Source: Elusimicrobiales bacterium
GTDB taxonomy: Bacteria > Elusimicrobiota > Elusimicrobia > Elusimicrobiales > UBA9959
Length of the DNA: 64,000 bases
Direction: 5' to 3'
Assembly (NCBI GenBank): GCA_023701245.1
Contig: JAMPXK010000005.1
Coordinates: forward strand, 385 to 64,384
Shown in pieces: positions 1-64,000 of the stretch. The notes under the pieces are model-generated. The model was given only the letters and a program-made list of their open reading frames with translations, was not told where the DNA came from and ran no database searches. A program made the translations under genes and the position numbers. How positions within the stretch are numbered: position 1 is the first letter of the stretch; every line of letters begins with the position of its first letter.

Positions 1-84
1 AGAGTTCAGACCTATCTACTCGGGCGTTAGTTCCGTTGGTTAGGATGTACTGGCCAACCACTTGATCGTTGAGTGAAATCTAAT

Positions 85-732
85 ATGACTAGCACTGAAA
101 TCTGGGAAGTTTCTAGGGCTGTAATACTTTCTCTGGGTGGTGCTGGATTGATTTTGTTCAGTCTATCGAGCTTACTATCAAAAATCTGGGCAGATAGAAT
201 TCTTTATAGAGAAAGACATGCCTTAGATAAAGAGCTTTCAAATCTTCAACAAAAGTCATCTGAATTAATGGCACGGCTTCAAGCCGTGATTGATAGAGCA
301 CAGCACGTTAGTCGTGTGACATTTGATCGCGAATTTGACACATATAAAGAAGCATGGGACAGAGTTGTGGACTTGCGGGCAGCCGTCTTATCGCTTCGTC
401 CAATTATGGATTATGTGGACCCAAAACAATCAGAGGATGACAGAAAAAGAGAGCGACTCAAGCGTTACTATGATAGTTTGGCACCATTTTGGAATTCGTA
501 TGAAAAGAATCGCCCATTCCTGCCGGAACAGATTTATCATGAGTTTTCGAATCTTGCAGATATAACACGAAAAGAAGAGGCGTATTATAGGTTTGATTCC
601 CCTAAAGAAGACGTCAGAAAGTATTGGGAAGATAGCCTGAAACATAGGGATGAGATCATCGGGAGCTGTGACAAAATCAGCAACCTAATACGTGCAAGAT
701 TGCTCGAACTTTCCTCAATCCAGCAGAAGTAA
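85..732 (+). CDS. hypothetical membrane-anchored protein (AT-rich, probably foreign)
   Basis: ORF 73..732; ATG at 85 preferred over GTG 73. One N-terminal hydrophobic helix (AVILSLGGAGLILFSLSSLL), then a charged helical domain. No family recognised. Clearly lower GC than the rest of the window. Confidence 0.55.
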   Translation: MTSTEIWEVSRAVILSLGGAGLILFSLSSLLSKIWADRILYRERHALDKELSNLQQKSSELMARLQAVIDRAQHVSRVTFDREFDTYKEAWDRVVDLRAAVLSLRPIMDYVDPKQSEDDRKRERLKRYYDSLAPFWNSYEKNRPFLPEQIYHEFSNLADITRKEEAYYRFDSPKEDVRKYWEDSLKHRDEIIGSCDKISNLIRARLLELSSIQQK

Positions 733-781
733 GACGGTTTCTGCGCGGCAGCAATAACCATAGGGCCTCGGCTTGTGTTTT

Positions 782-2767
782 GTGAGACGCGAATATTATT
801 CAGCATCGATCTCCGCTTTCTGCTCTTCTTCCTCGGAGCAGATAGTCGGTCATTTAAGCCGGGGCAGCGCTGACGCCGGCTTCGCCGTCGATCCAGAGCA
901 GCTTTCCGCCTGGACTCAGCAGATAGAGATTCTTCAAAAAGCGCTGCGGGGCAAAGAGGGCAAGATCTATTTCGAGTACTCCATCCCGCGCATGGGGCGC
1001 AGGATAGACGTGGTGCTCATAATCGAGCACGTGATCTTTGTGCTGGAGTTCAAGGTGGGCGCGCAGGACTTTTCGGCTTATGCGGTGGACCAGGTGCTGG
1101 ATTACGCGCTGGACCTTTCAAATTTCCACGAAACCAGCCACGGCAAATATGTGGCCCCGGTGCTTATCTCCACACAGGCCCAGCCCCAGCCGGTGGCCGT
1201 GAGCTGTTCCGCCAACAACCCCAAGCTCTTCACGCCCATCAAATGCGCCGCCTCGCAGATCAACCAGGTGATTGCCGCGGCGCTCGCCTTCGCCGACGGC
1301 CCCAGCATAGCTGCCGAAACCTGGGAGGGCGGGCGCTACTCGCCTACGCCCACCATTGTTGAAGCCGCCATGGCTTTATACCGCGGGCATAAAGTGGCGG
1401 AGATCAGCCGCAGCGACGCCGGCGCCATAAACCTGGCTCAGACCTCGGCCAGCGTGGCGCAGATAATAGCCGCCGCCCGCGCGGGCCGGCGCAAGGCCAT
1501 CTGCTTTGTAGCGGGCGTGCCCGGCGCGGGGAAAACCCTGGTGGGCCTTAATATCGCCACCACCCACATCAACAAGGACGACGAGTTATACAGCGTCTTT
1601 CTTTCCGGCAATGGCCCGCTGGTGGCGGTGCTGCGCGAGGCCCTCGCCCGGGACAAGGTTCTGCATGAAAAGGCCAAGGGTAAAAAGGTAAGGAAAGGGG
1701 CCGTGCTCAGCGATGTTAAGATGTTTGTGCAGAACGTGCACAATTTCCGGGACGACTGCCTTATAGACGGGGGGCCGCCTAAAGAGCACGTGGCGCTTTT
1801 CGACGAGGCCCAGCGGGCCTGGGACCTGCAGCAGACAGCCAACTTCATGAAGCGCAAGAAGAAGCGCCCCGACTTCAACCAGTCCGAGCCGGAGTTCCTG
1901 ATCTCCTGCCTGGACCGGCATCCGGACTGGGCCGTGATAGTGTGCCTGGTGGGCGGCGGCCAGGAGATAAACACCGGCGAGGCCGGCATAAGCGAGTGGA
2001 TAGACTCGCTCCTGCGCCGGTTCCCCGGCTGGGACGTCTACATTTCGCCGCGCCTTACCGACAGCGAATACGGCGCGGGCTCGGTTATCGCCAAATTAAA
2101 AGAGACGCCGCTGAAGGTGGAATACAAGGACGAGCTGCACCTGGCCGTTTCGCTGCGCTCTTTCCGCGCCGAGCGCGTCTCCGAGCTGGTTAAGAAGGTG
2201 CTGGACCTGGAGGCCGCCTCCGCCAAAGAGACGCTTAAGGCCATTGGCGCCAACTACCCCATAGTGCTTACCCGCGACCTGCAGAAAGCCAAGCGCTGGC
2301 TGCGCGAGCGCGCGCAGGGCACCGAGCGCTACGGCATAGTGGTGTCTTCCCAGGCCGAGCGGCTTAAGCCCTACGCTATAGACGTGAAATCACCCGTGGA
2401 CCCGGTGGACTGGTTCCTGGCCGGCAAGGACGACGTGCGCTCGTCCTATTACCTGGAGGACGTGGCCACGGAATTCCACGTGCAGGGCCTGGAGCTGGAC
2501 TGGGCCTGCGTCACCTGGGACGCGGACATGCGGTTTACCCCCGCAGGCTGGGAGAACTGGTCCTTCAAGGGCAACAAATGGCTGCGCATCCTCAAAAACG
2601 CGCGCAAAGACTACCAGAAAAACGCCTACCGCGTTTTATTGACCCGCGCCCGCCAGGGCATGGTGCTGGTGGTGCCGGAGGGGGAGCCCGCCGACCACAC
2701 CCGACTCCCGGGGTTTTATAACTCCACCTACGAGTACCTGCAAAGCATCGGCTTCCCGGTAATTTAA
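782..2767 (+). CDS. DUF2075 / Schlafen-group-3-like ATPase-helicase with N-terminal nuclease-like region
   Basis: 664-aa ORF with Walker A GVPGAGKT. The N-terminal segment [13 protein letters not shown] looks PD-(D/E)xK/NERD-like, and the C-terminal [17 protein letters not shown] is typical of SF1-like helicase ends. Start is ambiguous (TTG 773 or GTG 782). Confidence 0.8.
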
Positions 2768-2841
2768 TTCAAAATAGTCATTTCCAACCCGACAGACCGT
2801 TGTCGGGTTGGCCTGCTATGCTATTGGCAGGAGGGGGCATT
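2358..2841 (+). repeat. repeat A1: DUF2075 3' end plus downstream palindrome/promoter (direct repeat of 3793..4277)
   Basis: Aligned by eye with 3793..4277. The encoded 126 aa differ at 6 positions, and the intergenic palindrome and -10 are identical. Confidence 0.85.
2786..2822 (+). promoter_or_regulatory. palindrome AACCCGACA-N6-TGTCGGGTT + 6 nt + TGcTATGCT extended -10 (module copy 1)
   Basis: CCCGACA 2788-2794, TGTCGGG 2801-2807, TATGCT 2817-2822. GGAGGGGG RBS and ATG 2842 follow. Confidence 0.7.
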
Positions 2842-3789
2842 ATGGGTATTAAGAGAATCACAGTGCAGGGAAAGGACGTTTCCATTATAGAGAAGGGGAA
2901 CGCCGATTATATCTCGTTGGGTGACATGGCCAGGAAGTTCGGCGATGAACTGCTTGTTTATGCCTGGATGCGCAACCGCAACACAGTGGAATTCCTTGGC
3001 ATATGGGAAAGGTTAAATAACCCGGATTTTAACCCTATCGAATTCGATAGGGTTAAAAAAGAAGCCGGGCTGAACAGTTTTACGCTTTCCCCGAAAAAAT
3101 GGCGCGAAGCGACCGGCGCGATCGGAGTGATTTCAAGGGCCGGGCGTTACGGAGGCGGTATCTTCGCCCATAAGGACATCGCCTTCGAATTCGCGGCCTG
3201 GCTCAGCCCAGAATTCAAACTATACCTGATAAAGGAATTTCAGCGCCTGAAGGAGGCCGAGGCCGAGCGCCTGAAAACAGGCTGGGATGTTCAGCGTGCG
3301 CTCGCTAAAGTGAATTACCGCATCCACACGGACGCCATAAAAGAGGTGCTGCTGCCGCCGCGCCTGGGGCATGCCCAGATAGAAGCCGTCTATGCCAGCG
3401 AGGCGGACCTGCTGAACGTAGCCCTGTTCGGCCGCACGGCGGCGCAGTGGCGGCAGGAGAATCCCGCGAGGCAAGGCAATATGCGTGACTATGCCACTGT
3501 TGATCAGTTGGTTGTTCTTTCAAATCTCGAAAGCGTGAATTCGGTGCTGATTCGGCAGGGGCTGACGCAGAGTCAAAGGCTGCGTCAATTGAATGCCACG
3601 GCGATAGCACAGATGCACTCGCTGCTCGGACTACCGGCTGTCAGGCGCCTTGGGACAAAGGAACCGGAGGCAAAATACACGGCCGGATCAAACCGGAAGT
3701 CAAAGGGGTCGAATTCGACCCCTTATCAATATTTTAATTATGGCGAATCTGCCATATTTAGAACGGTTAGGAGGGTACATGAAAACTAA
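2842..3789 (+). CDS. KilA-N domain protein (antirepressor-like)
   Basis: The N-terminus (ISLGDMARKFG...WMRNRNTVEFLGIWE...GGIFAHKDIAFEFAAWLSPEFKLYLIKEFQRL) matches KilA-N proteins as I remember them. RBS lies before ATG 2842. Confidence 0.8.
   Translation: MGIKRITVQGKDVSIIEKGNADYISLGDMARKFGDELLVYAWMRNRNTVEFLGIWERLNNPDFNPIEFDRVKKEAGLNSFTLSPKKWREATGAIGVISRAGRYGGGIFAHKDIAFEFAAWLSPEFKLYLIKEFQRLKEAEAERLKTGWDVQRALAKVNYRIHTDAIKEVLLPPRLGHAQIEAVYASEADLLNVALFGRTAAQWRQENPARQGNMRDYATVDQLVVLSNLESVNSVLIRQGLTQSQRLRQLNATAIAQMHSLLGLPAVRRLGTKEPEAKYTAGSNRKSKGSNSTPYQYFNYGESAIFRTVRRVHEN
3736..3788 (+). repeat. repeat B' (copy of 5511..5565 junction, contains a decapitated MKT start)
   Basis: ttatggcgaatctgccatatttagaacggttaggagggtacatgaaaac here versus ttgtggcgaattcgccatatttagaacggttaggagggaacatgaaaac at 5511. 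Confidence 0.8.
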
Positions 3790-3792
3790 AGT

Positions 3793-4200
3793 CGGGCTTC
3801 ACCTTACGCCATAGACGTGAAATCCCCCGTGGACCCGGTTGACTGGTTCCTGGCCGGCAAGGACGACGTGCGCTCGTCCTATTATCTGGAGGACGTGGCC
3901 ACGGAATTCCACGTGCAGGGCCTGGAGCTGGACTGGGCCTGCGTCACCTGGGACGCGGACATGCGGTTTACACCCGCGGGCTGGGAGAACTGGTCCTTCA
4001 AGGGCGACAAATGGCTGCGCATCCTCAAAGACGCGCGCAAAGACTACCAGAAGAACGCTTACCGCGTGTTACTCACCCGCGCCCGCCAAGGCATGGTACT
4101 GGTGGTGCCGGAGGGGGAGACCGCGGACCACACCCGGCTCCCGGGGTTCTATAACTCCACCTACGACTACCTGCGGGATATCGGCTTCCCTGTAATTTAA
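3793..4200 (+). pseudogene. orphan 3' fragment of a DUF2075 gene (repeat A2)
   Basis: The 127-aa ORF 3817..4200 is ~95% identical to the C-terminus of the 782..2767 product. It lacks the whole ATPase part. Confidence 0.85.
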
Positions 4201-4220
4201 ATACAAAATCGCCATTCGCA

Positions 4221-4257
4221 AACCCGACAGACCGTTGTCGGGTTCACCTGCTATGCT
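4221..4257 (+). promoter_or_regulatory. palindrome + extended -10 module copy 2
   Basis: CCCGACA 4223-4229, TGTCGGG 4236-4242, TATGCT 4252-4257. Lies inside repeat A2. Confidence 0.7.
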
Positions 4258-4277
4258 ATTTGTGGGAAGGGGGACTT

Positions 4278-5369
4278 ATGGCCAAGAAAAAGCAGGTAAA
4301 GAAGATTGCACATTCGCAGTCACAGCCACCGGCAGTAGTGGATGAAGCCGGGCTTCTTTCCGACCTCCGTGCGCTCATTCAATCCGCCCGCCAGCGCGTG
4401 GCCACAGTGGCCAATTCTACATTTACAATGCTGTACTGGCATGTAGGGCGACGCTTGCTGAAGGAAAACCTTCAAGGAGGCCGTGCTGCCTATGGGAAAC
4501 GAATTCTTGCGACAGTGTCGCAACAATTGAGCGCAGACTTCGGGGAAGGGTTTACTTACTCTGCGCTTACCAGGATGATCCGCTTTGCGGAAGCTCAACC
4601 AGATGAGGCAATTGTGTCGACGCTGTCGACACAATTAAGCTGGAGCCATTTCATGGAGATATTGCCGGTCAAAGATCCGCTCGCCCGGGACTTCTACGCA
4701 GAGATGTGCCGGATCGAGCATTGGGACGTCCGCACGCTGCGCAAAAAGATAGGCGGTATGTTATTCCAGCGCACGGCCCTGTCGAAGAATACCAAGGAGG
4801 TGATCTCGGCGGAACTCGGCAACCTGCGCGCAGGTCATGTAACGCCTGAGACCGTTTTCCGCGACCCGTATATTCTGGATTGCCTGGGCCTGAAAGGAGC
4901 CTATAGTGAACGCGACCTGGAAGGCGCCATCCTGCGCGAGATGGAAGGCTTCCTGCTGGAAATGGGCCCGGGGTTCAGTTTTGTCGCCCGGCAAAAACGT
5001 ATGAGCGTGGGCAAGGATGACTTTCATCTGGACCTGCTCTTCTATCATCGTCACCTGCGCCGGCTGGTCGCCATTGAGTTAAAGCTTGAGTCTTTTCAAC
5101 CGGCCCATGTGGGGCAGATGGAGTTCTACTTGCGCTGGCTGGACAAGCATGAACGAGCACCCGGTGAAAAGTCTCCTATCGGTCTGATACTCTGTGCCTC
5201 TGCCGACGCTGAACAGGTGGAACTCTGTCGGTTGGACGCCAAAGCCATCCGCGTAAGCGAATACCTCACCGAACTGCCGCCCATGCCTCTTCTGCAGACC
5301 CGCCTGCACCAGGCTATAGAGCACGCCCGTGAGCAGGCCGCCATGCGCCTCAGAGGAAAGGAGGGGTAA
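4278..5369 (+). CDS. YhcG-like PDDEXK nuclease domain protein (DUF1016)
   Basis: The C-terminal DLLFYHRHLRRLVAIELKLESFQPAHVGQMEFYLRWL is the typical DUF1016/YhcG core. ATG 4278 follows GGGAAGGGGG. Confidence 0.8.
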   Translation: MAKKKQVKKIAHSQSQPPAVVDEAGLLSDLRALIQSARQRVATVANSTFTMLYWHVGRRLLKENLQGGRAAYGKRILATVSQQLSADFGEGFTYSALTRMIRFAEAQPDEAIVSTLSTQLSWSHFMEILPVKDPLARDFYAEMCRIEHWDVRTLRKKIGGMLFQRTALSKNTKEVISAELGNLRAGHVTPETVFRDPYILDCLGLKGAYSERDLEGAILREMEGFLLEMGPGFSFVARQKRMSVGKDDFHLDLLFYHRHLRRLVAIELKLESFQPAHVGQMEFYLRWLDKHERAPGEKSPIGLILCASADAEQVELCRLDAKAIRVSEYLTELPPMPLLQTRLHQAIEHAREQAAMRLRGKEG

Positions 5370-5371
5370 CG

Positions 5372-5398
5372 TTTGAGGTCGCAATTCGCGACCTCAAA
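5372..5398. repeat. perfect 11-5-11 palindrome TTTGAGGTCGC-aattc-GCGACCTCAAA
   Basis: Starts 2 nt after the yhcG-like stop. Reads L-R-S-Q-F-A-T-S-K in one frame. No U-tract follows. Confidence 0.8.
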
Positions 5399-5510
5399 GG
5401 GGCGGGGCGCCGGGCATTATTTGTCTTCGAATAGCGACGAGAGCTCCGGTCCGAAGAAATAAATAGGTTTTTGACCGGTATAAAATTAGACACGGGAGGC
5501 AGGGTAAATG

Positions 5511-5565
5511 TAATTGTGGCGAATTCGCCATATTTAGAACGGTTAGGAGGGAACATGAAAACGTT
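5511..5565 (+). repeat. repeat B (junction sequence with RBS and start of 5555 ORF)
   Basis: See 3736..3788. Confidence 0.8.
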
Positions 5566-5866
5566 AACTTATCCGTATGAGCAGCCGCTGCCTTACCCTA
5601 CCCGCCCTATAAAGGTCGAGGGCGGGTATGTCGACGCGTATATCATCCCCGAAGAGAAAAAGGGAGAGGTGTTAAAGGCGCTCTACCCTTTTATCCCTGT
5701 CCCGTCGCTGGATGCGGTGATGCTGGATATCCATGAGGACAAGACATTCAAGGTGCGGGAATTTATGGTGCTGCGCAGCCCGGAGATGCACTGGCTGGTC
5801 AGCCCGGACTATCCCAAAAGCGGGGGCACGGTAATAGACTGGTGTGACCCCGAAGAAGAAGGGTGA
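5555..5866 (+). CDS. hypothetical small protein (103 aa)
   Basis: GGAGGG RBS 6 nt upstream of ATG 5555. No family recognised. Confidence 0.55.
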   Translation: MKTLTYPYEQPLPYPTRPIKVEGGYVDAYIIPEEKKGEVLKALYPFIPVPSLDAVMLDIHEDKTFKVREFMVLRSPEMHWLVSPDYPKSGGTVIDWCDPEEEG

Positions 5867-5889
5867 CTTGTCCGATTCGACAGGCACCG

Positions 5890-6081
5890 CCTGTTGAATC
5901 CCGAGCGGTCAGGAATTGCTGGAAAGTCCTGAAAAACCGCCTTAAGGCCTAAGGCAGTGAGTTGGTTACAAGGTGTAACCAACTGAAATTGCAGGCCGCT
6001 GATGGCAAATACTACCTCACTGACGTGGCGTCCCCGGAACAGCCGGCGCAACTGGTGACAAATTGGCGCCGGTTCAGTTAA
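5890..6081 (+). pseudogene. remnant of a Bro-N/antirepressor-type gene (middle part only, in-frame TAA)
   Basis: One frame reads NCWKVLKNRLKA*GSELVTRCNQLKLQAADGKYYLTDVASPEQ. This resembles the YW..LK.RL..EGSE.VT.C.QLK..A.DGK...TD motif I recall from Bro-N family proteins. There is a stop at 5950-5952 and no start. Confidence 0.45.
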
Positions 6082-6089
6082 TCGCAGAC

Positions 6090-6114
6090 TTGAGGTTCCA
6101 AATTGGAACCTCAA
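6090..6114. repeat. perfect 12-1-12 palindrome TTGAGGTTCCAA-a-TTGGAACCTCAA
   Basis: Shares its outer arms TTGAGGT/ACCTCAA with 5372..5398. Reads L-R-F-Q-I-G-T-S-K-stop. Confidence 0.8.
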
Positions 6115-6180
6115 AATGAACTGGTTGCACAATATGTCCGTCCGGGCATAATTCTGCCACAGCTTGTGGCGGAAATAAGG

Positions 6181-6298
6181 CGTGACATTATGTCACGGGT
6201 TGAAACCCCTCGAATTCGAGGGGTTTAAATTGGCAACAGCCTGTTGCCAAATTGGGCGGAAGGCGGGGCCCGTCATTTTGGCGACAGCTTGTCGCCAA
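6181..6298. promoter_or_regulatory. array of three palindromes with rACA-N3-TGTy cores upstream of tag
   Basis: cGTGACA-tta-TGTCACg at 6181-6197, TTGGCAACA-gcc-TGTTGCCAA at 6230-6250, TTGGCGACA-gct-TGTCGCCAA at 6278-6298. Centres are ~51 and 48 bp apart. The last ends 6 nt before TATACT 6305-6310. Confidence 0.5.
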
Positions 6299-6310
6299 AT
6301 GAAATATACT

Positions 6311-6901
6311 ATGCGCATGGTTGAGAAAAAGATAGAGCGCTGCCCTTGGGCTTATGGTTCAAGCCCGCATTATATTCCCTACCACGACAGGGAGTGGGGC
6401 GTGCCGGTGCATAGCGACCGGGTGCAGTTCGAGTTCCTAACGCTGGAGAGCGCGCAGGCGGGGCTCAGCTGGAACACCATTTTGAACAAGCGCGAGGGCT
6501 ACCGCCGGGCTTTTGCCGGGTTCGACCCGGTTAAGGTGGCGCGCTTTACGCCGGCCAAAATAGCCGCCCTGCTTAAGGACCCGGGCATAGTGCGCAACCG
6601 CCTGAAGGTGCAGGCGGCGGTGCACAATGCGCGGCTGTTCCTGCAGGTTCAGAAAGAGTTCGGCAGTTTCTCTGCGTATATCTGGGGTTTCGTGGGCGGC
6701 CGGCAGAAGGTGAACCGCTGGCGGCGGCTGGCGCAGCTGCCGGCCCGTAGTGCCGAGTCCGACGCGCTCAGCGCGGACCTCAAGCGCCGGGGGTTTAAGT
6801 TCGTGGGCAGCACCATTATGTACGCCCACATGCAGGCCACCGGCCTGGTGAACGACCACCTTGTAGGCTGTTTCCGCCACAAGCCCTGCCAGCGCGGCTA
6901 G
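6311..6901 (+). CDS. tag: DNA-3-methyladenine glycosylase I
   Basis: ERCPWAYGSSPHYIPYHDREWGVP...LTLESAQAGLSWNTILNKREGYRRAF is collinear with E. coli Tag. The start may be ATG 6317, which would be leaderless (6 nt after TATACT). Confidence 0.9.
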   Translation: MRMVEKKIERCPWAYGSSPHYIPYHDREWGVPVHSDRVQFEFLTLESAQAGLSWNTILNKREGYRRAFAGFDPVKVARFTPAKIAALLKDPGIVRNRLKVQAAVHNARLFLQVQKEFGSFSAYIWGFVGGRQKVNRWRRLAQLPARSAESDALSADLKRRGFKFVGSTIMYAHMQATGLVNDHLVGCFRHKPCQRG

Positions 6902-6941
6902 CCCGCCCGGGCGCCGCTCAATTCCAAAAAATCCTCTCCCG

Positions 6942-6977
6942 CCCCGACACTACGGTGTCGGGGTGGTCTGCTATGCT
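6942..6977 (+). promoter_or_regulatory. palindrome + extended -10 module copy 3
   Basis: CCCGACA 6943-6949, TGTCGGG 6956-6962, TATGCT 6972-6977. Confidence 0.7.
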
Positions 6978-6999
6978 ATTTGTGAGGAAGAAGGGGATT

Positions 7000-7518
7000 A
7001 TGTCTAAAGAAATTATTCCACATGAGATACTTGAGTCAAAGATACTTTTGATCCGTAAACATAAAGTCCTGCTCGACCGCGACCTCGCAGCTCTATACCA
7101 GGTTGAAACCCGCGTATTGAACCAGGCGGTAAGACGTAATCTCGACCGCTTCCCGGAGGACTTTATTTTTAAGTTGACCCGCGATGAAATACGAGACTTA
7201 TCACAATTTGTGATAAGTCCGGGGCTCAAACATGCTCCTAACGTATTTGCGTTTACGGAGCAGGGGGTGGCGATGCTTTCCGGGGTGCTTCACAGTAAGC
7301 GCGCCATAGCGGTCAACATCGCTATAATGCGCACCTTCGTCAAATTGCGTGGGTTGCTGGCCGAGCACGTTGACCTGAGGCGCAAACTGGAGGAGATGGA
7401 AAAGAAATATGACTACCAGTTCAAAGTGGTGTTCGACGCCATTAAAAGCCTTATCGCGGAGCCGCCGCCGGTTAAGAAGATAGGTTTTACGGCAAAGATC
7501 CAGGGTCACAATTTGTGA
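7000..7518 (+). CDS. ORF6N domain protein (Rha/antirepressor-like DNA-binding)
   Basis: VLLDRDLAALYQVETRVLNQAVRRNLDRFPEDFIFKLT...FAFTEQGVAMLSGVLHSKRAIAVNIAIMRTF is the typical ORF6N core. AAGGGG RBS precedes ATG 7000. Confidence 0.8.
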   Translation: MSKEIIPHEILESKILLIRKHKVLLDRDLAALYQVETRVLNQAVRRNLDRFPEDFIFKLTRDEIRDLSQFVISPGLKHAPNVFAFTEQGVAMLSGVLHSKRAIAVNIAIMRTFVKLRGLLAEHVDLRRKLEEMEKKYDYQFKVVFDAIKSLIAEPPPVKKIGFTAKIQGHNL

Positions 7519-7605
7519 CCTTGAAGCGTTACGTCATGGCGGCTGCAAATTGGAGCCGGCGCGGGATATGGCGCAGCGGGGGCGGGTTTGGGTATACTAT
7601 TGGGT

Positions 7606-8595
7606 ATGAGCAATATAGATTTCCTTATTAAGCGCGGCGAGGCCTATTTCAGCGAGGGGCTGTTTGGGCCGGCTATCAACAATTACAGCCAGGCCATAGC
7701 GGCCGGGGACCGCAGTTCGCAGCTTTACTGCCTGCGGGCCAAGGCCTACCTGGCCAAAGCCTGGGAAGACGCGGGGCGCGCGCCTTTCGAGGAAGAGGCT
7801 TATGAAGTGTGGGCGGCGGATTTCGGCCGCAGGCCGGAGCTGGGTTTGGCCCTGGCGGACGCCGCGCAGGCGGTGCGCCTGGACCCAAAAAACAACGAGG
7901 CCTATTACGGTTTGGGCATGATACAGGTGGATAAAAGGTGCTGGGCCGAGGCTATAGCGGCTTTCGACAAATGCCTGGAGCTGCTGCCCGAAGATACGGA
8001 GGCCATGTACTGGCGGGCGGTGGCTTTTGACGAAATGGGCGATACCCCCAAGGCCCTTGAAACGCTGGGGGAGGTTATAGCTTTTGCGGCGGATTGTTCC
8101 GAGGCGTTCTACATGCGCAGCCAGATCCTTACTTCCAAGGGCGACCTGGAAGGGGCCCTGCAGGATATCTCCAAGGCCATAGACCTGGACCCCGAGGCGC
8201 CGGAGTATTATCTGCAGCGGGGCAAGGTGCTTTCCTACATGGCGGAAAAGCCGGCGGGGGCCGCGCGGCTGGCCGAAGCCATAGAGGACCTCTCGGAAGC
8301 TTTGCGCCTGGACCCCAAGTTTGCCGAGGCCTACAGCTGGCGCGCCCTGGCCTATATGCAGGCGGGGGAAGAAAAAAAAGAATTGAAGGACCTGGACGCG
8401 CTGATAGCGCTGGAGCCCAACCACGCCGAGGGCTACCGCCTGCGCTACGAATGCCAGGTGGCCTGCGGGCGGCGGCTGGAAGCGGCCATGGACTGGCTGT
8501 ACCTCTGTTTCTTAAAGCCCCGGGCGATAAGCGACACCCTGACCGAAGCCGGGCGGGGCGCGCGGGCGGATTTTAAAAAACTCAGCGGCAATTAG
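7606..8595 (+). CDS. tetratricopeptide repeat protein
   Basis: Repeated A..Y..RA.AY...G....A..D...A...DP motifs. ATG 7606 lies 7 nt after TATACT 7593-7598, so it is possibly leaderless. The ORF track begins at TTG 7588. Confidence 0.7.
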   Translation: MSNIDFLIKRGEAYFSEGLFGPAINNYSQAIAAGDRSSQLYCLRAKAYLAKAWEDAGRAPFEEEAYEVWAADFGRRPELGLALADAAQAVRLDPKNNEAYYGLGMIQVDKRCWAEAIAAFDKCLELLPEDTEAMYWRAVAFDEMGDTPKALETLGEVIAFAADCSEAFYMRSQILTSKGDLEGALQDISKAIDLDPEAPEYYLQRGKVLSYMAEKPAGAARLAEAIEDLSEALRLDPKFAEAYSWRALAYMQAGEEKKELKDLDALIALEPNHAEGYRLRYECQVACGRRLEAAMDWLYLCFLKPRAISDTLTEAGRGARADFKKLSGN

Positions 8596-8607
8596 GCGCA
8601 GGACTGC

Positions 8608-8988
8608 ATGAGACAAGTTACGGCCGCGGTTATTGAGAAGGACGGGAAGATACTTATTGCGCAGCGCAAGGCCGGGGACGCGCTGGCGGGCAAGTGGGAG
8701 TTCCCGGGCGGTAAAATGGAGCCGGGCGAAACGCCCCAGGCCTGCCTGTGGCGGGAGCTTCTGGAAGAGTTCGGGGTGGATACGGAAATAGGGGAGTTTA
8801 TCTGCGCGAGCCGGTTCGAATACAAGCACCTGCCTATAGAACTGCTGGTTTACCGCGTGCGGCATTTGTCCGGCGAGTTCAAACTTAACGACCACGCCCG
8901 CATAGAGTGGGTGGCCCCCGCGGACCTTAAAAATTTCGACCTTTCCAGCGCGGATATCCCCGTGCTGGATTTTCTTACAGGGAAATAA
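8608..8988 (+). CDS. mutT: NUDIX hydrolase, MutT-like (8-oxo-dGTP diphosphatase family)
   Basis: Nudix box GKWEFPGGKMEPGETPQACLWRELLEEFG. Confidence 0.85.
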   Translation: MRQVTAAVIEKDGKILIAQRKAGDALAGKWEFPGGKMEPGETPQACLWRELLEEFGVDTEIGEFICASRFEYKHLPIELLVYRVRHLSGEFKLNDHARIEWVAPADLKNFDLSSADIPVLDFLTGK

Positions 8989-8995
8989 CGCAACT

Positions 8996-9628
8996 ATGGC
9001 GGATATACAACTGGACCTGTTTTCGGAAGCGGCAGTGGCGCCGGTGTACCTGTTCTTCGATACGGAGACCACGGGGCTGCCGCGCAGCTGGAACGCGCCG
9101 GTGACGGACCTGGGCAACTGGCCGCGGCTGGTGCAGCTGGCCTATATGGCCTATGACCGGGACGGCGGGCTGATCGCTTCCTGCGACTGCCTTATAAAGC
9201 CGCAGGGCTTTACCATCCCCGCCGAATCGGCGCGCATACACGGCATTACTACCGAACGCGCGCTCAAAGAAGGGCGGGAGCTGGGAGAGGTGCTGCGGGA
9301 GTTCAAGGCGCTCTTGGACCAGGCGCAGTACCTGGTGGCGCATAATATGAGTTTCGACGAGAAGATAGTGGGCGCGGAGTTCCTGCGCAATGGCCTGCCG
9401 GATATCCCCGCTTCTAAACAGAAGATCTGCACCATGCACGGCACCACGGAGTTCTGCGCCATACCGGGGCCGCGCGGCTACAAATGGCCCAAGCTCGCGG
9501 AGCTGCACCAGAAGCTGTTCCGGGCGGATTTCGAAGGCGCGCATAATGCCGCCTCGGACGTGGCCGCCACGGCCAAGTGTTTTTGGGAACTGAAGAAGCA
9601 GGGGATAATAAAGCTCCCCCTGGATTAA
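8996..9628 (+). CDS. DEDDh 3'-5' exonuclease (DnaQ/epsilon-like domain)
   Basis: Exo I FFDTETTGL, Exo II VAHNMSFD, Exo III HNAASDV. Confidence 0.85.
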   Translation: MADIQLDLFSEAAVAPVYLFFDTETTGLPRSWNAPVTDLGNWPRLVQLAYMAYDRDGGLIASCDCLIKPQGFTIPAESARIHGITTERALKEGRELGEVLREFKALLDQAQYLVAHNMSFDEKIVGAEFLRNGLPDIPASKQKICTMHGTTEFCAIPGPRGYKWPKLAELHQKLFRADFEGAHNAASDVAATAKCFWELKKQGIIKLPLD

Positions 9629-9635
9629 GGCGGCT

Positions 9636-9899
9636 TCAGGCCTGCGGAGTTTGCGGGGGCTGGGGGTCCTGCGGGGGCTCTGGTTCCTGAACGGGCTGGG
9701 GCGGCTGAGGTTCCTGGGGCTTGGTTCCGTGGATGAATTTGGTTTTGGCCGGGTTTTTGGCGTTGGTGGCGCCTATGCGGCATTTTTCGCAGCGGCGCAG
9801 GCAGTCTTCGTAAGTGTTGGCGGGCGGGATCTCTTTGGCTTTGGCGGGGCCTATATATTTGCCGCAACCGGGGCAGCGCAGGCGGGGTAATTCGGGCAT
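9636..9899 (-). CDS. small zinc-ribbon protein with P/Q-rich tail (87 aa)
   Basis: CPGC...CEKC pairs. It is only the 3' part of the 606-aa minus-strand ORF; the rest is antisense to real genes. TGcTATTTT -10 lies 6 nt upstream of the ATG. Confidence 0.5.
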   Translation of the reverse strand: MPELPRLRCPGCGKYIGPAKAKEIPPANTYEDCLRRCEKCRIGATNAKNPAKTKFIHGTKPQEPQPPQPVQEPEPPQDPQPPQTPQA

Positions 9900-9953
9900 A
9901 GGATAAAAATAGCATTTGGCTCCGGGGTAGAACAAGGATAAGCGCGGGGTATT

Positions 9954-10538
9954 ATGAGAAAGACTATCGGCGTATTGATCTTGCTGGGCCTGGCCCTGCC
10001 TGCCCTGGCGGCGGACAAACCTGTCTATAAATGGAACGCGGCCAATGAACTGTATGTCCTGCTGCCTACGCCGCAGAACCTGTACCTGAAGAGCAGCCGG
10101 GCCACCGAGATAGTGCATCCGCTGGGCCTGGGGCTGCGGGCGGTGGGCAACGGGGAGCTGTTTGGCCGCACGGGCGGGCTGCAGGTGCAGCTGGTAAAGA
10201 CGGCGCATAACGGTTCTTTCTGGCTGCTGGATTTCCTGGCCGGCGTGGAGTATGTAACGCCCAAGACGGAAGGCCGCCCGCTGCGGTTCACGGTGGCCGC
10301 CCTGGGTGACCTGGGCCTGGCCGATACCAATTTTTACCTGGCGCCCATATTGAGCGCGGGGCTGATCTATACTACGGACCAGGCGGCGGATACGCCCGTG
10401 GGCCTTACGCTCAACCTGTTCTGGCGGCCTTCCGGCATAGACATCCCCGACGCCGGCGGCGGCCGCGACGCCACCCTTAAACCGGTGCTGGGCGTAAAAC
10501 TGGGCTACATCTTCGAAGGCTTCTGGTCGGTAAAATAG
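9954..10538 (+). CDS. secreted hypothetical protein, possible small beta-barrel outer-membrane protein
   Basis: Signal peptide MRKTIGVLILLGLALPALAA, alternating hydrophobic beta-like segments, aromatic-rich C-terminus (YIFEGFWSVK). Confidence 0.6.
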   Translation: MRKTIGVLILLGLALPALAADKPVYKWNAANELYVLLPTPQNLYLKSSRATEIVHPLGLGLRAVGNGELFGRTGGLQVQLVKTAHNGSFWLLDFLAGVEYVTPKTEGRPLRFTVAALGDLGLADTNFYLAPILSAGLIYTTDQAADTPVGLTLNLFWRPSGIDIPDAGGGRDATLKPVLGVKLGYIFEGFWSVK

Positions 10539-10577
10539 AGGGTGGTAGAACCGGCGGCGCGGCACATTAACGCAACT

Positions 10578-12140
10578 ATGGATAAAAAAGAAAAAGCCGA
10601 TACCGATTTTAAGGCCAGGCTGCTGGCCGCGGCGGAATTGCTGGAGGCCGTTGCGGGCGACCGCGGGCTGCTGTCCGGCGTGCCGGAGGCGGAGAGCACG
10701 CGGCTCTTGAAGGCCGCGGGCGAGGTGGCGCGGCCGGACGCGCGCGCGCGGCGGCAGCTGGTGAAGGCGGCCAGCCGGCGGCGCAGGGCCGAGCGCGCCG
10801 AACAGGCAGAAAGCGCCCTCAACCAGACCGGCATACGCAAATTGCGGCGGCAGGCCGTGTTCACCACGCCCAATGTGTACCCGCCGGTGGGCTTTGAGGC
10901 GCACGCCGCCGACGCGCCGCCCCCCACGGCCGCGCACGAAGAGCAGAACTGCTATATCTGCAAGAAGAATTACACGCAGCTGCATCATTTTTACGACCAG
11001 CTCTGCCCGGACTGCGCCGTGGTGAATTACCGCAAGCGCACCGAAACGGCCGACCTGAGCGGCCGCGTGGCCCTGCTTACCGGCGGCCGCGTGAAGATAG
11101 GCTACCAGGCGGGCATAAAGCTGCTGCGCGCTGGCGCCCAGCTGATAGTCAGCACGCGTTTCCCGCGCGATTCGGCCATGCGCTACGCGGCCGAGCCTGA
11201 TTATAAAGACTGGGGCCACCGGCTGGAGATCTTCGGCCTGGACCTGCGCCATACGCCCAGCGTAGAGGCTTTTTGCGCCCACCTGCTTGCCACGCGCACG
11301 CGGCTGGATTTCATTATCAACAATGCCTGCCAGACGGTGCGCCGCCCGCCGGACTTTTACAAGCACATGATGGAGCGCGAACAGGGCCCCCTGCGGGATA
11401 TGCCTGAAAACGCGCGGCGGCTGCTGGGCGCCTATGAAGGTTTGCGCGGTTACCATTTATTGCCCGAAGGCCCCGCCGCGACGGAACGCGGCGTTGCGGC
11501 CGCGGAGGCGCAGGGGCTTTCCAAAACCGCCGGGCTTACGCACGCGGCGGCGCTGTCGCAGGTGGCCCTGCTGCCGGAAGAACTGGCCGCGCAGGCGGCC
11601 CTGTTCCCGCAGGGCCGGCTGGACCAGGACCTGCAGCAGGTGGACCTGCGCCATAAAAATTCCTGGCGCATGCTCATGGCGGAAGTGCCCGCCGTGGAAT
11701 TGCTGGAAGTGCAGCTGGTGAACGCCGTGGCGCCTTTCATCCTGAACGCGCGCTTAAAGCCGCTTATGCTGCGTACGCCCGAACGCGACAAGCACATAGT
11801 AAACGTGTCGGCGGTGGAAGGGCAGTTCTACCGCAAGTTCAAGACCACGCGCCACCCGCATACCAATATGGCCAAGGCCGCGCTCAATATGATGACGCGC
11901 ACCGCGGCGGCGGATTATTATACCGACGGCATCCACATGAACGCCGTGGACACCGGCTGGGTGACCGACGAGGACCCCGCCCATATAGCGGCGCGCAAAA
12001 CGGTAGAACAGCGCTTTCACCCGCCGCTGGATATAGTGGACGGCGCCGCGCGCATAGTGGACCCTATCATAGACGGGTTCAATACCGGCCAGCACATCTG
12101 GGGCAAGTTCCTTAAAGACTACCGCCCCACGGACTGGTAG
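10578..12140 (+). CDS. SDR-family oxidoreductase with long N-terminal extension containing a CxxC..CxxC motif
   Basis: [12 protein letters not shown] Rossmann motif and NNACQ, plus NCYICKK...CPDC. ATG 10578 chosen. Confidence 0.75.
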
Positions 12141-12201
12141 CGCCTGCGCCGCCGGGGGCATTTGTTATAATTTCCAACATGAAAACCGCCAGGAGAATAA
12201 A

Positions 12202-12687
12202 GTGAGCGTGGCCGGGGTGTGCCGGGACGTAAAGGATTTTTTGCGGGCGCTGGCGGGGGACCTGCCGGAGGTGTTCCCGCGGCCGGCGGTTTACAGGCCG
12301 CGCCGGGGGTACGCGCGGCGGCGGGCCGGGGCGCCGGGGCCCACGGCGGCGCAGCGGCGGGCCGCGCGCGAAATAATAAGCGCGCGGGTGGCCCACTGGG
12401 CGGCGGCGCTGGGCGTGGAGTATAAGCGGGTCTTTATAAAGAACCAGCGCTCCATGTGGGGCAGCTGCTCTATGCGGCGCAACCTGAATTTTAACTGGCG
12501 GCTGGCCGCGGCGGCGCCCGAGGTGCTGGACTACGTGGTGATACACGAACTCTGCCACCTGCGCGAGATGAACCATTCCAAAAAGTTCTGGGCGCATGTG
12601 GGCGCGGCCTGCCCGGAGTACAAGGCGCGGCGCCGCTGGCTGCGCGACAATACCGCCCTGCTGCGCCGTACGGATATCCTTAATTGA
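12202..12687 (+). CDS. YgjP/DUF45 (SprT-like) metal-dependent hydrolase
   Basis: WGSCS...VIHELCHLREMNHSKKFW (HExxH). AGGAG RBS before GTG 12202. Confidence 0.8.
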   Translation: MSVAGVCRDVKDFLRALAGDLPEVFPRPAVYRPRRGYARRRAGAPGPTAAQRRAAREIISARVAHWAAALGVEYKRVFIKNQRSMWGSCSMRRNLNFNWRLAAAAPEVLDYVVIHELCHLREMNHSKKFWAHVGAACPEYKARRRWLRDNTALLRRTDILN

Positions 12688-12710
12688 CCCGCCGCCTAAT
12701 TTTGTAGACT
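12684..12710 (+). promoter_or_regulatory. promoter TTGACC-N15-TAGACT within CTAATTTTGTAGACTTTT box
   Basis: -10 at 12705-12710. ATG 12718 is 7 nt downstream, so this is a leaderless candidate. Confidence 0.5.
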
Positions 12711-12717
12711 TTTCACC

Positions 12718-14946
12718 ATGCCAATGACGGACACCAACGCCGCGGCCGCCGACAATAAGCCTTCCTGGGCCGACGCCGGCGGCGCCCTGGCGGCCATGCT
12801 GGTGGCGGTGCCGTCCTCCATAGCTTTTGGCGTGGCCATGTACGCGCCGCTGGGGCCGGGCTTTGCCGGCGCTGGCGCCCTGGCCGGCGTGGTGGGCGCC
12901 GTGGCCCTGGGCCTGGTGGCTCCGGCGCTGGGCGGCGCGCCGCGCATAATTTCCGCGCCTTGCGCGCCCGCCGCGGCCGTAATGGCGGCGCTGTGCGCGG
13001 GGCTGGTAACGGCCGGCGGCACGCCGGCGCAGGTGCTGGCGTCCCTGGCGCTGGTGGGGCTGTTCTCCGGGGCGCTGCAGCTGCTTTACGGCGCGCTGGG
13101 CGGCGGCCGCCTCATAAAATATATTCCTTACCCCGTGGTCACCGGCTACATGAGCGGCGTGGGCCTGCTGATAATCCTGAAACAGATAGTGCCTTTCCTG
13201 GGGCTGGAAAAGAACACGGACGCGCTGGCGGGTTTGTTCCTGCCCGGCGCGTGGCAGTGGCCGGCCATGACCGTGGCGGTGGTTACGGCCGCGGCCGCGG
13301 TGCTGGCGCCGCGCGTCACCAAAAAAGTGCCGGCCGCCATCATTGGCCTGGGCGCCGGCATACTGGCGCATTTCGCGGCGGGGTTCTTTCAGCCGCAGCT
13401 GCTGGCCATGGACAACAATCCTTTTATAATCGGCCACATCTCCACCAGCCCGGCGGCCATGTGGCAGGGCCTGGCGGCTAATTTCGCCGGCCTGAGCCAC
13501 CTGGCCCTGCCCGAACTGCGCGCTCTTATAGGCCCCGCGCTTACGCTGTCGGTGCTGCTTTCCATAGATACGCTAAAGACCTGCGTGGTGACGGACACCG
13601 TGGTGCGCTCGCGGCACAATTCCAACCGCGAACTGCGCGGGCAGGGCGCGGCCAACCTGGCCAGCGCCTTGCTGGGCGGCATGCCCGGCGCCGGCACCAT
13701 GGGCGCCACCATGGTAAGCCTGGCCAGCGGCGGGCGCACGCGCTGGGCGGGCGTGCTTACGGGCGCTTTCGCGCTGGCGGCGGCGCTGATCCTGGGCGGC
13801 GCCATAGGGCGCATACCGCTGGCGGCCTTGGCCGGCATCCTGGTGGTGGTGGGCGCGCGCATGATAGACCGCGCCAGCGTGCGCCTGGCCTTGAAGCGCA
13901 GCACCATGCTGGACTTCGCCGTGGTGCTGTCCGTGGCGGGCACGGCCCTGGCGGCGGACCTGATAGCGGCCGCCGGCGTGGGCATAGGTTTTTCCATGCT
14001 GCTGTTCATCCGCGAACAGATGAACAGCAACGTGATCCGGCGCAAGGCCACCGGGCTGGAGATCTCCTCCAAGCAGCAGCGCCTGCCGCGCGAAAGGGCC
14101 GTGCTGGCCGAACGCGGCGCCGAAACCCTGGTGGTGGAACTGCAGGGCAGTCTGTTCTTCGGCACCACGGACCAATTGTTCTCCGAAATAGAGCAGGAGA
14201 TGAAGACCTGCCGGCGGCTTATCATAGACATGCGGCGCGTGACCAGCGTGGACTTTACCGCCGTGCACATGCTGCAGCAGGTGGACGAAATGATGCGCGA
14301 GCGCGGCGGCGCGCTGGTGTTCTCGCACCTGCCGCCCAGCCTGCCCACCGGGCAGGACCTGGGGGATTATTTCAAACAGCTGGGCCTGGCCGGCGGCGGC
14401 GGCGCGGGGCGCATCTTCGAAACGCTGCACGACGCGCTGGAATGGGCCGAAGACCGCATCCTGGAGGAAGCCGGAGTGAAGCGCCTGTACTACGGCGAGC
14501 TGCTGGACCTGGCCGAAATAGATTTTTTGCGGGAGATGGACGAACTGTCCCTGGCGGACCTGCGCGTGGTGTTCAAAGAACTGCACGTGCCGGCCGGCAA
14601 GCCTATCTTCGTGCGCAAGGGCCACGGCGAGGAACTGTTCCTGATACGCCGCGGCGAAGTGCGCATTGTGCTGCCGCTCAAGAGCACGCACCGCCAGCAT
14701 CACCTGGCCGTGTTCGGCCCGGGGGATTTCTTCGGCGAGGTGGCCTTTCTTAACCGCACGCCGCGCACCGCCGACGCCATCGCCCTCAGGGACACGGACC
14801 TGTACGTTATAGGCCGCCCCGCTTTCGACCAGATCGCCTCGCGCAACCCGGTGGTGGGCTCCGCCTTCTACCAGCGCCTGGCCACGGTGGTGGCGCTGCG
14901 CCTGCGCGACGCCGACCGCGAACTGCGCCGCCTGCAGGACAGCTAG
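12718..14946 (+). CDS. SulP/SLC26 anion transporter fused to STAS and cyclic-nucleotide-binding domains
   Basis: Multi-TM N-terminal half, a STAS-like middle (VVELQGSLFFGT), and a C-terminal cNMP-binding motif FGEVAFLNRTPRTADAIA. Confidence 0.85.
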   Translation: MPMTDTNAAAADNKPSWADAGGALAAMLVAVPSSIAFGVAMYAPLGPGFAGAGALAGVVGAVALGLVAPALGGAPRIISAPCAPAAAVMAALCAGLVTAGGTPAQVLASLALVGLFSGALQLLYGALGGGRLIKYIPYPVVTGYMSGVGLLIILKQIVPFLGLEKNTDALAGLFLPGAWQWPAMTVAVVTAAAAVLAPRVTKKVPAAIIGLGAGILAHFAAGFFQPQLLAMDNNPFIIGHISTSPAAMWQGLAANFAGLSHLALPELRALIGPALTLSVLLSIDTLKTCVVTDTVVRSRHNSNRELRGQGAANLASALLGGMPGAGTMGATMVSLASGGRTRWAGVLTGAFALAAALILGGAIGRIPLAALAGILVVVGARMIDRASVRLALKRSTMLDFAVVLSVAGTALAADLIAAAGVGIGFSMLLFIREQMNSNVIRRKATGLEISSKQQRLPRERAVLAERGAETLVVELQGSLFFGTTDQLFSEIEQEMKTCRRLIIDMRRVTSVDFTAVHMLQQVDEMMRERGGALVFSHLPPSLPTGQDLGDYFKQLGLAGGGGAGRIFETLHDALEWAEDRILEEAGVKRLYYGELLDLAEIDFLREMDELSLADLRVVFKELHVPAGKPIFVRKGHGEELFLIRRGEVRIVLPLKSTHRQHHLAVFGPGDFFGEVAFLNRTPRTADAIALRDTDLYVIGRPAFDQIASRNPVVGSAFYQRLATVVALRLRDADRELRRLQDS

Positions 14947-14976
14947 GGAAAACAGCGGTAATTAGCGGGAGGAAAA

Positions 14977-15555
14977 ATGAAAATAAAAATGCTTATGGTG
15001 CTGGTGCTGGCGGCGGCCGCCGCCTGTTCGAAACAGCCGCAGCAGGTTTCCGAGGACAAGGATTTTAACGCGGCGGTTGCCGAGCTGGAGAAGGCCGTTA
15101 CGCCCGCGGACCGCTTCTACGCGCTGAACGCCGCCGAGGTTACGGCCATGGACGCCGGCAATATAGACGCGGCCCGGGCCTACGCGGCCGAACACGCCGC
15201 GCTGCTGCCCAAGTTCGCGAAGAACTGGAATTACGGCAACGCCGTGCAGGACATCAACCAGACGCTGGGCCGCATAGCGCTGCGGGAAAAGAACTTCGCG
15301 GCGGCAGGCGACTACCTTATCAAGTCTGCCCAGGGCGGCGGTTCGCCGCAGCTGAACTCCTTCGGCCCTAATTTCCAGCTGGCCAAAGAACTGCTGGAGG
15401 CGGGTCAGCGGGAGCCGGTGCGGCAGTATTTGGAGCTCTGCGGCAAATTCTGGAAAATGGACCGCGGCAGCCTGGCGCATTGGCTGGAAGTGATGAAAGC
15501 CGGCGGCACGCCGGACTTCCACGACCACTATACCCGCGGTTACGAAAAAAAGTAG
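14977..15555 (+). CDS. lipoprotein, unknown function
   Basis: Lipobox LAAAAAC after a signal sequence. GGAGG RBS. Confidence 0.65.
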   Translation: MKIKMLMVLVLAAAAACSKQPQQVSEDKDFNAAVAELEKAVTPADRFYALNAAEVTAMDAGNIDAARAYAAEHAALLPKFAKNWNYGNAVQDINQTLGRIALREKNFAAAGDYLIKSAQGGGSPQLNSFGPNFQLAKELLEAGQREPVRQYLELCGKFWKMDRGSLAHWLEVMKAGGTPDFHDHYTRGYEKK

Positions 15556-15580
15556 GCCTGGCACAAAGGGCCTAGTTAAA

Positions 15581-15606
15581 ACGGGGGCAAATGCCCCCGT
15601 TTTTTT
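15581..15606 (+). terminator. intrinsic terminator
   Basis: ACGGGGGCAaaTGCCCCCGT followed by T7. Confidence 0.8.
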
Positions 15607-15656
15607 GGGCCTTTAGCCTCTATTGGGTTTGCCGGGTATAAAGAGATAATAAGAGA

Positions 15657-17222
15657 ATGCTGAATCCCGCTATTCTTCTTTTTATCCCTTTGTTCGCGCC
15701 GGCCGCCGCCGCGCAGGAAGTTTTTGAAACTTTAGCCGCGCAGGCTCCCGCCGCCGCCGCGGCCGCCCCGGAGCCGGGCGCGCCGGTAAAACAGCCGCCG
15801 CCCGTTGTGGACCTTGCCTCCCCCGGCGCCATAGCCGCGCTTACCCCGGCCGAAATGGCCGCCGCCACGCCCGAACAGCGCCTGGCCATGCTCAGGACTT
15901 TAATGAAGCATTCCTCCCCGGCCATGAATAACGGGGAGGCCGACTGGCGCCAGCAGCAGACCGAAGCCGCCATCTACCGCCTGTTCGAAAGCGCCCCCGA
16001 CGCGGCCGCTTTCGACGCGCTGTATTACCACGTGCGGCGCCTGAAGCTGCACGGCGCGGTAACCTATCCCGCCGCCATAGAAAAACTGGCCGACCGCCAC
16101 CTGGCCGCCACCGTGCCCGGCGACTGGGCCGGCCTGGCCGCCTATATAGACGCGGTTACCGGGTCGCGCAGTTCGGGCCTGAACAAAATTGATTTCCTGA
16201 TAGACGGCGCGGTTCTGCCCGCGGCCGAAGCCGCCATAGACGCGGCCCGGGAGTCTATCCACATAGAAGTGTACCAGCTGCAGGCCGACGACATAGGCTG
16301 GGCGCTGGCGCGTAAGCTGGCGGCCAAGGCCAAAGAGGGCGTGCAGGTGCGCCTGCTGGTGGACTATTACGGCTCCGGCGTTAAGAAGGGGCTGGAGATA
16401 CAGAAGCTGCTGGCTTTCCTGCGGGAGAACGGCGCCGAGGCCCGCACCAACGATTCCGCCCGCTGGACTGGCAGCCGCGACCACCGCAAGGTGATGGTGG
16501 TGGACGGCCGCGTGGGCTTTACCGGCGGCATGAACATAGGCGGCCATTACCAGGTGGACTGGCACGACCAGCAGAGCCGCCTGGACGGCCCCGCCGTGGC
16601 CCGCCTGCAGGACTCTTTCCTGGAGCAGTGGGAGGAATCCGGCGGCACCGTGCGCGAGCGGGCGGCTTTTTACCCGGAGCTGCGCAATTTCCCCGGCGGC
16701 GTAGAGGCGCGGGTGGTGTACCACACCGGCAATACGGACCGCAATATAAAGGCCATGTACCTGCGCGCCTTCCACACGGCGCAAAAGAGCATAAGCGCGG
16801 CGGCGCCCTATTTTGCCGACCCCGACGTGGTGGACGCGCTGGCGGCGGCGGCCCTGCGCGGCGTAAAAGTGCAATTGGTTTTCCCGGCGCTCAACAACAA
16901 GGCCATAGCTATGAAGAGCTCCCGCTCTTTTTACCCGCAGCTGCTGGCGGCCGGCGTGGAGATCTACGAATACCAGGGCCGCATGGCCCACCAGAAAGTG
17001 GTCACCATAGACGGCGTGTGGAGCAGCTTCGGCTCTTCCAACCTCGACAGCCGCAGCCTTAAGAACAACCACGAACTCAACGTGGTTGTGCAGGACGCGG
17101 GGCTGGCGGACTATATAGGCGCGGAGATGTTCGCCAAGGACATACCGCAGAGCAGCCGCATAACGCATTATAAACCCACCTTCATGGACAAAGTGGCCGG
17201 CCGGCTTTACCCCTGGCTGTAA
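15657..17222 (+). CDS. cls: phospholipase D family protein, cardiolipin synthase-like
   Basis: Two HKD motifs: HRKVMVVDGRVGFTGGMNIG and HQKVVTIDGVWSSFGSSNLDSRS. Confidence 0.85.
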   Translation: MLNPAILLFIPLFAPAAAAQEVFETLAAQAPAAAAAAPEPGAPVKQPPPVVDLASPGAIAALTPAEMAAATPEQRLAMLRTLMKHSSPAMNNGEADWRQQQTEAAIYRLFESAPDAAAFDALYYHVRRLKLHGAVTYPAAIEKLADRHLAATVPGDWAGLAAYIDAVTGSRSSGLNKIDFLIDGAVLPAAEAAIDAARESIHIEVYQLQADDIGWALARKLAAKAKEGVQVRLLVDYYGSGVKKGLEIQKLLAFLRENGAEARTNDSARWTGSRDHRKVMVVDGRVGFTGGMNIGGHYQVDWHDQQSRLDGPAVARLQDSFLEQWEESGGTVRERAAFYPELRNFPGGVEARVVYHTGNTDRNIKAMYLRAFHTAQKSISAAAPYFADPDVVDALAAAALRGVKVQLVFPALNNKAIAMKSSRSFYPQLLAAGVEIYEYQGRMAHQKVVTIDGVWSSFGSSNLDSRSLKNNHELNVVVQDAGLADYIGAEMFAKDIPQSSRITHYKPTFMDKVAGRLYPWL

Positions 17223-17240
17223 GGCCCGGCGCTGGCGGCA

Positions 17241-17274
17241 AGGACCGGAGGAGATCCCTCCGGTCCTTTTTTTT
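17241..17274 (+). terminator. intrinsic terminator
   Basis: AGGACCGGAGG-agatc-CCTCCGGTCCT followed by T8. Confidence 0.85.
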
Positions 17275-17275
17275 A

Positions 17276-17310
17276 CCCGACACTACGCTGTCGGGGCGGC
17301 CTGCTATGCT
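17276..17310 (+). promoter_or_regulatory. palindrome + extended -10 module copy 4 (ssb)
   Basis: CCCGACA 17276-17282, TGTCGGG 17289-17295, TATGCT 17305-17310. Confidence 0.7.
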
Positions 17311-17342
17311 ATTGGGAGTAAAAATTACCGCAAGGGGGCAGT

Positions 17343-17852
17343 ATGGGGAACCTGAATAAAGTGATGCTGATAGGGCGGCTGACGCGCGACCCGGAGGTGA
17401 CGGAGTTCAAGAACGGGGGCAAGGTGGCCAACCTGGGCTTTGCCGTGCACAACCGCCGCAAGAACGCGCAGACCGGCGAGTGGGAGGAAGTGCCGGTGTG
17501 GGTGAGCATGAAGGCCTACAATCACGAGCATGGCCGCAAGCTCGCGGACCTGGCCGCCAGGCTGCACAAGGGGCGGCAGGTGTACGTGGAGGGGCACCTG
17601 GTGCTGGAGCAATGGGACGGCAAAGAGGACGGCAAGCACCATTCCCGGATGCTGGTGTACGTGGACGGCATAGAGTTCCTGGGCGGGGGAAAGCCCGGCG
17701 AAGGCCCGGGCGGCGGGGAAGCCGGCGCCCAGGCGGCGCCCGCGGACCATCTGCCGGGCGAGCACGTGGCAGACGCGGGCTGGCCGGAAGAACTGCCGGA
17801 AGAGCCCGCGGAACCCGCGCCCAGGGCGGCCAGGGGCAAGGGCCGCAAATAG
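17343..17852 (+). CDS. ssb: single-stranded DNA-binding protein
   Basis: OB-fold N-terminus NLNKVMLIGRLTRDPEV...VYVEGHL. The C-terminus ends RGKGRK rather than the acidic DDDIPF-type tip. Confidence 0.9.
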   Translation: MGNLNKVMLIGRLTRDPEVTEFKNGGKVANLGFAVHNRRKNAQTGEWEEVPVWVSMKAYNHEHGRKLADLAARLHKGRQVYVEGHLVLEQWDGKEDGKHHSRMLVYVDGIEFLGGGKPGEGPGGGEAGAQAAPADHLPGEHVADAGWPEELPEEPAEPAPRAARGKGRK

Positions 17853-17923
17853 GCGGCCGCGGCGGCCGGCCGTCGGGGGGGGCGGCCGGGCGCCCGGCGT
17901 GTTGGAAAAGATAATTGGCGGTC

Positions 17924-17953
17924 TTGACAAGAGACTGCCAGTTATGCTACACT
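17924..17953 (+). promoter_or_regulatory. sigma70-type promoter TTGACA-N18-TGcTACACT
   Basis: Read directly, upstream of the hsp20 pair. Confidence 0.6.
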
Positions 17954-18015
17954 ATATTTAGAACAGGCTACCTGCCTGGAAAACAAAAACCAAACCCAAA
18001 AGAGGTGACTCTACT

Positions 18016-18456
18016 ATGAACGACAAGAACATAGTTCCCCTCGTCAAAAGGTCAGCGGCGGCGCTGAGCTCTTTCGAATCCCTTGGAAGGGTTTTTGAGG
18101 ACCTCTTCGACCTGCCCGCTGTCAAAAGCGCCAACACGCCCCAGATGGACATCCGCGAGACGGATAAAGCCATAGAGGTGTCGGTGGCGCTGCCCGGGGT
18201 GGATAAAAAAGACATAAACCTGGACCTTACGGAGAACACGCTGGCCATCAGCTGCGAGCGCCGCGAGGAAAAGGAAGAGAAAGGCGACGGCGGCTACGTG
18301 CGCCGGGAGCAGAGCTACGGCCGCTTCTTCCGCTCTTTCACCCTTCCCGCGCCGGTGAAGACCGGCGAGGCGAAGGCCGAGTACAAGGACGGGGCTTTAA
18401 AGATAACCATGCCCAAGCAGAAGGTTTCCAAAGCCCGCCAGATAACCATAAGCTAA
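18016..18456 (+). CDS. Hsp20/alpha-crystallin small heat-shock protein
   Basis: MDIRETDKAIEVSVALPGV...AEYKDGALKITMPK. Confidence 0.9.
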   Translation: MNDKNIVPLVKRSAAALSSFESLGRVFEDLFDLPAVKSANTPQMDIRETDKAIEVSVALPGVDKKDINLDLTENTLAISCERREEKEEKGDGGYVRREQSYGRFFRSFTLPAPVKTGEAKAEYKDGALKITMPKQKVSKARQITIS

Positions 18457-18468
18457 GGAGTGATAAGT

Positions 18469-18909
18469 ATGAATACCGAAGTTGCCGCTATCGAAAAGGA
18501 CCTGCAGAAAATGCGGGACAATATCTACAACACGTTCGACGCTTTCCTGGGCGCGCGCAAGCCCCAGGCGGATACCGATTATATGGCCGAGTGGGTGCCC
18601 CCGGCGGACGTGACCGAGGACAAGGACGGGTTCACGCTGTACGTGGCCCTGCCCGGCGTGAAGAAAGAGGAGGTGGAGACGGAGATAAAAGACAATGTGC
18701 TGGTGATCAGCGGTAAGCGGGTGTGGGGGCCCGGGGCGCAGCAGAGCCTGGTGCGCCAGGAGATCCCCGCCGGCCGCTTCTACCGGGCCTTCAAGATAGG
18801 CGTGCAGGTGAAAGCCTCCGCGGTAAAAGCCGCCTTCAAGGACGGCATACTGGAGGTGCGCCTGCCCAAGAGCGAGGAGGCGAAACCCAACAAGATAAAG
18901 ATAGACTGA
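18469..18909 (+). CDS. Hsp20/alpha-crystallin small heat-shock protein (second copy)
   Basis: ADVTEDKDGFTLYVALPGV...AAFKDGILEVRLPK. AAGGAG RBS before ATG 18469. Confidence 0.9.
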   Translation: MNTEVAAIEKDLQKMRDNIYNTFDAFLGARKPQADTDYMAEWVPPADVTEDKDGFTLYVALPGVKKEEVETEIKDNVLVISGKRVWGPGAQQSLVRQEIPAGRFYRAFKIGVQVKASAVKAAFKDGILEVRLPKSEEAKPNKIKID

Positions 18910-18925
18910 AAAAGACTTAAGGAAA

Positions 18926-18958
18926 GGGCCGGGGCCGCGGGGCCCCGGTCTTTTTTTT
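18926..18958 (+). terminator. intrinsic terminator
   Basis: GC-rich hairpin (GGCCGGGGCC..GGCCCCGGTC) followed by T8. Confidence 0.75.
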
Positions 18959-19014
18959 GCCGGGTTTGTTTTGTAGACTTTCAGAGGGTCGGGTGAAAGA
19001 TACGGAGGGACAAT

Positions 19015-19518
19015 ATGGGAACACGCGGACGCGAAATTATAGGGATGGACGTGGACAAGCTGTTGGGCCTGCTCAACAAGGCTTTTGCCAGCGAATGGCT
19101 GGCTTATTACCAGTACTGGCTGGGCGCCAAAGTTATAAAGGGCCCCATGAAAGACGCCGTGGCGGCGGAGCTTAACCTGCACGCCACCGAGGAACTTACG
19201 CACGCCACGCTGCTGGCCGGGCGCATAATACAGTTGGGCGGCACCCCGGTGCTGAGCCCGCAGGGCTGGGTGCAGGAAACCCCCTGCAAGTACGACGCGC
19301 CGGCGGATCCGTACGTGGCCGTGCTGCTGGACCAGAACATAGCCGGCGAACAGTGCGCCATCAGCACCTACAAGGCCCTGATGGACGCCACCAAGGACAA
19401 GGACATGGTGACTTACAACATGGCCCTGACCATCCTGGAGCAGGAAGTGGAGCACGAAGAAGACCTGCAGAGCCTGCGCGAAGACCTGGACCTGATGGTG
19501 CAGCGCGGCAGCAAGTAG
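19015..19518 (+). CDS. ferritin-like (bacterioferritin/Dps-like) protein
   Basis: Four-helix ferritin-like pattern with E..H pairs (ATEELTHA, EQEVEHEEDL). TTTGTAGACT -10 at 18971-18979. Confidence 0.75.
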   Translation: MGTRGREIIGMDVDKLLGLLNKAFASEWLAYYQYWLGAKVIKGPMKDAVAAELNLHATEELTHATLLAGRIIQLGGTPVLSPQGWVQETPCKYDAPADPYVAVLLDQNIAGEQCAISTYKALMDATKDKDMVTYNMALTILEQEVEHEEDLQSLREDLDLMVQRGSK

Positions 19519-19579
19519 GCCGGTCCTTTTTTCCGCCCCTGTCTAATTTTGTAGACTTTTAGCAGGTTAGGGGGGACTT

Positions 19580-19987
19580 GTGAAAAAAGATAAAGATTAC
19601 GATCAGGACGCGGAGCTGGCCAAAGGCGCGGACCTGACGGCCGAATCCTACGACAAGACGCAGGGTGTGGCCGTGGCCGCGGGCAAGGTTACCGTGGGCG
19701 GCAAGGCGGGCCTGGTGGAATTCACCGGGGACGCCACCGGCCGCGACGGCGCCGGCATAGACGGCACCATGAGCCTGTGGCTTTCCATCTTCCGCTACAA
19801 GCGGCCCGACGGCACCGTTAACCACGTGGCCGGCTGGAACATAATGCTGGCGCTGAAGGCCGGGCAGACCGCGCTGGATACCGCGCTGGCTTTCGAGACC
19901 TATATAAACGCGGGCAAGCGCCCGTACCGGGCCAAGGCCTCCGGGGACAGCGACAAGGCCGCGGTCTCCATTACTTACAAGGGATGA
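19580..19987 (+). CDS. hypothetical protein
   Basis: GTG start after a GGGGGG RBS, with a CTAATTTTGTAGACTTTT promoter box upstream. No family recognised. Confidence 0.55.
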   Translation: MKKDKDYDQDAELAKGADLTAESYDKTQGVAVAAGKVTVGGKAGLVEFTGDATGRDGAGIDGTMSLWLSIFRYKRPDGTVNHVAGWNIMLALKAGQTALDTALAFETYINAGKRPYRAKASGDSDKAAVSITYKG

Positions 19988-19991
19988 CACC

Positions 19992-20522
19992 ATGAAAAAT
20001 TACCTGACCGCGTTCTTTGCCTGCCTGCTGGCGGGCTGCGCCACCGCGCCGCCCAAGGGGGTGGAGGTGGTGGAGAACTTCGACCTGACGCGCTACCTGG
20101 GCACCTGGCACGAAATAGCCCGCCTGGACCACTCCTTCGAGCGGGGGCTTACCAGCGTTACGGCGGAATACTCCATGCGCGAGGACGGCGGCGTGCGCGT
20201 GCTCAATCGCGGCTACAGCCTGCCCAAGAAAAAGTGGAAGCAGGCGGAAGGCCGCGCCTACTTTACCGGCGACCCCAAGACCGGCGCCCTGAAGGTGAGC
20301 TTTTTCCGGCCTTTCTACGGCGGCTACAACATAATAGAACTGGCCGGGGACTACAGCTACGCGCTGGTGGCCGGCCCCACCCGGGAATACCTGTGGATCC
20401 TGGCCCGCACCCCGGAACTGCCCAATATCACGCTGGAGATGCTGGTGACCAAGGCCCGGGTGCTGGGCTTTCCCGCGGAAGAGCTGATCTTTCCCGGCAA
20501 CCGCGCGCCCGCCGCGCCTTGA
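19992..20522 (+). CDS. blc: bacterial lipocalin (Blc-like lipoprotein)
   Basis: Lipobox LLAGC. YLGTWHEIARLDHSFERG is characteristic of Blc. Confidence 0.85.
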   Translation: MKNYLTAFFACLLAGCATAPPKGVEVVENFDLTRYLGTWHEIARLDHSFERGLTSVTAEYSMREDGGVRVLNRGYSLPKKKWKQAEGRAYFTGDPKTGALKVSFFRPFYGGYNIIELAGDYSYALVAGPTREYLWILARTPELPNITLEMLVTKARVLGFPAEELIFPGNRAPAAP

Positions 20523-20575
20523 CAGAAAACTCCTTCAATTTTAAAATAATTCCCGTAGTACGATAAGGAGGGCTA

Positions 20576-21664
20576 ATGAAAAAACTTCTTATTACGGCCG
20601 GCCTGGCCGCGCTTTGCGCGGGGCCGGCTTTTTCACAGGAAGACGCGTTGAAGGTGCAGCAGGCCTTTAACGCCGTGGCCGCCGCCGCCCGGCCGGCCGT
20701 GGTGAGCATAAAGGTGCTGCGCGAGGAAGTGGAGCGCGTGGTGGCGCCGGAATTCTACTTTGGCCACCTGGTGCCGGTGGAGCGCTACTACAAGTACGAC
20801 TCCGGCGGCCTAGGTTCGGGCGTGCTGGTGGACCCGGCGGGCTATGTGCTCACCAACGAGCACGTGGTGGGCGGCGCGGACCGTATCCAGGTCATCATGA
20901 AGGGGGCCGACGGCCGCGAGAAGAAGTACGTGGCCGAGGTGGCCGCCAGCGACCAGCGCCTGGACCTGGCCGTGCTGCGCATCAGGTCCAAGGACAAATT
21001 CCCGGCGCTGAAATTCGCGGAAGGGCCGGCCAAGGTGGGCGACTGGGCCCTGGCGGTGGGGTACCCTTTCGGCTTCAGGCAGACCATGACGTCGGGCATA
21101 GTGTCGGCTACGGACCTGAGCATGCGCATACAGGGCCGGCGCTACGCGCGGCTGCTGCAGACCGACGCCGCCATAAACCAGGGCAATTCCGGCGGGCCGC
21201 TGCTGAACCTTAAAGGGGAGATCATCGGCATAAATTCCGCCATCTTTTCCCCGTCGGGGGCTTTCGCGGGGATGGGGTTCGCCATACCGGCGCAGGAGGC
21301 GCGGCGCGCCTACGAGGAATTCCTGGGGCTGAAGCCCGCCCGGCGCGGCTGGCTGGGCGTGGCCCTGGCCGAGATGGACCCCGCGGCCGCGGCGCGGCTG
21401 GGGGTGCCCGCCGGCGCCATGGTGGCCCGCGTAATGCCCGGGTCCCCGGCGCAGGCGGCCAGGCTGCGGCGCGGCGACATCGTGGTGACTTTCGACGGGG
21501 AAGAAGTGCAGGACGAGGCCGACCTGCTGAGCTTCATCTATTCCCGCAAGCCGGGCGACAAGGTGGAGCTGGGGTATTACCGCGGCGGCGCGGTGAACCG
21601 GGCGCAGGCGGTGCTGGGAGAGCAGCAGGCGGCCCCGGCCGCAAAGGAGGACTTCGACTATTAG
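20576..21664 (+). CDS. HtrA/DegP-family serine protease with PDZ domain
   Basis: TNEHVV, DLAVLRI, GNSGGPLLN catalytic triad motifs and a C-terminal PDZ-like region. Confidence 0.9.
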   Translation: MKKLLITAGLAALCAGPAFSQEDALKVQQAFNAVAAAARPAVVSIKVLREEVERVVAPEFYFGHLVPVERYYKYDSGGLGSGVLVDPAGYVLTNEHVVGGADRIQVIMKGADGREKKYVAEVAASDQRLDLAVLRIRSKDKFPALKFAEGPAKVGDWALAVGYPFGFRQTMTSGIVSATDLSMRIQGRRYARLLQTDAAINQGNSGGPLLNLKGEIIGINSAIFSPSGAFAGMGFAIPAQEARRAYEEFLGLKPARRGWLGVALAEMDPAAAARLGVPAGAMVARVMPGSPAQAARLRRGDIVVTFDGEEVQDEADLLSFIYSRKPGDKVELGYYRGGAVNRAQAVLGEQQAAPAAKEDFDY

Positions 21665-21722
21665 GCCCGGCGGCAAGTTTGGTATAGTCAGGGTAGAAGC
21701 CAATTTACCAAGGAGTATTACC

Positions 21723-22034
21723 ATGAAAAAAGAAAAAGTAATAGGTGCGGGCATAGGGCTGGCCGCGTTGGCCGCTATCGGCGCGTACTTCCTTACCGGC
21801 AAGCGCGGCGCCAAGAACCGGGAGATCATCGCCGGCTGGACGCTCAAGATGAAAGGCGAGATCCTGGAGAAAGTGGAGAAAGTGAAATCCATGGACCGCG
21901 AAGACTACGAAAAGATCGTGGACGAAGTGGCCGCCAAGTACGCCAAGCTGGAGAAGGTGGGCGCGGCCGAGATCAAGAGCCTCACCGCCGAGCTCAAGCA
22001 GGGCTGGGCGCATCTCGCCAAGCAGATGAAGTAG
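21723..22034 (+). CDS. YtxH-like small membrane-anchored protein
   Basis: N-terminal TM followed by a KE-rich helix. Confidence 0.55.
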   Translation: MKKEKVIGAGIGLAALAAIGAYFLTGKRGAKNREIIAGWTLKMKGEILEKVEKVKSMDREDYEKIVDEVAAKYAKLEKVGAAEIKSLTAELKQGWAHLAKQMK

Positions 22035-22057
22035 ACGGCTGCCTGCAAAGGCGCAAG

Positions 22058-22090
22058 GCCGCCCGGGACGTCCCGGGCGGCTTTTGTTTT
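22058..22090 (+). terminator. intrinsic terminator
   Basis: GCCGCCCGGGAcgTCCCGGGCGGC followed by TTTTGTTTT. Confidence 0.8.
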
Positions 22091-22116
22091 GGAGGGCAGA
22101 GTTATATAATTAGGAT

Positions 22117-23511
22117 ATGGTAAAACTCACCGATGTTAACTCCAAACTTTTAAAAGCCCATTACGCCGTGCGCGGCAAGATAGTGAACCGCGCCCAGGAA
22201 CTGGAAGGCAAGGGCCGCAAGATAATTTACTGCAACATAGGCAATCCCCAGGCGCTCAAGCAGAAGCCGCTGACCTTCGTGCGGCAGGTGCTGAGCCTGC
22301 TGGAATACCCGGCGCTCATGGACTCGCCCGAAGCCGCCCGGCTGTTCCCGGCGGACGCCGTAAAGCGCGCGCGGGCCATACTGGCGCATAACCCCAGCGG
22401 CACCGGGGCCTACACGCAGAGCGCGGGCATTCCCTTTATCCGCAAGGCCATAGCGGATTTCATCCACCACCGCGACGGCATCCCGGCCGACATGAACCGC
22501 GTGCTGCTTACCGACGGGGCCTCCAAGGGCGTGCAGGCGGCCTTTACCCTGCTCACCAACAAGCCCAACGACGGCTACATGATCCCCATCCCGCAGTACC
22601 CGCTCTACAGCGCCACCATAGAGCTTTACGGCGCGCGGCAGATAAATTATTTCCTGGACGAGAACGCCGGCTGGCAGCTTAACGAGAAAGAGCTGAACGC
22701 CAGCCACGAAGCCGCCAAAAAGAACGGCATAAACCCCGTGGCCATAGCCGTCATCAACCCTGGCAACCCCACGGGCGCGCTGCTGTCGCACGAGAACATA
22801 GAGATGGTGGTGCGCTTCGCGCGCAAGCACGGCCTGGCCATACTGGCCGACGAGGTGTACCAGGAGAACGTCTACGCGGCGGGCAAAAAGTTCGTCTCTT
22901 TCGCCAAGGTCATGCACGACATGGGCGAGACCGAGACCACCCTGTTCAGTTTCCACTCCGTGTCCAAGGGCTTCCTGGGCGAATGCGGCCACCGCGGCGG
23001 CTACATGGAAGTGCGCAACATGTCCGACGAGGTTTACGCGGAGCTGGTGAAGCTGCAGAGCATAGGCCTGTGCTCCAACGTGGACGGGCAGATAGTGACG
23101 TACCTGATGGTGGCGCCGCCGGTAAAAGGCGACGAGAGCTACGAGCTGTACGTGAAAGAGCGCGACGGCATCCTGGGCGACCTGAAGGAAAAGGCCGGCA
23201 TCCTGGGCAAAGGGCTTTCCGCCATTCCCGGCATGCACATAGACATCCCCCAGGGCGCCATGTACGCTTTTGTGCGCTTCGACCTGCCGCACCAGGCCGG
23301 CGCCGACCCGGCCGCGCTGGACAACGATTACTGCATGAGCCTGCTGGAGGAGACCGGCATCTGCGTGGTGCCCGGGTCCGGCTTCGGCCAGGCGCCCGGC
23401 ACGCTGCATTTCCGCACCACCTTCCTGCCGCCCAAGGACGACATAAAGGAACTGGTGGAGAAAATGCGCGTGTTCCACACGGCTTACGCCGCCGGCCTGG
23501 CGAAAAAATAG
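22117..23511 (+). CDS. alanine aminotransferase-type class I/II aminotransferase
   Basis: NPGNPTG and SVSKGFLGECGHRGGY (PLP lysine motif of the ALT subfamily). Confidence 0.85.
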   Translation: MVKLTDVNSKLLKAHYAVRGKIVNRAQELEGKGRKIIYCNIGNPQALKQKPLTFVRQVLSLLEYPALMDSPEAARLFPADAVKRARAILAHNPSGTGAYTQSAGIPFIRKAIADFIHHRDGIPADMNRVLLTDGASKGVQAAFTLLTNKPNDGYMIPIPQYPLYSATIELYGARQINYFLDENAGWQLNEKELNASHEAAKKNGINPVAIAVINPGNPTGALLSHENIEMVVRFARKHGLAILADEVYQENVYAAGKKFVSFAKVMHDMGETETTLFSFHSVSKGFLGECGHRGGYMEVRNMSDEVYAELVKLQSIGLCSNVDGQIVTYLMVAPPVKGDESYELYVKERDGILGDLKEKAGILGKGLSAIPGMHIDIPQGAMYAFVRFDLPHQAGADPAALDNDYCMSLLEETGICVVPGSGFGQAPGTLHFRTTFLPPKDDIKELVEKMRVFHTAYAAGLAKK

Positions 23512-23533
23512 CCCGCCGCAGGGACGGGCCGCG

Positions 23534-23561
23534 ACCGCCGGGGAGACCCGGCGGTTTTTTT
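23534..23561 (+). terminator. intrinsic terminator
   Basis: ACCGCCGGG-gaga-CCCGGCGGT followed by T7. Confidence 0.8.
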
Positions 23562-24558
23562 ACGCCTGGCGGGCGGGGGCGTCTTTCAATTTGTCGTAGA
23601 GGGTTTCGAACTGCGGGGCCACGCGCCGGAAGATCTCCAGGATCTTCGGCTCGAAATGCTCCGGCTTCAGGCGCTCGTCGCCCTGCGTGATGATGCGCAC
23701 GGCGCCGGCGTGGTCGTAGCAGGGCTTGTACACGCGGGAGTTGCGCAGGGCGTCGTAGCAGTCCGCGATGGCCACTATGCGGGCCTCCAGCGGTATGGCC
23801 TCGCCTTTAAGGCCGGCGGGGTAGCCGGTGCCGTCCCACTTTTCGTGGTGGCAGAGGGCTATGCGCTTGCCGAACTCCAGGTGCGGGTGGTCGCCTATGA
23901 TGACGGCGCCCCAGGCCGAATGCTTCTTCATCTCGTCCATCTCGGCGCCTTCCAGGGGGCCGGCTTTCTGCAGGATGTGGCTGGGCACGTGCACCTTGCC
24001 CACGTCGTGCAGGGTGGCCTGCAGGCGGATGTTCTCTATGAATTTTTCCGGCAGGCCCAGTTCGCGCGCTATCAGGGCGGAATATTCGCCCACGCGCAGG
24101 ATGTGGTTGCCGGTATCTATGTCGTTGGCCTCGGCGGCGCGGGCCAGGGCGTGGATAAGGTAGGTGAACGCGTCCTCGTATTCGCGCGAAGTCAGGATGT
24201 TCCTGACGCGCAGCTGCAGTTCCGCCGGGTCCACGGGCTTGGAGAGGAATTCGTCGGCGCCGGCTTCCATGCTTTTGAGCTTGCTGTCGCGGGAGTCCAG
24301 GGAGGTGATCATCACCACGGGGATGTGCTTGAGGTCGGCCTCGGCGCGGATGGCGCGGCACAGCTCGTAGCCGTTCATGACGGGCATGTTGATGTCGGCC
24401 AGCACCAGGTCTATGTTCTTGCGGGAGAGGATCTCCAGGGCCGCTTTGCCGTCCAGCGCGGTGACCACCTCGTAGCCGCCGGGGGCCAGGAGGGTCTCGA
24501 GGAGCTCCAGGTTGAAGTCCTCGTCGTCCACGCAGAGGATGCGGTACGCGCGCTGCAT
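23560..24558 (-). CDS. response regulator with HD-GYP domain (RpfG-like c-di-GMP phosphodiesterase)
   Basis: Receiver ILCVDDE..DLVLADINMP, HD domain LHDVGK, HHEKWDGTGYP. Confidence 0.9.
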   Translation of the reverse strand: MQRAYRILCVDDEDFNLELLETLLAPGGYEVVTALDGKAALEILSRKNIDLVLADINMPVMNGYELCRAIRAEADLKHIPVVMITSLDSRDSKLKSMEAGADEFLSKPVDPAELQLRVRNILTSREYEDAFTYLIHALARAAEANDIDTGNHILRVGEYSALIARELGLPEKFIENIRLQATLHDVGKVHVPSHILQKAGPLEGAEMDEMKKHSAWGAVIIGDHPHLEFGKRIALCHHEKWDGTGYPAGLKGEAIPLEARIVAIADCYDALRNSRVYKPCYDHAGAVRIITQGDERLKPEHFEPKILEIFRRVAPQFETLYDKLKDAPARQA

Positions 24559-24594
24559 TCTTTGATTCTACCTAATTTTTTATATCATTGAGTT

Positions 24595-25254
24595 ATGAAC
24601 CGCGCAGGAGTGCTTGCCGCCATAGCCGCCGCCGGGCTGCCGCCGGCCGTGGCCGCTTATCTGGCCGCGTTCGCCGCGGGGCGGGCGCCGTCGCAGCTGC
24701 GGCGGGACCTCAAGCGCGCCCCGGCCGAGGTGGCCGGCGGCTTGGCCGCCCTCCTGCGCCAGGCCGCGGCCGTGCTGGCCCGCCCGCCGGAGAGCGTGCT
24801 GTTCGAGACCGGTTTCTGTCCCAACAACCTGGCGCCGGAGCGGCTGGAAGCGGCCATGGCGGAGCTGCGCGCCGCCGTCTTCCTGGCCGCCGAAGGCTTC
24901 CAGGAGATCCGCCTGCTGCCGCCCTGCAAAAGCCGCAGCGCGGACCTGGCGGCCCGGCGCGGCGCCGCCGCCTACGCTTTCGAAGTGCGCCGCGTGGGCG
25001 AGGGCGCCGCGCTGCCGGCCCTGGCGGGCAAATGCCGGGACAAGCTGCGGCAGGCGGCCGTGTCGCGCAAGCGCGGCGGGCTCACCCATTGCGGCGTCAT
25101 CCTTGTGACGGGGGCGGGCGGCTTCGGCCCGCTGGCCCGCGCGCCGCGCCAGGAGGCCGCCGCGGCCGGGGTGTACGCCGCCGCCGGCAGCCCGGCCCGC
25201 GCGCATGTCTGCCTGCTGGCCGGCGGCCTTTGCGGCGTCTGGCCCGCCTGGTAG
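24595..25254 (+). CDS. hypothetical Ala/Arg-rich protein
   Basis: 219-aa ORF divergent from the HD-GYP gene. The -10 (TATATC/TATCAT) lies 6-8 nt before the ATG. No family recognised; it could be over-called in this GC-rich DNA. Confidence 0.45.
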   Translation: MNRAGVLAAIAAAGLPPAVAAYLAAFAAGRAPSQLRRDLKRAPAEVAGGLAALLRQAAAVLARPPESVLFETGFCPNNLAPERLEAAMAELRAAVFLAAEGFQEIRLLPPCKSRSADLAARRGAAAYAFEVRRVGEGAALPALAGKCRDKLRQAAVSRKRGGLTHCGVILVTGAGGFGPLARAPRQEAAAAGVYAAAGSPARAHVCLLAGGLCGVWPAW

Positions 25255-25411
25255 TTGACGGTTGACGTGGGCTTTACGGCCCAGTTGCGGCTGGGTCCAA
25301 AAAATGCGCCGCCGGGGCCGGAAGGCACTTTCAATTCATCGTTCAATGTGTAACAATAGTTACATAGCCGGGGGGCTAATAAGGGTGGGGGCATGTTGGT
25401 GAAGGGGAAAC

Positions 25412-25765
25412 ATGCCTGCAAAGATACTGGTAACCGACGACGACGCGGCGATGCTGAAGCTGTACAAGAGGCTTTTCGCCGAAGCCGACTATTCCGTGAC
25501 CCTCGCCGCCAGCGTGGCGGAGGCTTCCACGCTTATCACTACCAACACCTACGACCTGCTGATAACGGATTATGAACTGCAGGACGGCAAGGGCACCGAC
25601 CTGATAGCCCTCTTCAAGGAAAAACGGGCCAAGGCCAAGACTTTCCTGGTTACGGGGTCCGCTACCGTGGACAACCGCCCGCCGCATGCCGGGCTGGACG
25701 GCTACTTCGAAAAACCTTTCAACGTGCAGGCCTTTATGGCCGCCGTGCAGCAGGCGCTGTCCTGA
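25412..25765 (+). CDS. single-domain response regulator (CheY-like receiver)
   Basis: KILVTDDD...DLLITDYELQDGKG...VTG. Confidence 0.85.
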   Translation: MPAKILVTDDDAAMLKLYKRLFAEADYSVTLAASVAEASTLITTNTYDLLITDYELQDGKGTDLIALFKEKRAKAKTFLVTGSATVDNRPPHAGLDGYFEKPFNVQAFMAAVQQALS

Positions 25766-25779
25766 AACGGCGGGGCGTG

Positions 25780-25811
25780 AAAAAGCCGGTCCCGGGGGAC
25801 CGGCTTTTTTA
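25780..25811. terminator. bidirectional intrinsic terminator
   Basis: AAAAAGCCGGTCCCgggGGACCGGCTTTTTT sits between convergent genes. Confidence 0.8.
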
Positions 25812-26591
25812 TTTGCCGCGGGCCAGCGTCAGCCGCAGGGTCTCTTTTTCCAGGTCGGCCAGGGAGTCGTAGGGCAGCAAGGTAAGAGGGGTGCCCGCCA
25901 GGATGGCCAGCAGGCCGGCGTTCTTCCAGGCGGTTGGGGCGAAGGCCGCCAGCTCCGCGCAGAGCAGCCTGAAGTTCACCTGGCTGGAGTAGGTCTTCTT
26001 CTCTTTCAGGCCTGAAAAATCCAGGTCCCCGGAAACCAGGCGCAGGCGCGTCGCGCCGCCGTCCAGGACCAGGTCCAGGTAGAATTCCATCTCCGAGCTT
26101 TTCACTTCTTTCTTGATCTCCCTGGTCTTGCCCATGCCTATGGGCAGGCCCGTTACCGCCATGATGCCCAGCCGCACGGCCTTTTCCTTGGACGACGGGC
26201 CCTCGGTGGTCTGCACCAGGCGGGAGGACTCGGTCTTTATGGGGGCGGCGGCCAGCACGGCCAGGGCCTGCGGGGCGCAGGAGAGCGCGGCGGCCTCGCC
26301 GGTGAACACCGCGGCGCCGTCTTCGAAAACGACTTTTTTCACGCGCAGCGGCGCGGGCAGGGGAGTGGCGTTCTCCGCCGGCACCTCCAGCACGCGTACC
26401 CCGAAGGCGGCGCAGTCCGCCGCCAGCGCGGCGGCGGCCGCGGCGTCCAGGTTCTCGCCCAGTATGCCCCAGCAGTGGCGCGCCTCTTTGGCGGCGGTGT
26501 CCGCGTCCAGTTTGCGCCCCGCGGACATGGCCCTGACCAGCAGGGGGAAAGCGGGCAGGCGTTCTTCGGCGGTTATGACCAGGCGGCTCAT
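25809..26591 (-). CDS. hypothetical protein
   Basis: 260-aa ORF flanked by a terminator and a divergent promoter region. No family recognised. Confidence 0.55.
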   Translation of the reverse strand: MSRLVITAEERLPAFPLLVRAMSAGRKLDADTAAKEARHCWGILGENLDAAAAAALAADCAAFGVRVLEVPAENATPLPAPLRVKKVVFEDGAAVFTGEAAALSCAPQALAVLAAAPIKTESSRLVQTTEGPSSKEKAVRLGIMAVTGLPIGMGKTREIKKEVKSSEMEFYLDLVLDGGATRLRLVSGDLDFSGLKEKKTYSSQVNFRLLCAELAAFAPTAWKNAGLLAILAGTPLTLLPYDSLADLEKETLRLTLARGK

Positions 26592-26648
26592 TGCCTTATT
26601 CTAACAAATGGGGCTATAATTAAGGTGACAGTACACGGGAGACCCTAA

Positions 26649-28007
26649 ATGACCATTAAGACCATTTTCCTGACCGCGCTGGCCCTGGCTTTCGCGCAGC
26701 CCGCGGCGGCCGCCAAGACCGACCGGCCCGCGGCCCCGGTTAAAACCTGCGAAGTGCGCAAGGTGGTGGTGGCGCCTTATTCGGGCGTGATCACGCCGGC
26801 CGCGGCGGAATTCATTTCCGGCGCGGTGGAAAAGGTCAACGCCCCGGGAGGCGCGGACCTGCTGGTGGTGGCGCTGGATACGCCCGGCGGGCTGGACTCG
26901 TCCATGCGGACGATAATAAAGGCCATGCTGGCTTCCAAAAAGCCGGTGGCGGTGTACGTGAGCCCGCAGGGCGCGCGCGCGGCTTCCGCCGGCGTGTTCA
27001 TCTCCATGGCGTCGCCGCTGGTGGCCATGGCGCCCGGCACCAACATAGGCGCCGCGCACCCGGTGATGATAGGCGGCGGCTCGCCCCTGGGCGGGCTGGG
27101 AGGCAAGGACGGGAAGAAGCCGGAGAAAGAACCCATGGAGGAGAAGGTCCTTAACGACGCTTCCGCCTACATGAAGTCCATAACCCAGAAGACGGGCCGC
27201 AACGTGGACTGGGCCATAAAATCCGTCACCAAGAGCGAATCCATTTCCGCCGAAGAGGCCGTGAAAGGCGGCGTAGCCGACTTCATAGCCGCGGACCTGA
27301 CGGAGTTCCTGGCCAAGGCCGACGGCTTCAAGGCCGGCGACTTCGGCGTGCTGCGCACGGGGGGCGCGGAGGTGGAGTACTTCCGCCAGACCAGCCGCCA
27401 GAAATTCCTGGCCACCATTACGGACCCCAACATAGCCATGATCCTGATGAGCCTGGGCGCGGCGGGCATGTTCATAGAGCTTTACAATCCCGGCCTGATC
27501 CTGCCCGGCGTGGTGGGCGCGGTGTCGTTGGTGCTGGCGTTCTATTCCTTCCAGACGCTGTCGGCCAATTTCGCCGGCGTGGCGCTGATCCTGCTGGGCT
27601 TCGTGTTCTTTATCGCCGAGATAAAGGTGATAAGCTACGGCCTGCTGACGCTGGGCGGCGCGGTGGCCATCATGCTGGGCGCGCTCATGCTGTTCAATAC
27701 CCCTTCCATAGGAGGACTTTCGGTGTCGATGCATATGATACTTACCACGATAATCGGTTTGGTGGCGGTGGTGGCGGGGCTGGCCTGGTTCGTGGCCCGC
27801 GCGCAGCTGCGCAAAGTGGTGACGGGCATAGAAAGCCTCAAGGACAAGCGCGGCCTGGCCAAGACGGCGCTGAGCCCCCGGGGCACGGTGCTGGTGGAGG
27901 GGGAACTCTGGGAGGCGGAAAGCGTCTCCGGCGACATCCCCGCCGGCGCCGAGGTGGACGTGACCGCGGTGGAAGGCTTCAGGGTGCGCGTGCGCCAGGC
28001 CAAATGA
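26649..28007 (+). CDS. NfeD-family membrane-bound ClpP-class serine protease
   Basis: Signal peptide, ClpP-like core (ALDTPGG...ARAASAGVFI), multi-TM middle, C-terminal NfeD OB-like domain. Confidence 0.85.
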   Translation: MTIKTIFLTALALAFAQPAAAAKTDRPAAPVKTCEVRKVVVAPYSGVITPAAAEFISGAVEKVNAPGGADLLVVALDTPGGLDSSMRTIIKAMLASKKPVAVYVSPQGARAASAGVFISMASPLVAMAPGTNIGAAHPVMIGGGSPLGGLGGKDGKKPEKEPMEEKVLNDASAYMKSITQKTGRNVDWAIKSVTKSESISAEEAVKGGVADFIAADLTEFLAKADGFKAGDFGVLRTGGAEVEYFRQTSRQKFLATITDPNIAMILMSLGAAGMFIELYNPGLILPGVVGAVSLVLAFYSFQTLSANFAGVALILLGFVFFIAEIKVISYGLLTLGGAVAIMLGALMLFNTPSIGGLSVSMHMILTTIIGLVAVVAGLAWFVARAQLRKVVTGIESLKDKRGLAKTALSPRGTVLVEGELWEAESVSGDIPAGAEVDVTAVEGFRVRVRQAK

Positions 28008-28210
28008 CGGACCGGCTGGCTGCCAACTGGCAGGCCGAGATCATAGCCGACTGCGCCCACCGGCTTGGGCGCAAGCTGACGCCCAAAGAAGAGAATTTCA
28101 TCCGTTCCTGCGGGGGCCTCCTGGCCCTGGAATCCGTGCACGACATGGTAAAAAGCCTCACCGGCCCCGCCCTGGAAAAATACCTCAATTCCCCGGTCTC
28201 TTCTGACTGA
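28004..28210 (+). CDS. hypothetical small protein (68 aa)
   Basis: ATGA start/stop overlap with the nfeD-like gene. No family recognised. Confidence 0.45.
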   Translation: MTDRLAANWQAEIIADCAHRLGRKLTPKEENFIRSCGGLLALESVHDMVKSLTGPALEKYLNSPVSSD

Positions 28211-28232
28211 GATCGTCTTCGACTCGGAGTCT

Positions 28233-28366
28233 CCAGACAGGCGGAGTATGGGTTTGGCGGGCCCTCACGGACTGAAGCCGCTTGCGCAGCGCGGCGAGGG
28301 AGTGAGGAGGGGCGGCCACGGTGTGGCCGACCCCGTGCCCGACTAACCCATACTCCGCCTGTCTGG
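28233..28366 (+). repeat. structured intergenic repeat, copy A (candidate ncRNA or REP-like element)
   Basis: 22-bp perfect closing stem (28233-28254 / 28345-28366), inner 5-bp helix CGGGC/GCCCG, and a 40-nt core (28302-28341) identical to 38131-38170. Confidence 0.6.
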
Positions 28367-28427
28367 CAGTTGGGCTACCCAAACGTATCTTCTGTAGCAA
28401 TTTAAATTATAATTTCATTCGTGGAAG

Positions 28428-28456
28428 TTGAAATACAACCCCCGCTATGTCATAAT
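28428..28456 (+). promoter_or_regulatory. sigma70-type promoter TTGAAA-N17-(TGt)CATAAT
   Basis: Read directly, 80 nt upstream of the clpC ATG. Confidence 0.6.
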
Positions 28457-28535
28457 ATATGTTCGGCGAGAAGCGCTTTCGCCGCCGTTTTTGTCTGTCT
28501 TTGAACGATTTGCGGCATACTACGGAGGAACTTAC

Positions 28536-31010
28536 ATGGGAACAAGATTTACCGACAGGGCGCAGCGGGTCATCCTCATAGCCCAGGAAGAAGCCAAACG
28601 CCTTAACCACGACTACGTAGGCACCGAGCATATCCTGCTCGGCCTCATCGCCCTCTCCGAGGGCGTAGCCAGCCAGGTGTTCCAGAACCTGGGCATAGAC
28701 CTGCGCAAAGTCCGCGCCGAGATAGAAAAGATAGTGGGCACCGGCGACAACATGATGCTGCTGGGCGAGATCCCCTTCACCCCGCGCGCCAAGAAAGTGC
28801 TGGAATACGCCGTAGAAGAAGCCCAGCACATGAGCCACTCCTACATAGGCACCGAGCACATCCTGCTCGGCCTCATCCGCGAAGAAGAAGGCGTGGCCGC
28901 CCGCGTGCTGGAGAACCTGGGCCTCAAGCTCGAGACCGTCCGCGAGGAAGTGCTCAACATCCTCGGCGAGATGGAACAGAAAGACTCCCCCAAGGAATCC
29001 CAGACCCCGCCCTCCAAGGGCCATTCCCACGCCGCCAAAGGCAAGACCAAGACCCCCATCCTCGACGAATTCGCGCGCGACATGACCCAGATGGCCAAGG
29101 AAGGCAAACTGGACCCCGTCATAGGCCGCGCCAACGAGATAGACCGCCTCATCCAGGTGCTCGGCCGCCGCACCAAGAACAACCCGGTGCTGGTAGGCGA
29201 GCCCGGCGTGGGTAAAACGGCCATCGTAGAAGGCCTCGCCCAGAAAATAGCCGCCGGCGAGATCTCCGACACCCTCATAGGCAAGCGCCTGCTCTCCCTG
29301 GACCTCGCGTCCATCGTGGCCGGCACCAAGTACCGCGGCGAGTTCGAACAGCGCCTCAAGGGCATCATAGAGGAGATCCGCAAGGCCAAGAACTCCATCA
29401 TCATGTTCATCGACGAGCTGCACACCGTCATAGGCGCCGGCGCCGCCGAGGGCGCCATAGACGCCTCCAACATGCTCAAGCCCGCGCTCGCGCGCGGCGA
29501 GCTGCAGTGCATAGGCGCCACCACCTTCGACGAGTACCGCAAGCACATAGAGCACGACCCCGCCCTGGAGCGCCGTTTCCAGCCGGTGGTGGTGGAGTCG
29601 CCCAGCGTGGAGGAGACCATAGAGATCCTCAAGGGCCTCCAGGACAAGTACGAGAGCCATCACAAGTGCAAATATTCCGACCCGGCCATTTTCGCCGCGG
29701 CGCAGCTGTCCGACAAGTACATCACCGACCGGGCGCTCCCCGACAAGGCCATAGACCTGCTGGACGAGGCCGGCTCCCGCGCCCGCCTGAAGCTCTCCGT
29801 GGCGCCGCCGGAGTTCAAGGAGAAGGAAGCCGAGATAGAAGAGGCCTCCAAGAACAAGAACGCCGCCATTTACGGCCAGGAGTACGAAAAGGCCGCCAAG
29901 CTGCGCGACCGCGAGAAGGAGCTGAAGAAGGCCCTGGAAGACGCCCGCAAGAAGTGGCGTGAAGGCCGCGACAAGGTTTTCCCGGAGGTCACCGAAGAGG
30001 ACATAGCGCAGATAGCCTCCAAGTGGACCGGCATCCCGGTCACCCGCATGACCGAGACCGAGACGCAGAAGCTGCAGCACATGGAAGCCGAGATCCACAA
30101 GCGCCTGATAGGCCAGGACGAGGCCGTGACCATAGTGAGCCAGGCCATCAAGCGCAGCCGCACCGGCATGAAAGACCCCAAGCGGCCCATCGGTAATTTC
30201 ATCTTCCTGGGCCCGACGGGCGTGGGTAAGACGGAGCTGGCGCGCGTGCTGGCGGACTTCCTGTTCGGCAACGAGGAAGCCATGGTGCGCATAGACATGA
30301 GCGAGTACATGGAGAAGTTCTCCGTGAGCCGCCTCATAGGCGCGCCTCCCGGCTACGTGGGCTACGAGGAAGGCGGCAAGCTTACCGAACTGGTGCGCCG
30401 CAAGCCCTACTCGGTGGTGGTGCTCGACGAGATAGAGAAGGCCCACCCCGACGTGTTCAATATCCTGCTGCAGATCATGGACGAGGGCGTGCTCTCCGAC
30501 AGCCTGGGCCACAAGGTCTCTTTCAAGAACTCCATCCTGATCATGACCTCCAACGTGGGCGCCCGCCTGATCAGCAAGGGCAAGACCCTGGGCTTCATGC
30601 CCACCGAGGACAAGGAAAAGGATTACAAGGAAATGAAGGACACGGTGATGGACGAGGTGAAGCGCGTCTTCAACCCGGAGTTCATCAACCGCATAGACGA
30701 GGTCATAGTGTTCCGCCCGCTCACCGAAGCGGACACCGAGAAGATCCTGGAACTGAGCCTCAAGAAGGTCACCAAGAAGCTCGACGACAAGGGCGTGAAG
30801 TTCGACATCACGCAGGCCGCCAAGACTTTCCTCGTCAAGAAAGGCTTCGACCCGAACTACGGCGCCCGCCCGCTTATCCGCACCGTGCAGAAGTACCTGG
30901 AAGACCCGATGGCGGAGTTCCTGCTCAACAGCACGATGAAGAAGGGCGACGTGCTGAAGGTGGACTACAAGGGCGAAGGCGACGCGCTGGACCTGAAAGT
31001 AAAAGCGTAA
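28536..31010 (+). CDS. clpC: ATP-dependent Clp protease ATP-binding subunit ClpC
   Basis: Double Clp_N repeats (VGTEHILLGL twice), two AAA+ modules (GEPGVGKT, GPTGVGKT), UVR-like linker. GGAGG RBS before ATG 28536. Confidence 0.95.
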   Translation: MGTRFTDRAQRVILIAQEEAKRLNHDYVGTEHILLGLIALSEGVASQVFQNLGIDLRKVRAEIEKIVGTGDNMMLLGEIPFTPRAKKVLEYAVEEAQHMSHSYIGTEHILLGLIREEEGVAARVLENLGLKLETVREEVLNILGEMEQKDSPKESQTPPSKGHSHAAKGKTKTPILDEFARDMTQMAKEGKLDPVIGRANEIDRLIQVLGRRTKNNPVLVGEPGVGKTAIVEGLAQKIAAGEISDTLIGKRLLSLDLASIVAGTKYRGEFEQRLKGIIEEIRKAKNSIIMFIDELHTVIGAGAAEGAIDASNMLKPALARGELQCIGATTFDEYRKHIEHDPALERRFQPVVVESPSVEETIEILKGLQDKYESHHKCKYSDPAIFAAAQLSDKYITDRALPDKAIDLLDEAGSRARLKLSVAPPEFKEKEAEIEEASKNKNAAIYGQEYEKAAKLRDREKELKKALEDARKKWREGRDKVFPEVTEEDIAQIASKWTGIPVTRMTETETQKLQHMEAEIHKRLIGQDEAVTIVSQAIKRSRTGMKDPKRPIGNFIFLGPTGVGKTELARVLADFLFGNEEAMVRIDMSEYMEKFSVSRLIGAPPGYVGYEEGGKLTELVRRKPYSVVVLDEIEKAHPDVFNILLQIMDEGVLSDSLGHKVSFKNSILIMTSNVGARLISKGKTLGFMPTEDKEKDYKEMKDTVMDEVKRVFNPEFINRIDEVIVFRPLTEADTEKILELSLKKVTKKLDDKGVKFDITQAAKTFLVKKGFDPNYGARPLIRTVQKYLEDPMAEFLLNSTMKKGDVLKVDYKGEGDALDLKVKA

Positions 31011-31050
31011 GCCGCCCGGGCCCCGCGGCCCTTACCCACGGAGTCACAGC

Positions 31051-32088
31051 TTGTATCAGCATCACCGTCATTATAGCGTCCCCGCGTCGCCGGCTAAAAA
31101 GCCGGCGGGCGGCGGCGCGTCCGGGCTGTTCTGGAAATTCTTCATGGCCCTGCTGCTGGTGGGCGGCGGTTTCTGGCTCTACTACGAGGGCGCCAGGCTG
31201 AAGTTCCTGTTCGCGCCCACCATAGAGGACGTGAAGACGGTGGAGTCGCCCATCCGGGAAGAGGAATGGAACGTGATGGTGCAGGAGCTCGGCGAGGTGT
31301 CCGCGTCCTACCGCGGCCGCGTGGGCATCTACCTCAAGGACCTCCACACCGGCAAGACCTGGGAGTACAACGCGGACAAGCCTTTCCCGTCGGCCAGCCT
31401 GATCAAGGTGCCCATCATGGCCGCGGTGTTCGAGAAGATCCGGCTGGGCGCCATAACGCTGGACACGCAGATAACCCTTACCCGGCGCGGCCGGGTGGGC
31501 GGTTCCGGTTCTTTGAAATGGGTGCGCGAAGGCACGTCGCTGTCGGTCATGGAGATCATCTACAAGATGATCACGGAGAGCGACAATACCGCCACCAAGA
31601 TGCTCATAGACCACTTCGGGATGGACTACCTGGCGGCCGCCTTCGAGCGGCTGGGGCTGGAACAGACCAATATCACCCCGGAGGGCATGAGCCTGACCTC
31701 CAACCGCGTGGCGCGCGAGAACCTTACCACCGCCCGCGAGATGGGCGGCCTGATGGAGCGCATTTACGAGGGCGACCTGGTGAACCGCGAGGCCAGCGAG
31801 TTCATGCTGGACGTGCTAAAGCACACCAAGAGCCGCAGCCGCCTGCGCAAAGGCCTGCCGCTGGGCTGGGAGATAGGCCACAAGACGGGCCTCCTGCGCA
31901 AGTCCTGCCACGACGTGGGCATAGTGTTCTCGCCGCGCGGGGACTTCGTGATAGCGGTGCTGACCTCCAACGTGCCGGACTACACCAGCGCCAAGAATTT
32001 CATAGCCAAGGTGGCCAGGCTGACGTATAAGTACTACAAGATAGACTCCGACTACGCCGGCGGCGCGGCGGCGGGCAGGGCCGGATGA
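31051..32088 (+). CDS. class A beta-lactamase-related serine hydrolase, membrane anchored
   Basis: SASLIK (SxxK), SDN and KTG motifs, with an N-terminal TM. The TTG start is uncertain. Confidence 0.75.
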   Translation: MYQHHRHYSVPASPAKKPAGGGASGLFWKFFMALLLVGGGFWLYYEGARLKFLFAPTIEDVKTVESPIREEEWNVMVQELGEVSASYRGRVGIYLKDLHTGKTWEYNADKPFPSASLIKVPIMAAVFEKIRLGAITLDTQITLTRRGRVGGSGSLKWVREGTSLSVMEIIYKMITESDNTATKMLIDHFGMDYLAAAFERLGLEQTNITPEGMSLTSNRVARENLTTAREMGGLMERIYEGDLVNREASEFMLDVLKHTKSRSRLRKGLPLGWEIGHKTGLLRKSCHDVGIVFSPRGDFVIAVLTSNVPDYTSAKNFIAKVARLTYKYYKIDSDYAGGAAAGRAG

Positions 32089-32438
32089 AGCGCCCCGCCG
32101 GCCCGCAGCGGCCCTCGCGCAAGTTCACGCGCCTGGTGCTGCTGCTGCGGCTGGCCTGGCTGGTGCCGGTAACGCTGCTGGGGCTGCATTACTTCCTTAC
32201 CAACCTGCACCTGCTGGCCCGCGAGATGTACCTGCATCATGACAGCTGGACGGCGCTGGCGGGGCCGTTGACCAGGGCGGGCGCGGGGGGCGCGCTGCTG
32301 TACTTCACCTGGAAGATCTGGCGCAAGACCTGGCTGATACTGACCGACAAACTGTACCCCGAAAAGTCCGCGCTGGCCTGGCAGGCGGTCTGGCTGGCGC
32401 TGCTAATCTTACTGCCGTACTGGATATACCGTGGATAA
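32085..32438 (+). CDS. hypothetical membrane protein
   Basis: Three hydrophobic segments. ATGA overlap with the upstream gene. Confidence 0.5.
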   Translation: MKRPAGPQRPSRKFTRLVLLLRLAWLVPVTLLGLHYFLTNLHLLAREMYLHHDSWTALAGPLTRAGAGGALLYFTWKIWRKTWLILTDKLYPEKSALAWQAVWLALLILLPYWIYRG

Positions 32439-34257
32439 TAAAAAACTCGAACTGCTGGCCCCGGCCAGGGACCTTCGCACCGGGATGGACGCCATAGACT
32501 GCGGCGCCGACGCCGTCTACATAGGCGCGGAGCGCTTCAGCGCGCGCGTGTCCGCCGGCAACACGCTGCAGGACATAGAGAAGCTGGCCAAGTACGCCCA
32601 CCGCTACGGCGCCAAAGCCTACATCGCCGTCAACACCATCCTTTCCGACGAGGAGCTGACCTGGGCGCAGAAACTTATCCACCAGCTCTGGAACCTGGGG
32701 GCCGACGCGGCCATAGTGCAGGACATGGGCCTGCTGGAGACCGGCCTGCCGCCCATCCCGCTGATAGCCAGCACGCAGGCGCACAACACCACCCCGGAGA
32801 AAGTGCTGTTCCTGGAAAAAGCCGGGTTCAAACGGGTGATACTGGCCCGCGAGCTGACCCTGGAGGAGATCAAGGGCATCCGCGCCAAGACCTCCGTGGA
32901 ACTGGAAGCTTTCGTGCACGGCGCGCTGTGCGTGTGCTACAGCGGCAACTGCTACCTGTCCTACGCGCTGGGCGGCCGCAGCGGCAACCGCGGCGAATGC
33001 GCCCAGCCCTGCCGCAAGCTCTACACGCTCAAGGACGCCGCCGGCGAGGTTATAGCCGCCAACAAGCACCTGCTTTCGCTCAAGGACCTCAACCTGTCGC
33101 GGCGGCTGGCGCACCTGGCCGCGGCCGGCGTCACCTCTTTCAAGATAGAAGGCCGGCTGAAGGACCGGGACTACGTGCGCAACGTGGTGGCCGCTTACCG
33201 CCGGGAGCTGGACAAGCTCATAGAGAAGCAGGGCCTGGCGCGCGCCTCTATCGGCAAAAGTTTCACGGGGTTCCAGCCGGACCTCAACAAGACCTTTAAC
33301 CGCGGCTATACCGACTATTTCCTGGACGGCAACCCCGTGGCGGTGGCCTCGCCGGATACCCCCAAGTTCGTGGGCGAGGCCCTGGGGCCCGCCACCGAGG
33401 TGAAGAACGGCTCTTTCCGCCTGCGCGAGGCGGCCAAACTGCACCCCGGCGACGGCATTTCCTATTTCGACAGGACCGGCGTGCTGGCCGGGTCGCTGGT
33501 GAACGGGGTGACGGACGGCCGCGTGCGGGCCGATAACCTCAAAGGCATGGACAACGGCACGCAGATCTACCGCAACCTGGACCGCGAGTTCCTCAAAGCC
33601 ATAGAGCGCGGCTCGGTCCCGCGCCGTTTCGCCCTGACCCTGGAATTCTCCGAATATTCCGGCGGCTTCCTGCTGAAAGCCTCCGACGAGCGGGGCGCGG
33701 CGGCCGAAGTGAAGCTGCGCGGCGTGAAGGCGGCGGCGCAGAAGCCCGAAGCCGCCATGGACACCATCCGCAAGCAGCTTTCCAAACTGGGTGAGACGGA
33801 TTTTTACCTGGCCGGCCTGGAGCTGAAGCTGTCCAAGCCGTATTTCATCCCCGTGGGCGCCCTGAACGACCTGCGCCGCGACGTGCTGGCCGCCCTGGAG
33901 CACACCGTGCCCGCGCCGGCCCCGCGGCCGGAAGCGCCCCTGGTCCCCAACGACTACCCGTACCCGGAGACCAGCCTTGAATTCAGCGCCAACGTGCTTA
34001 ACGCCAAGGCCGCGCGCTTTTACCGCCGCCACGGGGTGAAGGAAATAGCGATGGCCGCCGAAGGCGGGGCCGACCTGGGCGACAAGCCGCTGATGACCAC
34101 CAAGTTCTGCCTGCGCCGCCAGCTGGGGCTCTGCAAGAAAGGCAAGAGCGTGGAACCGCTGTTCCTGGAAGACGGCGAAGGCCGCCGCTTCCGCCTGGAG
34201 TTCGACTGCGCGCGCTGCGTGATGAAACTCTACTTCGCGTCCAAGGCGGCCGAGTGA
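32431..34257 (+). CDS. peptidase U32 family protein
   Basis: LELLAPA..AIDCGADAVYIG...EAFVHGALCVCYSGNCYLS is the typical U32 signature. Confidence 0.85.
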   Translation: MDNKKLELLAPARDLRTGMDAIDCGADAVYIGAERFSARVSAGNTLQDIEKLAKYAHRYGAKAYIAVNTILSDEELTWAQKLIHQLWNLGADAAIVQDMGLLETGLPPIPLIASTQAHNTTPEKVLFLEKAGFKRVILARELTLEEIKGIRAKTSVELEAFVHGALCVCYSGNCYLSYALGGRSGNRGECAQPCRKLYTLKDAAGEVIAANKHLLSLKDLNLSRRLAHLAAAGVTSFKIEGRLKDRDYVRNVVAAYRRELDKLIEKQGLARASIGKSFTGFQPDLNKTFNRGYTDYFLDGNPVAVASPDTPKFVGEALGPATEVKNGSFRLREAAKLHPGDGISYFDRTGVLAGSLVNGVTDGRVRADNLKGMDNGTQIYRNLDREFLKAIERGSVPRRFALTLEFSEYSGGFLLKASDERGAAAEVKLRGVKAAAQKPEAAMDTIRKQLSKLGETDFYLAGLELKLSKPYFIPVGALNDLRRDVLAALEHTVPAPAPRPEAPLVPNDYPYPETSLEFSANVLNAKAARFYRRHGVKEIAMAAEGGADLGDKPLMTTKFCLRRQLGLCKKGKSVEPLFLEDGEGRRFRLEFDCARCVMKLYFASKAAE

Positions 34258-35237
34258 GGAAATTCCTGGCTTTGGCCCTGCTGGCCGGGGCCTGCGGCTG
34301 CGGTAAAACCCCGGACCTGCCGGCCATGGCCCGCCTGGAGACTTACGCTTTCTCGCCGGCTTCTTCGCTGGAGTCCAGGATGACGGCGGTCCCCGCCGAA
34401 GTGCTGGAGTACTTCAGCGCTGAGGACAAGCGGCCGGATTACGCCTCCTACCTGCCGACCCCGGAAGAGAAACAGCTGCTGCTGGATTACCTGCGCCTGC
34501 TGCCGCCCGTTTACGAAAAAGTTTTCAAGGCGCGCTGCGTGGGCATCTATTTTATTTCCGGTTTCACGGGCAACGGGGTTACCAACTGGGTGATAGGACC
34601 CGGGGATAAAGTTTACTTTTACCTGGCCCTGAACCCGGCCGCTTTCAAGCAGGACCTGTCGCAAACGCTGACGGAACGCGAACGCAGCTGCTTTAAGCCC
34701 AAGCCGGGGTGGGAGGTGGCGGTGGCCGCCGGCGGCAAGTACAAGGGCCTCCTTTACGCGCTGGCGCACGAGGCCGCCCACGGGCTGGATTACGCGGCGG
34801 GCGTGTCGCCTTACACCGACGACACCATGCCGGAACGCTACCGGCCCGCCAAATGCCTGACGGGCAATTTCTTCCCGGGGGTCTGGCAAGGCTACCGCCA
34901 GCCCCTGCCCGCGGCGGATTTTCCGCTGCGCGACCAAATAACTTTCTACGGCCTGGGCGGCGGGCCCCGGCTGGAGCTGTACCAGGCGCCGGGGCTTTAC
35001 ATGGCCCTTGCCAAGTCCCAGTTCGCCTCGCTTTACGGGGCGCGCAGCTGGGCCGAAGACCTGGCCGAACTGGAAACCTTCCACACCCTGACCGCCGTCC
35101 TGGGCCAGCAGCCCAGGATAACCCTTAAGGGGCCCGACGGCGTCCGGTATACCATCCGCCCCATGGACGGCCCTGCCGCCGCCCGCGCGGCGGTGCTGCG
35201 GCAGCTGCTGCAAAAAGTCCCTCTTTCCGCTTTCTAA
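34254..35237 (+). CDS. lipoprotein with HExxH motif (putative metallopeptidase)
   Basis: Lipobox LLAGAC and LAHEAAHGLDY. Confidence 0.55.
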   Translation: MRKFLALALLAGACGCGKTPDLPAMARLETYAFSPASSLESRMTAVPAEVLEYFSAEDKRPDYASYLPTPEEKQLLLDYLRLLPPVYEKVFKARCVGIYFISGFTGNGVTNWVIGPGDKVYFYLALNPAAFKQDLSQTLTERERSCFKPKPGWEVAVAAGGKYKGLLYALAHEAAHGLDYAAGVSPYTDDTMPERYRPAKCLTGNFFPGVWQGYRQPLPAADFPLRDQITFYGLGGGPRLELYQAPGLYMALAKSQFASLYGARSWAEDLAELETFHTLTAVLGQQPRITLKGPDGVRYTIRPMDGPAAARAAVLRQLLQKVPLSAF

Positions 35238-35311
35238 ATTGTAACTGCCTGCCCCTTGCGCGCGCCCCGTGCGCACACTATACTATTGGTACGGCTCCCG
35301 GGCCGCTGCTT

Positions 35312-36163
35312 ATGAGGAACCTGTTATCTATATTTTTCGCGCTGAGCGTACTGGCCTCACCGGCCGCCGCGCAGGATAGGCGCGACGAGCTGGCTTCCGC
35401 CCTGGATTCCGGGCAGTTCCCCGGGCTGGTCCTGTTCCTGGATCTGGCCGGCGGGCGCCGCGGGGCCGCCGCGGCCGACTTCGCCCTTGCCTCTCCGGAC
35501 AACAGCGAGGAACGGGCCGCCGAACTGCGGGACTTCGACAGGCTGCTGCGGGGCGGAAAGTACGATAAGACGGGGGAACATATACGCCGGGAACTGGCCA
35601 AGCTGCCGGGCGCGCAGTGGCGCTTCGTGATAAAACTGGAGCGCGAGCGCCGCGCACTTTACAAGCGGCTGGGCTGGGGCCCCGGGGGCAATATTTACCA
35701 GGGCGCCTGCGGCTGGGCGCTCAACATGGAGCCGCGGCGCTGCTACGAACGCCGCGAGAACCTTACCAAGACCATGGCGCCGCTGCAGGCGCAAAGCGCT
35801 TTCAGCGCCTGGCGGACCGAGGACCTGGTGGCCAACATGATCACGGTCAGCGACAGCCGCGGCCTGCGCGACGAACTTTACGGCGGGGTGCACGAGGCGC
35901 CCTGCTTTGTCTACACCGCGGGGGGGACGCGGGTGGAGCTGGTGGCCGACGCCTGGGCCAACTCCCTTACGCCGGCCTATACCTGGTGGTACCAGTTCGA
36001 CAAGGCCACCCACGATTATATGTACAAGGCCGGCGGCTCCGACTGGTGCAGCCAGCAGAGCCAGAGGAACGCCGAACAGGCGCAGAAGCAGGCGCGCCAC
36101 GCTCCGGCAGCGCCTCCCAAAAGTTCCACGCTGGAATCCGTGCTGGGGGCGTCCCCTTTCTGA
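35312..36163 (+). CDS. secreted hypothetical protein
   Basis: Signal peptide MRNLLSIFFALSVLASPAAA. No family recognised. Confidence 0.55.
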   Translation: MRNLLSIFFALSVLASPAAAQDRRDELASALDSGQFPGLVLFLDLAGGRRGAAAADFALASPDNSEERAAELRDFDRLLRGGKYDKTGEHIRRELAKLPGAQWRFVIKLERERRALYKRLGWGPGGNIYQGACGWALNMEPRRCYERRENLTKTMAPLQAQSAFSAWRTEDLVANMITVSDSRGLRDELYGGVHEAPCFVYTAGGTRVELVADAWANSLTPAYTWWYQFDKATHDYMYKAGGSDWCSQQSQRNAEQAQKQARHAPAAPPKSSTLESVLGASPF

Positions 36164-36223
36164 ACTTCTCCCGCGGCGGGGCGGTCATTTACGGCCGTCA
36201 CGCTTAATTTATAACATTGAAGC

Positions 36224-36745
36224 ATGACACTGCGCTGCGAACTGAACATCAACGGCGGGTGCCGGCGCGTGCTGATAATGGCCGGCGAAGAAGAGACGCT
36301 GGAGCACGTGGCCCTGCGCCTTACCGCCGCCATCCTGTTCTTCGACGGGGAACCCGTGGAGCCGGGCCCTTCTGACCCGGCCCTGGCCGACATAGGTTTT
36401 GTTCCGGACCTGATGGTGCCCGACGGCGCCGGCGGGGTGGGCGTGTGGGTGGAATGCGGCAACGTGGCCATGAACAAGCTCACCAAGGTGGCCAGGCGCA
36501 TAAAAGAAGGCCGCCTGGTGATCCTCAAAGAGGACGAGCCGGCCGGCAGCCGCCTGCGCGAAGTGGTGAAGGCCGAGATCAACAAGAGCGAGCGCATAGA
36601 GATCCTGGCCTGGCCCCGGAAGGATTTCGCCGCCTGGAAGGCCGCGCTGAAAGAAAGCAATTATGTTTACGGGGAAGCTTCGGGCCACTCGCTCAACCTG
36701 GTGCTGAACGAAGCCGCCTTTTCCGTGCAGCTGACCGCCTGCTGA
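36224..36745 (+). CDS. hypothetical protein, possibly YaeQ-like (PD-(D/E)xK fold)
   Basis: Layout resembles YaeQ: EHVALRLTAAILFFD...PDL...VWVECG....KLTKVARR. Weak, from memory only. Confidence 0.45.
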   Translation: MTLRCELNINGGCRRVLIMAGEEETLEHVALRLTAAILFFDGEPVEPGPSDPALADIGFVPDLMVPDGAGGVGVWVECGNVAMNKLTKVARRIKEGRLVILKEDEPAGSRLREVVKAEINKSERIEILAWPRKDFAAWKAALKESNYVYGEASGHSLNLVLNEAAFSVQLTAC

Positions 36746-38011
36746 TCATTCCTGCGCTTCAGGCAAAGCCGCCGGCCCGGCGGCTTTTTTATTTGTCCCC
36801 GGCGCGCGCAGGAACATGCGCGACAAGAGCAGCGTGGCGAAGGCGTAGCAGGTAATGGTGATGAGGAAGGGCAGGGTAAAGCCGAAATCCATCTGCAGGC
36901 GGCCGCTCAGGCGCGTGCTGGCGGAGAAGGACAGGTTCCAGGCGGCGGTGTAGATGGAACTGACCGCCTGGTGCTGCGCGGACGGGAAGTGGCCCAGCAT
37001 GAAAACGCTGTAGACCGGCCAGCTGGCGTTCATGAGCAGGGTGCGGGCGAAAGCGGCCAGCACCGTGGGGATGAGGAAGTCCGAGAAACCCATGGTGGCC
37101 AGGAACGGGATGGACAGCCCCTGGAAAGCTATCATGGCGCGCACCTGCCCCACGCGGCGCACCAGCGCGGGGCCTATGAGCCCGCCAAAAGCCATGGCCA
37201 GCGGCATGAGCGACATGCAGAAGCCCAGGCTGGAGATCCCGAGCGTAAACCCCGTCTTGAAGAAAATATTGAGGTACGGCATGACCATGCCGGCCCCAAA
37301 ACCTATGATAAGCTGCGGCAGCAGCACCTGGAAGGCCAGGCGCCGGTCCAGATTGGAAAAAGCGTTCTGCTCTTCCTTGCTCTCCGGGAGCACGGCCTCT
37401 TTTATGCCCGCGGCGGAGCGGGCCGCGGCCAGCATGAGCGCGCAGGCGAACAGCAGGGTGAAGCGGTAGGCCTGGGCGGTCTCCGCGCCGGAAAAGAACA
37501 GCGCGGCCCAGCCGCGGGTGAGCCAGCCGGAGGCCAGGCTGCCGGCGAAAGCGGCGGCGGTGGCCAGCGCGAACTGGAAACTGAAGAGGTGCTGGCGTTC
37601 CTCTTCGGTGGAGTTGCGGGCCATGAGCGGGAAAGAGGTTATGGCCATGGCGGCGGCCGCGGCGCCGTTGAGCACGCCCAGCAGCATCAGCGGGGCGCGG
37701 GCGGTAATGAGGGCCATGCCCAGCATGGCGGCGGTGGACAGGCCCACGGAGGCCAGCAGCAGTTTGCGCGCCGGGATGCCGGCGGTGAGCAGGGCCATGG
37801 GGATGGCGAGGGCGGCGATGGTGAGGCCGGGGATGGCGCTGAGCACGCCCACGAAGTCCATGGTGTAGCCGGTCTGGAGGATGTAGAGGTTAAACACCAG
37901 CCCGAAGACGCTCTGGGCCAGCGAGATGAGGAAGGTGAAAGCCAGGAACCGCTTGGCGTTGGGCCGCAGCGCCTTGTAGGCCTCGATGTAATTCTTCAGG
38001 ATGTCGGTCAT
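36746..38011 (-). CDS. MFS transporter
   Basis: About 12 predicted hydrophobic helices, 421 aa. Confidence 0.8.
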   Translation of the reverse strand: MTDILKNYIEAYKALRPNAKRFLAFTFLISLAQSVFGLVFNLYILQTGYTMDFVGVLSAIPGLTIAALAIPMALLTAGIPARKLLLASVGLSTAAMLGMALITARAPLMLLGVLNGAAAAAMAITSFPLMARNSTEEERQHLFSFQFALATAAAFAGSLASGWLTRGWAALFFSGAETAQAYRFTLLFACALMLAAARSAAGIKEAVLPESKEEQNAFSNLDRRLAFQVLLPQLIIGFGAGMVMPYLNIFFKTGFTLGISSLGFCMSLMPLAMAFGGLIGPALVRRVGQVRAMIAFQGLSIPFLATMGFSDFLIPTVLAAFARTLLMNASWPVYSVFMLGHFPSAQHQAVSSIYTAAWNLSFSASTRLSGRLQMDFGFTLPFLITITCYAFATLLLSRMFLRAPGTNKKAAGPAALPEAQE

Positions 38012-38045
38012 GGTTGCGATCTTGTCGTTGTCTGCCGAAGGACGG

Positions 38046-38188
38046 CGCGGGGTAAGGGTTCGGCGGGCCTTCGCGGAGACCTGAGCTTGCGTAAGCGCGA
38101 AGGTCGGGTGGAGCGAAGCGACACCGCAGTGTGAGGAGGGGCGGCCACGGTGTGGCCGACCCCGTGCCCGCCGGGCCCTTACCCCGTG
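38046..38188 (+). repeat. structured intergenic repeat, copy B
   Basis: 23-bp closing stem (38046-38068 / 38166-38188) with three G-T pairs that are wobble-compatible only on the plus strand. The core 38131-38170 is identical to copy A. Confidence 0.6.
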
Positions 38189-38194
38189 ACGTCC

Positions 38195-39223
38195 TTATTG
38201 GACCGGGGCCGCCGCGGGCGTGGTTACTGTCATGGTGCTGGCGGCGGGGGCCGCGGGCGGTTCTGGCTTGGGCGGATGGGCTATGTACCACACGTAGTTG
38301 GCCAGGTCCTTGTGGTCCTTGTTCATCTTTTCCGGGCAGGCGCCGTCTTCGGTATAGAAAGAGGCCTGGCGCACGCCCTTCACGCGCGCTTTCACCGACG
38401 CCGGGATAGCCGCGTTGTAGATCACGTGGCCGTTGCCCGCCACCACCAGCACGCTCCAGCCGGGGTTGGCGTTGAGGAACTCGGCCACCTTGTTGCCCAT
38501 GCCCTCGTTCCAGGCCGCCATGGACGCCAGGTAATTCTCCAGCGTGAACATCTTGGCCATGGGGGAAGACCCGTGCCCGTCAAAAGTGGCCTTCAGATAG
38601 TCGTTGTACTTCTTATGCTGCGTTATCTCCACCTTCTCCGGCAGGAAAGCCTTTTCTTCCGGCGTGAGGCTGTCCAGGCCGGTGCGCGCTATCTTGCCCA
38701 CCACCTTCTTGGGCACGTTCAGCGCCAGGCCCTTGAGCTTGTGCTCGGCGATAAAATCGAACAGCGGCTTGTACATGCCGAAATCGAAACCCCATTCCTT
38801 CTTCCAGTCTATCTTTTCCAGGAATTCTTCCTGGGTGATGGTCCCGGCGGCGTACGCGTCCAGCACGGGCTGCAGGGTCTGGTTGAGCATCTCGAACCCG
38901 ACGGCTATTTTGGAGCCGCGCGCTATCTTCATGGCCTTGAGCGCCTCGAACTGGGCCTCGTGGTCCAGCGGCTGGTCGTGCGTTTCGCCCACGTACACCA
39001 CGTCGCTCTTCCACACCACGGCCTTGAAGGCCGCCTCGGTGTTGAACGCTTTGCCGCTCTGCGCCCCGAAAATGCAGAAGCGCGGGTCCGGCTTGGCCGC
39101 GGCGGCGGCCGCTTCGGCCGAAACTTCGCGCTTGTCGGTGCTGGCATTGGGCTTCTTGACGTACTTGGCGTAGACCGCGAGCGGCAGGGCGAGGATAATA
39201 AGGAAGAAAAGGATGGTTCTCAT
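38195..39223 (-). CDS. ChaN-family (haem-binding uptake/Tiki-like) lipoprotein
   Basis: VVYVGETHDQPLDHEAQFEALKAM...VGFEM is the ChaN/PF04187-like core. TATAAT lies 6 nt upstream of the ATG. Confidence 0.75.
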   Translation of the reverse strand: MRTILFFLIILALPLAVYAKYVKKPNASTDKREVSAEAAAAAAKPDPRFCIFGAQSGKAFNTEAAFKAVVWKSDVVYVGETHDQPLDHEAQFEALKAMKIARGSKIAVGFEMLNQTLQPVLDAYAAGTITQEEFLEKIDWKKEWGFDFGMYKPLFDFIAEHKLKGLALNVPKKVVGKIARTGLDSLTPEEKAFLPEKVEITQHKKYNDYLKATFDGHGSSPMAKMFTLENYLASMAAWNEGMGNKVAEFLNANPGWSVLVVAGNGHVIYNAAIPASVKARVKGVRQASFYTEDGACPEKMNKDHKDLANYVWYIAHPPKPEPPAAPAASTMTVTTPAAAPVQ

Positions 39224-39240
39224 AAATTAATTATAGCATA

Positions 39241-39273
39241 GGGCAAAGAAGAGCCCCCGGGCCTGGCCGGGGG
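39241..39273 (-). terminator. probable terminator of the lexA operon
   Basis: On the minus strand, CCCCCGG-ccaggc-CCGGGGG followed by CTCTTCTTTGCC. Confidence 0.45.
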
Positions 39274-39285
39274 TCTTTGCTGGCG

Positions 39286-39330
39286 CTTGATGACGGCCAC
39301 GGCTTTGCCGTTTATGAGGAAGTCTCAGTC
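39286..39330 (-). pseudogene. displaced duplicate of the lexA 3' end
   Basis: cttGatgacggcCacggctttgccgtttatgaggaagtc matches 39676-39714 (the real lexA end) with 2 mismatches. Confidence 0.75.
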
Positions 39331-39342
39331 ATCTCGATAATT

Positions 39343-39627
39343 TCAGGCTGAATACATGGGGGTATTTCCTAGCCGTCCATTAACGTCGATATCATGGAGC
39401 AGGGCGGTTTTAGTAATGGAAGCAATATTCTCCAGCCTGAACTGGAGTTCATTGTTCCAGATCCTGAGCCAAACGGTTTCTTTCCCGTCTTTGCTTTCCG
39501 GTTCAAGGATCCCGATCTCGTAACTTTTGGGGACAACGATGCTCTCGGCGCTCCCATCGCGCATTTTTATTTTAACGCAGTTGCCGCGAAAAGATCTGAG
39601 CTGGTTAAAGACGGTCTCTTTGTTCAT
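39343..39627 (-). CDS. hypothetical small protein (94 aa), AT-rich, immediately downstream of lexA
   Basis: AGGAGGG RBS before the ATG. Lower GC than the flanks. No family recognised. Confidence 0.6.
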   Translation of the reverse strand: MNKETVFNQLRSFRGNCVKIKMRDGSAESIVVPKSYEIGILEPESKDGKETVWLRIWNNELQFRLENIASITKTALLHDIDVNGRLGNTPMYSA

Positions 39628-39669
39628 GAATCCCTCCTTAATTTCAATGGCGCCTCGAAAGGAATAGAA

Positions 39670-40326
39670 TTATTTCTTAATGACGGCGACGGCTTTGCCG
39701 TTTATGAGGAAGTCGTCGTCGGGGTGCAGGTAGATGGGCTCGTAGTCGTGGGAGGAGTCCGCCTTCAGGATCACCTGGCCGTTGGGGCGGTCGTCTATGA
39801 AGCGCTTGATGGTGGCCTTGTTGTCTATGATGGCCAGCACGATGTCGTTGTTGGCCGGCACGCGCTTGTTGCTGTCTATCACCACGTAGTCGCCGTCCTC
39901 TATCTTCTTGCCGGCTATTTCGGCGCGGTTCATGGACGAGCCGTTGGTCTTTATGGCGTAGAGGCCGGCCGGGGTGGCGCGGCCCACCAGGCGCCCGGAG
40001 ACGCGCAGGAAGCCTTCGAAGTTCTGTTCGGCGTAGATGGTGGCGGCGCCGCAGTTGGCGGTGCCTACTATAGGAATAGAAAATAATGAGGAGGCTTCTT
40101 TCAGCAGGCCGTGCGCCAGGCCCGGCAGCAGCTTGGCTTTCTCCATCATGCCCTTGGCCTTGTCTATGGTGAAGAAGCCTTTCTTCTCCAGCTGCTGGAG
40201 ATGATGCTTTATTTTCTGGGGGGATTCCTTCGGCAGGCCGATGGCCGCGGCCATCTCGCGCAGGCTGATCTGGGCCAGGTTGGTCTTCTTGGAAAGGGTT
40301 AAAAGTTTTTCCTGTATGGGGTGCAT
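39670..40326 (-). CDS. lexA: LexA-type repressor (wHTH + S24 peptidase)
   Basis: N-terminal winged-helix region, then the S24 catalytic GSSM ... KRF pair. Confidence 0.85.
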   Translation of the reverse strand: MHPIQEKLLTLSKKTNLAQISLREMAAAIGLPKESPQKIKHHLQQLEKKGFFTIDKAKGMMEKAKLLPGLAHGLLKEASSLFSIPIVGTANCGAATIYAEQNFEGFLRVSGRLVGRATPAGLYAIKTNGSSMNRAEIAGKKIEDGDYVVIDSNKRVPANNDIVLAIIDNKATIKRFIDDRPNGQVILKADSSHDYEPIYLHPDDDFLINGKAVAVIKK

Positions 40327-40333
40327 ATATATA

Positions 40334-40362
40334 AGGATAGCACACTAAACCGGTAAAGTCAA
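40334..40362 (-). promoter_or_regulatory. lexA promoter TTGACT-N17-(TGc)TATCCT
   Basis: Read on the minus strand. The -10 ends 7 nt before ATG 40326, so this is a leaderless candidate. Confidence 0.55.
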
Positions 40363-40376
40363 TATCTCCTTAATAC

Positions 40377-40405
40377 TTGACAGATGGAGGAAAATCGTCT
40401 ATACT
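40377..40405 (+). promoter_or_regulatory. distal recA promoter TTGACA-N17-TATACT
   Basis: Near-consensus sigma70 hexamers with a 17-nt spacer. Confidence 0.6.
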
Positions 40406-40473
40406 CAAGGGAGTTGCGGTGAGGCTGTTTTTGGGCGCGGCGCAGAAATGTTAACATAATATATGCCCCGCAA

Positions 40474-40508
40474 CCCGACACAACGGTGTCGGGATGAGTT
40501 GGTAGACT
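40474..40508 (+). promoter_or_regulatory. palindrome + extended -10 module copy 5 (recA proximal)
   Basis: CCCGACA 40474-40480, TGTCGGG 40487-40493, TGgTAGACT 40500-40508. Confidence 0.7.
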
Positions 40509-40543
40509 ATTTGTGTAAGAAAATTTAACGGAGGTTACAAAAC

Positions 40544-41649
<1,106 letters not shown>

Positions 41650-41650
<1 letters not shown>

Positions 41651-42537
41651 TGCGACCGCTGGCGGCTGACTTCTCGCGTCATCTCGGCATGGAGCGGGGC
41701 CTGGCAAAGAACACCTGCCTCGCCTATGCCGGGGACGCGGAGGCCTTCCTGGCCTATTGCGAGGGCAGGAAGACGGACCCCGCGCGGGCCGAAGCGCCGT
41801 TCATAGAAGAATACCTGTGGTCGCTAAAGACCGTGCGCAAGCTGGGGCCCGCGTCCATCTTCCGCAAGACCGAGGCCATCCGCGCCTTCTACCGCTACCT
41901 GCGGCTGGAAGGCAAGGCCGCCAAAGATCCCACCGCCAATTTCCGCGCTCCCAAACTGCCCCGCAAAGTGCCGCGCTTCCTGGCGCGGCGCGACATGGAA
42001 CGCCTGCTGAGCTACCCGGCGGGAGAGGCTTTTGCCAAGCTGCGGGCAGCCGCCGCCGTGGAACTGCTGTACGCCAGCGGCATAAGGGTGTCCGAACTGC
42101 TGGGCCTGCGCCTGGAGTCCGTAAATTTCCAGCAGGGCTGGCTGCGCGTGTTCGGCAAGGGCGCCAAGGAACGCATGGTGCCGGTCAACGCGGCCGCCCT
42201 GTCGCGCCTGCGGGACTATTTGTCCGCCCGGCAGCAGAAGTTCGGCGGCACGCCGGTGGCCGACGAACTGTTCCTGAACCGCGGCGGCAAACAGCTCAGC
42301 CGCGTGCAGATGTGGAAGGATATAGTGGCTTTCGGCCGCGCGGCGGGGGTGGAACTGAAGCCGCACCCGCACCTGTTCCGGCACACCTTCGCCAGCCACC
42401 TGGTGCAGGGCGGCGCGGACCTGCGCAGCGTCCAGGAGATGCTGGGCCACGCCAGCCTTAACACCACCCAGATCTACGCCCACGTGGACAAGGGCGACAT
42501 AAAGCGCGCCCACGACAAGTTTCACCCCGACAAGTAA
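41650..42537 (+). CDS. xerD: tyrosine recombinase XerC/XerD family
   Basis: R..HxxR..Y motifs: LFRHTFASHLVQGGADLRSVQEMLGHASLNTTQIYAHV. The ATG overlaps the recA TAA by 1 nt. Confidence 0.85.
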
Positions 42538-42657
42538 TTCCGCGGCCCTGGGACTAAAGGGTTAATAAACACAAGGACTTTCGGCCCATGTGGAAAAGCC
42601 GCATTGATTGATAAGATAGCCGGTAGTAGCTATCGCTATTGGGTTGGAGGATCTGAC

Positions 42658-43467
42658 ATGGGTAAGAAGGCTAATTCCGCGGTATTCATATTTTCACTGG
42701 CGGCCTGCTGCGCGCTGCCGGCTTCGGCGCAAACGGCGGTTTCCAGCCTGCTGGGCGGCGACGCCCCGGCATCGCTGCCTCTCCCGCCGCTGCCGGGAAA
42801 GCCCTCCCTGCTGCCTTTTGTCCCGGCTTACCCGCCGCTTCCCTGCCAGTCGCCCGCGGTGTACATAAACGACAGCGGCTATATTTTCAGCGACGGGGAG
42901 CGCCTGGGTTACGACGCCGCGGACTATAAGACCGGCTGCACCCCCGACGTGGCCTGGGTCAGCAAGTCCGGGTATATCTATAAGAACGACGACCGCCTGG
43001 GTTACGACGCCCGGGATTACCAGCTGGCCGCCTACACGGGGGACGTGGCCTGGGTAAGCAAGTCCGACTACATCTACAAGAATGACAACCGCCTCGGGTA
43101 CTACGCGAAAGAATATAAAGTGGCGCCTTACACCGGCGATGTGGCCTGGCTCAACAAGTCCGGCGAGATCTACAGGAACGACGACCGCATCGGGTACGAC
43201 GCTAGTGAATACCAACTGGCCGACCATACGGGCGACGTGGTCTGGCTCAACAAGTCCGGGGAGATCTACAGGAACAACAACCGCATCGGGTACCACGCGA
43301 AAGAATACAAGGTGGCGGCTTACACCGGCGACGTGGCCTGGCTGGACAACTCGGGGTCGCTCTATAAGAACGGCCAGAGAGTCGCCAGTTCCGTTAAGAA
43401 ATATTCCATAGACGCTTACGGCAAATTGGCCTGGATCGACTCCTTCGGCAACCAGCATATAGACTGA
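42658..43467 (+). CDS. secreted protein with six tandem 31-residue repeats
   Basis: Signal peptide, a proline-rich linker, then a 93-nt period from 42874 with consensus SG.IY.NDDR.GY.A.EY..A.YTGDVAW..K. Confidence 0.75.
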   Translation: MGKKANSAVFIFSLAACCALPASAQTAVSSLLGGDAPASLPLPPLPGKPSLLPFVPAYPPLPCQSPAVYINDSGYIFSDGERLGYDAADYKTGCTPDVAWVSKSGYIYKNDDRLGYDARDYQLAAYTGDVAWVSKSDYIYKNDNRLGYYAKEYKVAPYTGDVAWLNKSGEIYRNDDRIGYDASEYQLADHTGDVVWLNKSGEIYRNNNRIGYHAKEYKVAAYTGDVAWLDNSGSLYKNGQRVASSVKKYSIDAYGKLAWIDSFGNQHID

Positions 43468-43483
43468 GGCTTTCAGGTTTTAT

Positions 43484-43543
43484 GGGGTCAGGTCTTTCTT
43501 TTTGACTTCTGGTCAAAATGAAAGACCTGACCCCTTTGCTTTG
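43484..43543 (+). terminator. long hairpin (about 23 bp) followed by a T-rich tract
   Basis: GGGGTCAGGTCTTTCTTTTTGAC-ttctg-GTCAAAATGAAAGACCTGACCCC then TTTGCTTTG. Confidence 0.6.
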
Positions 43544-43661
43544 CGCGCGCCCGCGGCAAATGCCGCCACGACAAGTAGTGTTGCCGCCAACAATTTCATA
43601 ATATAGTTATGTTGAGGCCGGGACGCGGATCCCGGCCCGGCAGGATTTTTGACGCTGATTT

Positions 43662-45212
43662 ATGATAGAAGACCAGAACGATATTTTAGACTCGCGCATT
43701 AAACTGCACGACCGCCACCGTTTCGAGATCAAGCTGGATATAGACCTCGACGCCGCGGCCCGCAGTTCCTACGAGGTGGAGACCTACTTCTTCATCCCGC
43801 GGTCGCTCAACGTGGGGCCGCACAACTACAGCAAGGAGAAGTTCTACAACTCCAGCCAGCGCTATATCCGGTTCCGCACCCCCAAGATGAGCCTGGGCAA
43901 GATCTGCGATCCCGGCCTTAAGACCTCGCCGCTCAACCGGGTGCGCGAGGACCTGGGCAAGGTGCTGTCCGGCGCGGGCGACAAGGCCCTGGCCGATAAT
44001 ATCTGCCATGAACTGCGTCTCCTGGGCTGCATTGTCCGCGGCGAGATCCGCGACTACGTGAAAGTGTTCGTGGAAGGGCTGGCCACCTATAACCAGGCCG
44101 TGCCCGCCGCGCAGCGCCGGCTTTTCGTGGGAGAAGGCCTGGAGAATTTCCTGAACGACCTGAAAGGGCTGGAAACCGCGCTGAGCTCGCTGAAAGCGGA
44201 GATCTCGGACCCGGCGGTGCCGGTAAAGGTGCGCGAAACGGCGGCTTTCTTCGACGAGTACGTGAGTCTGATCCTGGAAGAGTACCTGACCTCGCTGATA
44301 GAGGCGCTGCGCGCCAACCCCGAGGCCAGGGCGCGCTTTGCGGAGGTGGAAAAGGGCGTGCTGGGCATTGTGACGGCCCAGAACCGCTACCGCCAGGCCA
44401 TGAAGTACCCCTCGGTGCTGGTGCCCGGCTCTTCCAACGAGGTCATCATCTACCGGCGCGGCGTGCTCAAGAAATTCATCTCCAGCGTGCTCTACCTCAA
44501 GGCGGAATTTTCCGAATGGGAAGGCCTTACGCAGGTGTTCTTCGGGCTGGCGGCCGGCGCGGCCATGCTGTTCGCGGTGCTGGTCACCGTTTATTTCCAG
44601 GCCCGGTACGCCATGAACAGCCTGCCGTTCGTGCTGGCGGTGGTGATCAGCTATATCTTCAAGGACCGCATCAAGGACTGGCTGAAGCTGCTGTTCTCCA
44701 AAAGCCTCACGCGCTGGATAAGCGACCGTAAGATAGACATCCTGGACGCGGCCAGCGGCAAACGCCTGGGGCTGCTCAAAGAAGGCGCCACCTTTATTCC
44801 CGGCCGCGACGTGCCGCCGGAGGTGTCGCGGCTGCGCCGCATAGACAATATCACCTCGGTGGACGAGGAAGGCAAGCCGGAGCGCGTCTTCAAGTACGAA
44901 AAAGAGATCATCCTTTACCCGGAGGTCATCCTGAAGGCGCACGAACGCCGCCGGGACCTCAACGACATCATGCGGTTCAACATCCGGGAGCTGGTGGACC
45001 AGGCCGACGACTCCGCCGTGGACTACCAGTACGTGGACCCGGCCAGCGGGGAAGTGCGCACCGCGGCCTGCTCGCGCGTCTACCACATGAACATGCTGCT
45101 GAAGTACGCCTACACCGGGCGCGACGCCCAGCCCGTAGTGCATTACGAGCGCATCCGCATAGTGCTCAACAAGGACGGGATAGTGCGGCTGGAAGAAGTG
45201 CGGGTGGCGTAG
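43662..45212 (+). CDS. hypothetical membrane protein (516 aa, two central TM helices)
   Basis: Long ORF with coding-like composition. TM helices around LTQVFFGLAAGAAMLFAVLVTVYF and LPFVLAVVISYIF. No family recognised. Confidence 0.65.
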   Translation: MIEDQNDILDSRIKLHDRHRFEIKLDIDLDAAARSSYEVETYFFIPRSLNVGPHNYSKEKFYNSSQRYIRFRTPKMSLGKICDPGLKTSPLNRVREDLGKVLSGAGDKALADNICHELRLLGCIVRGEIRDYVKVFVEGLATYNQAVPAAQRRLFVGEGLENFLNDLKGLETALSSLKAEISDPAVPVKVRETAAFFDEYVSLILEEYLTSLIEALRANPEARARFAEVEKGVLGIVTAQNRYRQAMKYPSVLVPGSSNEVIIYRRGVLKKFISSVLYLKAEFSEWEGLTQVFFGLAAGAAMLFAVLVTVYFQARYAMNSLPFVLAVVISYIFKDRIKDWLKLLFSKSLTRWISDRKIDILDAASGKRLGLLKEGATFIPGRDVPPEVSRLRRIDNITSVDEEGKPERVFKYEKEIILYPEVILKAHERRRDLNDIMRFNIRELVDQADDSAVDYQYVDPASGEVRTAACSRVYHMNMLLKYAYTGRDAQPVVHYERIRIVLNKDGIVRLEEVRVA

Positions 45213-45244
45213 GGCGGGCGCGGTCCGCCAAGGAGCTTTTTTAA

Positions 45245-46354
45245 ATGGACATACAGGCTGTTGGCATAATGGGCGCTAACACCACCGGGGCGGGAGCCGC
45301 GGAGATCTTCCTCAAGCACGGCTTCCAGGTGCGCCTCTACGACGATTTCAAGGACAGCCTCAACATAGCGCTGGCCAAGATCTCCTGGTCCTTGCGCAAG
45401 GAAGGCAAAGGCGAGCTGCTCTCCAACATAGAGGGCATCCAGGACATGGCCAAGTTCAAGGGCGCGGACATAATCATAGAGGCCGCCTCCAAATCTCCGG
45501 AAGAGCGCCGGGTCTATTTTTCCAAGCTGAAGGGCCACCTGGAGCCCAATTGCGTGGTGGCCGCGCGCTGCGCGGTGCAGCCGCTCAAGGAGATCATCTC
45601 CTACACCGACCTGCCCGTGGAGCGGACGCTGGGGCTGCATTTCGTTAAGCCCGTGCGGTCCAACGCCCTGGTGGAGGTGGTGCGCACCGACGGCACCAAG
45701 GACGAGTATATAGAAGCCGCGGTGAACCTGCTGCGCAAGATAGGCAAGACGCCTATCCTGGTAAAGGACAACCCCGGCCAGATAGTAGAACGCCTTATCC
45801 GCCCTTTCAGCCTGGGCGCGCTGCGCCTCCTGGACGCCGGCAAGGGCAACCCGCATGAGATAGACGCCGCCTTCAAAGAAATGGCGCAGGCGCCGGCCGG
45901 GCCGTTCGAAGCGGCCGATTTCGCCGGCCTGGATTCGGACTACAAGGCGTCCGAGATAATTTACGAGGCGCTGGGCAGGCCGGAGCGGCTTACCCCTTCG
46001 GCCACGCAGCTGCGGCTGGTGCAGTACGGGCAGCTGGGCCGCAAGTCCACCATAGGGTTTTACATCTACGAGGACGGCCGCATAGTGGGCGAAAACCCGG
46101 TGCTGCCCAACCTGGTGAAATACCTGGGCCTCAAGAAGATCTCCAAGGAGGAGATCTTCGCGGAGATCATGCGGCCCGTGGTGGAAGAGGCCAGGCTGCT
46201 GGCCTCCGAGATCATGGTTTCGGAATACGACGTGGAAACGGCCATGAAGCTGGCCATGGGCTGGCCCAAGGGGCCTTTCGCCTATAACCGCGAAATGGGC
46301 GAGCTGCTGCAGAAAAAAACGGTGTCCGAGTTCGACAAGCTGGACACCTTCTAG
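45245..46354 (+). CDS. 3-hydroxyacyl-CoA dehydrogenase family protein
   Basis: N-terminal Rossmann VGIMGANTTGAGAAEIF, and a C-terminal HCDH-like dimerisation region. Confidence 0.75.
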   Translation: MDIQAVGIMGANTTGAGAAEIFLKHGFQVRLYDDFKDSLNIALAKISWSLRKEGKGELLSNIEGIQDMAKFKGADIIIEAASKSPEERRVYFSKLKGHLEPNCVVAARCAVQPLKEIISYTDLPVERTLGLHFVKPVRSNALVEVVRTDGTKDEYIEAAVNLLRKIGKTPILVKDNPGQIVERLIRPFSLGALRLLDAGKGNPHEIDAAFKEMAQAPAGPFEAADFAGLDSDYKASEIIYEALGRPERLTPSATQLRLVQYGQLGRKSTIGFYIYEDGRIVGENPVLPNLVKYLGLKKISKEEIFAEIMRPVVEEARLLASEIMVSEYDVETAMKLAMGWPKGPFAYNREMGELLQKKTVSEFDKLDTF

Positions 46355-46355
46355 G

Positions 46356-47420
46356 TCAGAGTTTTTTGTCCGAGCGGACGGCCCAGCGCAGTTTGGCGCA
46401 GGCCGAGCGCGGGTTGGAGCGGCGTTCCGCCGGCGTGGGCCTGACGGGCGTGGGCGCCACCTGCGAGTACAGCCCCTCCGCCTCGCCGCGGGCGAAAGCC
46501 TTCTTCACCCTGCGGTCCTCCCCGGAATGGAAAGACAGGATAGCCGCGCGGCCGCCGGGCCGCAGGCACCACGGCAGCGCCTCCAGGAAACGGTCCAGGG
46601 CGCTGAATTCGTCGTTGACCTCTATGCGCAGGGCCATGAAGACCCGCTGCAGGCATTTGCGCACTATCTCCTCGCTCATTTTGGGGTGCAGGGCCTTAAG
46701 CCCGGCGCGCACTATGCCGGCGAGTTCGGCCGTGGTGGCGGGCGGCACGGGCTGGTCCTTGATGGCGGCGGCCACGTCCCGGGAGTGGGTCTCGTCCGCG
46801 TTCTCTTCCAGCAGGGCGGCCAGTTTCTCCCGGGAGACGGTCTTGAGGAATTCCGAGGCGGGCTGGCCCCGGCCCGGGTTCAGGCGCAGGTCCAGGGGGC
46901 CGTCGGCCTTGTAGGTAAAACCGCGCTCCGGGTTGTCCAGCTGCATGGAGGATACGCCCAGGTCCGCCAGGACGCCGTCGAACCCTCCGCCGGCCTCGCC
47001 CAGGAGGCCCAGGATCCCCGCGAAATTCATCTTGCGTATCACCAGCTCGGCCGGGCCGTAGCCCAGCGCCCGCAGGCGGGCCTCGGTCTTGGGCAGCTCG
47101 GTGGCGTCCACGTCCACCGCGAACAGGCGGCCGCCGGGCCTTAGCCGCGGCAGCAGGTTCTGGGCGTGGCCGCCGTAGCCCAGCGTGGCGTCAAAACAGG
47201 TCTCGCCGGGTTTCGGGTCCAGGATGCCCAGGATCTCTTCCACGCAGATGGGGCGGTGGGTGCCGGCCGGGGTCAGGCCCTTGGCCAGGATGTGCTCTAT
47301 CTGGTCCGCGTATTTGGCGGGGTCCAGTTCCTTGTATTTCTGGTCGAAACGGCGCGGGTGCTTGCCGGCGTAGCGGACGCGCCGTTTATGGGGCTGGGGA
47401 GCGGGGGTATCTTCGGTCAT
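46356..47420 (-). CDS. rsmH: RsmH/MraW-family SAM-dependent methyltransferase
   Basis: DATLGYGGH, DLGVSSMQLD, ERGF, FHSGEDRRVKKAF. ATG 47420 preferred. Confidence 0.8.
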   Translation of the reverse strand: MTEDTPAPQPHKRRVRYAGKHPRRFDQKYKELDPAKYADQIEHILAKGLTPAGTHRPICVEEILGILDPKPGETCFDATLGYGGHAQNLLPRLRPGGRLFAVDVDATELPKTEARLRALGYGPAELVIRKMNFAGILGLLGEAGGGFDGVLADLGVSSMQLDNPERGFTYKADGPLDLRLNPGRGQPASEFLKTVSREKLAALLEENADETHSRDVAAAIKDQPVPPATTAELAGIVRAGLKALHPKMSEEIVRKCLQRVFMALRIEVNDEFSALDRFLEALPWCLRPGGRAAILSFHSGEDRRVKKAFARGEAEGLYSQVAPTPVRPTPAERRSNPRSACAKLRWAVRSDKKL

Positions 47421-47478
47421 GGCAAAAAAGGGCTTCCCGGGTATAACGGGAAGCCCTCCTCGCACCGGCAGGGGCCGC

Positions 47479-47724
47479 TTATTTCAGGTGCTTGGAGACC
47501 AGGCTGGTCATTTCGAACATGGTGACCTGGTTCTTGCCGAATATCTTCAGCAGCTTGTCGTCGGCGTTGATGTTGCGCTTGTTGACCTTGTCCTGCAGGC
47601 CGTTGGCCTTTATGTACACCCACAGCTTCTTGACCACTTCCGTGCGGGGAAGCGGGGTGCTGCCCACTATGGCCGCCAGTTCGGCTGACGGGGTGAGGGG
47701 TTTCATGAACGAGGGATTTGCCAT
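47479..47724 (-). CDS. SWIB/MDM2 domain protein (81 aa)
   Basis: LAAIVGSTPLPRTEVVKKLWVYIKANGLQD...INADDKLLKIFG matches the SWIB domain pattern. Confidence 0.8.
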   Translation of the reverse strand: MANPSFMKPLTPSAELAAIVGSTPLPRTEVVKKLWVYIKANGLQDKVNKRNINADDKLLKIFGKNQVTMFEMTSLVSKHLK

Positions 47725-47815
47725 TGTATTTCTCCTTGAAATTGACCGAAGCGCCTTTAATGCGGCGCTATGCCACTATAGTACCAAATTCACCCGCTTT
47801 TGGGTAAGACCGCGG

Positions 47816-48676
47816 TCAGGCCAGGTAGCCCATCAGCCGGTAGACCAGTTTGGCCGCCGCCAGTTCCGTAATGTTGGAACCGCGCACCGGGGCCGTCTCC
47901 ACTACATCCACGCCTACCACCTTTTTGGCGGCGCAGACGGCTTTGAAAAGGCGCAGGGCCTCGTGCCAGCGGAAACCGCCCGGCTGCGGGGTGCCGGTGC
48001 CCGGCATTACCGAGGGGTCGAAACCGTCCACGTCTATGGTTATATAGACGGTGCCGGTCAGTTCGCGCAGGATGGTCCGCTCCAGCTTTTTGAAATCCAG
48101 GTTCTCGTGCATCAGGTGGGTTTTGACGTTGCCGGCATTGTGGTACTGCCGCTCGTCCGCGCCCACGCTGCGGATGCCGATCTGCACCACTTTGGCGGTG
48201 CGGGAGGCGGGGTGCAGGGCACAGGCGTGGCTGTGCCGCGAGCCGTGGTAAGCGGAGCGCAGGTCGGCGTGGGCGTCGAAATGCAGGATGGAGAGGTTTT
48301 TGTGGCGGCGGAGGAAGGGGGGCAGCAGGGCCTGGGTGATGCTGTGCTCGCCGCCCAGGAAGAACGGCACGGCCCTGGTGGCGGCAAGCAGGCTCTCCAC
48401 CGTCTTCTCCAGCGCCGGGAAAAATTTAGCCTCGGACAGGGCGCAGTTCACGGGTTCGACCGTGAAAATGCCTTTGCGCCACGTCTCCGCTTTCACTTCT
48501 TCGTCCCACAGTTCCACCTGCGGGGAGGCGGCTATGATGGCGGCCGGGCCTTTGCCGGTGCCTCGGCCGTAGGAGACGGTCTTTTCGTAGGGCACGGGCA
48601 GCACCGCGAAGGCCGCGCCGGCCAGGGAGGTCTTGTTGTCTATCAGGAATTGGTGTTTAGCTTTTTTTAATGACAT
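47816..48676 (-). CDS. speB: agmatinase (arginase family)
   Basis: GGEHSIT, HFDAHADLR, DVDGFDP metal-binding motifs. Confidence 0.85.
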   Translation of the reverse strand: MSLKKAKHQFLIDNKTSLAGAAFAVLPVPYEKTVSYGRGTGKGPAAIIAASPQVELWDEEVKAETWRKGIFTVEPVNCALSEAKFFPALEKTVESLLAATRAVPFFLGGEHSITQALLPPFLRRHKNLSILHFDAHADLRSAYHGSRHSHACALHPASRTAKVVQIGIRSVGADERQYHNAGNVKTHLMHENLDFKKLERTILRELTGTVYITIDVDGFDPSVMPGTGTPQPGGFRWHEALRLFKAVCAAKKVVGVDVVETAPVRGSNITELAAAKLVYRLMGYLA

Positions 48677-48743
48677 AAGAAGGTCCTGAATGAAAGATCC
48701 GGGCCTCGGACTTCCGGCCCGGATCTGAAACCCGGCCGGCGGC

Positions 48744-49295
48744 CTAGAATATGAAGACGGCTGCCGCTACGGTGGTGGTCCAGACGCCTTCGGAACCGAT
48801 GGCGCTCTGGGTGATGTTGGAAGCTTTAACGATCTTGCCGCTGAGCTTCCAGATCTCTTCCTTCTGGTCCCAGGTGGTCTCGCTGCCGAATTCCACGCCC
48901 TGGATGGTCGATAACATCATGGCCGCCAGGTCTTCGGCGTAGTCGCCGGTCTTTTCGTCGGTCTCGCCGAAAGTGTGGTGCTCGGAGATGTACCCGTAAT
49001 GGGACTTGTCCTTGGGGACGGCCAGCCCCACGGAAGCCGCTATCAGGCGGTGGTTCTCGTTTATGGTGTTGCGGCTCAGCACGCAGTGCAGGATCTGGCC
49101 GTCGCGCAGCTTTTCCAGGCCTTTCTGCTTGGGGATGACCTTGCAGTAGGGGGGGAAGATGCTGGAGACGTGCACAAGGTTGTACTTGGCTATCTTTGCG
49201 TCCCGGAGGGCCTCCTCGAAGCTCGCCAGCTTTTCCTTGTGGCGGCCGAGGCCTTTGGTCAGAAAGACTTCTTTGGGAACGAGGAGCTGTGACAT
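48744..49295 (-). CDS. pdaD: pyruvoyl-dependent arginine decarboxylase
   Basis: The size (183 aa) and the N-terminal VP..VFLTKG.G and LVHVSSIFPP self-cleavage region match PdaD. Confidence 0.85.
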   Translation of the reverse strand: MSQLLVPKEVFLTKGLGRHKEKLASFEEALRDAKIAKYNLVHVSSIFPPYCKVIPKQKGLEKLRDGQILHCVLSRNTINENHRLIAASVGLAVPKDKSHYGYISEHHTFGETDEKTGDYAEDLAAMMLSTIQGVEFGSETTWDQKEEIWKLSGKIVKASNITQSAIGSEGVWTTTVAAAVFIF

Positions 49296-49380
49296 GACTC
49301 AATTATAATAAATATGGCGGTGGAATAAAAAAATACCGCCGGCGCGGGGGCCGGCGGCACTTTTTCCGGGGGGCCGGGGC

Positions 49381-50529
49381 TTACCTGTTCACGTGGATGA
49401 CCTTCGCCGGCGGGAAGCCGTTGAAGTACGTGGACGAGGCGTGGCTGTAGGCGCCCATGTTGGTGCTGTACATCAGTTCGCCCAGCTGCAGGTCGGTCGG
49501 CAGCGGCATCGCGGTGGAGATCACGTCCAGGGCGTCGCAGGTGGGGCCGAACACGGCGCAGTTCTCGGTCTTCTTGCCTTTGCGGAAGGAGAACATGTTG
49601 CAGTGCTGGTGGTCGAAGATGATGCCCGAGTAGGTGTGGTAGGCGCCGTCGTCCACGTAGTAGCAGGTCTTGCCGTCGCGCACGGTCTTGCCGTTGATGC
49701 GCACCACGGAAGTGCCGGCGGTGGCTATCATGAAGCGGCCGGGCTCGGCCAGGATCTCTATCTTCGGGTCCGGGAAGAGGCGTTCCAGCTCGGCGTTGAT
49801 GATCTTCGCCAGTTCCTGGAAGGGCTTCACGGAGGCGTCGTACGGGGCCGGGAAGCCGCCGCCGATGTCGAGCAGGTTCATCTTGTCGTAGCCGCGTTCC
49901 TTGGCTTCCTTGAAGATGTCGGCGGCCAGGTTGATGGCCTGCACGTAGTTCTCGAAGTTGGTGGTCTGGCTGCCCACGTGGAAGCTCAGGCCCTCTACGC
50001 CGAGGCCCTGCTTTACGGCCTCCAGGATGAGGTCCACGGCTTCGCCGGGGGAGGCGCCGAACTTGGAGGAGAGTTCCACCACCGCGCCGGTATTGGCCAC
50101 CCTGATGCGCAGGCAGAGGCCCGCGTGCGGGGCGTACTTCTTTATCTTGTGAATTTCTTCCAGGTTGTCGAACGTGACGAGCGGCCTGTACTGGTCCAGC
50201 TCCTTAAGGGTCTCGTTCGGCTTTATCGGGTTAGCGTATATGATCTTGTCCCAGATCCAGGCCAGCCGCTTCTTGTTCGGCATGTTCTTGATGTACTCAT
50301 GCACGACCATGAACTCCGGCATGGAGGCCACGTCGAAGCTGGCGCCCGCCTTGTAGAGCGTTTTCACTATCTCCGTCATCGGCTCGCACTTCACCGCGTA
50401 GTAAGCCTGCACGCGCGGCAGGTGCTTCTTGAACGTGGCGTAGTTCTTGCGGATCTCATCGTGGTCCACGATGAATAGGGGGGTACCGTGCTTCTTGGCC
50501 AGGTCCTGCATCTGTTTCTTTGTGATCAT
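49381..50529 (-). CDS. group IV PLP-dependent decarboxylase, ornithine (or lysine/ornithine) decarboxylase-like
   Basis: YAVKCEP (PLP Lys), IGGGFP, GPTCDALD. Confidence 0.8.
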   Translation of the reverse strand: MITKKQMQDLAKKHGTPLFIVDHDEIRKNYATFKKHLPRVQAYYAVKCEPMTEIVKTLYKAGASFDVASMPEFMVVHEYIKNMPNKKRLAWIWDKIIYANPIKPNETLKELDQYRPLVTFDNLEEIHKIKKYAPHAGLCLRIRVANTGAVVELSSKFGASPGEAVDLILEAVKQGLGVEGLSFHVGSQTTNFENYVQAINLAADIFKEAKERGYDKMNLLDIGGGFPAPYDASVKPFQELAKIINAELERLFPDPKIEILAEPGRFMIATAGTSVVRINGKTVRDGKTCYYVDDGAYHTYSGIIFDHQHCNMFSFRKGKKTENCAVFGPTCDALDVISTAMPLPTDLQLGELMYSTNMGAYSHASSTYFNGFPPAKVIHVNR

Positions 50530-50619
50530 ACTTTTGTCTCGTCTTCCTCCGTTTCCGATTATGATTTTACTTCAGAACTTAAGAGCGGGCCCGGCATTTC
50601 CGCCGGGCCCGCTGGCGCC

Positions 50620-52077
50620 TTAGTCGCCGTCCGTGATCAGGAAGTTCTTGAACTGCCAGGGGTCCTTCTTGTCCACGTACGGGTTGTTGAAGCCCTTGAA
50701 GGCGTTGGTGTAATGCTTCAGGGGGGTCCAGTCGGACTTGGCCGAGTGCAGCTTGCCCAGCCAGGGCTTGGCGATCTTGAGCACGTAGTCGTGCGGCAGG
50801 TCGTCGGGCACGCAGACGCCCTCTTCCTGGTTGTCCATCATCCACATCGCGGCCGACAGCACGCCTATGGCCACCTGGATGGTGGTGGCGTTCTGGTGGG
50901 GGATAAGCTTGCGGCTCTCGTGGATGTCCAGGATGGTGCCGGTCCACCAGGCGTTGTAGTCGTGGCCCATCAGCAGGGCGCCCAAGGTGTCGTAACCGCT
51001 TATGATCTCGTCTCCGAGGATGCGCACTTTCTTCTGCAGCTTGTAGTCGTAGCCGCGCAGCTCGTTGAGCGAGGCGATGGCGGAATCCGACGGGCAGTAC
51101 GCGTAGTGCACGGTGGGGCGGTACACGGCCTTGCCGTTCTTCCATACGGTCAGCTTGTCCGACAGCGTGAAGGCCTCGCCGTGGCGCACCAGCATGCCGT
51201 GGATGCAGTAGTTGGGCACCCAGGTGGAGATCCAGGTGTTCATGCCCATGCGGGCGATGCAGATCTGGTTCTTGGGGCCGCTCTTGTGCTCGCAGGCGAA
51301 CGGGGGGAGGGTCTTCTCGTGCGTGCCCCAGCCCAGTTCGGCCGGCGCCACGCCTTCTTCGCGGAAACCTTCCACGCTCCAGGTGTTGACGAACTCGTTG
51401 ACCTGCTTGGGCTTGTTGGTGAGCTGGGTGTCGCGCTCGCTGACGTGGATGACCTTAACGCCGAGCTCCTTGGCGAGCACGTTGAAAGTGCGGTCGTTAA
51501 CCAGCTGGCGCAGCTTCTCCGCCCTGGCGCCCTTCGCTTTCTTGTCGGCGATAAGGCTGTTGGCGATGTCGATAAGGCCTTTCTTGGCGAAGTGGGAGAT
51601 CAGGCCCGGGTTGGCGCCGTGCTCGATGACGGCGGTGGGGCCGGGGGTCTTCCACTTGGCTATCATCTTGCGCATGGCCATGTGGCGCACGTAGAGGGTG
51701 CGTTCGGTGGGGTGCTTCTTCTCGGCGTCCTTGTAGGGGTCCCACAGCTCGGTGGAGGTGTTGATGTAGAGCACGCCGCGGTCGTGGCACCACTGCAGGA
51801 TCTCGCAGGCGTCTATGTTCCAGGCGAGGTCTATGAGCATGTCGCCGGGCTTGAGGTACTTGCCGAGCAGGGAGCTCATGTTGCTCTTGGTGACCTGCGC
51901 GCGCACGTATTTCACGCCCTTGGCCAGCATGGGCTTGAGCGCTTCGCGCTTGTCCTCGAAATCCATCACCGTGATGTTCTTCGCGGGGACCTTGATAAGT
52001 TTGAACAGCATCGGCAGGGCGCACTGCGCCACGGAACCGTAGCCCACGAAAAGTATCTTGTTCTTGAATTCTTTCAT
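50620..52077 (-). CDS. hss: homospermidine synthase (saccharopine dehydrogenase-like)
   Basis: ILFVGYGSVAQ Rossmann and DLAWNIDACEILQWCHDRGVLYINTSTELWDPY. The ~485-aa length matches bacterial HSS as I recall it. Confidence 0.75.
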   Translation of the reverse strand: MKEFKNKILFVGYGSVAQCALPMLFKLIKVPAKNITVMDFEDKREALKPMLAKGVKYVRAQVTKSNMSSLLGKYLKPGDMLIDLAWNIDACEILQWCHDRGVLYINTSTELWDPYKDAEKKHPTERTLYVRHMAMRKMIAKWKTPGPTAVIEHGANPGLISHFAKKGLIDIANSLIADKKAKGARAEKLRQLVNDRTFNVLAKELGVKVIHVSERDTQLTNKPKQVNEFVNTWSVEGFREEGVAPAELGWGTHEKTLPPFACEHKSGPKNQICIARMGMNTWISTWVPNYCIHGMLVRHGEAFTLSDKLTVWKNGKAVYRPTVHYAYCPSDSAIASLNELRGYDYKLQKKVRILGDEIISGYDTLGALLMGHDYNAWWTGTILDIHESRKLIPHQNATTIQVAIGVLSAAMWMMDNQEEGVCVPDDLPHDYVLKIAKPWLGKLHSAKSDWTPLKHYTNAFKGFNNPYVDKKDPWQFKNFLITDGD

Positions 52078-52168
52078 TTTAATTTTCACCGCCTTGTTGT
52101 AATAACTTCGCCTTCCCGCGCCCGAATTTCTTTCGCGCGGGAGATAAATTATATACAAATATTTTCGG

Positions 52169-52205
52169 AAAATAAAAAAGCACGACGAGAAAATTTACGT
52201 CGCGC
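52169..52205 (-). terminator. intrinsic terminator of the coiled-coil operon
   Basis: On the minus strand, GCGCGACG-taaattttct-CGTCGTGC followed by TTTTTTATTTT. Confidence 0.7.
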
Positions 52206-52249
52206 TTTCGGGCGGCTTCGCGGGGCCGCCTGGCGGGGGGACGGGGGCG

Positions 52250-55153
52250 CTATTTGCCCAGGTCCTTGAGCTTGTCCTGGTAGTCTTTTTCCAGGCGCTC
52301 CCTGGCTTCTTTGAAGCGGCGGGCCAGGTCCGTTTCGCGGGCCGCGTAGCTTTCCTGCAGCGCGGCCTCGCGCTTCTGCAGGTCGCCCACCAGCCGCTGC
52401 TCCTGCTCCAGCAGGCCCTTGAGCTTGGCGCGCTCGCCTTCCAGCTGGGCGGCGCGCATGCGCTGGGAATCTTCCAGGTCCTTGCGGCGCGCTTCGAATT
52501 CCGCCCGGAGCTTGTCTTCCAGTTCCTGCAGGCGGGTGTCGTAAGAGGTTATGGCCTGGTTCAGCTGGGCGTTCTTGCGCTCCAGTTCTTCCTTGAGGCG
52601 GTTCACGTTGTCGGCGAGGGCGCGGTCGGTGTCCACGTTGGCGGACTTATCCGCCAGCATGGCCTGGTAGCTGCTCTCCAGCTGGGCCTGCCTGGCCTCC
52701 AGGGACTTCTCCTTCACCTTCAGCGCGTCGGTCATGGCGGCGGTCACGTTGCGTTCCCGTTCCATGTAGGCGGCTTCCATGTCCTTGGCCTGCGCGGCCA
52801 GGCGCGCGTCGAAATCGTCCTTCATGAACTGGAGTTTGCGGAAATAGTCTTCCTGGTCCGCCTTGCGCGCCTCGTCGCCGCGCTTGGAGAGTTCCTTTAT
52901 CTGGCCCAGGTAGTTCTGCTCTATGTCCTTGAGCTTGTCCAGGAATTCCTTTTCCAGCGTCTGGCGCAGGTCGCGAGACTTGGTGAGGTTCTCCTGTATG
53001 AGTTTCTGGCGCTCGCGCTCGCTCTCTTCCAGGCGGTGGGTGAGGGATTCCAGCTGGCCGCGGGCGGCGGAGAGTTCTCCGGAGGCGGAGCCGGCTTCGG
53101 CGGTGGCCTTGGCCAGGCCTTCCTCCAGGGCCTTCACCCTGGAGCTGATGTCGCGTTCCTTCAGCTGGAAGGTTTCCTGCAGGTGGCGGGCGGCGGTAAC
53201 GGCAGCGTCGTCGGCGGCCTGGCGCAGGTCCTTTTCGCGGTGCTCGTAGAAAACTTTCAGTTCGGCCTCGCGGCGGGCGGCCTTTTCCTTCTCCTCGGCG
53301 CGCGCCTTGGCTTCGGCCTGGGCGGCTTCGGCGGCCAGGGCGTCGCGTTCCTCCTCCCAGGACCGGCGGGCGGCCGCGGCCTGGGCTTTAAGGATCTCGG
53401 CGTTGCGTTTGAAATTTTCGGTTACCTCGGCCTCGCGGGCCCGCAGGTTCTCCATGAAGCCGGCTTCCACCTCTACGGCGCGCCGGTTGAGCGCCTCGCG
53501 CTCCTTTTCCAGCGCCTCTTCCTTTATCCTGAGCTGGGCGGTAAGGCGGGCGCTTTCCACCTGCAGGCGCTCGGCGTAGGAAGCCTTGGCCTCCTCCTCG
53601 CGCTGCTGGGCTTCGGCCTTGAGGCGTTCGGCCCTGGCGCGGAACTCGGCTTCCAGTTTTTCGCGCTCGGCGTCTATGCGCGCCCGCTCGGATTCCAGCA
53701 GGCCGTGGGCCTGCGAGTCGCGGGCCAGCAGGGCGTCCTTTATGCGGGTGTTCTCCTCCTGCAGGGCGTTGGCGCGCGCCGTGGCGGCGTCCTTCTGCGC
53801 GTTCAGGGCGGATAACTGCAGTTCCATGTCCTCGTATTTCTTGGCGAGGGTTATTTCCTTGATCTTGTAGGATTCTTCCAGGGACTGGCGCAGCAGGGAG
53901 ACGCGGTCGTCGAAAGTCCTTTCCAGTTCCTGCTGCTTCTGTTCCAGCAGGGAGCTGATCTGGCGGCGCATGTCGCCTATCTCGCGGCGCTCCGCGGCGG
54001 TGCGGGCCTCGCGCTCTTCCAGGGCGCTCTGGCGCCTTTCGGACTCCGCCGCGAAATCCGCCAGGCTGGCCGCAAAGCGCTGCTCCAGGGCCTTCTCCTT
54101 CTTAAGGAGGGAATCCTTGCCGCGGGCGGCCTCTTCGCGCAGTTCGCGCGCCATCTGGTCGTGCCTCTCCGCCAGTTCCTTCTCGCGGACCAGGTGCTGG
54201 GCGTGCAGTTCCCGCGAAGCCGCTTCCAGGGAAACTTCCTTCTGCCGGTAAAAATCTTTCAGCTCGGAGTATTTCTCCTCCCAGCTCTTCTCGCGGAGGT
54301 CCAGTTCCTCGCGGGCCTTGGCCAGGGAATCCTCCAGGCGCTGGGTGCGGTCGCGGAACTCGGTCTCCGCCGCTTCCAGCCTGCGGGCGGCTTTCTCCTC
54401 CAGCAGCTTCTTGTTCTCCTCCAGCCAGGAGGTATAGTGGGCGTAAAGGTCCTGCTCGCGCTTGGTGAACTCCGCGTTGAGGCGGTCGTTGAGGGCCTTT
54501 ATCTCCTCCACGCGCTCGCGGCGCATCTGGCTGCGGATCTCTTCGGTGGCCAGGGCCTCGCGGCTCTTGTAGTCCGCTTCCTGCTGACTGAGTTTCTGGC
54601 GCCAGAGCTCTTCCATCTGGCGGGCGCGTTCCAGGGCCTCTTTCTGGGCCGTGGCGCGGCCCAGCTTCAGTTCTTCTATGAAAGTTTCCCGTTCCGTCTT
54701 GAAATCGGCTTCGCGCTCCTCTTCCCATTTGCGGAAGAGGGCTTCCATCTCCACGCGCAGGTTCTTTTTCTGGGCGGCGAGTTCCGTCTCTTTCTTCTCT
54801 ATGTCGGCCTTCAGGAGGGCCCGCTCGGCCTCGAACTCGGCGCGCTGGCGGTTTACGGCGTCGTCGAGCATGGCCTGGTACTTCTGCCAGAGGGCGGATT
54901 CTTTCTCCACCAGCAGGCGGGCCAGGTCCTGCTCGCGCTTGGCTATGCGCTCTTCCTGGGCGCGCATCAGGGCTTCGAACTCGGCCTCTTTGGCCTTGTT
55001 GTTGCGCTGCACCTCGTCGAAGCTGCGCGACCGCGTGGAAGCCACCTCCAGCTCCTTCTCCCGGAGCTCGGAGGTAAGGCGCAGGATCATCTTGGCCGAA
55101 TCCAGTTCGGTCTCCTTAAGGATGTCCTCGTAGTCGTGACCCGCGCCGGGCAT
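52250..55153 (-). CDS. giant coiled-coil protein (967 aa)
   Basis: Continuous E/R/K/A/L/Q-rich sequence with no enzymatic motifs, TM segments or signal peptide. Confidence 0.8.
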   Translation of the reverse strand: MPGAGHDYEDILKETELDSAKMILRLTSELREKELEVASTRSRSFDEVQRNNKAKEAEFEALMRAQEERIAKREQDLARLLVEKESALWQKYQAMLDDAVNRQRAEFEAERALLKADIEKKETELAAQKKNLRVEMEALFRKWEEEREADFKTERETFIEELKLGRATAQKEALERARQMEELWRQKLSQQEADYKSREALATEEIRSQMRRERVEEIKALNDRLNAEFTKREQDLYAHYTSWLEENKKLLEEKAARRLEAAETEFRDRTQRLEDSLAKAREELDLREKSWEEKYSELKDFYRQKEVSLEAASRELHAQHLVREKELAERHDQMARELREEAARGKDSLLKKEKALEQRFAASLADFAAESERRQSALEEREARTAAERREIGDMRRQISSLLEQKQQELERTFDDRVSLLRQSLEESYKIKEITLAKKYEDMELQLSALNAQKDAATARANALQEENTRIKDALLARDSQAHGLLESERARIDAEREKLEAEFRARAERLKAEAQQREEEAKASYAERLQVESARLTAQLRIKEEALEKEREALNRRAVEVEAGFMENLRAREAEVTENFKRNAEILKAQAAAARRSWEEERDALAAEAAQAEAKARAEEKEKAARREAELKVFYEHREKDLRQAADDAAVTAARHLQETFQLKERDISSRVKALEEGLAKATAEAGSASGELSAARGQLESLTHRLEESERERQKLIQENLTKSRDLRQTLEKEFLDKLKDIEQNYLGQIKELSKRGDEARKADQEDYFRKLQFMKDDFDARLAAQAKDMEAAYMERERNVTAAMTDALKVKEKSLEARQAQLESSYQAMLADKSANVDTDRALADNVNRLKEELERKNAQLNQAITSYDTRLQELEDKLRAEFEARRKDLEDSQRMRAAQLEGERAKLKGLLEQEQRLVGDLQKREAALQESYAARETDLARRFKEARERLEKDYQDKLKDLGK

Positions 55154-55155
55154 GA

Positions 55156-58100
55156 TCAGTCTCCGCCGCCTTTGCCGTCCCTGCGGGCGGCCAGGCGGTT
55201 CTTTTCCTCTTCCAGTTCGCGGAACTTGGCGGCCAGGCCGGCCTCCAGTTCCGCGCGCAATTTGTCCAGCGAAGCCCGGCTGCGTTCCAGCTCCGCGTAG
55301 TAATTCTTCTCCAGCTCGTCCTTGCGCGCGGAGAATTCCTCTTCGCGGCGCAGGCGGTCGGCCCGGTTCTTGGCCAGTTCCTCGTCGAATTTCTGGTTGA
55401 GCAGGTTTTCCTTCTTCTCGAAGTCGGCCCTGAGGGCCTGGCGTTCGGCGTTGAGGAGTTCCAGCTTGCGGGCTTCCCAGACCGTGCGTTCGGCCTGGAA
55501 CTGCGCCTGCAGCTTGTCGGCCAGTTCCGCGTACTTGCGGTCCAGGTCCTTGTCGCGGCGGGCCATGGCGTTCTCCAGCTCCTGCCGGCGCTTCTCCAGG
55601 GACTTGTCTGCGGCGGCTATGGCGGCCTTTTCCCGGGCCATGAATTCGGCTTCCAGGCGGGCCTGCCGGTCGGAGACCGAGGCGGAAAGCGCCTGCTCGC
55701 GGCCCTTTATCCGGGTCTCCAGGGCGGCCTTGCGCCCCTCGTACTCCAGTTCCAGTTTCTCGGCCTCGTCCTGGAGGCGCTGCTTGAGCGCCGTTTCGGC
55801 GGCCTTGAATTTCTCGTCGAACTTGGTCTGCAGGTCCAGTTCTTTTTCGCGCAGGCCGGAGAGGCGCTGGTCGTACTCGCGGTCCAGCACTTCGCGGTGG
55901 GCGTTGAGGGCCTTGTACATCTCCTCTTTGGCCGCGGCCAGTTTCCCGAAAAGTTCGTGTTCCTTGGCCTGGGTCTCGCGGTGGAGTTTCAGCTTGGTCT
56001 CGTTGTGGTGCTGCTCCAGGGTGCTGCGGTGGCGGTCCAGGTCGGCCTCGCGCTCCTGCAGGCGGAGGTCCTTTTCGCGGGCGGCGGCCTCGGCCTTGTT
56101 CTTCTCCTGCGCCAGGCGTTCCTCGGCCGCGATCTCGGCGGCGCGCAGTTTTTCCGCGTGGGCGGTCTCGCGGGCGTGCATCTCTTCCACCAGGCGCAGG
56201 CGTTCGCGCTCGGCCTCGGCGGCGCGGTCGGAATGCTCCGCGGCCAGGGCGGCGCGTTCGGCGGCCAGGCGTTCCTCGTAGATCTTCTCGGCCTGCAGCA
56301 GGCGCTCTTTCTGCGCCGCCTTCAGGTCTTCTTCGCGCTTCAGGAATTTCTTCTCTATCTCCCTGGCGGCGGCGTCGGCGTCGGCCCTGAACCCGGCTAC
56401 CTTGCCTTCAAGTTCGCGCTGGGCCGCGGCGGCCTGTTCGCGCAGGCGGGTCTTTTCCAGTTCCAGGTCCTTTTTGAGTTCGGCGGCCTTGGCGGAGACG
56501 TCCGCCCTGGCGGCGGCTTCCACCTCGGATTCCTTCTGCGCGAATTTCAGCTTCAGTTCGTCCTCGAAGTGGGAGAACTTCTTGTGCAGCAGGGCGCGGT
56601 GGTGTTCGAATTCCTTTTTGAGGTTTTCCTTCTCCTCGTGGAGGGCGGCCTCTTTTTCCAGGCGCCATTCGTCCTCGCGGGCCAGCCATTCCGCCTTGAG
56701 CTTGCGCTGGACCGAGCCTATGCGCGTTTCCAGCGCCTTTTCCTTCATGGTGTAGGCTTCTTCCAGGCCGGCCCGGAGGCTTTCCAGGCGCTCGGTATGG
56801 CTGGCTTCCAGCGCCTTGCGGGCCTCTTCGGCCGCGGCCTGCTGGTTGAGGGTCCACCGGTTCTGTTCCTGCAGCATGGAGGCGCGGAGGTCTTCCTCCC
56901 GGGCGCGCGCCTCGGTTTCCACCTTCTCGCGGAAAGCTTTGAATTCGGCCTCTTTGGCGGCCAGCAGCGCTTCTTCGCGGCGCTTGAATTCGGCCTCCAT
57001 GCGGGCGGCGGCTTTCAGGGCGGCGTCGTCGGCCTGGGCCCGGCTCTCTATGGCGGCCTTTTCCCACTGGCGGCGGGACTCTTCCATGGCCTTCTCGTAG
57101 CGGGCGCGGGTCTCTTCCTCCCGCTTTTTGACCAGCTCCACCAGCTGGGCTTCCATCTCGAGGCGCAGGTCCACGTATTCCTGCTCGCGCTTCTGCACGT
57201 AGACCTTCATGCGCTCGCGCAGGGTTTCCAGTTCCTTTTCGGCGGCGGTCTTGTGGGCCGCCAGTTCGGCGCGGCGGTCCTCTTCCGCACGGAGGATCCT
57301 GGCGTCGAATTCTTTCTGCAGTTCGGCCCGGAGGGCGTCGGCGGAGGCCTTGACCTCCTCCATGCGGGCGGCGGCCGCGGCTTCGGCCTGGGCCTGGCGG
57401 GCGGCGTGCGCCTCTTCCAGTTCCCGGCGGCGCAGTTCCAGGGCTTCGGCGGCGGCGGCCTTGGCGGCCTCCACCTTCTCAAAACGTTCGTCTTCCAGCT
57501 GCTGGCGGAACTTGTCCAGCTGGGCCTCTTTCTGCTCCTGCAGCTTGGCCAGTTCGGCCACCTTCACTTCGTAGCGCTCGCGCAGGGCCAGCTCCTCCTG
57601 CTCGGCGCGCAGGCGGGAGGTGGAGATCAGTTCGTGCTCCAGGCGCTCGTACTTTTCGCGCAGGGCGGTCTCGCGGGCGGCCAGGTTGTCCTGGTGCTTG
57701 GTGAGGAGGGTGGTGAGTTCCGCTTCCTTTACCTCGGAAGCCTTCTTCAGTTCGTCTATCAGGGAGAGCTTGAGGCGGCCTATCTCGTTCTCGCGGGCGG
57801 CCAGTTCGTTCTTGAGGGCCACCACTTCTTTTTCCAGCTGGGAGCGGGAGGCGCGCCAGTTGGCGGCTTCTTCGTTGAGGATCTGTTCGCGCAGCTTGGC
57901 CTTGAGGTCCGCCTCCATGGCGGTCTGGGTCTTCCAGTTCTCTTCCCAGGTCTTGATGGTGCCCTGCCACTTCTTGAGGATCTCGGTCTTCTGCTCCACC
58001 TGCTCGGTCAGGGAGCGGTTGATGCTGGTCTTGGTGCGGTTATCTTCGCGCAGGCGGCCGGTCTCTTCCTGCAGGCCGTGGATCTTTTCCACGGCCCAGC

Positions 58101-58167
58101 GAAGGGCCAGGCGGGCGGTTTCCACGTCCGTGATCGTGGAAGGGTCTAGTTTAGGGTCCTGCTCCAT
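55156..58167 (-). CDS. giant coiled-coil protein (1003 aa)
   Basis: Same composition as the gene above. GGAGG RBS. Its stop lies 2 nt before the next gene's ATG. Confidence 0.8.
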   Translation of the reverse strand: MEQDPKLDPSTITDVETARLALRWAVEKIHGLQEETGRLREDNRTKTSINRSLTEQVEQKTEILKKWQGTIKTWEENWKTQTAMEADLKAKLREQILNEEAANWRASRSQLEKEVVALKNELAARENEIGRLKLSLIDELKKASEVKEAELTTLLTKHQDNLAARETALREKYERLEHELISTSRLRAEQEELALRERYEVKVAELAKLQEQKEAQLDKFRQQLEDERFEKVEAAKAAAAEALELRRRELEEAHAARQAQAEAAAAARMEEVKASADALRAELQKEFDARILRAEEDRRAELAAHKTAAEKELETLRERMKVYVQKREQEYVDLRLEMEAQLVELVKKREEETRARYEKAMEESRRQWEKAAIESRAQADDAALKAAARMEAEFKRREEALLAAKEAEFKAFREKVETEARAREEDLRASMLQEQNRWTLNQQAAAEEARKALEASHTERLESLRAGLEEAYTMKEKALETRIGSVQRKLKAEWLAREDEWRLEKEAALHEEKENLKKEFEHHRALLHKKFSHFEDELKLKFAQKESEVEAAARADVSAKAAELKKDLELEKTRLREQAAAAQRELEGKVAGFRADADAAAREIEKKFLKREEDLKAAQKERLLQAEKIYEERLAAERAALAAEHSDRAAEAERERLRLVEEMHARETAHAEKLRAAEIAAEERLAQEKNKAEAAAREKDLRLQEREADLDRHRSTLEQHHNETKLKLHRETQAKEHELFGKLAAAKEEMYKALNAHREVLDREYDQRLSGLREKELDLQTKFDEKFKAAETALKQRLQDEAEKLELEYEGRKAALETRIKGREQALSASVSDRQARLEAEFMAREKAAIAAADKSLEKRRQELENAMARRDKDLDRKYAELADKLQAQFQAERTVWEARKLELLNAERQALRADFEKKENLLNQKFDEELAKNRADRLRREEEFSARKDELEKNYYAELERSRASLDKLRAELEAGLAAKFRELEEEKNRLAARRDGKGGGD

Positions 58168-58249
58168 TATAAGGCCTCCGGCGAAAGTCCCGAAAAACGA
58201 AAAAGATAAGGATTAGATGATCCTTTCCGAATACGCGCTGATATCATGG

Positions 58250-58257
58250 AAATTATA
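58250..58257 (-). promoter_or_regulatory. extended -10 TGTATAAT for the coiled-coil operon
   Basis: Read on the minus strand, ~80 nt upstream of ATG 58167. Confidence 0.45.
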
Positions 58258-58382
58258 CAAAAGGCTTGTTTACAAAATATTAAATTCTTATTGCCGGGGT
58301 GCGGCGCCGCTGGCGGGATACAAATAAGTGCGGCCGCCCTGCCTGGGCGGCCTTGCCGAAACGTGGAAAGTCCCCTGTGGGG

Positions 58383-58577
58383 TTATTTCGCGGGGCGGAC
58401 AGCTTTGCCGCTCTTTATGCAGACGGTGCAGACGTAAACGGACTGCGTCTTGCCGTTCAGCGCGACTTTCTGTTTCTGGAGGTTAGGCTTGAAGGTACGT
58501 TTGGTAGCCCTGTTGGAATGGCTGTAGGAGTTACCGGAAACGGGCTTCTTGCCGCAGAGTTCGCATTTGTAAGACAT
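58383..58577 (-). CDS. rpmB: 50S ribosomal protein L28 (zinc-ribbon type)
   Basis: [34 protein letters not shown] is collinear with L28, with CxxC...CxxC. Confidence 0.9.
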
Positions 58578-58656
58578 GGTATTATTATACCAAATCGAGC
58601 CGTCCCGAGAAAGTTTGTAGAATATCCGTGGGCCGCGCTGGCCCGCTTGCGGGGGG

Positions 58657-59082
58657 ATGAACCATATGAAATCGCATACCGCCTACCTGACCCTGACCAC
58701 GCCCGAACGCTGCGCCATAGTGAACATCACCGGCCGCGTGGAAGCGGAACTGGCCCGCAGCGGCATAAAAGAGGGCCTCTGCCTGGTGAATTCCATGCAT
58801 ATCACCTCCAGCGTTTTCATAAACGACGACGAAAAGGGGCTGCACCGGGATTTTCTGAAGTGGACGGAGCGGCTGGCGCCCTACGCGCCCGAAAGCTACG
58901 ACCACAACCTGACCGGCGAGGACAACGGCGACGCCCACCTTAAACGCACCCTCATGGGCCGGGAGGTGGTGGTGGCCGTGACCAGGGGGGCGCTGGATTT
59001 CGGGCCGTGGGAGCGGATCTTCTACGGCGAGTTCGACGGGCGGCGCGCCAAGCGCCTGCTGATCAAGATAATAGGCGAGTGA
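58657..59082 (+). CDS. YjbQ/UPF0047 family protein (secondary thiamine-phosphate synthase-like)
   Basis: [15 protein letters not shown]...NGDAHLK...[13 protein letters not shown]. Confidence 0.85.
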
Positions 59083-59084
59083 AG

Positions 59085-60275
59085 ATGAAGAAGAACCTGT
59101 TTTTTGCCGCGCTTTTTTTAGCCTGGGGCTGCGCCGGAGGCGCGCGCCGGGGCGATGTCGCGGCCGGGCCTGAAAGCATCCCTTACGCGGGACCGGCGGA
59201 GCCGCCGGCGCCCGAGCCAGCCCCGGTGGAGGCGCTGGCCGCGCCCGCCCCGGAGCACGCGCCCGACGCCAGCTTTCCCGGCAGCTGGAAGTACCGGGAG
59301 AACCTGCGGGTGGCCGAACGCAGCGGCGCGGCCCTGGCGGACTACCAGGTGCTGGTCAAACTGGATACGGCGGCCCCCGTCCGCCTGGGGCGCCTGAAGC
59401 CGGACTGCTCCGACCTGCGGTTCGCCAATTCCAACGAGGTTTCCCTGCTTAACTACTGGCTGGAAAGCGGCTGCAACACGGCCGAGACGCGGGTTTGGGT
59501 GCGCCTGCCCTTCCTGGCCAAAAATTCGGTAAAGAATATTTACGCCTACTACGGCAACAGGGCCGCCCGGTCGGAGTCCAGCGGGGAGAACACCTTCGTC
59601 TTTTTCGACGATTTCGAAGGGCAGGGGCCAGACGCGCGCAAATGGCGCTTTCTGCGCGGCGACTGCCCGGTGGCCCAGTCAGGGGGGCGCCTGAAGTTCA
59701 CCGGCTGCGGAAGCGGCACCTACACGCAGAAAGCCGCCCTGGCCAGCGTGCCTGATTTCCGGCCACCCTACGTGCTGGAGTTCGACGGCTGGTCTTCCGA
59801 TTCCGGCGAGAACGGGATGTACCGGGAAATAGACCTGCGCTGGGACGGGGAGCTGGTTGGCCCCTACCGCCAGGCCAACAGCGCCGTCGGGGTCCTGCTC
59901 TACGACGGCTATTCCATAGCGCCCGGCTGCCTCACGGACGAGTGCATAGCGGGGCAGGCTACCATCAACCCCTGGCAGAACGGGACCATAGACCTGAGCA
60001 CCCGCTCCCCGGGGCGCCCGCTTACCTCCGGGGTCTGGCGCCGCTACCGGGTAACCGACGACGGCGAGCTGGTGACCGTCTATGCCGGGGACAAAGCGCT
60101 GCTGTCGGCCAGGGTGGCCGGGCCTTTGGGCCAGAAACTGGGGCTGTCGGCCAGGGAATACCCCAGCGGCGGCGAGGTTCACTACGACAATTTCAGGGTC
60201 AGGCGGTTCGCGCCGGCGGAGCCCGAGGTTTACCCGTACGAAAAGGGCAACGCCAGGGGCCGCGCGGCGCGCTGA
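59085..60275 (+). CDS. DUF2341-type lipoprotein (ConA-like lectin/glucanase fold)
   Basis: Lipobox FLAWGC. DYQVLVKLD...DLRF......L.YWLES.......VWVRLP......IYAYYGN. Confidence 0.7.
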   Translation: MKKNLFFAALFLAWGCAGGARRGDVAAGPESIPYAGPAEPPAPEPAPVEALAAPAPEHAPDASFPGSWKYRENLRVAERSGAALADYQVLVKLDTAAPVRLGRLKPDCSDLRFANSNEVSLLNYWLESGCNTAETRVWVRLPFLAKNSVKNIYAYYGNRAARSESSGENTFVFFDDFEGQGPDARKWRFLRGDCPVAQSGGRLKFTGCGSGTYTQKAALASVPDFRPPYVLEFDGWSSDSGENGMYREIDLRWDGELVGPYRQANSAVGVLLYDGYSIAPGCLTDECIAGQATINPWQNGTIDLSTRSPGRPLTSGVWRRYRVTDDGELVTVYAGDKALLSARVAGPLGQKLGLSAREYPSGGEVHYDNFRVRRFAPAEPEVYPYEKGNARGRAAR

Positions 60276-60291
60276 AGAAAAACGAGGAACT

Positions 60292-60684
60292 ATGAAACGG
60301 AGAATTTACTACTACGATACCGACACCAGCGGCGCGGTCTACCACGCCAATTACCTGAAGTATTTCGAAGAGGCGCGTTCCGAATTCCTGGAGGCGCGCG
60401 GCCTGACCGTGAAAGGCCTGCTGGAGCGGGGCGTGGGCTTTGCCATCCGCCGGCAGGAGGTGGAATACAAGTTCCCCTCGCTGTACGGGGACACGCTCGA
60501 CATCGAGGTGAAGGTGAAAGAGCATACCCCCTACCGGATAGTTTTCGCCTACCTGGTGCACAACCAGGACGGCCGGCTGATAGCCAGGGCCGAAACGGAC
60601 CTGGTCTGCGTGGGCCGGGACCTGAAACTGATAGAGCTACCCGACGAGGTAAAGGCGCGCCTGGCCGCGGAGAAGCAAGCCTGA
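60292..60684 (+). CDS. YbgC/4HBT-family acyl-CoA thioesterase
   Basis: YYYDTDTSGAVYHANYLKYFEEAR hotdog-fold N-terminus. Confidence 0.85.
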   Translation: MKRRIYYYDTDTSGAVYHANYLKYFEEARSEFLEARGLTVKGLLERGVGFAIRRQEVEYKFPSLYGDTLDIEVKVKEHTPYRIVFAYLVHNQDGRLIARAETDLVCVGRDLKLIELPDEVKARLAAEKQA

Positions 60685-61619
60685 TGATACCCCCGGAAAA
60701 GAAGCTGCCCTGCACCGTAGTGGTGCTCACCCATAACCGCAAGGCGCTGCTGCGCGAGAACCTGGCTTCCGTGCGGGCGCTGGCCCCCGGCCCGTCGGAA
60801 CTTATCGTGGTGGACAACAACTCCTCCGACGGCACGGGGGAAATGGTGACCGCGGAATTCCCCGAGGCAAGAATTATCCGGGTGGATCATGATTCCGGGG
60901 TGGAAGGTTTCAACATCGGCATCCGGGCGGCCCGCGAGGAGATCGTGGGCGTACTCGACGACGATACCGTGGTGCCGCCGGACTGGCTGGGCGGCCTCTT
61001 CGGCAAACTGACGGCGGAGCCGGCCGAGACCTTCGTGGTGTACCCCATGGTGGTGGAGCCGGGCATGCCCCCGGAGCTGCTGGCCAGCGAAGCCATGACC
61101 CGCGAGCGCTACGTGGACCTGTTCGAAGGGTCCAGCTTCATGACGCGCCGCAAAGCGTTCGAGGCGCTGGGGATGTTCCCCCGGGAATTCTTTATCTATG
61201 GCAACGAGCGCGACGTGTCCGCCAAGGCGGCCAACGCCGGGCTGCTGATAAGATACTGCCCCTCCGTCAAAAGCTTCCACAAGAAGCCTTACGGGGTGCG
61301 CCTGGGCAGCAGGAACCTGTACCTGACGGTCAGGAACTATATGTGGCTGCTGCTCAAGTATTATTCCGCGGCCGACATCCTGCGCACTCTAGGCTATATC
61401 GCGCGCAGCGCCTTCGTAAAGAAGGACGACCACGCCGGGCTGGGGATGGATACGCGCGCGAGCGAAGGGTTCAGGCGGGTTTTTAAACTGGAGAACGCCC
61501 TGTACGCGTTCTGCGGCGCGGCCGCGGCCGTGCTGCGGGCGGATTACTGGCTGCGCAACCGGCAGGTGGTGCGGAAAAAGGGCTTTACCCTGCTTTACGA
61601 CACCTGGCGGCTGAAGTAG
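60684..61619 (+). CDS. glycosyltransferase family 2
   Basis: VVVLTHNR....L.....LIVVDNNSSDGT...DDD. Confidence 0.85.
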   Translation: MIPPEKKLPCTVVVLTHNRKALLRENLASVRALAPGPSELIVVDNNSSDGTGEMVTAEFPEARIIRVDHDSGVEGFNIGIRAAREEIVGVLDDDTVVPPDWLGGLFGKLTAEPAETFVVYPMVVEPGMPPELLASEAMTRERYVDLFEGSSFMTRRKAFEALGMFPREFFIYGNERDVSAKAANAGLLIRYCPSVKSFHKKPYGVRLGSRNLYLTVRNYMWLLLKYYSAADILRTLGYIARSAFVKKDDHAGLGMDTRASEGFRRVFKLENALYAFCGAAAAVLRADYWLRNRQVVRKKGFTLLYDTWRLK

Positions 61620-61647
61620 CGTTCTCCCCGGCGGTCCTCGCCGGGGT

Positions 61648-62895
61648 TCATCTCTTAGCGAATTCCCGGAATTTCAGCAGGGCCGCCGCGCAGAACAGCA
61701 GCACGTACGGCATGACCGGCACGTGGTAGCGCGGGGCCGGGTCGAAAGCTATGTGGCCCGTGAAGTAGAACAGCGTGAGCAGCAGGGCCAGCTGGCGCCG
61801 CCAGTCCCGGCGGCAGAGGTAGATGCCGGCGAGGCCGCAGAACACCAGCGCCGCCTGCAGGCCCAGCAGGCCCAGCCTGAAGACCACCGGGCCGTAATTC
61901 CCCGCCGCGCGGTATTCCGATAAAGACTTATCCACGCCGAAAATGGCCGAGTGGCTGGTTATCCAGAAACCGGGCAGCCGCTTTATGACGATCTGCAGGT
62001 AGCTGCCGAAGTTGGCGCGGATGAGGTCCTTGGCTTCTTTGGAAAGCCTGGCGTCCAGCACCATGCGCGGATGGGGCACGCCCCTTACGAATTTTTCCGG
62101 CTCCGAAAATTTCTGCATCTCCACGTAGACCAGGTCCACGCCTTCCTGGAAGGTGCCGCCGGCCGCCATGTGCGCCGTCCAGCGCCAGGTCAGGGAGCCG
62201 CCGGTGTTCACCAGCAGGGGGGAGCCGTAATGGTGGTAGTTGCGCCAGGTCCACGGGCCTACCGCCGCCGCGAAGCAGGCCGCCAGCAGCAGCCAGCGCG
62301 GCAAGGTGCGCTTCCAGGCGGGCAGGTCCCAGGCCAGCGCGGCGGCCAGCATCAGCCAGGGGAACAGCAGCGTGGTGGGCCGGCAGAGCGTGGCCGCGCC
62401 CAGGAGCAGGCCGCAGGCCGCGTAGAGCGCGGCTTTGCCGGTGGCCAGCGCCCTGGCCAGGAGCAGGAAGACGGCGGCCAGCAGGAAGGTGAAGAAAGTC
62501 TCCGTCAGGAGCAGGCCGGTGTAGCCGATGAGCGGCGGGTAGAAGGCGCAAAGCCAGCCGCCCAGGCGGGCGGCGGGTTCGTCCAGGAACTCGCGGCCCA
62601 GCAGGTAGACCAGCGCGCAGGTGGCCGCGCTCAGCAGCGCCTGCAGCAGGAACACCGCGGTGTAGACCTGGCCGAACAGGCCGAAGACGGCGGCGAGCAG
62701 GAAAGGGAAAAGCGGCGGGCGGGTGACGGCCGGGATGCCGGGCACGAGCGAGTAGCCGTTGCCGGCGAGCAGGTTGAGGGCCAGTTTTTCGTAGTCCAGG
62801 GCGTCGCCGCCTACCGGCAGATGCGGAAAAAAGAGGACGTAGAGCAGGCGCAGCGCGAGCGCGCCGAGGAACAGCTTCAGAGCAGTTTTTCCCAT
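61648..62895 (-). CDS. GT39/ArnT-like membrane glycosyltransferase
   Basis: Multi-TM protein. The N-terminal DALDYEKLALNLLAGNGY motif is typical of PMT_2/ArnT-like proteins. Confidence 0.7.
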   Translation of the reverse strand: MGKTALKLFLGALALRLLYVLFFPHLPVGGDALDYEKLALNLLAGNGYSLVPGIPAVTRPPLFPFLLAAVFGLFGQVYTAVFLLQALLSAATCALVYLLGREFLDEPAARLGGWLCAFYPPLIGYTGLLLTETFFTFLLAAVFLLLARALATGKAALYAACGLLLGAATLCRPTTLLFPWLMLAAALAWDLPAWKRTLPRWLLLAACFAAAVGPWTWRNYHHYGSPLLVNTGGSLTWRWTAHMAAGGTFQEGVDLVYVEMQKFSEPEKFVRGVPHPRMVLDARLSKEAKDLIRANFGSYLQIVIKRLPGFWITSHSAIFGVDKSLSEYRAAGNYGPVVFRLGLLGLQAALVFCGLAGIYLCRRDWRRQLALLLTLFYFTGHIAFDPAPRYHVPVMPYVLLFCAAALLKFREFAKR

Positions 62896-64000
62896 AATCT
62901 CCTGGTTTTGACTATCAGCATGGATTCGAGCGGGAAGCTGAAGAACCGGTGCTTCCAGCGCAGGGCGGAGATCTTTTTGAGCGCCCAGAGCAGCGGGCGC
63001 AGCAGCGGCTTGGTGGCGGACCCGGTCCAGCCGGGCACGTCGAGCATGAAGAGGAAGTAGGCGGCGAAAGAGATGGCCCGCAGCTCTTCCGGGCGGTCCC
63101 AGAACGGCAGGGTCTGCTCTTCGCGCAGTTTGGCCCAGCTCACCAGGTCTTCGGGCGGGCGGTAGCCCAGCTTAAGGGCTTCGTCCAGCAGGCGGGTACC
63201 CGGGTACGGGTTGAAAAGGCCCACAAAATGGGCCGAGGCCGGGTTCAGGCGGCGGACCTCGTCGATGGCGTCCAGGGTCAGGGCCAGGTCGGCCGCGGTC
63301 TCATGGGGGAAACCTATCATCCAGTTGTATTTCACCGGCAGACCGTACTTGCCGGTGACGCGCGCGCTTTGCGCGATATCCGGGACTTTGATGTCCTTGT
63401 CTATGTAATCGGCGGTCTTCTGGGAGCCGGTCTCCGGGCCCACGCAGAGGTTGATGCAGTTGGAGCGGCTCCAGAGCTCTGCGTTGGCGTCGCTTATGCG
63501 GGGCCCCACGCGGAAGCCGTTGTCCAGGTTCCACTTCAGGCCGCTCTCGCGGAAGAACGTCAGCAGTTCGGGATTGGTGAAAAGCGTTTCGCAGAAATCG
63601 TCGTGGAAGGAGAACTGCTGTATGCCGTAGGCGGCGCTCAGGTCCCTGAGCTCCCGGATGACGCGCGGCGCGCTCCAGCCGCGCCAGCTTCGGCGGTTGG
63701 CCTTCAGGTTCCAGCAGAAAGCGCAGCGGAACGGGCAGCCGCGGCTGGTGATCATGGGCAGCACCCTGACGCCGTTGACCTCGTGCACGTATTCGCGCAG
63801 CGGGATCTCTTCCCAGGCGTAGCCTATTTCGGCGTCCCAGTTCTTCTCCAGCTCGGCGGGCGGCGTGAAATGCTGTTGGCCGTCCAGCTTGTAGCCTATG
63901 CCTTTCACGCCGGAGAGCGGGCGGCCTTCCTTGAGCGCGGCGGTAAGCTCCGCCGCCGCCGCCTCGCCTTCGCCCGTCACCACTATGTCCACCAGCGGGT
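62877..64000 (-). CDS. B12-binding-domain radical SAM protein (5' end outside window)
   Basis: ITSRGCPFRCAFC radical SAM cluster motif preceded by a B12-binding-like region. The reading frame stays open to the window edge. Confidence 0.8.
   Translation of the reverse strand, partial: PLVDIVVTGEGEAAAAELTAALKEGRPLSGVKGIGYKLDGQQHFTPPAELEKNWDAEIGYAWEEIPLREYVHEVNGVRVLPMITSRGCPFRCAFCWNLKANRRSWRGWSAPRVIRELRDLSAAYGIQQFSFHDDFCETLFTNPELLTFFRESGLKWNLDNGFRVGPRISDANAELWSRSNCINLCVGPETGSQKTADYIDKDIKVPDIAQSARVTGKYGLPVKYNWMIGFPHETAADLALTLDAIDEVRRLNPASAHFVGLFNPYPGTRLLDEALKLGYRPPEDLVSWAKLREEQTLPFWDRPEELRAISFAAYFLFMLDVPGWTGSATKPLLRPLLWALKKISALRWKHRFFSFPLESMLIVKTRRLWEKLL

Follow-up and report, generated by a model that had tools for sequence, protein, structure and literature searches.

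Divergently transcribed lexA and recA genes share a control region in an Elusimicrobiales bacterium, and a perfect dyad stands in this region before recA only, which raises the question of what protein reads it and with what effect. Here we report a computational analysis of the 64,000-nucleotide stretch of DNA that contains the two genes (hereafter the window) and of related loci. The results make it fairly likely that the recA dyad is part of a LexA-independent promoter module of the kind served by the WYL activators PafBC and DriD, and that the distal recA promoter is the one linked to LexA. In a search of the literature, no publication dealt with regulation by LexA or WYL proteins in Elusimicrobia.

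The lexA-recA intergenic region

The recA gene (40544..41650, plus strand) encodes 368 aa (Pfam RecA, 1.7e-136). The lexA homologue (39670..40326, minus strand) encodes 218 aa with a wHTH and an S24 autopeptidase (Pfam Peptidase_S24, 6.2e-19; LexA_DNA_bind, 3.7e-6); its translation has Cys-Gly at the cleavage-site position (NCG-AA), the Ser in GSSM and the Lys in ATIKR, and shares 98% identity with a protein of Elusimicrobia bacterium GWA2_62_23. An initial annotation of the locus had described two recA promoters, a dyad on the recA side only and a leaderless lexA. All three sequence observations were confirmed in the window and are kept across 16 related lexA-recA intergenic regions.

The distal recA promoter, TTGACA-N17-TATACT (40377..40405, plus strand), agrees with the consensus at 11 of 12 positions and was recovered by alignment from the window and all 16 related regions; its TSS, placed by position at ~40412, would give a leader of ~130 nt. 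The proximal promoter has the -10 TGGTAGACT (TGG + TAGACT; 40500..40508, plus strand), located 6 nt after the dyad, no -35, and an inferred TSS at ~40515. The presence of two promoters is supported by the distal sequence in all 17 regions and by a TAnnnT exactly 9 nt past the dyad in all 17 recA sites, the dyads having been reached via lexA relatives. The ribosome-binding site of recA, CGGAGGT (40530..40536, plus strand), contains an ACGGAGG that is invariant in 17/17 aligned regions.

The dyad, aaCCCGACA-CAACGG-TGTCGGGat (40472..40495, plus strand; core CCCGACA-N6-TGTCGGG at 40474-40493), occupies roughly positions -43 to -20, counted from the inferred proximal TSS. The initial annotation had proposed to examine its conservation in relatives, and the dyad is indeed conserved: in 16 of the 17 aligned intergenic regions the arms show no change, the other region has a single mismatch, and the loop varies. 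Where a -35 would be expected, 16-18 nt before the -10, stand the last A of the left arm and five loop bases, which are variable in a logo of 162 sites; at recA the hexamer in this position, ACAACG, has two of six consensus matches, so no -35 is recognisable. The recA sites of 14 of the 16 relatives have neither TGn nor -35 (TTGTAGACT, ATGTAGACT or TCGTATACT) and are therefore predicted to be weak promoters unless an activator is present.

Dyad promoters in the window and in other Elusimicrobia

The window contains five exact copies of the dyad, all upstream of same-strand genes and all 6 nt before a TGnTAnnnT -10. Apart from the copy at recA, modules of dyad, N6 and TGCTATGCT (all on the plus strand) precede a KilA-N gene (module 2788..2822; gene 2842-3789), a gene for a YhcG/DUF1016 PD-(D/E)XK nuclease (4223..4257; 4278-5369), an ORF6N-domain gene (6943..6977; 6997-7518) and ssb (17276..17310; 17343-17852). 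The pattern TGTCGG-N10-TAnnnT occurs five times in the window against 0.05 expected, and CGACA-N6-TGTCG (≤1 mismatch) five times against 1.13 expected.

A scan of GTDB for dyad-N6-TGnTAnnnT returned at least 117 further loci, against ~4 expected by our own calculation (19 fixed bases, 596 Gb). Among the matches listed, MAGs with dyad loci are labelled Elusimicrobia or just 'bacterium', and no other phylum label occurs. This strict pattern yielded neither recA nor lexA among the listed loci (at least 117); the recA -10 of most relatives lacks the TGn that the pattern demands. When dyads were not chosen for a -10, TAnnnT was found at offset 9 in 14 of 20, and the remainder are mostly chance or decayed sites. 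The logo of 162 unique dyad sites consists of the palindrome aACCCGACA-N6-TGTCGGGTt at a rigid spacing from the -10, with an extended -10 in most promoters (T of TGn at 157 and G at 143 of the 162 sites). Such an extended -10 could function without an activator and would suit a repressor as well.

In total, more than 150 DNA-repair and mobile-element genes of Elusimicrobia are preceded by the module. The repair and recombination genes include recA, ssb, recQ, a UvrD/PD-(D/E)XK helicase-nuclease, radC, comM and a radical-SAM/HhH repair protein; the mobile-element or defence-type genes include KilA-N, ORF6N, Bro-N, RhuM, DUF1016, AlbA_2, DUF3800, DUF2779, toxins and Y1/Y2 transposases. The largest apparent family of the regulon (11 members, ~310 aa, no Pfam) was discarded, since its members proved to be antisense readings of a convergent ComEC-like gene. 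Dyad and -10 together probably represent a single -35-less promoter type, specific to Elusimicrobia, that would drive a DNA-damage or ssDNA regulon.

The Y1_Tnp genes among the downstream genes and a duplicated gene end that flanks two of the window copies, suggesting movement of a cassette, would also suit a structural or mobile repeat without any role for a transcription factor, such as a REP-like hairpin, a target of a Y1 transposase or, because the perfect 7-bp stem forms within the leader of the distal mRNA, an RNA stem-loop. We regard such a repeat as extremely improbable. The dyad always has a set orientation and distance to a -10 and to a gene behind it, its arms are invariant with no compensatory changes, and it is followed by no U-run and no called terminator. 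The leader of the distal promoter does not fold unusually well (z = -1.28), and a scan of 40200-40700 gave no Rfam match. In mismatched variants of the dyad the change is confined to one arm and is not compensated in the other, which argues for a site that is read as DNA and not as an RNA hairpin.

Comparison with PafBC and DriD promoters

A promoter element of this kind has been described in Actinobacteria. The PafBC consensus is tGTCgg(N10)tA(N3)T without a -35 (PMC8635444), and the motif of the mycobacterial proximal recA promoter is tTGTCRgtg-8nt-TAnnnT (PMC5656591). Like the Elusimicrobial module, PafBC promoters ('-26 element', RecA-NDp) have TGTCGG 10 nt from TAnnnT and no -35, and the PafBC regulon, which includes recA and ssb, is likewise centred on DNA repair and is controlled by a regulator of HTH-WYL-WCX architecture. 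PafBC differs in being a heterodimer in which just PafB reads DNA and PafC contacts sigma, whereas the Elusimicrobial site is a full 24-bp palindrome, which suggests a homodimer with both HTH domains on the DNA. Further differences are the TGn that most Elusimicrobial promoters carry in addition, the other phylum, and that no Pup-proteasome context was seen. In Mycobacterium tuberculosis and M. smegmatis, recA has a proximal LexA-independent and a distal LexA-linked promoter (PMC8635444, PMC5656591); the two recA promoters described here appear to mirror this pair.

The second counterpart is DriD of Caulobacter crescentus, a homodimeric WYL activator with ssDNA as effector, which acts at the promoters of didA, bapE, CCNA_03891, recJ, dnaG and recA and also binds the LexA-controlled recA promoter (PMC13004042, PMC10853764, PMC9186387). 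The ideal DriD site, ATACGACAGTAACTGTCGTAT, shares the CGACA/TGTCG core with the Elusimicrobial dyad; it is also palindromic, overlaps the place of the missing -35 and keeps a fixed distance to the -10. A DriD promoter printed in PMC13004042 reads TGTCGC-N10-CAATCT, which by our own count is the spacing of the Elusimicrobial module, and the -35 that the authors inserted into it lies 17 nt from CAATCT. The two sites differ in the gap (CGACA-N5-TGTCG in DriD, N6 here), in the centre (AT-rich versus GC-rich) and in the flanks (ATA/TAT versus CCC/GGG), and the sampled Elusimicrobial regulon is much larger than that of DriD and rich in mobile-element and defence-type genes.

A candidate WYL regulator

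A regular expression for the HTH_11 recognition helix identified a 317-aa HTH_11-WYL-WCX protein that is encoded in dyad-bearing Elusimicrobia MAGs. Neither a literal WYL…RxFRxxRI regular expression nor pEFER BrxR as phmmer query gave a match. The homologues form 105 clusters with exclusively Elusimicrobial taxonomic labels; they include members from GWA2_61_42, GWC2_64_44, GWF2_62_30 and GWD2_63_28, all of which have dyad loci, and a partial homologue labelled CG08_land_8_20_14_0_20_. In six genomes the regulator gene is followed, at a distance of ~1.65 kb and on the same strand, by a dyad promoter. The 64-kb window itself holds no gene for an HTH-WYL-WCX regulator, and no dyad (≤2 mismatches) precedes the regulator gene in any of the four loci that include its promoter.

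The regulator gave no match in PDB as a single sequence and matched PafBC alone as a 4-sequence profile (E = 0.01). A 36-sequence profile matched DriD (2e-9), PafC over its full length (3e-7) and BrxR (0.04), with no match to CapW; in Foldseek the E-values were 4e-14 for DriD, 2e-13 for PafBC/PafC, 2e-9 for CapW and 8e-9 for BrxR. DriD is consequently the best match of both sequence profile and fold, at an identity of just ~17-22%. WYL regulators also include repressors (CapW, BrxR). In the recognition helix, R40 and R44 are invariant. Their i/i+4 spacing is that of DriD R37/R41 and PafB R46/R50, the residues that recognise the two guanines of the GTC core; this equivalence is one of spacing and position. 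Y177 and R194 are also invariant and align with DriD Tyr192/Arg207, presumed to contact ssDNA, if the numbering is matched from local sequence.

The reading that we prefer assigns the dyad to this protein, which would be a homodimeric HTH-WYL-WCX regulator, the counterpart of DriD and PafBC, and would be made constitutively. Its WYL domain would bind ssDNA after damage, and the ssDNA-bound form would then bind the 24-bp palindrome, centred at about -31.5, and recruit the housekeeping RNA polymerase, or adapt it, to the -10 that follows after 9 nt. The pairing of proteins with sites, the activating direction and the ssDNA signal are all deduced from sequence comparison.

The initial annotation had implicitly treated the dyad as an operator at which a bound repressor occludes the proximal promoter. 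On such a model a WYL repressor of the CapW/BrxR kind, or a dimeric HTH protein unrelated to it, would cover -41 to -22 and leave after damage. A palindrome that overlaps the footprint of the polymerase is the classical geometry of repression, and the TGnTAnnnT of most regulon promoters does not depend on a -35. Repressors that respond to ssDNA are known in the WYL family (PMC11662680), and both CapW and BrxR are among the fold matches of the regulator, sharing with it the HTH-WYL-WCX fold, with palindromic operators and the sensing of ssDNA or damage. A repressor, however, has no need of the invariant spacing to the -10 that is seen in ~160 promoters, and the half-site and spacing coincide with those of two structurally characterised activators, to which the regulator is closer by 4-5 orders of magnitude than to CapW or BrxR.

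The biology of the two repressors differs as well. CapW and BrxR, which repress CBASS and BREX, are local repressors beside one defence operon and autoregulate through an operator in their own promoter, whereas the Elusimicrobial sites are dispersed over the genome in a fixed promoter geometry and the promoter of the regulator has no dyad. The recA promoter of most relatives, furthermore, lacks the TGn that would let it work alone. We therefore consider a repressor operator unlikely, and occlusion of the proximal promoter is not supported: the fixed distance to the -10, the position in place of the -35 and the PafBC/DriD-like half-site and spacing favour an activating promoter element.

The lexA promoter and the role of LexA

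The lexA promoter (40334..40362, minus strand) consists of the -35 TTGACT (40362-40357), a 17-nt spacer and TGc + TATCCT (40342-40334; hexamer 40339-40334). The -10 ends 7 nt ahead of the ATG at 40326, and there is no Shine-Dalgarno sequence. The same arrangement is found in the distinct lexA relatives, in which a TAnnnT ends 4-9 nt before the ATG in 56 of 69 (6 nt in 31) and an SD-like sequence occurs in one of 69. From the position of the -10, the lexA mRNA is predicted to be leaderless in the window and across the family, as the initial annotation had stated. A divergent TTGACA-N17-TAnnnT promoter adjoins lexA also in relatives in which the neighbour is not recA.

Neither the window nor any of 80 lexA relatives has a copy of the dyad before lexA, and the only dyads within ~4 kb of these 80 genes are those of recA, which bears out the earlier description of a dyad restricted to the recA side. 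Instead, ~69 distinct lexA upstream regions have the consensus tGTCAAGTwTTAmGGA in common. This element abuts the -35 of lexA and overlaps that of the divergent promoter, which in the window, where the element reads tGTCAAGTATTAAGGAGATA (40364..40383, minus strand), is the distal recA promoter. With ≤2 mismatches it precedes lexA in 60 of 80 loci and has no other occurrence in 454 kb; dyad loci, sampled over 776 kb, lack it, and the window has a single copy. Judged from its conservation, the element is likely to be the LexA operator, shared by the leaderless lexA promoter and the divergent distal recA promoter, the latter being a consensus sigma-70 promoter that LexA would control through the overlapped -35. 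A position upstream of the lexA -35 is an unusual place for autorepression.

The locus resembles a canonical divergent lexA-recA SOS region in that an S24-autopeptidase LexA homologue adjoins recA and a conserved element lies in the shared control region; it differs in that the dyad is not at lexA and in that the GTCAAGTwTTAmGGA element, sometimes directly repeated, is no classical palindrome. Could the dyad nevertheless be the LexA box of this lineage, repressing recA, ssb and the rest of the regulon, with lexA either unautoregulated or controlled from the site on the recA side? LexA boxes are palindromic and about as long, recA and ssb belong to the classical SOS set, and LexA-like proteins and dyads co-occur in the MAGs GWA2_62_23, GWC2_61_19 and HGW-Elusimicrobia-3. 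SOS boxes, however, are not tied to one fixed distance from the -10, and the dyad motif equals the sites of PafBC and DriD. The lexA relatives without adjacent recA have no dyad within ~4 kb and share the other conserved element, which is found solely beside lexA; a LexA relative of 72% identity in a Paceibacterota-labelled MAG keeps upstream GTCAAG repeats, a label from outside Elusimicrobia that has no equivalent among the dyad matches listed.

We consider this use of the dyad by LexA very unlikely, and the dyad before recA is probably not a LexA operator. The initial annotation had left the options that the binder of the dyad is not LexA, or that lexA is controlled at a distance or not autoregulated. 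The evidence favours the first; a loss of autoregulation is not needed, since the conserved element of lexA, which had been overlooked, removes the reason to assume a lexA gene without autoregulation.

Because the lexA-linked element was seen at lexA alone, the LexA regulon may be very small. It is conceivable, and we propose it tentatively, that the damage response of this Elusimicrobial lineage has largely moved from LexA to a homodimeric WYL activator whose site, a full palindrome, lies where PafBC has its '-26' element, LexA being kept as a two-promoter module for itself and one neighbour, here the distal recA promoter. The concrete prediction for recA is a gene wired to two damage sensors. 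If this is correct, a TGTCG-N11-(-10) activation geometry would be shared by regulators of three distant phyla; the common half-site and spacing suggest a single conserved geometry, for which common descent is one possible explanation. The regulon would couple repair genes with dozens of mobile-element or defence-type genes and with antisense promoters, and the poorly understood KilA-N, ORF6N, DUF1016, DUF2779, AlbA_2 and DUF3800 would be flagged as likely damage- or ssDNA-induced.

To our knowledge, a WYL-driven damage response has so far been characterised only in Actinobacteria and Caulobacter; the present data would extend this SOS-independent type of response to an uncultivated phylum. 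They would also supply ~160 naturally occurring variants of the promoter, along with more than 100 sequences of the regulator, for studies of how these activators replace the -35 contact.

A further conserved sequence of the intergenic region, AAATGTTAACATAAT (40446..40460), lies between the two recA promoters and includes the 10-bp palindrome ATGTTAACAT. It has a single exact copy within the window, where one further match was found at 3 mismatches, and is kept in 13 of the 17 aligned intergenic regions.

The LexA homologue gene (39670-40326, minus strand; Pfam Peptidase_S24 6e-19, LexA_DNA_bind 4e-6) and recA (40544-41650, plus strand; Pfam RecA 2e-136) are divergent and separated by 217 bp. 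The three sequence elements described in this gap by the initial annotation were recovered in sequence and position: a distal recA promoter, TTGACA-N17-TATACT (40377-40405, plus strand; 11 of 12 consensus positions); the dyad CCCGACA-N6-TGTCGGG (40474-40493, plus strand; read from the sequence), followed after 6 nt by TGGTAGACT; and a minus-strand lexA promoter, TTGACT-N17-(TGc)TATCCT. The promoter scan yielded three sigma-70-like sites in 1.5 kb versus 0.9 expected. As also annotated, the lexA side of the intergenic region holds no copy of the dyad.

The window has five exact copies of the 14-base dyad (2788, 4223, 6943, 17276 and 40474), each followed after 6 nt by TGCTATGCT or, at recA, by TGGTAGACT. 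Behind a short leader that includes a ribosome-binding site comes a same-strand gene; the five products are a KilA-N protein, a YhcG/DUF1016 PD-(D/E)XK nuclease, an ORF6N protein, SSB and RecA. The pattern TGTCGG-N10-TAnnnT has five matches in the window versus 0.05 expected. A scan of GTDB (one genome per species) with CCCGACA-N6-TGTCGGG-N6-TGNTANNNT recovered at least 117 stretches with at least 128 dyad-promoter sites, where we calculate a chance expectation of about 4 matches (19 fixed bases, 596 Gb, both strands). Among the matches listed, the metagenome-assembled genomes (MAGs) are labelled Elusimicrobia, Elusimicrobiota, Elusimicrobiales, Elusimicrobiaceae or merely 'bacterium'. The window is about 86% identical at the DNA level to Elusimicrobia bacterium GWA2_62_23, with 98% identity between the LexA proteins.

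The position of the dyad relative to the -10 is fixed. In 454 kb of metagenome loci that were retrieved via the LexA protein, and are therefore unselected for any DNA motif, the sole dyads are those of 17 recA genes, with TAnnnT exactly 9 nt past the dyad in 17 of 17. The GTDB loci (776 kb) contain 20 more dyads (up to two mismatches) outside the search pattern, of which 14 have TAnnnT at the same offset, and most of the other six resemble fortuitous matches or degenerated sites. The logo of 162 unique sites, cAaCCCGACA-nnmCst-TGTCGGGtT-sgtc-TGc-TAtrCT-AT, extends the palindrome arms to 9 bp and places the expected -35 positions, 17 nt upstream of the -10, in the variable palindrome centre. 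Since mismatched variants have one arm altered and no compensating change in the other, the dyad appears to be read as double-stranded DNA and not kept as an RNA stem. Among the at least 128 GTDB sites, 22 have an ATG exactly 6 nt past the -10, which independently supports the assignment of the -10 and the transcription start; judged from these sites, leaderless mRNAs seem common in this lineage beyond lexA.

This geometry resembles that of two known ssDNA-sensing WYL activators, mycobacterial PafBC and Caulobacter DriD. PafBC recognizes tGTCgg(N10)tA(N3)T in vivo, and its promoters have, in place of a -35, a '-26 element' whose GTC triplet is read by two arginines (PMC8635444); an older form of the motif is tTGTCRgtg-8nt-TAnnnT (PMC5656591). 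The Elusimicrobial TGTCGGG-N6-TGc-TAnnnT agrees with both forms, base count included. The ideal DriD site is ATACGACAGTAACTGTCGTAT (CGACA-N5-TGTCG). It overlaps the missing -35 at an identical distance to the -10 across all targets (PMC13004042); the promoter printed there reads, by our own reading, TGTCGC-N10-CAATCT, with CAATCT as the -10 because the engineered -35 stands 17 nt away. The TGTCG core and its distance to the -10 are therefore common to all three. Like the DriD site, the Elusimicrobial site is palindromic, but it is 1 bp wider and has a GC-rich centre. A literature search found no paper describing this Elusimicrobial system, which is a putative phylum-level new addition to the PafBC/DriD kind.

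The initial annotation had regarded the dyad as a site whose bound protein would occlude the proximal and roadblock the distal recA promoter. Its fixed distance to the -10 and its PafBC/DriD-like geometry speak against this role, and an activating one is the most likely. The recA -10 region of 14 out of 16 relatives reads TTGTAGACT, ATGTAGACT or TCGTATACT and has neither TGn nor a -35, which argues that the proximal promoter needs help. The upstream contact that this -35-less promoter lacks would come from a homodimeric WYL regulator sitting at about -43 to -20 and acting, in the manner of DriD and PafBC, when loaded with ssDNA. The sign of regulation is the main uncertainty: repressors exist among WYL proteins, and most other promoters of the regulon carry an extended -10.

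A search for an HTH_11-type recognition helix in the six-frame ORFs of all retrieved loci yielded one protein family (315-320 aa; Pfam HTH_11, WYL and WCX, with weak HTH_PafC matches). Six dyad loci, from six MAGs, carry its gene (L088:570-3430 and equivalents in L024, L092, L099, L078 and L065) in the invariable order tRNA, regulator, 349-aa gene, small membrane-protein gene and, about 1.65 kb downstream, a same-strand dyad promoter; the regulator's own promoter, which four of the loci include, has no dyad at up to two mismatches. Of the 105 homologue clusters in the protein database, all those with a taxonomic label are Elusimicrobial, several stem from MAGs with dyad loci, and one MAG (locus-tag prefix DEQ38) encodes both the regulator and a LexA homologue. 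A 36-sequence profile matched DriD (2e-9 to 8e-9; identity of the entries checked), PafC (3e-7, full length), PafBC (2e-6) and BrxR (0.04) in PDB, with no match to CapW; Foldseek with the AlphaFold model (pLDDT 73) matched DriD (4e-14), PafBC/PafC (2e-13), CapW (2e-9) and BrxR (8e-9). The invariant R40 and R44 (in SERSIQRD) would, by their i/i+4 spacing, be the counterparts of DriD R37/R41 and PafB R46/R50, and Y177/R194 align with the DriD Tyr and Arg that we take to be the ssDNA-contacting Tyr192/Arg207. The dyad promoter at these loci drives a small gene, encoding either a 64-68-aa MTNKNR… ORF or a 98-118-aa MKW… protein, neither with a Pfam match.

LexA itself probably has a different site. 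Among 80 retrieved LexA relatives (62-98% identity), recA is the divergent neighbour in just the 16 closest, where the kept intergenic blocks comprise both lexA promoter hexamers, the distal -10, the dyad with its -10, the ribosome-binding site, an invariant CTCCTTAATACTTGACA and, in 13 of 17 aligned regions, AAATGTTAACATAAT. Irrespective of the neighbour gene, T-GTCAAGT-w-TTA-m-GG-a is almost invariant over 69 distinct lexA upstream regions, with the -10 of a divergent TTGACA-N17-TAnnnT promoter beyond its far side. Allowing up to two mismatches, 60 of 80 loci have it no more than 130 nt upstream of lexA; it occurs at no other place in the 454 kb and was not found in the 776 kb of dyad loci; its single copy in the window is at 40367-40381 (minus strand). 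It adjoins the lexA -35 and extends over that of the divergent promoter (in the window, the distal recA promoter). On conservation alone, this element is the foremost candidate LexA operator. Of the explanations initially offered for the missing lexA-side dyad, a lexA gene without autoregulation is then not needed, and a dyad binder other than LexA is favoured by the absence of the dyad at lexA, the other element there and the PafBC/DriD-like geometry. The distal recA promoter, a strong sigma-70 promoter, would probably be LexA-repressed via the shared element, which recalls mycobacterial recA, whose proximal promoter is LexA-independent and PafBC-dependent and whose distal promoter is LexA-dependent (PMC5656591).

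The leaderless lexA proposed for the window, where the -10 ends 7 nt before the ATG, proved general: TAnnnT ends 4-9 nt before the ATG in 56 of 69 upstream regions (mode 6 nt), and just one of the 69 has an SD-like sequence. The divergent partners in distant relatives are varied small genes, so that lexA and its pair of back-to-back promoters resemble a portable two-promoter module. Some relatives have direct repeats of a TATTAAG or GTCAAG unit. The LexA family has 1297 matches at E <= 1e-20; a member with 72% identity (P0186; L140/L202) comes from a MAG with the label Candidatus Paceibacterota, and upstream of it lie three direct GTCAAG repeats and a divergent 61-aa gene.

AAATGTTAACATAAT (40446-40460; one exact copy in the window and one further match at 3 mismatches) includes the perfect palindrome ATGTTAACAT, readable as TGnTAnnnT on either strand. 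A XerD-like tyrosine recombinase gene (41650-42537) begins within the stop codon of recA, and the two are probably co-transcribed. Directly 3' of lexA lies a 94-aa ORF (39343-39627, minus strand; no Pfam match), also a called gene on a Logan contig with an identical lexA. Ahead of the dyads at 2788 and 4223 stand near-identical gene 3' ends (…GFYNSTY(E/D)YL..IGFPVI*; 2700-2767 and 4140-4200), and ORF 3817-4200 resembles a C-terminal fragment duplicated from the SLFN-g3/DUF2075 helicase (773-2767); the dyad and KilA-N cassette may have been inserted with a duplication. At 11 GTDB loci (L013:541, L036:487, L072:486, L086:4058, L094, L095 and others) the dyad promoter is aimed at the 3' end of a convergent gene; this gene encodes a ComEC-like metallo-beta-lactamase protein with signal peptide, and its stop, on the opposite strand, is 59-86 nt from the dyad. 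The ORF first called behind the dyad there was rejected as an antisense shadow of that gene; these promoters may serve a damage-induced antisense RNA or tiny ORF.

Follow-up and report, generated by a model that had tools for sequence, protein, structure and literature searches.

The window analysed here is a stretch of 64,000 nucleotides from an Elusimicrobiales bacterium, and its minus strand, on which all of the features below lie, carries two adjacent genes for very long helical proteins. Gene A (55156..58167) encodes 1003 residues, arranged as a head (57829..58167, residues 1-113), where conservation peaks across A and B, and a hendecad rod (55180..57828, residues 114-996). Gene B (52250..55153) encodes 967 residues and is a headless, probable paralogue of the A rod. 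The genes meet in a TGAtcATG stop/start junction (55151..55158) with a 2-nt gap and a GGAG within the 3' end of A. Both open reading frames and the junction are as the original prediction described them, and A and B together take up 9.2% of the window (9% had been estimated).

Upstream lies rpmB (58386..58577), recognized from its translation as ribosomal protein L28 (64 aa) and universally conserved in this position. A GC-rich, terminator-like hairpin 3' of rpmB (58332..58352, 8 GC pairs) was called by the terminator scan and sets that gene apart from the A-B unit. Upstream of A there is a conserved promoter-like block, AAGAATTTAATATTT..TAAACA.GCCTTTTGTATAATTT (58250..58289), with TATAAT at 58257-58252 and TG at 58259-58258. 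A block of ~40 nt with TATAAT is kept upstream of A in 44/52 species, with a TATAAT-like box at -40..-120 in 44/52, and is near-identical even where the identity of A falls to about 45%. The extended -10 element first proposed here, TGTATAAT, is part of a conserved block but does not have the canonical form TGnTATAAT, as its TG abuts the TATAAT directly; a sigma-70 consensus scan made no call at this TGTATAAT-type box (58259-58252). The leader can be read as containing a hairpin, AAGGAT-catcta-ATCCTT (58208..58225), which has an equivalent of differing stem sequence in most orthologous leaders; Rfam returned no family match over 52000-58700, this hairpin included. The predicted ribosome-binding site of A is present as GGAGG (58175..58179), 8 nt before the ATG, within a conserved CCGGAGG, and a Shine-Dalgarno sequence was found in all 52 of the regions upstream of A. 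The intrinsic terminator claimed after B corresponds by eye to a hairpin, GCGCGACG-(10 nt)-CGTCGTGC followed by TTTTTTATTTT (52171..52205), that the scan did not call because it accepts loops up to 8 nt. The wider neighbourhood includes a polyamine module, UPF0047, a thioesterase, glycosyltransferases, RecA, and an integrase. We rejected a cell-division context: rsmH (46356-47465) has no dcw cluster after it, and no dcw or mreB linkage is found near A/B. The neighbours rpmB, polyamine module, UPF0047, and thioesterase lend no functional support.

Neither gene is a chance reading frame, given full-length homologues at 57 species-level loci, all in Elusimicrobiota, so that relatives outside the source genome are plentiful. 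The order rpmB→A→B is collinear at every locus with enough upstream DNA (about 50 species), and in most of these the gap between A and B is 1-30 nt. Of the two neighbours suggested for a synteny check, rpmB proved universal, whereas hss is present only among closer relatives. No match named Elusimicrobium minutum or Endomicrobium appeared among the matches listed. B is 965-971 aa long in most species, even at about 45% identity, whereas A ranges from 746 to 1123 aa. Profile searches of full A and B against Pfam, NCBIfam, PADLOC, and PHROGs gave nothing meaningful, and searches of the PDB with the alignments of A, B, and the head returned nothing beyond weak noise of the coiled-coil or apolipoprotein type. 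A Foldseek search of pdb with the AF2 model of A returned 0 hits, which is uninformative at a pTM of 0.26. The literature and annotations hold no description of the family, and the source names are all "hypothetical protein". Judged by these searches, A and B fall outside every described family and are found in Elusimicrobiota only.

The composition of both proteins is as lopsided as was first described, with E/A/L/R/K making up about 65-70% of residues, Leu ~12%, and charged residues ~44%. Only three Pro residues occur, at positions 5 and 9 in A and position 2 in B. The recurring F-x-x-R motif noted earlier is real, although it does not occur dozens of times: the strict form [ED]F..[RK]...L has 3 occurrences in A and 4 in B against 0.1 expected (z 8-12), and the loose form has 11 and 9 (z 2.7-4.1). 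As predicted, Walker motifs (no [AG]xxxxGK[ST] by pattern search) and transmembrane or signal-like segments (top 19-aa hydropathy 0.21 in A and 0.26 in B) are absent, and the profile searches and AF2 models likewise reveal no terminal ATPase or known domain. A role as SMC/Rad50/MukB-like or other nucleic-acid-organizing coiled-coil proteins, which size, coiled-coil content, and weak matches to the Rad50 coiled coil (E 0.1-1.6) might bring to mind, is effectively refuted, RecN included: the proteins have no Walker A, ATPase head, hinge, or globular domain, and their net charges of -21 (A) and -26 (B) are unfavourable to DNA binding.

The AF2 models of both proteins are all helix with no globular domain, with helices at residues 15-237, 251-375, 380-640, and 648-996 of A and 9-197, 216-710, and 715-964 of B. 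The original description of this sequence as heptad-like has to be revised. In each protein, hydrophobic residues recur along about 900 residues with a period of 3.63-3.70 (normalized power 23-27 vs about 1 expected), which is the hendecad value of 11/3 nearly throughout, and a heptad period is confined to residues ~1-60 of A (3.50-3.53). Local pitch also shows heptad-like patches in B that have no counterpart in A. The resulting seam, with a period of ~3.68 in the A rod, consists of 60% large hydrophobics at its centre and is relatively sparse overall (22%). The flank at -40° is basic and depleted of acidic residues, and that at +40..80° is acidic. Ala makes up 22-29% of the face opposite the seam versus 7-10% near it. 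Among insertions and deletions of at least 7 aa, 29/33 span a whole number of helical turns if a turn is taken as 3.64 residues (p=1.7e-8), against only 12/33 if it is taken as 3.5, and therefore evolution preserves the seam. Such turn-quantized indels occur in the variable middle of the A rod and at its C-terminus. Conservation is highest at the termini. In B, the N-terminal end (54404..55153, residues 1-250) reaches 0.73-0.85 with invariant columns, and the C-terminal end (52253..53056, residues 700-967), which carries LEQEQRLVxDLQKREAALQESY...LEKDYQ, reaches 0.66-0.81 vs 0.50-0.58 in the middle of the rod.

These features describe two proteins that would each fold as one continuous, proline-free α-helix of about 950-980 residues, along which a narrow seam (period ~3.64-3.68) would run nearly straight. 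A straight seam would let two chains lie side by side with little twist, so we propose a nearly unsupercoiled, two-stranded coiled coil of about 140 nm. It would probably be parallel, because the charges flanking the seam are complementary only in that orientation. Oppositely charged i→i+4 pairs are enriched (z 3.3-5.1), and together with the sparse seam they mean that parts of the rods could act as single α-helices. That the proteins are ER/K-type single α-helices altogether, serving as stiff monomeric spacers, is very unlikely despite these pairs and the ~44% of charged residues, since such a helix would not need indels that keep the phase of the seam, nor does the reading suit a Leu content of about 12% or a conserved seam that is 60% hydrophobic at its centre along the whole length. 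Improbable as well, if a little less so, are amphipathic 11-mer helices of the apolipoprotein or perilipin kind, which would form a coat on lipids or membranes instead of pairing with each other. The 11-residue periodicity and the basic residues at one polar/nonpolar boundary fit such a coat, and the best PDB matches are to apolipoproteins A-I (E 0.005-0.06) and A-IV (E 0.67), but these weak matches fall short of any reliable threshold. The hydrophobic face spans only about ±40-60°, where that of class-A lipid-binding helices covers ~180°, its flanks are oppositely charged as in parallel coiled coils, no Pro punctuates 11- or 22-mers (the 2 in A and 1 in B lie at the extreme N-termini), and specific termini are strongly conserved.

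How A and B relate to each other was approached by profile alignment. Aligned with hhalign, they score 128 over 807 collinear columns, whereas reversed controls score 66-68 and 24 phase-preserving block shuffles average 65.6 (sd 11, maximum 89). In view of the reversed control, the argument for paralogy from hhalign probability alone was dropped, and much of the profile-profile similarity among such rods appears to be generic. We nevertheless retain A and B as probable collinear tandem paralogues because the true score exceeds all 24 shuffles. An in-register A/B heterodimer was assessed by matching local pitch. Homologous offsets of the two pitch profiles showed no correlation, with r from -0.02 to -0.23, and the best offset (288, r 0.52) did not rise above the noise to be expected of autocorrelated profiles, so this test was negative. 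A full-length in-register heterodimer also seems unlikely because the length of A varies and that of B does not. With their own conserved promoter and translational coupling, A and B would be made together at about 1:1. This stoichiometric relation could mean co-assembly of homodimers or mere co-regulation.

The head is an extra ~110 residues in A. After a short N-terminal segment it contains the invariant motif D14-x-E-T-A-R-L-A-L-R-W24, a heptad coil (residues ~15-60), and a Trp-rich motif, KKWQxTIKTWEENWKTQ (residues 64-81), with conservation of 0.84-0.92. A motif scan found a degenerate, head-like E-L-D-S-A-K-M-I-L-R-L at the N-terminal end of B. The sole recurrent Pfam signal of the heads is ZapB (PF06005), which matches residues 25-72 of the A head at 24 bits (E 5.6e-5) and is seen in 6/16 heads, all below the gathering cut-off of 31.5 bits. 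ZapB is, like the head, a short heptad coil, yet it is a stand-alone protein of ~80 aa, and no ZapB structure was returned by the PDB profile search. The similarity is probably a generic heptad resemblance.

To our knowledge, only a few model lineages of bacteria have yielded coiled-coil cytoskeletal proteins (crescentin, Scy/FilP, Ccrp, and the CCRPs of cyanobacteria), and those based on hendecads come essentially from Actinobacteria alone. Scy and FilP are encoded by adjacent genes. Like A, they have a short conserved N-terminal motif, a heptad coil, and a very long hendecad-type rod; like A and B, they are Ala-rich without a nucleotide-binding domain, and Scy, at about 1300 aa, is comparable in length. 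They are interacting paralogues in which a heptad head precedes the long hendecad rod (PMC9858780), and parallel FilP dimers join end to end (PMC6599971). In contrast, A and B share no sequence homology with them, belong to a diderm phylum, Elusimicrobiota, and not to Actinobacteria, and place Ala opposite the seam where Scy and FilP have it in the hendecad core. The A head is distinguished by its D-x-E-T-A-R-L-A-L-R-W and Trp-rich segments, and the rods have no regular 51-residue or other long super-repeat (the spectrum is flat from 6 to 130 residues, top power 4.5). The DivIVA-like domain family (DivIVA/GpsB/FilP/Scy) is marked by an N-terminal motif, RGYDxxEVD (PMC9858780). A has the family trait of a heptad coil after its N-terminal motif, but the motif itself is different: GY[DN]xx[QE]V[DN] occurs in 0/52 A and 0/51 B orthologues. 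None of 16 heads matches the Pfam family DivIVA (PF05103) at E≤10, a PDB profile search at E≤10 returned no DivIVA structure (2WUJ, 4UG3, 6LFA), and hhalign of the head with Bacillus subtilis DivIVA, using an approximate query sequence, gave a probability of 0.2%. With motif, Pfam, and hhalign all negative, we rejected membership in this family.

Other coiled-coil systems are instructive in different ways. Anabaena LfiA/LfiB and Helicobacter Ccrp58/59 are encoded by adjacent genes and form heteropolymers, and they are much shorter and heptad-based. They resemble A and B as neighbouring coiled-coil-rich genes without other domains and are a precedent for assembly that needs co-expression, yet no sequence relationship connects them, and A and B differ in being probable collinear paralogues whose coupling is kept across about 50 species. 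LfiA/LfiB are cited as filament-forming CCRPs (10.1101/674176). Crescentin and IF-like proteins share with A and B a long α-helical rod, which in A and B would probably pair in parallel, no cofactor domains, and a conservation of rod ends and rod length that here applies to both rods and to B, respectively. The longitudinal contacts of the crescentin filament are made by short stretches at the termini (PMC10873595). The A/B rod is, however, about 3 times longer (about 900-950 vs about 300-450 aa) and hendecad where crescentin is heptad-with-stutter, there is no nonhelical head or tail (helix reaches within 3-15 residues of both termini), and filaments of A and B are putative. No match to Pfam Filament (PF00038) was found in A, B, or the heads. 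We set aside an IF-like assignment under criterion (i) of PMC10873595 on account of the rod length (about 890-950 aa), the hendecad pattern throughout, and the helix near both ends. The further criteria of that paper are a building block in the form of a parallel coiled-coil dimer, an orientation that the opposite charges beside the seam favour for A and B, and nonpolar octameric filaments that polymerize free of nucleotide and dependent on pH and salt.

Our working interpretation is that A and B are lineage-specific rods of Elusimicrobiota that assemble into a cytoplasmic scaffold, an analogue and not a homologue of Scy/FilP; we hold it tentatively, at somewhat less than an even chance. The conserved rod ends, the A head included, would mediate end-to-end contacts, anchoring, or both, the outer Ala stripe may permit lateral packing, and the product would be a nucleotide-independent filament or lattice that serves as a scaffold or ruler. 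The candidacy of an uncharacterized coiled-coil scaffold thus stands and is strengthened by the conserved coupling, the length-locked B, the conserved termini, and the turn-quantized indels. The suggested heteromeric filament we infer at most, and the envelope location finds no support, as signal peptide, transmembrane segment, and lipobox are all absent. Such rods would have evolved independently as a family restricted to a single diderm phylum, one that has received little study and is mostly uncultured, and they would be a handle on how its cells are organized. The signs of structural constraint (turn-quantized indels, a length-locked partner, conserved ends) are unusually clean. Two soluble proteins make a tractable in vitro target for studying the assembly of straight two-stranded rods, and their orthologues amount to a natural data set from which the design rules of hendecads could be drawn. 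Should the proteins be mere spacers, the value would be modest and one of family annotation.

The head is also a module that occurs apart from the A-B pair. Its family comprises 101 representatives, from Elusimicrobiota wherever named, in which it sits at residue 1-8 of long rods with several periodicities. More distant homologues that carry the head are single genes and lack a B partner; three of these (L058, L059, L060) have no common neighbours, and their gene calls are fragmentary. The head also caps giant coiled-coil histidine kinases of 1,725-4,482 aa, and in two proteins (P0175 and P0158) a helical stretch of ~4300 or ~1600 residues connects it to a HATPase_c kinase domain at the C-terminus. 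Portability and the link to kinases suggest a targeting or sensing end and not a polymerization motif. They favour a tether or ruler in which discrete dimers of ~140 nm, without polymerizing, bridge two sites or partners, the head binds the target, and the rod fixes the spacing. The invariant length of B suits a ruler and the distant relatives are single genes, but the rod length of A is not conserved, the headless B is still conserved at both ends, and the outer Ala stripe suggests further helix-helix interfaces, which leaves this a minority reading that we consider unlikely without discounting it. Rather more speculative, and slightly less probable still, is an extension of the cytoplasmic scaffold into a cytoskeletal system of the Elusimicrobiota's own, built from straight hendecad rods, in which the phylum-specific, N-terminal "ETARLALRW" head would nucleate or anchor the rods, A and B would be the core stoichiometric filament pair, and the shared head would be found on single-gene rods and the giant soluble histidine kinases. 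If this were true, the head would imply a docking site common to these proteins and a new coupling of cell geometry or mechanics to signalling, and the kinase stalks, at ~0.25-0.65 µm, would be comparable to the length of a small bacterial cell.

A (55156-58167, minus strand, 1003 aa) and B (52250-55153, minus strand, 967 aa) are a phylum-restricted, unannotated pair of coupled and probably paralogous rods of ~140 nm, built on the hendecad (11-residue, 11/3 period) repeat and equipped with a modular head. The two open reading frames lie exactly where the original prediction had placed them, and the junction between them reads TGAtcATG, as claimed. Both proteins are dominated by Glu, Ala, Leu, Arg, and Lys, with Pro confined to residues 5 and 9 in A and to residue 2 in B; a composition count found no Cys in either. 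Pfam and NCBIfam searches of A and B returned no family. The earlier statements that the pair has neither Walker motifs nor transmembrane segments and takes up about 9% of the window also held: a pattern search found no Walker A motif in A or B, which excludes SMC-like proteins, the maximum 19-residue hydropathy is 0.21/0.26 (A/B), far under the transmembrane level, and the pair covers 9.2% of the window. An F-x-x-R motif said to recur dozens of times is indeed enriched but much rarer than that (3 + 4 strict copies, with 0.1 expected, and 11 + 9 loose copies).

A and B are real, conserved genes. Database searches found 14 close and one distant homologue of A and 50 homologues of B, all from Elusimicrobia and all named "hypothetical protein" in the source, and a scan of species-representative genomes gave 57 loci, every one from metagenome-assembled genomes labeled Elusimicrobia, Elusimicrobiales, or "Elusimicrobiaceae." The order rpmB, A, B on one strand recurs in all loci whose upstream DNA reaches far enough to show it, in agreement with the proposed rpmB synteny. 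In most species the A stop and the B start are 1-30 nt apart (e.g., TGAtATG). Upstream of A, an AT-rich block of ~40 nt with TTGTATAAT at its end and a Shine-Dalgarno sequence, CCGGAGG, are both kept even where A identity is just ~45%, and a TATAAT-like box lies at -40 to -120 of A in 44 of 52 species. In the window, the promoter-like block, AT-rich and strongly conserved (AAGAATTTAATATTT..TAAACA.GCCTTTTGTATAATTT), and a 5′-UTR hairpin that follows it occupy 58208-58289 on the minus strand; L001-L057, the homologous loci in other genomes, have equivalent leaders, most of them with such a hairpin. The hairpin stem differs in sequence by species while its pairing is kept (AAGGAT/ATCCTT, AAGGGA/TCCCTT, GGGGCC/GGCCCC); a search of this leader against Rfam gave no match. 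A strong hairpin also sits 3′ of rpmB. Taken together, the conserved order, gap, promoter-like block, Shine-Dalgarno sequence, and rpmB hairpin indicate that A and B most likely form a transcription unit of their own, conserved and coupled in translation. Two finer points of the original prediction stood in part. The proposed extended -10 can be read as a TATAAT, but the TG directly abuts it (58259-58252) and a sigma-70 scan leaves it uncalled; the terminator after B can be read in the sequence, but its 10-nt loop kept the scan from calling it. A sequence resembling the promoter-like block, TTTGTATATAAT, lies ahead of the next gene, at about 52148-52159.

The sequence of the rods had been described as heptad-like, which proved wrong. 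Fourier analysis of hydrophobicity, performed on single sequences and family profiles, gave a single dominant period of 3.68 for A and 3.63/3.67 for B (normalised power 23-27), and power at 3.5, the heptad period, is absent except in residues 1-60 of A. A and B are thus hendecad-type rods, and hendecad rods specify almost no supercoiling (PMC9858780). AF2 monomer models of both proteins contain only helix and lack any globular domain, the helices being at residues 15-237, 251-375, 380-640, and 648-996 of A and 9-197, 216-710, and 715-964 of B. Since the pTM of these models is 0.24-0.26, the breaks between helices are probably fold-back artefacts, and each rod fully extended has a computed length of about 142-146 nm.

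Counting composition relative to the local hydrophobic moment brings out a seam, or hydrophobic stripe, along the rod helix. Large hydrophobic residues make up 60% of the seam centre, the flank at -40° is basic and acid-depleted, the flank at +40 to 80° is acidic, and Ala accounts for 22-29% of the far face versus 7-10% near the seam. This pattern is common to the window's A and B and to 17-18 diverse orthologues of each. The oppositely charged flanks would attract each other in a parallel two-stranded arrangement and repel in an antiparallel one. Intrahelical i→i+4 salt-bridge pairs are enriched as well (z 3-5). ApoA-I is the top PDB match (E 0.005), which brings in lipid binding of the apolipoprotein kind as a weak rival, yet the seam is narrow, its flanks are charge-asymmetric, and the Pro punctuation of such proteins is absent.

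Structural selection has left strong marks on the rods. In a set of 53 A and 50 B sequences, the indels of ≥7 aa measure 7, 11, 15, 18, 22, 26, 29, 33, 40, 47, 54, 58, 62, 69, and 80 residues; at 3.64 residues/turn, 29 of 33 come to a whole number of turns to within 0.2 turn (p = 1.7e-8), and at 3.5 residues/turn 12 of 33 fit, as expected by chance. Length thus changes mostly in whole turns, and selection preserves the phase of a straight seam, which argues for helix-helix packing and against a spacer made of a single α-helix. Conservation is highest toward the ends (0.84-0.92 for A 1-100, 0.73-0.85 for B 1-250, and about 0.8 for B 700-750 and 900-967) and lowest mid-rod (0.5-0.6). Against the nearest relative, Elusimicrobia bacterium GWA2_62_23 (L001), identity is 82-84% for A and B and 97-98% for rpmB, the dehydrogenase, and the decarboxylase. 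Evolution is much faster in A and B than in the genes around them, with the divergence from L001 concentrated mid-rod.

The most conserved stretch of either protein is the head, residues 1-113 of A, with an invariant D14-x-E-T-A-R-L-A-L-R-W24 and a Trp-rich KKWQxTIKTWEENWKTQ. A motif scan of the window found the head motif in A, in degenerate form in B, and nowhere else. When a head-profile HMM was run exhaustively against 1.84 billion representative proteins, only 101 matched at E≤1e-3, and 28 did so at E≤1e-30. Among the top matches, those that are long and apparently full-length (636-1347 aa) have the head starting at residue 1-8. Head-bearing proteins form several subfamilies, all Pro-poor with nonheptad periods of 3.56-3.68, and those with a taxon name are all from Elusimicrobiota. 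Two of them, P0175 (4,482 aa) and P0158 (1,725 aa), end in a histidine-kinase HATPase_c domain (E ~1e-20); they would be soluble kinases on coiled-coil stalks of ~0.25-0.65 µm. P0166 (3956 aa) and P0180 (3751 aa), likewise outside the window, are also giants that start with this motif. In all four it reads D-L-E-T-A-R-L-A-L-R-G-A-L-Q-S-V-R-x-L-Q-D-L-N and leads into thousands of helical residues, poor in Pro, whose period is 3.56 (~25/7). Because the head occurs both on rods and on giant kinases, it is a portable N-terminal module, which is easier to reconcile with nucleation, anchoring, or sensing than with the head being simply part of the rod. In Pfam the head gives a single recurrent signal, ZapB over residues 25-72, at 24 bits and below the cutoff of 31.5. 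The distant head-bearing genes do not adjoin rpmB, and no B-like partner is evident beside them. In two loci the head gene appears split in the source calls: L059 (8001-10215), which does not translate to the query, has a 387-aa product and another ORF 10 nt later, and L060 (6800-10651) has a 150-aa product and an 854-aa ORF with an antisense call between. These splits are probably frameshifts or miscalls in long, repetitive coiled-coil genes.

By BLASTP, A and B are weakly similar (E 3e-4). Profile-profile alignment places A 114-1003 against B 24-967 collinearly over >800 columns (probability 98.7%). Coiled-coil profiles can align spuriously, so controls were run with reversed alignments, which still score 66-68 (E ~1e-6), and with 24 phase-preserving block shuffles (mean 65.6, sd 11.1, maximum 89). 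The true score of 128 lies about 5.6 sd over the shuffle null, and matching segments (ERLESLRAGLEEAYTMKEKALETR versus DRVSLLRQSLEESYKIKEITLAKK) add support for paralogy. A and B are probably tandem paralogues, A having an extra head of ~110 aa. The two strands of a two-stranded coil must share their local pitch. Local-pitch profiles of A and B at homologous offsets show no correlation (r -0.02 to -0.23); the local period is uniform in A (3.63-3.72), and in B it turns heptad-like in patches near residues 381, 461, 701, and 861-901. Most species keep B at 965-971 aa even where its identity has fallen to about 45%, and A ranges from 746 to 1123 aa. The proposed heterodimer is thus unsupported in its full-length, in-register version, because the pitch profiles are uncorrelated and the length of A is variable, and co-assembling homodimeric rods are at least as likely.

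We rate A and B as candidate bacterial coiled-coil-rich structural proteins. Full-text literature searches found no paper describing such rod proteins in Elusimicrobia. The genes for Scy and FilP are adjacent. These proteins are the closest in design to A and B, being paralogues in which a conserved N-terminal motif leads through a heptad coil into a long hendecad rod (PMC9858780). Membership in this DivIVA-like group fails: a pattern search found the DivIVA-type motif GY[DN]xx[QE]V[DN] in none of the 103 A/B orthologues, Pfam and PDB profile searches matched no DivIVA profile or structure, and hhalign against DivIVA returned a probability of 0.2%. The Ala of A and B lies on the outer face, in contrast to the core in Scy/FilP, and the 51-residue super-repeat of those proteins is absent. 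Relative to criteria for intermediate filament-like proteins (PMC10873595), the rods are ~3× too long and hendecad instead of heptad-with-stutter. Their conserved ends do have parallels, in crescentin, whose longitudinal contacts are made by short stretches at the termini (PMC10873595), and in FilP, which assembles end to end (PMC6599971). Of the explanations for A and B, a scaffold or filament role has the best support, and we hold it tentatively; polymerisation is a step that we infer. The main rival, a tether or ruler that does not polymerise, seems to us rather unlikely.

The neighbours of A-B give no functional hint. One side has genes for UPF0047, DUF2341, a 4HBT thioesterase, GT2, and PMT_2. 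The DUF2341 gene (59007-60275, plus strand) lies between the UPF0047 and thioesterase genes in the window and four related loci only (L007, L018, L024, L046) and looks like a variable insertion into a divergent gene pair that is conserved in other respects. With the start listed for it (GTG at 59007), it would share 76 nt with the end of the UPF0047 gene, so translation probably begins further downstream. On the other side (48744-52158, minus strand), a saccharopine-dehydrogenase-family enzyme, an Orn/DAP-decarboxylase-fold enzyme, and a pyruvoyl-dependent arginine decarboxylase resemble a carboxy(nor)spermidine dehydrogenase/decarboxylase-type polyamine module. The first of these had been called hss, and it may not be a homospermidine synthase; the synteny proposed for it stands in closer relatives, which keep the polyamine genes downstream, but not in distant ones, where they are inverted or absent. 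A solitary RsmH/MraW methyltransferase gene follows (46356-47465, minus strand). The usual ftsL-ftsI-mur genes of a dcw cluster were not found beyond it in the window, which has there a 3-hydroxyacyl-CoA dehydrogenase, unknowns, a XerC/D-type integrase, and RecA. Across A and B (52000-58000, plus strand) the AT skew is extreme (-0.36 to -0.48), and the same interval holds spurious antisense ORFs of up to 750 aa on the plus strand, a trap for gene callers that arises because the coding strand is rich in GAR, AAR, and GCN codons.
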